10,509 nt of DNA from Candidatus Eiseniibacteriota bacterium (lineage in GTDB: Bacteria > Eisenbacteria > RBG-16-71-46 > DASYSL01): contig JANPEF010000126.1 in NCBI GenBank assembly GCA_031431875.1, forward strand, positions 1-10,509. The letters are read 5' to 3'. The notes beneath the pieces were generated by a model. That model saw only the letters and a list, made by a program, of their open reading frames with translations, made no database searches and was not told the origin of the DNA. Both the position numbers and the translations under genes were made by a program. Shown piece by piece: positions 1 through 10,509 of this stretch. How positions within the stretch are numbered: position 1 is the first letter of the stretch; each line of letters starts with the position of its first letter.

Positions 1-218
1 CGGGCCGCGCGACCCGCGTGCTCCACGACTACGAGAAGACGACTGGTCTTCCGGGCGAAGTTCTCACCTCCGCCGGTGACGGCGACGATCCGTGGTACCG
101 CATCGTGCTGGGGCGATTCGCCAGCGAGTCCGCAGCGCGCACGCGCGGCGACCAGCTGCTGACGAACGGCATGATCGCCGAGGCCATCGTCATTCCGTAC
201 ACGCCCCGCCAGGACTGA
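1..218 (+). CDS. SPOR-domain (peptidoglycan-binding) protein, C-terminal part; 5' end lies outside the window
   Basis: The frame is open from position 3 to TGA at 216-218. PWYRIVLGRFASESAARTRGDQL matches the SPOR pattern (W/Y)YRVxxGxFxxxxxA. Confidence 0.75.
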   Translation, partial: GRATRVLHDYEKTTGLPGEVLTSAGDGDDPWYRIVLGRFASESAARTRGDQLLTNGMIAEAIVIPYTPRQD

Positions 219-588
219 CCGCACCCGACAGCCCGAGCGCGAGTTGCTCCCCCGGCACCACTTCGGGCACCGGTGCGAGGCGGATGGTGCGGCGATCGCC
301 GATTCCGTGCCGACGCGACAGCTCCTTCACCGTCGCTCGAATCCCCTCATCCACCTCTCTCGGCAGGGAAGCGCCGCGTCGATCCCCACCGCGACGAGCG
401 TGAGGCGATAGCGACTCTCGGTCGGCTGGTAGGGATCGGTCGCCGCGCCGCTCGAACGCGCACACGTAGCAGAACGCGCAGCGATGCGAGCAACCGGTGT
501 ACGGATTGAGCGACCACGCGAACGGCATGCCCGTGACGCGATTGAGCGCCGGGGTGCAGGGGGACTCGCGATAGCGGATGTGCGGCAT
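190..588 (-). pseudogene. Internally deleted radical SAM gene, Rv2578c/SplB-like family
   Basis: The N-terminus ALNRVTGMPFAWSLNPYTGCSHRCAFCY carries CxxxCxxC (469-492). The family motif GAATDPYQPTESRYRLT (449-399) is in a different frame. A C-terminal-like LPREVDEGIRATVKELSRRHG...EQLALGL follows. About 130 codons is far too short for a radical SAM barrel. Confidence 0.8.
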
Positions 589-658
589 GGCGGCCTGCGG
601 AAGATCGCGCCGCGCGAACCGGGTGGGTTCGGCAGACTCGCACGAAGCAGGGCCTTGG

Positions 659-688
659 TTGACAGGCGCCCGCCCGGCTGGCTAAGGT
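659..688 (+). promoter_or_regulatory. sigma70-type promoter for tRNA-Glu
   Basis: TTGACA (659-664), 18-nt spacer, TAAGGT (683-688); 56 nt separate the -10 from the tRNA. Confidence 0.65.
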
Positions 689-744
689 GCGGAGGTCGCG
701 GCCGTTTCGCGGGCCGCCGCCGTCGCCGCGACCCCCGCCTTTGC

Positions 745-820
745 GTCCCCATCGTCTAGTGGCCCAGGACACCGCCCTTTCACGGCGGCGACGCGGGTTC
801 GACTCCCGCTGGGGACGCCA
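745..820 (+). tRNA. tRNA-Glu (anticodon TTC)
   Basis: 76 nt. Acceptor stem GTCCCCA/TGGGGAC; anticodon stem CCGCC/GGCGG with loop CTTTCAC (TTC at 779-781); T-arm GCGGG-TTCGACT-CCCGC; discriminator G and encoded CCA at 818-820. Confidence 0.98.
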
Positions 821-841
821 ATCTCACGGCAATCTCGAGGC
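819..841 (+). repeat. Imperfect 11-bp tandem repeat abutting the tRNA 3' end
   Basis: CAATCTCACGG (819-829) and CAATCTCGAGG (830-840), 9/11 identical. Confidence 0.45.
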
Positions 842-843
842 AC

Positions 844-1416
844 TCAACGATACCGGACCTTGACTCTCCCCCAGGTCGCCTGAGCCGCGGGAACGCTGAT
901 CTCGCGCACGACGTTCACGTTGTCGAATCGCGCACTCCAGTCCCGGCTTCCCGGCTCGACCACCAAACAGAACGCGATTTCGTGCGCGCCGCAGGGGATG
1001 GCGGAGCCCCATGTAGTCCATCCCGCGTAGGCATTCGCATTGTCGCAGTACTCGATCCTACCGTCGAGCCAGACACACATGCGCGCGGTATTGAGATCGG
1101 GATAGGACGACTCGAGCACGACTTGATAGCCAAGCCCGCAAATGGTCAGGTCCGCGGGCTCTCCGCAGTCGAACCGCGTGCGGATGCACGCCTGTTCCCG
1201 CGAGGAGCCGTTCCCAGGCGCACGGATCAGCGCATGACCGCCGGGATTTCCGCCAACCGATGGAAAGTAGACGCTCCATCCTGCAGGCAGAGCATCCACC
1301 GTCCAGTTCGCGCCGCCCAATTCGAAGTCGCCGTTCGGCAGTTGTGCCGACGCAGGGCCCGCGCCTGTCAATCCGGCCACCGAGACGAGGAGTGCCGCAA
1401 GCACTCGTCCTGTCAT
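844..1416 (-). CDS. Secreted protein, 190 aa, probable beta-sandwich/CBM-like domain, with C-terminal TWGRVKVRYR motif
   Basis: GGAGG RBS upstream of ATG. Sec signal peptide ends ASA|Q. The mature part starts LPNGDFE and ends FDNVNV before VPAAQATWGRVKVRYR-stop; 7 Cys. Confidence 0.85.
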   Translation of the reverse strand: MTGRVLAALLVSVAGLTGAGPASAQLPNGDFELGGANWTVDALPAGWSVYFPSVGGNPGGHALIRAPGNGSSREQACIRTRFDCGEPADLTICGLGYQVVLESSYPDLNTARMCVWLDGRIEYCDNANAYAGWTTWGSAIPCGAHEIAFCLVVEPGSRDWSARFDNVNVVREISVPAAQATWGRVKVRYR

Positions 1417-1482
1417 CGCATCCCTCCACTGGGGATCGGGTAGGAAATAGACGCCACCTGATGCCTCGGACCTCCGCGTGCC

Positions 1483-2163
1483 CTAACGGTATACCGTTTT
1501 CACTCGACCCCAGCTCGAGGGATGCGCTGGGAGCCCCTGCCTTCTTGGCGGGCAATCAGGCACTTCAGAGGGATCGTTCCAAGTGAGACGATCGTGTTCC
1601 GGAAACACTTGAGCGAACGTGTCCCCCGCGATGCAGACGCCACCCGCGAACAGGAAGCACAGCGACTCGCCCACGAAGAAGCAGTCGGTCTCCGCGAGTC
1701 CATGGTCGAACGTAATCGTCGCGAGACCGTACCGTCGCAGCGGGTCGGGGACAAATGTGGGGTCGAAACGAAATGAAAAGGACAGTTCGTCCGTCCCCGC
1801 GTCCTCCCCACGCGACCATCCCGCGAGAACGTCGAGCCCCGGAATGGTGTCGCAGTCGGCCACGAAGGGTCGTGCCACGAGCCCCGACGGCCCGGGGCAA
1901 CCGCGAGGGAAGAATCCCCAGGCCGTCTGATAGCCCGTGTTCACTTCGACCGATAGGACAAAGAGCTGGATGTTGGCGGGGAGTCCGGTGATGGAAAGCG
2001 TCTGCGTGTAGAGGCCGGGTCCCTCGTAGTCCCGGTTGCGGACGAAAGGCTCGCATCGATCCCAGTTGTAGAGAGCGACCAGCTCCGCCGCGGCGGGAAT
2101 CGCCGTCAGAAGTAGGACGACGGCAGCAGCGAACCATGCGGCGGGAAGCAAGGGGCGGCGCAT
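1483..2163 (-). CDS. Secreted Cys-rich hypothetical protein, 226 aa, with C-terminal SWGRVKTVYR motif
   Basis: Start revised from 2217 to ATG 2163: AAGGAG lies 7 nt upstream and MRRPLLPAAWFAAAVVLLLTAIPAAA|E is a clean signal peptide. 7 Cys; ends LPAHPSSWGRVKTVYR-stop. Confidence 0.85.
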   Translation of the reverse strand: MRRPLLPAAWFAAAVVLLLTAIPAAAELVALYNWDRCEPFVRNRDYEGPGLYTQTLSITGLPANIQLFVLSVEVNTGYQTAWGFFPRGCPGPSGLVARPFVADCDTIPGLDVLAGWSRGEDAGTDELSFSFRFDPTFVPDPLRRYGLATITFDHGLAETDCFFVGESLCFLFAGGVCIAGDTFAQVFPEHDRLTWNDPSEVPDCPPRRQGLPAHPSSWGRVKTVYR

Positions 2164-2300
2164 CCAAGACTCCTTCTGGGGGCTGCAAGGATACCCTGTC
2201 CACTCTGCACGGACCATCGCAATCGGAACTCAGGCGAGCTTGAGGGCCCTCCGGATTGATTGCAGGCGCTTAAACCACACCTCGAGCTGGTTCCAACTTG

Positions 2301-2318
2301 GCGGGTTCAGGGACGCCA
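2301..2318 (+). repeat. Degenerate direct copy of the tRNA-Glu 3' end (possible att remnant)
   Basis: GCGGGTTC-A-GGGACGCCA versus tRNA 793-820 GCGGGTTC-GACTCCCGCTG-GGGACGCCA: 8+9 nt identical, with the middle 11 nt replaced by one base. Confidence 0.4.
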
Positions 2319-2347
2319 TTCCTGCATCGACGCCCATGGTGCTTCGA

Positions 2348-3106
2348 TCACCCGGGGTTCCGACTCTCGCTCGCCGGGTGGAACCGGATCGCCTGCCCCA
2401 CCGACAGTCGACCGATGCGCGTGACCGTGCCGTAGATTCCCGCGTTGTTCTCGTTCGCCCGAACGACCGCCCTGAGCACTGCCGGAGCCGACTTCGCGGA
2501 ATCGGGATCGAGGTTCACCATCGAACAGCGCACGTCGCGCTGCGTGACGGCGATGGCCGGGGCGTCGTTTCCCTCGCCGAAGGTGAGCCCGCCGCCCACC
2601 CACTCATTTTCCTGGAACGGCGTCGATCGTGACGACCGGACAACGACGTTCGGGCGGAAGCGTCGCACGTCCGCGCTCCCCCCCGACAGCCGTCCGACTT
2701 CTCGAACCGTGTCGGTGGCGATCACCGACATGCTCGCCTCGTCGAAGATGCCCTGTTTCAGCTGCATCATCTGTACGGGTGCCCCGTAGCGTCGTCCGAC
2801 CTCCGCGGCCAGTTCATCCCCGAAGACCAGCATCTCCTCGCCGTCCGGCGTGCGAACATGCGTCGGGAGTTCACCCGGAGCGGCGCCATCGTGTCGGTGC
2901 GGAGCGAAGCGGAGCAGGTCGGGAAACCTGCCCGCATTGAGCCACGGAAATCCGCCGCGGTCCTCTATCCGCCGGAAGGCCAGGCGGCGGTCCCCATTGA
3001 TGCCGTGCCATCCCACGTCGGCGACCTCGAGACGTTCGCCGCGCATGGACTTCACGGGATACCGGAAGATCGCTTCGACGTGTCCGATTTCCACAGTCAT
3101 GTTCAT
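2348..3106 (-). CDS. MOSC domain-containing protein (YcbX/mARC-like), 252 aa
   Basis: Start revised to ATG 3106, with AGGAGG 6 nt upstream. Motifs IFRYPVKSMRG, GDRRLAF, RRFRPNVVV, RCSMVNLDP, GIYGTVTRIGRLSVGQ. Confidence 0.93.
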   Translation of the reverse strand: MNMTVEIGHVEAIFRYPVKSMRGERLEVADVGWHGINGDRRLAFRRIEDRGGFPWLNAGRFPDLLRFAPHRHDGAAPGELPTHVRTPDGEEMLVFGDELAAEVGRRYGAPVQMMQLKQGIFDEASMSVIATDTVREVGRLSGGSADVRRFRPNVVVRSSRSTPFQENEWVGGGLTFGEGNDAPAIAVTQRDVRCSMVNLDPDSAKSAPAVLRAVVRANENNAGIYGTVTRIGRLSVGQAIRFHPASESRNPG

Positions 3107-3148
3107 GCGAACCCTCCTGGCGGATCCACGAATGCGTTCGACGAGCGG

Positions 3149-3208
3149 ATTGTACGCGAGCCCGCCCTCCCGCGAAATGCCCCACGGCATTCCCGGACGT
3201 GGTATCGT
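3149..3208. promoter_or_regulatory. Putative divergent promoters between the MOSC gene and the secreted-protein gene
   Basis: Minus-strand -10 TACAAT (3154-3149) and plus-strand extended -10 TG-G-TATCGT (3200-3208). The -35 boxes are weak. Confidence 0.35.
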
Positions 3209-3265
3209 TCGCGCCCTGTCGTCCATTGGTCCACACTTTCGTGCCCCCTCTTCGAGAGGCCCCCC

Positions 3266-4027
3266 ATGTACGCACGCTTCGCCGCGCCGCGACCCTCGGC
3301 CGTGTTCGCCTTGCTCCTGTTCGCCACCACGCTGGGATCCGCCTCGATCGCCGCCGCCCAGGCCTGCGGCCCAGCCGCCTGCGGCACGGGGTTCCAGTAC
3401 ATCGACTTCGAGTCCCTGGCCCCCGGCACCTCGGTCGAGGGCCCGGCTGCGATCCACCCGGACCTGACGATCTCGAGCGTGGCCTGGCCGTTCGGGCCGA
3501 CCTGCCCGCTCGGTAGCGCCGCCGTCATCGAGGAGGGCAATCTCTTTCCGTTCGTCTCCTACGGAACCACCAGCGCAGTGCAGAACGGTTGCCTCAACGG
3601 AATCCGCGGCTTCGGCGACGACTCGGGTTGCGTACTCGACTACGACTTCGCGTTTCCGGCGGTGGCGGGCGTGTCGTGCTTCTCGATCCGCATGCTCGAC
3701 TTCGGCGACCTCTTCCCGTTCGCCAACCCGACGCACGTCGTGACGCTGACCGCCTATGACGCGGCGAGCACGGTGCTCGACACCGACGTCCTCACCATGA
3801 CCGGTGCGGTCGACCTGGTGGGCGGCGACGCCTGCGTCTCGCAGGCCGGCGCCCCGGGCAATTATCGCCTCGTGGTTTCCGGCCCGGGCATCGTCCTCGT
3901 GACGCTGCGCTTCAATGACTCGCCGGATCCCGGCGTCGGCTTCGACGACATCACGTTCTGCGAGGCGGGCGCCCCGACCCCGGCGCTGCCCGGATCGTGG
4001 GGCGGGGTGAAGGCACAGTATCGTTGA
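3266..4027 (+). CDS. Secreted Cys-rich protein, 253 aa, with C-terminal SWGGVKAQYR motif
   Basis: Start revised to ATG 3266, with GAGAGG at 3254-3259. Signal peptide ends AAA|Q. Domain bounded by IDFESL and GFDDITF; 8 Cys; ends TPALPGSWGGVKAQYR-stop. Confidence 0.88.
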   Translation: MYARFAAPRPSAVFALLLFATTLGSASIAAAQACGPAACGTGFQYIDFESLAPGTSVEGPAAIHPDLTISSVAWPFGPTCPLGSAAVIEEGNLFPFVSYGTTSAVQNGCLNGIRGFGDDSGCVLDYDFAFPAVAGVSCFSIRMLDFGDLFPFANPTHVVTLTAYDAASTVLDTDVLTMTGAVDLVGGDACVSQAGAPGNYRLVVSGPGIVLVTLRFNDSPDPGVGFDDITFCEAGAPTPALPGSWGGVKAQYR

Positions 4028-4125
4028 GCAGACGGGCACTCCGAACCCGTGTACACTCGCAGGCGATCCGCACCCCGCGCCTTCCCCGGCGCGCTGTCCG
4101 GCTTCCCTCGACGTGGTCTCGATCC

Positions 4126-5937
4126 ATGCGCCATTCGTTCGCCGTGTCGTCCCGCGCGACGACGCTCGCCGTCGTCGCGCTCTCCTTCCTTGTCGCCCCC
4201 GCCACCGCCCAACCCTTCACCCGCGTCGTCGATCCCGCGATCGACGCGTTCGTCCAGTCGTGCAGCAGCGCGAGCTGGATCGACGCGGACGGCGACGGCG
4301 ATCTCGACCTGTTCGTCACCACGTGGTCGGCGGCCACGCCGAACGTCCTGTTCCGCAATGACGGCGTCGCCGGCTTCGTCCGCGACGCGGGCTTCGGCCT
4401 CGAGACGGTGAGCGGCGAGTCCTTCGGCGCCGGCTGGGCCGACGTCGACGGCGACGGCCGCCCCGAGCCGTTCGTCTCGCAGCTCTTCGCCGCCGGCGGC
4501 GTCCTGTTCCAGTCGACCGGCGGCACCTTCGTCGCGCGGCCCGACCTCGTCGTCACCGGCGTCGCGGTGAAGGGCCAGGGCGCCTGGGGCGACTTCGACG
4601 CGGACGGCGATCCCGACCTGGTGATCGCCTGCCTGCTCGGCACCGGCGGCATCACGACGGCGAACCGCCTCTTCGTCAACGACGGAGGGTTCGCCTTCAC
4701 CGAGCGTGACACCGCCACGCTGGCCTCGGTTCTCGACACCCACCACACCGCGACGTGGTGCGACTACGACGACGACGGCGACGTCGACCTGTTCTTCGCC
4801 GCCGGCGGCGTGGGGACGGGAAAGCGCGACCGCGCGTGGCGCAACATGCGGGTCGAGAGCGGCACCGCGTTCTTCACGCCGATCACGACGGGCCCGCTGG
4901 TCACCGACTTCCACGACTCGCAGCTGATCAGCTGGGCCGACGTCGACAACGACGGCGACCGCGACGCCTACGTGATCAACTACACGACCTACCCGAACAT
5001 GCTCTATCGCAACGATGGCGGCGGGACCTTCACCAAGCGCACCGGCATCGGGACGATCGCCACCGATGCGGGGCTCGCGCACGGCGCGGCGTGGGGCGAC
5101 TACGACAACGACGGCGACCTCGACGTCTACGTCGCGCGCGACGGCGGACAGGCCAACCGCTTCTACCAGAACGCGGGCGACGGCACGTTCACCGCGATCA
5201 CGACCGGCGAGTTCGTCACCCTCGGACGCTCCAACTGGAGCGCGGTCGCCGGCGACTACGACCGCGACGGCGACCTCGACCTGTTCGCCCCGGTGCGCGA
5301 CGCGAACGGACCCGGCCTCCTCTATCGCAATGACCTCGCGTCGGGCGCGCACTGGTCCGCGATCCACGCGGTCGGTTCCACCGGCCGTTTCCCGGTCCTC
5401 GGAGCGAAGCTGCGCGTGCGCGCCGTGATCGGCGGCCTGCCCCGCTGGCAGGTGCGCGAAGTCTCTGCGTCGACGGGCTACGGCGGCCACGACATGCTCG
5501 ACGCGCACTTCGGTCTCAGCGACGCCGCGTGGATCGACACGCTGATCGCCGAGTGGCCCGGCGGCACCCGCGACACCGTCGTCGGCCTTCCGGTCGATCG
5601 CGTGCTCACCCTCACGCAGTCGGTCGGTGTCGTGGACGTGGCGGCCCCCGCCGGCACACCGCAGGCGACCGGGCTCACGCTCGACGCGCTCTCGCCGAAT
5701 CCCACGCGCGGCGCCGTCCGCCTGTCGCTCGCCCTGGCGAACACCGGCCCGGTGCGGATCGACCTGCACGACGTCCGGGGCCGGCACGTGCAGACGCTAT
5801 TCGCAGGGCGCCTCGAAGCCGGCCGCCACGCGCTGCCGGGGACAGTGCCGGCGGGGCTGCCGGCGGGCGCCTACTTCGTCCGGGCCATGGCTCCCGGGCA
5901 GGCGACGGCCGCGAGACGCCTTGCCGTGGTTCGTTGA
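4126..5937 (+). CDS. FG-GAP/VCBS-repeat plus ASPIC/UnbV (CRTAC1-like) secreted protein with C-terminal T9SS type A CTD / FlgD-Ig-like domain, 603 aa
   Basis: Start revised to ATG 4126; signal peptide ends ATA|Q. Seven DxDxDG-type repeats. The ASPIC-UnbV segment is GAKLRV...QVREVSASTGYGGHDMLDAHFGL...EWPGG. The tail is SPNPTRG...IDLHDVRGRHV...LPAGAYFVRA...RLAVVR. Confidence 0.92.
   Translation: MRHSFAVSSRATTLAVVALSFLVAPATAQPFTRVVDPAIDAFVQSCSSASWIDADGDGDLDLFVTTWSAATPNVLFRNDGVAGFVRDAGFGLETVSGESFGAGWADVDGDGRPEPFVSQLFAAGGVLFQSTGGTFVARPDLVVTGVAVKGQGAWGDFDADGDPDLVIACLLGTGGITTANRLFVNDGGFAFTERDTATLASVLDTHHTATWCDYDDDGDVDLFFAAGGVGTGKRDRAWRNMRVESGTAFFTPITTGPLVTDFHDSQLISWADVDNDGDRDAYVINYTTYPNMLYRNDGGGTFTKRTGIGTIATDAGLAHGAAWGDYDNDGDLDVYVARDGGQANRFYQNAGDGTFTAITTGEFVTLGRSNWSAVAGDYDRDGDLDLFAPVRDANGPGLLYRNDLASGAHWSAIHAVGSTGRFPVLGAKLRVRAVIGGLPRWQVREVSASTGYGGHDMLDAHFGLSDAAWIDTLIAEWPGGTRDTVVGLPVDRVLTLTQSVGVVDVAAPAGTPQATGLTLDALSPNPTRGAVRLSLALANTGPVRIDLHDVRGRHVQTLFAGRLEAGRHALPGTVPAGLPAGAYFVRAMAPGQATAARRLAVVR
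4276..5289 (+). repeat. Seven FG-GAP-like Ca-binding blades (probable 7-bladed beta-propeller)
   Basis: WIDADGDGDLDLFV, WADVDGDGRPEPFV, WGDFDADGDPDLVI, WCDYDDDGDVDLFF, WADVDNDGDRDAYV, WGDYDNDGDLDVYV, AGDYDRDGDLDLFA. Confidence 0.85.
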
Positions 5938-6063
5938 ACACCTTCATGCGCGCGCGTTTCGTCCTGCGCTGCAACGACTTCCGGGGGCGCTTCAGCGTCA
6001 CTCGGGGGCCGCCGATCACGGAGGGAGCAGCTCGTCCGCGTACCGCTCCCGCCCGGGGGTCCC

Positions 6064-7194
6064 ATGCTGCGTCACGGTTTTCGCGCGCTCCTCCTGCTGT
6101 CGTCGGCCGTCGGTCTCGTCCTCTACTTCTCGGCGGCGCTGCCGACCGTACGCACGGCCGGACCATCCGCCGCCCCCGACTCGGTCGAGTCGGCCATCCT
6201 CGCCCAGGCGAATCATCTGCTCGATCATGCCTCGCCCTACGTCGAGCCGACCGGCGACGCGCCGGTGAGCCTCATGCCCGGCTACGGCATCGCGATCGCA
6301 CTCCTCATGGGCGCCGACGATGCGCAGCTGTGGATCGTGCGGCAGCTCGCGCTGCTCGCCACCATCGTCGCAGCGCTTCTCGTCTTCGGGATCGTCAAGG
6401 CCGAGACCGGGAGCTGGTCGCTCCCCTTCGCCGTCGCGACCCTGGCGCTCGTGGGACCGGCCCTGTTCGGCGCAGCGCCGGGCGCGGCTCGCCCGGAATC
6501 GATCGCGCTCCTGTTCGCGCTGCTGGGCTTCGCGACGCTGCGGTTCACGATCGGCGTGGTCGGCGCCTTCGGGGCAGGCGCGCTGCTGTCCCTCGCGTTC
6601 TTCGTTCATGCACCGGCGCTGTGGTTCGTCGTCGCGGCCGGGCTGTCGCTGGCGTTCGAGGACCGGCGGCGCTGCACCGCCTTCGGCATCGCCGCGCTCG
6701 GTCTCATCGGCGTGGGCTACGGGCTCTGTTCGCGACTCCTGGGCCCGTGGTTCAACGCCGCGGCGTGGGACGAGCCGATGCGTGCGCTCGCGCTCGCGGG
6801 AGTCTCGGTCGTGCCCTTCGCGGCGTCGCACCTGCTCGGTTGTCTGGCGGTGTGCACGATGGCCGCCGTGTTTTCCTTCGCGATCTCGACCCAGCCGTGG
6901 CACGAGCGGCGCGGCCTCTGGATGTGGCTGGCCGTGGCCGGCATCCCCGCGAGCCTCGCGGCCTGGGCGAGCGCGCCGGGCGCGACCTCGCTGCAGTCGG
7001 GACTCGTCACGGCGCTCGTCGTCGGGGCGATCGCGATCGACCTGGTGGCCCGGCACCTCGCCGATTCGTTCGGCTCGGCGAGCCACGAGGGCGAGAGCGT
7101 GATCTTCGTCGCGGTGGCGCTGCAGATGTTTCTCTTCGTCGCGCTGACGCCGACGCCGGGATGGATTGCGCAGGCCATCGCCGGGAGGGGCTGA
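6064..7194 (+). CDS. Polytopic membrane protein, 376 aa, possibly GT-C (ArnT/PMT-like) fold
   Basis: Roughly ten hydrophobic segments. The first loop is DSVESAILAQANHLLDHASPY...MPGYGIAIALL, and ARPES precedes a later helix; both recall GT-C enzymes. GC-rich third codon positions support this frame. Confidence 0.75.
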   Translation: MLRHGFRALLLLSSAVGLVLYFSAALPTVRTAGPSAAPDSVESAILAQANHLLDHASPYVEPTGDAPVSLMPGYGIAIALLMGADDAQLWIVRQLALLATIVAALLVFGIVKAETGSWSLPFAVATLALVGPALFGAAPGAARPESIALLFALLGFATLRFTIGVVGAFGAGALLSLAFFVHAPALWFVVAAGLSLAFEDRRRCTAFGIAALGLIGVGYGLCSRLLGPWFNAAAWDEPMRALALAGVSVVPFAASHLLGCLAVCTMAAVFSFAISTQPWHERRGLWMWLAVAGIPASLAAWASAPGATSLQSGLVTALVVGAIAIDLVARHLADSFGSASHEGESVIFVAVALQMFLFVALTPTPGWIAQAIAGRG

Positions 7195-7208
7195 CTCCAC
7201 CATCCACG

Positions 7209-9875
7209 TCAGAGGATCGAAGGGCGCTTCTCCTCCAGCGGATCGTGAAACATCGCCTGCCCGGCGATGGCATTCTTGAAGCCCCACGCCAGGAGGAGCC
7301 CGACGGCGCCGACGCCCAGCGCCGTGCGGTCGACGTACCACGTCGAGAGATCGAGCGTGGCCGGCACGGCCCCGAGCACGAGCCCGACGAACCCGGCGAC
7401 GATTCCGGCGAGCAGGCCCCAGCGCAGGAGGATGAACGTCAGGATCGCGGCACCGATCCCTTGATCGATGAGGGCCGGGACGAGCGCCCCCGGCTCCGTC
7501 GCCGAGAGTCCCGCGACCGTCGCGCCGAGCACCCACGCGATGATCGCCGCCCACGTCCGCTGCCGAACCATGAAGTGGACGAGGAGGATCCACACCAGCG
7601 TCCAGAGCGGATTGAGCACGCTGATCGACGCCCTCCACACCGTCGAGTAGGCAGTATTGCCGAGCGTGGCGAGCTGCCCGAGCACGCCCTGCTCGGGCAG
7701 CGTCTGTGGATCGATCCAGCCGAGCGTCGCGGCGCCGATCCGGGCGAGCAACAGGACCAGCACCAGCGCGAGGCCGGCCACGCCCCCGACGACGACGTCG
7801 CGACCGACCAGCGGATCCTTCACGCGGCCCGAGGTGAGGCGCGCCCAGCCCACGAGCATGTCGGGCCACAGGCGCCGCACGTACGGCTCGATCGCCACGT
7901 AGGCGAACCACATCGTCACGGCATGCAGGAGCGAGTGCGCGAGCCCCCGCCCGTCGGCCACGTCGGCCAGCAGATTCGGAACGCCGCGCTGGCCGAGCGA
8001 GTGCGTGAACACGGACTCGAGCAGGTTCACGATGAGCACGAAGGCGGCGAGCCGCGTGGCGCCGCGACGATCGCCACGCCCGGCGGCGAGATTCCGGCGC
8101 GCCAGGAACAGCGTCGCGAGCGTCGCGCCAAACGTGAAGAAGAGCGAGCTGAACCAGTCCGCCGGCGCATCGGCCGGCTCCCGCGGCGTGGACCGGCGGA
8201 TGATCTCCGCCGTCGAGTGCGCCGAGTCGGTGAGCGCAAAGTGGACGATGCGCGCGCCGAGGGCGCCCGCCTCCGCGTGGGGCGCCGACGACGGATTGCC
8301 GGGATCGCGCCACGCGCCGACCCGGTCTGCGAAGACGGCCGGCGCACGGCGCATCGGCGCCGCCACCAGCCGCGTCGTGTCGAGGGCCGCGGCCGCCAGG
8401 AACGGGGCGAATGGCGCGAGCCCGGGATCGACCCGCCCGGAGTCGGCGGTCACGGCGGGCGCCAGGCCCGGTGGTGCGACGATATCGAGCGCAACGAGGT
8501 GGCCGGCGCGATCGAGGACGATCATCGCGCTGCCGTCCCCGCCATGCGCCGGATCGCGGTTGTTCGCCGCCATCCCGTGCACCCCCGCCGGGATCATCGC
8601 GCGCTCGCTCCAGCGCCGCCAGAAGTAGGCTTCGTCGGGTACCTTTGCCACCTTCGCCGTTCCGACCGCGATCCGCGGCGCGAGCACGAACCCCTCGGCC
8701 GAGTGGCGCGGCGGCGTCTCGACCCCCGCTGCCCGCAGCAGTTCGCTGGCTCGCAGCGACAGGGTCGTGATCGGCATGCCGAAGCTCGCGTAGAGCGGAC
8801 TGCGCAGCGCGAGGATGGCGACGAGCAGCACGAGCGACGCGACCCCGCACGCGATCGCGATCCGCAGAGGCAGGGCTCCGACCGTCGTGGCGCTGGCCAC
8901 CAGTTCGGGTGACGGCGTCTCGCCGGCGGCGAGCGCGGCGGCGAGCGGATCCCCGCCAGGCAGCGCGGCCGCGACCTGCAACGCCGAGGATGGGCGCTCG
9001 CGCGGATCGCGCGCGAGACAGCGCGCGACGACGCGCGCGACAGCGGGATCGAGGTCGACCGACAATGCCGACGCCAGCGAGTCCGTGCCGGCCAGGTGTT
9101 GCGCGCGAATCGTTGCGAAGTCCGTGCTGGCGAATACGCGCTTGCCGGTGAACAGTTCGTGCAGGATGAGCCCGAGCGCGTAGATGTCCGAGCGCGGCGT
9201 CGCCGTCCCGGTGAGGATCTGCTCCGGCGCCATGTACGCCGGCGTGCCGACCACATGCCCCTGCGCGCCCGCGACGTCGCCGGCGGCGAGCGCGAGCCCG
9301 AAGTCGGTGATGCGCGCCCGCCCGCGCCCGTCGAGCATGATGTTCGCCGGCTTCAAGTCACGATGGAGGATGCCCTGATCGTGCGCGGCGGCGATGCCGG
9401 CGCAGAGCTGTCGCGCGACCTGCGTCGCCTTGTCGGCCGGCAGGTGGCCGATCCTGCGCAGCAGGCTCGCCAGGTCCTCTCCGTCGACGAACTCCATCGA
9501 GATGAAGTGGCTGCCCCCCACCTCGCCGATGTCGTACACGCGGCAGATGTTGGGGTGCGAGACCTGGCGCGCGTGACGCACCTCGGCGAGCAGCAGCTGC
9601 AGGCGCTCGGCGTCGCCCTCGAGCTCGGGCGGCAGGAACTTGAGCGCGACCGTCTGCCCCAGCTTGAGGTCGTCGGCGCGGTAGACCTCGCCCATTCCGC
9701 CGCGACCCAGCAACGCCACGATGCGGTAGCGCTCCGACAGCATCGTCCCCGGCTGGAAACGCCCGTGAATGCTCGAGCTGGACGAGGGCGGATGCGACTC
9801 GGGCGAGGCCGGGCCCGCGGGCCGCATCGCGGCGCCGAGCGCGGTCGGATCGAAGGGTGGCGGGGATTCGCTCAT
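7209..9875 (-). CDS. Membrane-bound Hanks-type Ser/Thr protein kinase, 888 aa
   Basis: Kinase motifs LGRGGMGEVY, VALK, HPNICRVYD, HRDLKPANIML, DFG, GTPAYMAPE, SDIYALG. These are followed by one TM helix, a soluble domain and a multi-helix C-terminal membrane region. Confidence 0.96.
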   Translation of the reverse strand: MSESPPPFDPTALGAAMRPAGPASPESHPPSSSSSIHGRFQPGTMLSERYRIVALLGRGGMGEVYRADDLKLGQTVALKFLPPELEGDAERLQLLLAEVRHARQVSHPNICRVYDIGEVGGSHFISMEFVDGEDLASLLRRIGHLPADKATQVARQLCAGIAAAHDQGILHRDLKPANIMLDGRGRARITDFGLALAAGDVAGAQGHVVGTPAYMAPEQILTGTATPRSDIYALGLILHELFTGKRVFASTDFATIRAQHLAGTDSLASALSVDLDPAVARVVARCLARDPRERPSSALQVAAALPGGDPLAAALAAGETPSPELVASATTVGALPLRIAIACGVASLVLLVAILALRSPLYASFGMPITTLSLRASELLRAAGVETPPRHSAEGFVLAPRIAVGTAKVAKVPDEAYFWRRWSERAMIPAGVHGMAANNRDPAHGGDGSAMIVLDRAGHLVALDIVAPPGLAPAVTADSGRVDPGLAPFAPFLAAAALDTTRLVAAPMRRAPAVFADRVGAWRDPGNPSSAPHAEAGALGARIVHFALTDSAHSTAEIIRRSTPREPADAPADWFSSLFFTFGATLATLFLARRNLAAGRGDRRGATRLAAFVLIVNLLESVFTHSLGQRGVPNLLADVADGRGLAHSLLHAVTMWFAYVAIEPYVRRLWPDMLVGWARLTSGRVKDPLVGRDVVVGGVAGLALVLVLLLARIGAATLGWIDPQTLPEQGVLGQLATLGNTAYSTVWRASISVLNPLWTLVWILLVHFMVRQRTWAAIIAWVLGATVAGLSATEPGALVPALIDQGIGAAILTFILLRWGLLAGIVAGFVGLVLGAVPATLDLSTWYVDRTALGVGAVGLLLAWGFKNAIAGQAMFHDPLEEKRPSIL

Positions 9876-9884
9876 GAGCGTCGC

Positions 9885-9913
9885 ACGCTAATCGACGCGA
9901 CGGGCCCGGTCAA
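9885..9913 (-). promoter_or_regulatory. sigma70-type promoter of the kinase gene
   Basis: TTGACC (9913-9908), 17-nt spacer, TAGCGT (9890-9885); 9 nt separate the -10 from the ATG at 9875. Confidence 0.6.
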
Positions 9914-9927
9914 GGATCTGCCGCGCA

Positions 9928-9956
9928 TTGCCCTACGGCTCGGTCGAGGGTAGTCT
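9928..9956 (+). promoter_or_regulatory. sigma70-type promoter of the MFS gene
   Basis: TTGCCC (9928-9933), 17-nt spacer, TAGTCT (9951-9956); GGAGG RBS at 9970-9974. Confidence 0.6.
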
Positions 9957-9979
9957 CGGTCCCCGACCCGGAGGTCCCG

Positions 9980-10509
9980 ATGACGCCGACCGACGACACT
10001 CCCGCCCCGCTCTCGACGGCCCGCCAGGCCTCGCTCTCCTCCTACTGGTTCGCCTACAACCTGCAATGGGCGGCGCTCCTCGCCATCGTGCTGCCGAGCC
10101 AGGTCGCGTTGCTCGCCGGCGACGCGCAGAAGGAGTTCGCCACCGGGACCATCACCGCGATCGGCGCCCTGTTCTCGCTCGTGCTCACGCCGCTCGCGGG
10201 AGCGCTCTCGGATCGCTCGGGCTCGCGGCACGGCCGGCGGCGCCCGTTCATCCTGGTCGGAACCCTGATCAACGTCGCGTTCGTCTTCCTGCTGGCCCGC
10301 TGCGGCGCGGGCACAGGGCTCGCGCTCTTCACCCTGTTGTATCTCGGCGTGCAGCTCGGCAGCAACTGGGCCGCAGGACCGTACGCGGCACTCCTGCCCG
10401 ACCTCGTGGCGAAGGCGCAGCGCGGCGCGGCCAGCGGTTGGATGGCGCTCATGAGCACGCTCGGCACGCTCGTCGGCGCGCTCGCCGCGGGGCAGCTGGT
10501 GCGGCCCGG
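9980..10509 (+). CDS. MFS transporter, N-terminal part; runs off the window and is not in the ORF track
   Basis: ATG 9980 follows a GGAGG RBS. My translation gives MTPTDDTPAPLSTARQASLSSYWFAYNLQWAALLAIVLPSQ..., MFS motif A-like GALSDRSGSRHGRRRPF, and ALLPDLVAKAQRGAASG. Confidence 0.92.
   Translation, partial: MTPTDDTPAPLSTARQASLSSYWFAYNLQWAALLAIVLPSQVALLAGDAQKEFATGTITAIGALFSLVLTPLAGALSDRSGSRHGRRRPFILVGTLINVAFVFLLARCGAGTGLALFTLLYLGVQLGSNWAAGPYAALLPDLVAKAQRGAASGWMALMSTLGTLVGALAAGQLVRP

Follow-up and report, generated by a model that had tools for sequence, protein, structure and literature searches.

A short, predicted helical C-terminal tail on unrelated secreted proteins of Eisenbacteria: a candidate signal of a motor-less T9SS-like route

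The T9SS signals described in passages of two papers fold as beta domains and measure at least 43 residues (PMC11969387, PMC10202324). The short CTDs of Prevotella intermedia measure 43-55 aa, and PorU sites include T/GIN and T/SLE (PMC11969387). Type B signals (TIGR04131) use PorP/SprF shuttles (PMC12618676). Together, type B and type C (ChiA) signals show that a single translocon can recognize more than one kind of signal and that some signals stay uncleaved and act as tethers. The PorP/SprF gene usually lies downstream of the substrate gene. The type A CTD is an Ig-like beta-sandwich or a three-stranded sheet; PorV binds it, and PorU cleaves in front of a small residue, with linkage to LPS. 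Outside the T9SS, the tripartite signals (PEP-CTERM/exosortase, LPXTG/sortase, GlyGly-CTERM, and MYXO-CTERM) have a hydrophobic transmembrane segment followed by a basic cluster. Small non-enzymatic domains are among the kinds of passenger seen with PEP-CTERM. The MinD MTS and PBP5 are examples of C-terminal amphipathic membrane-targeting helices.

The C-terminal tail, or tag, described here was analyzed from a window, that is, the whole stretch of 10,509 nucleotides of contig JANPEF010000126.1. It resembles the T9SS type A CTD (TIGR04183/PF18962, in its FlgD_ig form PF13860 in this genome) in accompanying a Sec signal peptide, in being strictly C-terminal on many unrelated passengers behind a similar linker, in taking the same place after the same domains, and in occurring in genomes with SprA, PorU, and PorV. 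In contrast to that CTD, it is 16 residues long and predicted to be helical, without beta-sheet or motifs B, D, and E, has smaller passengers (median 224 versus 667 aa), has Pro at position +1 in most copies of this genome, and is found mostly in genomes without GldM; its export is presumed. None of the signals described in the passages of PMC11969387 and PMC10202324 resembles the tag helix. Type B and C signals differ from it in needing 100 to more than 200 residues. Type B relies on PorP/SprF barrels; a search for a shuttle specific to the tag came up empty. It has most attributes listed for tripartite signals (bioRxiv 10.1101/2023.06.07.544157), being terminal and multi-copy, with invariant residues, signal peptides, unrelated passengers, and swaps, but it lacks both the transmembrane segment and the basic cluster.

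Tagged proteins of the window

The relevant features are the following.

844..1416, minus strand: tagged protein 1, an ORF of 190 aa with a Sec-type signal peptide recognized by eye, a domain without known family, and the C-terminal tag
847..894, minus strand: tag copy 1, VPAAQATWGRVKVRYR, position-weight score 47 bits, stop at 844-846
1483..2163, minus strand: tagged protein 2, 226 aa counted from the second Met
1486..1533, minus strand: tag copy 2, LPAHPSSWGRVKTVYR, 36 bits, stop at 1483-1485
3266..4027, plus strand: tagged protein 3, 253 aa, with a signal peptide, a predicted jelly-roll beta-sandwich (cleaved-adhesin/CBM-like), and the C-terminal tag
3977..4024, plus strand: tag copy 3, TPALPGSWGGVKAQYR, 47.5 bits, stop at 4025-4027
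4126..5937, plus strand: FG-GAP/ASPIC secreted protein (context), with Pfam FG-GAP_3 and UnbV_ASPIC and a C-terminal Ig-type T9SS-like CTD below cut-off

The three ORFs do end in a shared motif, each in 16 codons followed by a stop. The alignment of the original prediction stands, and its coordinates, which took in the stop, were off by 3 nt. The codons differ synonymously as described (Pro CCC/CCA/CCG, Gly GGG/GGT/GGC, Lys AAG/AAA/AAG, Tyr TAT/TAC/TAT), which rules out a DNA repeat as the source of the likeness. In pairwise BLASTP, the three proteins were similar solely over their final 15-35 residues (E 0.001-0.004), with E>1 for every remaining piece, and full-length homology was rejected. 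Since both have a last strand of the form FD[ND][VI], proteins 1 and 3 may share a jelly-roll fold. One genetic code was enough to read the ORFs.

Tagged protein 1, whose ORF was missed by a codon-based gene caller, had no Pfam or NCBIfam match at E<=1. Protein 2, one of seven tagged paralogues in this genome, had no meaningful family match in the same libraries. The AF2 model of protein 3 (pLDDT 81.5) places a tail helix at residues 245-251 with low confidence; the best Foldseek matches were gingipain adhesin domains (E 1e-5, TM 0.38), and 105 homologues were found. The CTD of the neighboring 4126..5937 protein, which scores 16.9 bits against TIGR04183 (cut-off 23), is this genome's other export signal. 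TIGR04183/PF18962 matched neither the three window proteins nor 53 other carriers. A check of Pfam and NCBIfam, suggested with the original prediction, yielded no library model for the tail, in these 53 carriers as well, of which 19 had a passenger-domain match at E<=0.01. Nor was the tail described in the literature searched, spelled-out motif strings included (few subscription journals).

Occurrence, shape, and exchange of the tail

The tail consensus is [TV]PAxxx[ST]WGx[VIL]KxxYR-stop. When all six frames of this 3.75-Mb genome were scanned, the core [ST]WGx[VILAM]K occurred in 66 terminal copies (at most 8 residues from the stop) versus four non-terminal ones, and 65 of the terminal copies lie exactly 4 or 5 residues ahead of the stop, a placement far beyond chance. 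By position-weight score, 66 tails stood above 30 bits and the background stayed below 15, with two intermediate cases. About 2% of the genes (67 of about 3100) bear the tag. They encode small proteins, with a median of 240 aa, whose 62 cores form 44 clusters, or families. By a heuristic, not SignalP, signal peptides are present in 57/63 carriers, compared with 1181/2877 of the remaining genes (odds ratio 13.6). A number of the carriers are predicted lipoproteins, and no protein among 63 combined tag and CTD motif. The motif thus belongs to many genes, is terminal rather than internal, and sits on proteins that are not full-length homologues, none of the three outcomes named as refuting the original prediction having been found.

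The tail is predicted to be helical, has a net positive charge and 2-3 dispersed basic residues, and is indeed devoid of a TM helix, its W-to-R stretch being nine residues long with a mean hydrophobicity of -0.24. An S/T-capped amphipathic helix had been proposed; the helix is supported by prediction, but not the amphipathicity, as the hydrophobic moment at 100 degrees did not exceed that of shuffles (0.424 versus 0.396+-0.022). The proposed W/V/Y face can be refined to W0/G1/Phi3/K4/Y7/R8, aromatic plus basic. Because the conservation moment, unlike the hydrophobic moment, peaks at 100 degrees, that is, with helical periodicity, a recognition face is suggested more than an amphipathic membrane anchor. 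The segment upstream of the tag resembles PorU sites, and its +1 residue is Pro in 51 of 66 tags here and in 53 of 118 public tags, compared with 3 of 46 CTD linkers; in the FN3 family described below it is small.

Of the phylum's 206 genomes, 199 have the tail, which also occurs in neighboring phyla and on phage contigs; Eisenbacteria, Krumholzibacteriota, and Poribacteria, the lineages named with the original prediction, do carry it. In a single-copy FN3+tag protein it is nearly invariant over deep lineages: the best 120 homologues all end in TWGSIK[AE][LM]FR, while alignment rows are only 22-49% identical to the first row. The deepest conserved form is [RK][RK]TWG, without Pro. The 25 FN3+tag proteins share no family model, an ESM Atlas search returned 30 unnamed clusters, and PDB searches returned generic FN3 only; no orthologue was found in the present genome. 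Within a sample of 251 genomes, the FN3+tag gene was present in 89/138 with SprA but not GldM (thus missing from 49), in 1/61 with both, and in 0/52 without SprA. In one order with GldM, 15 of 151 genomes have it as well. Kinship confounds the association with SprA, because most of the SprA-negative genomes seem to belong to a single class of small genomes and therefore perhaps represent one loss. In uncultured but abundant phyla, the tag is found on thousands of proteins that lack annotation, and a model of it would at once assign them a location.

Exchange of the tail was seen among 150 representatives of the protein 3 core. Three end in the tag, five in TIGR04183 over cut-off (two of these directly after the domain), two in PEP-CTERM (one over cut-off), and the remainder in another or no recognizable signal. 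Homologues in other lineages thus lack the tag or have a different signal. Similarly, the FN3 domain found ahead of the tag in Ignavibacteria is followed by the CTD in two proteins encoded here. Terminal, multi-copy, found on unrelated signal-peptide families, and swapped with the T9SS CTD and PEP-CTERM, the tail behaves as the portable C-terminal signal originally proposed.

Candidate readers of the tail

This genome encodes SprA, a PorU over cut-off adjoining a PorV-family gene, 11 PorV-family matches (the PorV match lying above the family cut-off and below the equivalog one, 136 versus 250 bits), and 117 FlgD_ig matches. A GldM search of this genome, 98% complete, gave no match, whereas the same model exceeded its cut-off in 62 of 251 other genomes; of the GldL/M motor and GldK/N ring of the canonical T9SS, the search covered GldM. 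PorP/SprF (PF11751) had no match here, nor in any control. SprA is present in 122 of 125 near-complete genomes of the phylum; the search missed it in three near-complete genomes that bear tags, and PorU is present in two of these.

The dedicated reading machine that had been envisaged did not emerge, as no PorV-family paralogue was specific to tag-bearing genomes and no gene family was linked to tag genes. Two tag-bearing genomes with few PorV paralogues have in common only the canonical PorV and PorQ clades, in a quick tree of 61 of the listed paralogues and nine from this genome. Among 189 genes neighboring tag genes here there was no barrel family, and the sole recurrent kinds were CTD proteins (9) and kinases (8). 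Low-copy Eisenbacteria showed no common neighbor of tag genes, and the neighbors of the FN3+tag gene, named by eye, look housekeeping (maf, pyrR, fur, pyrB), with no linked machinery.

With a probability of about one half, we consider the tail a portable helical peptide signal of small Sec-exported proteins, read by a motor-less T9SS-like route that delivers them to the surface and holds them there. Such a route would comprise the SprA translocon, a PorV shuttle, and the PorU sortase, without the GldM motor. An extended [TV]-P-[AV] segment is predicted to lead into an S/T-capped helix of 2.5 turns with W0, G1, Phi3, K4, Y/F7, and R8 on its conserved face. After Sec export, this helix would dock in a groove of its reader in place of an 80-residue Ig domain; we infer that the reader is most plausibly the canonical porU-linked PorV, or SprA itself. 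The tag is probably uncleaved and mostly retained in this lineage, since its T/V is followed by Pro, at a place taken by a small or acidic residue in cleavable CTD linkers. It would thus both label proteins for export and tether them non-covalently, as a coat of small domains of the adhesin or sugar-binding type. Counting against this reading are the predicted lipoproteins among the carriers, which already have an anchor, the 49 genomes with SprA but neither GldM nor the FN3+tag gene, and the tag-bearing genomes in which SprA was not found. As a T9SS signal, the tail would reach about one third of the size of the shortest ones known (43-55 aa) and would differ from them in structure.

More tentatively, a ten-residue helix might suffice by itself as the signal for export across the outer membrane and for tethering, in the motor-less SprA translocon of most non-Bacteroidia relatives. 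The ancestral carrier might then be the small single-copy FN3 protein, found from Ignavibacteria to KSB1, with the tag expanded by Eisenbacteria, Krumholzibacteriota, Poribacteria, and their phages, so as to cover the cell with small folded domains by the dozen. As a T9SS signal, the tail would also serve as a display tag of minimal size and as a means of probing SprA function in the absence of the Gld motor. The FN3+tag gene offers a one-gene test in lineages with cultured members.

A less probable alternative is that the tail docks on a partner that is not part of the T9SS, namely a conserved protein of the envelope shared by these phyla (a scaffold in the periplasm or at the surface, a chaperone, or an outer-membrane protein), the SprA link reflecting common ancestry. 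A one-faced helix nearly invariant over deep lineages implies some protein partner but not which one. No T9SS gene adjoins the tag genes, most GldM-bearing T9SS genomes have no tag gene, and genomes G220 and G227 have five and two tags, respectively, with neither SprA nor PorU found, possibly through misbinning. A partner outside the T9SS fits poorly, however, with direct swaps with its CTD, with the PorU-site-like linker, and with the absence of the FN3+tag gene from all SprA-negative genomes sampled.

It is unlikely that the tail binds no protein and instead sticks to lipid A, a membrane face, or anionic polysaccharide, in the manner of the MinD and PBP5 helices, which are also short and terminal, with aromatic and basic residues. 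Its aromatic and basic residues on one face and its positive charge suit such binding, whereas its nine-residue stretch of mean hydrophobicity -0.24, with amphipathicity not above shuffles, does not. Near-invariant W, G, and K and the fixed spacing to [TV]P[AV] and the stop seem to exceed lipid-binding needs, and unlike those helices the tag is sequence-specific and portable over dozens of families.

Descent from, or analogy to, a PEP-CTERM that lost its TM segment (compare PEPxxWA), with processing by an unrecognized protease or transpeptidase, appears very improbable. E-P-[AST]-[ST]-W is found in both signals, the passengers are of the kinds known from PEP-CTERM, and PEP-CTERM replaces the tag on homologues. 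Against this, P-x-[ST]-W is a common helix start, the deepest form of the tail has no Pro, there is no TM segment, and neither an exosortase (PF09721; control matched in 1/14) nor a PEP-CTERM protein was found in this genome. Equally improbable is a role in self-association or lattice formation, or as a C-terminal mark for degradation or regulation by a periplasmic protease. Its constant spacing from the free C-terminus fits carboxylate recognition and 12/63 tag genes adjoin another, but a nine-residue helix seems too short for bundling alone, the tag swaps with surface-sorting signals, and among 105 homologues of a stable beta-sandwich 104 retain it.

The tail and its carriers

Three open reading frames of the window, listed here with their surroundings, close in the peptides PAxxx[ST]WGxVKxxYR-stop. 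The codons differ synonymously, as had been described, and the original claim that the proteins have no other obvious sequence in common holds, with BLASTP similarity confined to the last 15-35 residues.

Features of the window (position, strand, identity and basis)
3-218, +, SPOR-domain end (family search)
190-588, -, short ORF, radical-SAM CxxxCxxC at its start but enzyme body missing (weak PF04055)
745-820, +, tRNA-Glu(TTC)
844-1416, -, tagged protein 1
1483-2163, -, tagged protein 2
2348-3109, -, MOSC-domain protein (family search)
3266-4027, +, tagged protein 3
6064-7194, +, unnamed membrane protein (family search)
7209-9875, -, Ser/Thr kinase with a membrane domain (family search)
9980-10507, +, transporter-like start (by eye)

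Tagged proteins 1 and 2 and the MOSC gene alongside have low codon-model scores, a possible sign of island insertion at the tRNA. The ORF at 190-588 looks, from its sequence, like a remnant after internal deletion. No tie to the tag was seen for the MOSC, SPOR, membrane-protein, kinase and transporter-like genes.

A six-frame scan of the source genome (3.75 Mb, 70% GC, 166 contigs, 98.45% complete) found [ST]WGx[VILAM]K 66 times within 8 residues of a stop against 4 times elsewhere; the tail is thus neither restricted to a few genes nor equally common internally. A position-weight scan gave 67 tails above 20 bits and at most 4 residues from the stop, with the consensus [TV]-P-A-x-x-x-[ST]-W-G-x-[VIL]-K-x-x-Y-R-(x)-stop. 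A codon-based caller predicted 3125 genes, including 63 of these 67 carriers. The expected enrichment in signal peptides was found (57/63 against 1181/2877 other complete genes, by a loose hydrophobicity heuristic rather than SignalP), the six carriers without a call being, by eye, apparent start miscalls or contig breaks.

The cores preceding the tail are varied, 62 of comparable length falling into 44 clusters. Among 53 carriers scanned with Pfam, 19 had a domain match at E<=0.01 and 34 had none; the domains include CHRD, lamin tail, CBM4_9, CBM96, NHL, PD40, beta-helix, DUF4394 and DUF7450. [quoted passage not shown] In this genome a 93-aa protein (contig C91:45726-46007, -) is barely more than signal peptide and tag, and a paralogue of a tagged DUF4394 protein (C78:837-1706, -) has a tail that stops short after PVPV. 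Seven tagged paralogues lie in tandem at locus L120, and in several of them acidic residues come after a lipobox.

The AF2 model of protein 3 is a jelly-roll similar in structure to gingipain adhesin domains and CBMs, with the tail helix unpacked. Its 105 close homologues carry the strict tail in 78 cases, a variant (by eye) in 26 and none in one. The core alone, searched against 1.84 billion representatives, gave 269 matches; among the best 150, whose ends were read, the tag closes 3, a T9SS type A domain over cut-off closes 5 and PEP-CTERM closes 2 (one over cut-off), the rest having other ends or none recognisable. In P0456, P0460, P0479 and P0491 from this search, a non-tag signal directly follows the protein 3-type domain. 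We consider the tag a portable signal, recognised by a protein or localising, with a probability of about 0.9.

Folded domains serve as the signals of T9SS types A, B and C (PMC12618676, PMC10202324, PMC11285876), and tripartite signals require a TM helix (bioRxiv 2023.06.07.544157). By these definitions the tag lies outside both families, in line with the original prediction, and it behaves like a sorting signal by most published criteria. Literature searches found no description of it, and the part searched of a Poribacteria genomics paper (PMC3909097) does not mention it. It is a real, widespread and apparently undescribed C-terminal tag.

Anatomy and probable retention of the tail

The proposed amphipathic helix was borne out in part. 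Information content from W0 to R8 is most strongly periodic at 100 degrees (7.07 against 1.3 at 170-180 degrees) in 104 homologue tails chosen partly by their W..K pattern, with conserved positions 0, 3, 4, 7 and 8 falling on a single face and the variable ones (2, 5 and 6) opposite, and both AF2 models make the tail a helix (pLDDT 50-65). The hydrophobic moment at 100 degrees, however, equals chance. Basic residues raise it above shuffles at 170 degrees (0.66 against 0.39), so that the tail might instead form a strand.

Upstream, the [TV]-x-[AVT] of the tag is similar to the linker preceding the CTDs of this genome and resembles PorU sites reported for P. intermedia, where a small residue is preferred at +1 (PMC11969387). 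Proline occupies +1 in 51/66 tags of this genome against 3/46 CTD linkers. Most proteases cut poorly before proline, so the tag would probably remain uncleaved in this genome, although PorU reportedly acts independently of sequence (PMC4804311).

Candidate secretion machinery

The apparatus to which the tag is most likely tied is a motor-less T9SS, that is, one without GldM, a link that we put at even odds. By profile match the genome has SprA, 11 PorV-family proteins, 117 FlgD_ig matches and three C25 peptidases, one of which (contig C58) exceeds the PorU cut-off and adjoins a PorV-family gene. GldM was not found with a model that matched in other genomes, nor was exosortase, nor PorP/SprF in a search run without a positive control. 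SprA occurs in 122/125 near-complete genomes of the phylum and PorU-type peptidases in 5/5 tag-bearing genomes tested. Against the link, genomes G220 (5 tags) and G227 (2 tags) lack SprA and PorU matches, and a suggested tag-linked PorV paralogue did not emerge, no clade being restricted to tag-bearing genomes in a tree built quickly from 70 PorV-family rows.

Two further observations concern this genome. A 396-aa predicted lipoprotein (L327, C26:22099-23289) weakly matches SprA positions 390-548 (E 1e-5), and four cassettes, read by eye, each join a large CTD protein to a TonB-receptor-like gene and to a PorV-family barrel of their own.

TonB-receptor-like/CTD/PorV-family cassettes (contig and position)
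C106:63234-69739
C145:18503-25581
C147:23110-30082
C75:50361-56295

Distribution and the single-copy carrier

The DNA pattern of the tag is present in 199/206 genomes of the phylum, the reversed pattern giving 8 matches in total, with a median of about 30 copies in the 165 genomes that remain when one low-copy family is set aside (from re-typed table counts). Of the 7 pattern-blank genomes 4 were rechecked, and 2 have variant tails. A collection scan (at least 129 stretches) listed records of Krumholzibacteriota and Poribacteria, both named in the original prediction, and of Latescibacteria, Zixiibacteriota, KSB1, Melioribacter, Kapaibacterium and Chlorobiaceae. One Poribacteria genome, with a variant tail, has 107 matches to a looser pattern against 35 control matches. 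At 15/16 viral-contig loci (L328-L343) there appear to be real tagged proteins of small size, the majority of which begin like signal peptides, suggesting that phages may use the host's tag route.

Copy number in 39 genomes outside the phylum is bimodal (13-88 in 22, 1-5 in 17). In most low-copy genomes the tail belongs to a single conserved protein, about 135 aa long, that consists of a signal peptide, one FN3 domain and the tail. Its homologues number 2062, and family and structure-cluster searches gave it no name; 25 deep members share 22-49% identity with the first row, yet the tail W, G, K and F are invariant. In a sample of 251 genomes from the phylum that holds Melioribacter, the gene is present in 89/138 with SprA and without GldM, 1/61 with both and 0/52 without SprA, which is a pattern rather than a test, since related genomes do not count independently and those without SprA are apparently mostly one small-genome class. 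It also occurs in 15/151 genomes of the order to which the GldM-bearing G397 belongs; from gene content we take G397 to be Hymenobacter-like, and G246 and its kin Rhodothermia-like.

The same FN3 domain directly precedes an Ig-type CTD in two proteins of the source genome, and the first half of the tag may mimic, or descend from, a strand of this domain. In the CTD proteins of contigs C81 and C146 the pre-CTD FN3 begins VPAxxxF, in register with [TV]PAxxx[ST]W of the tag.
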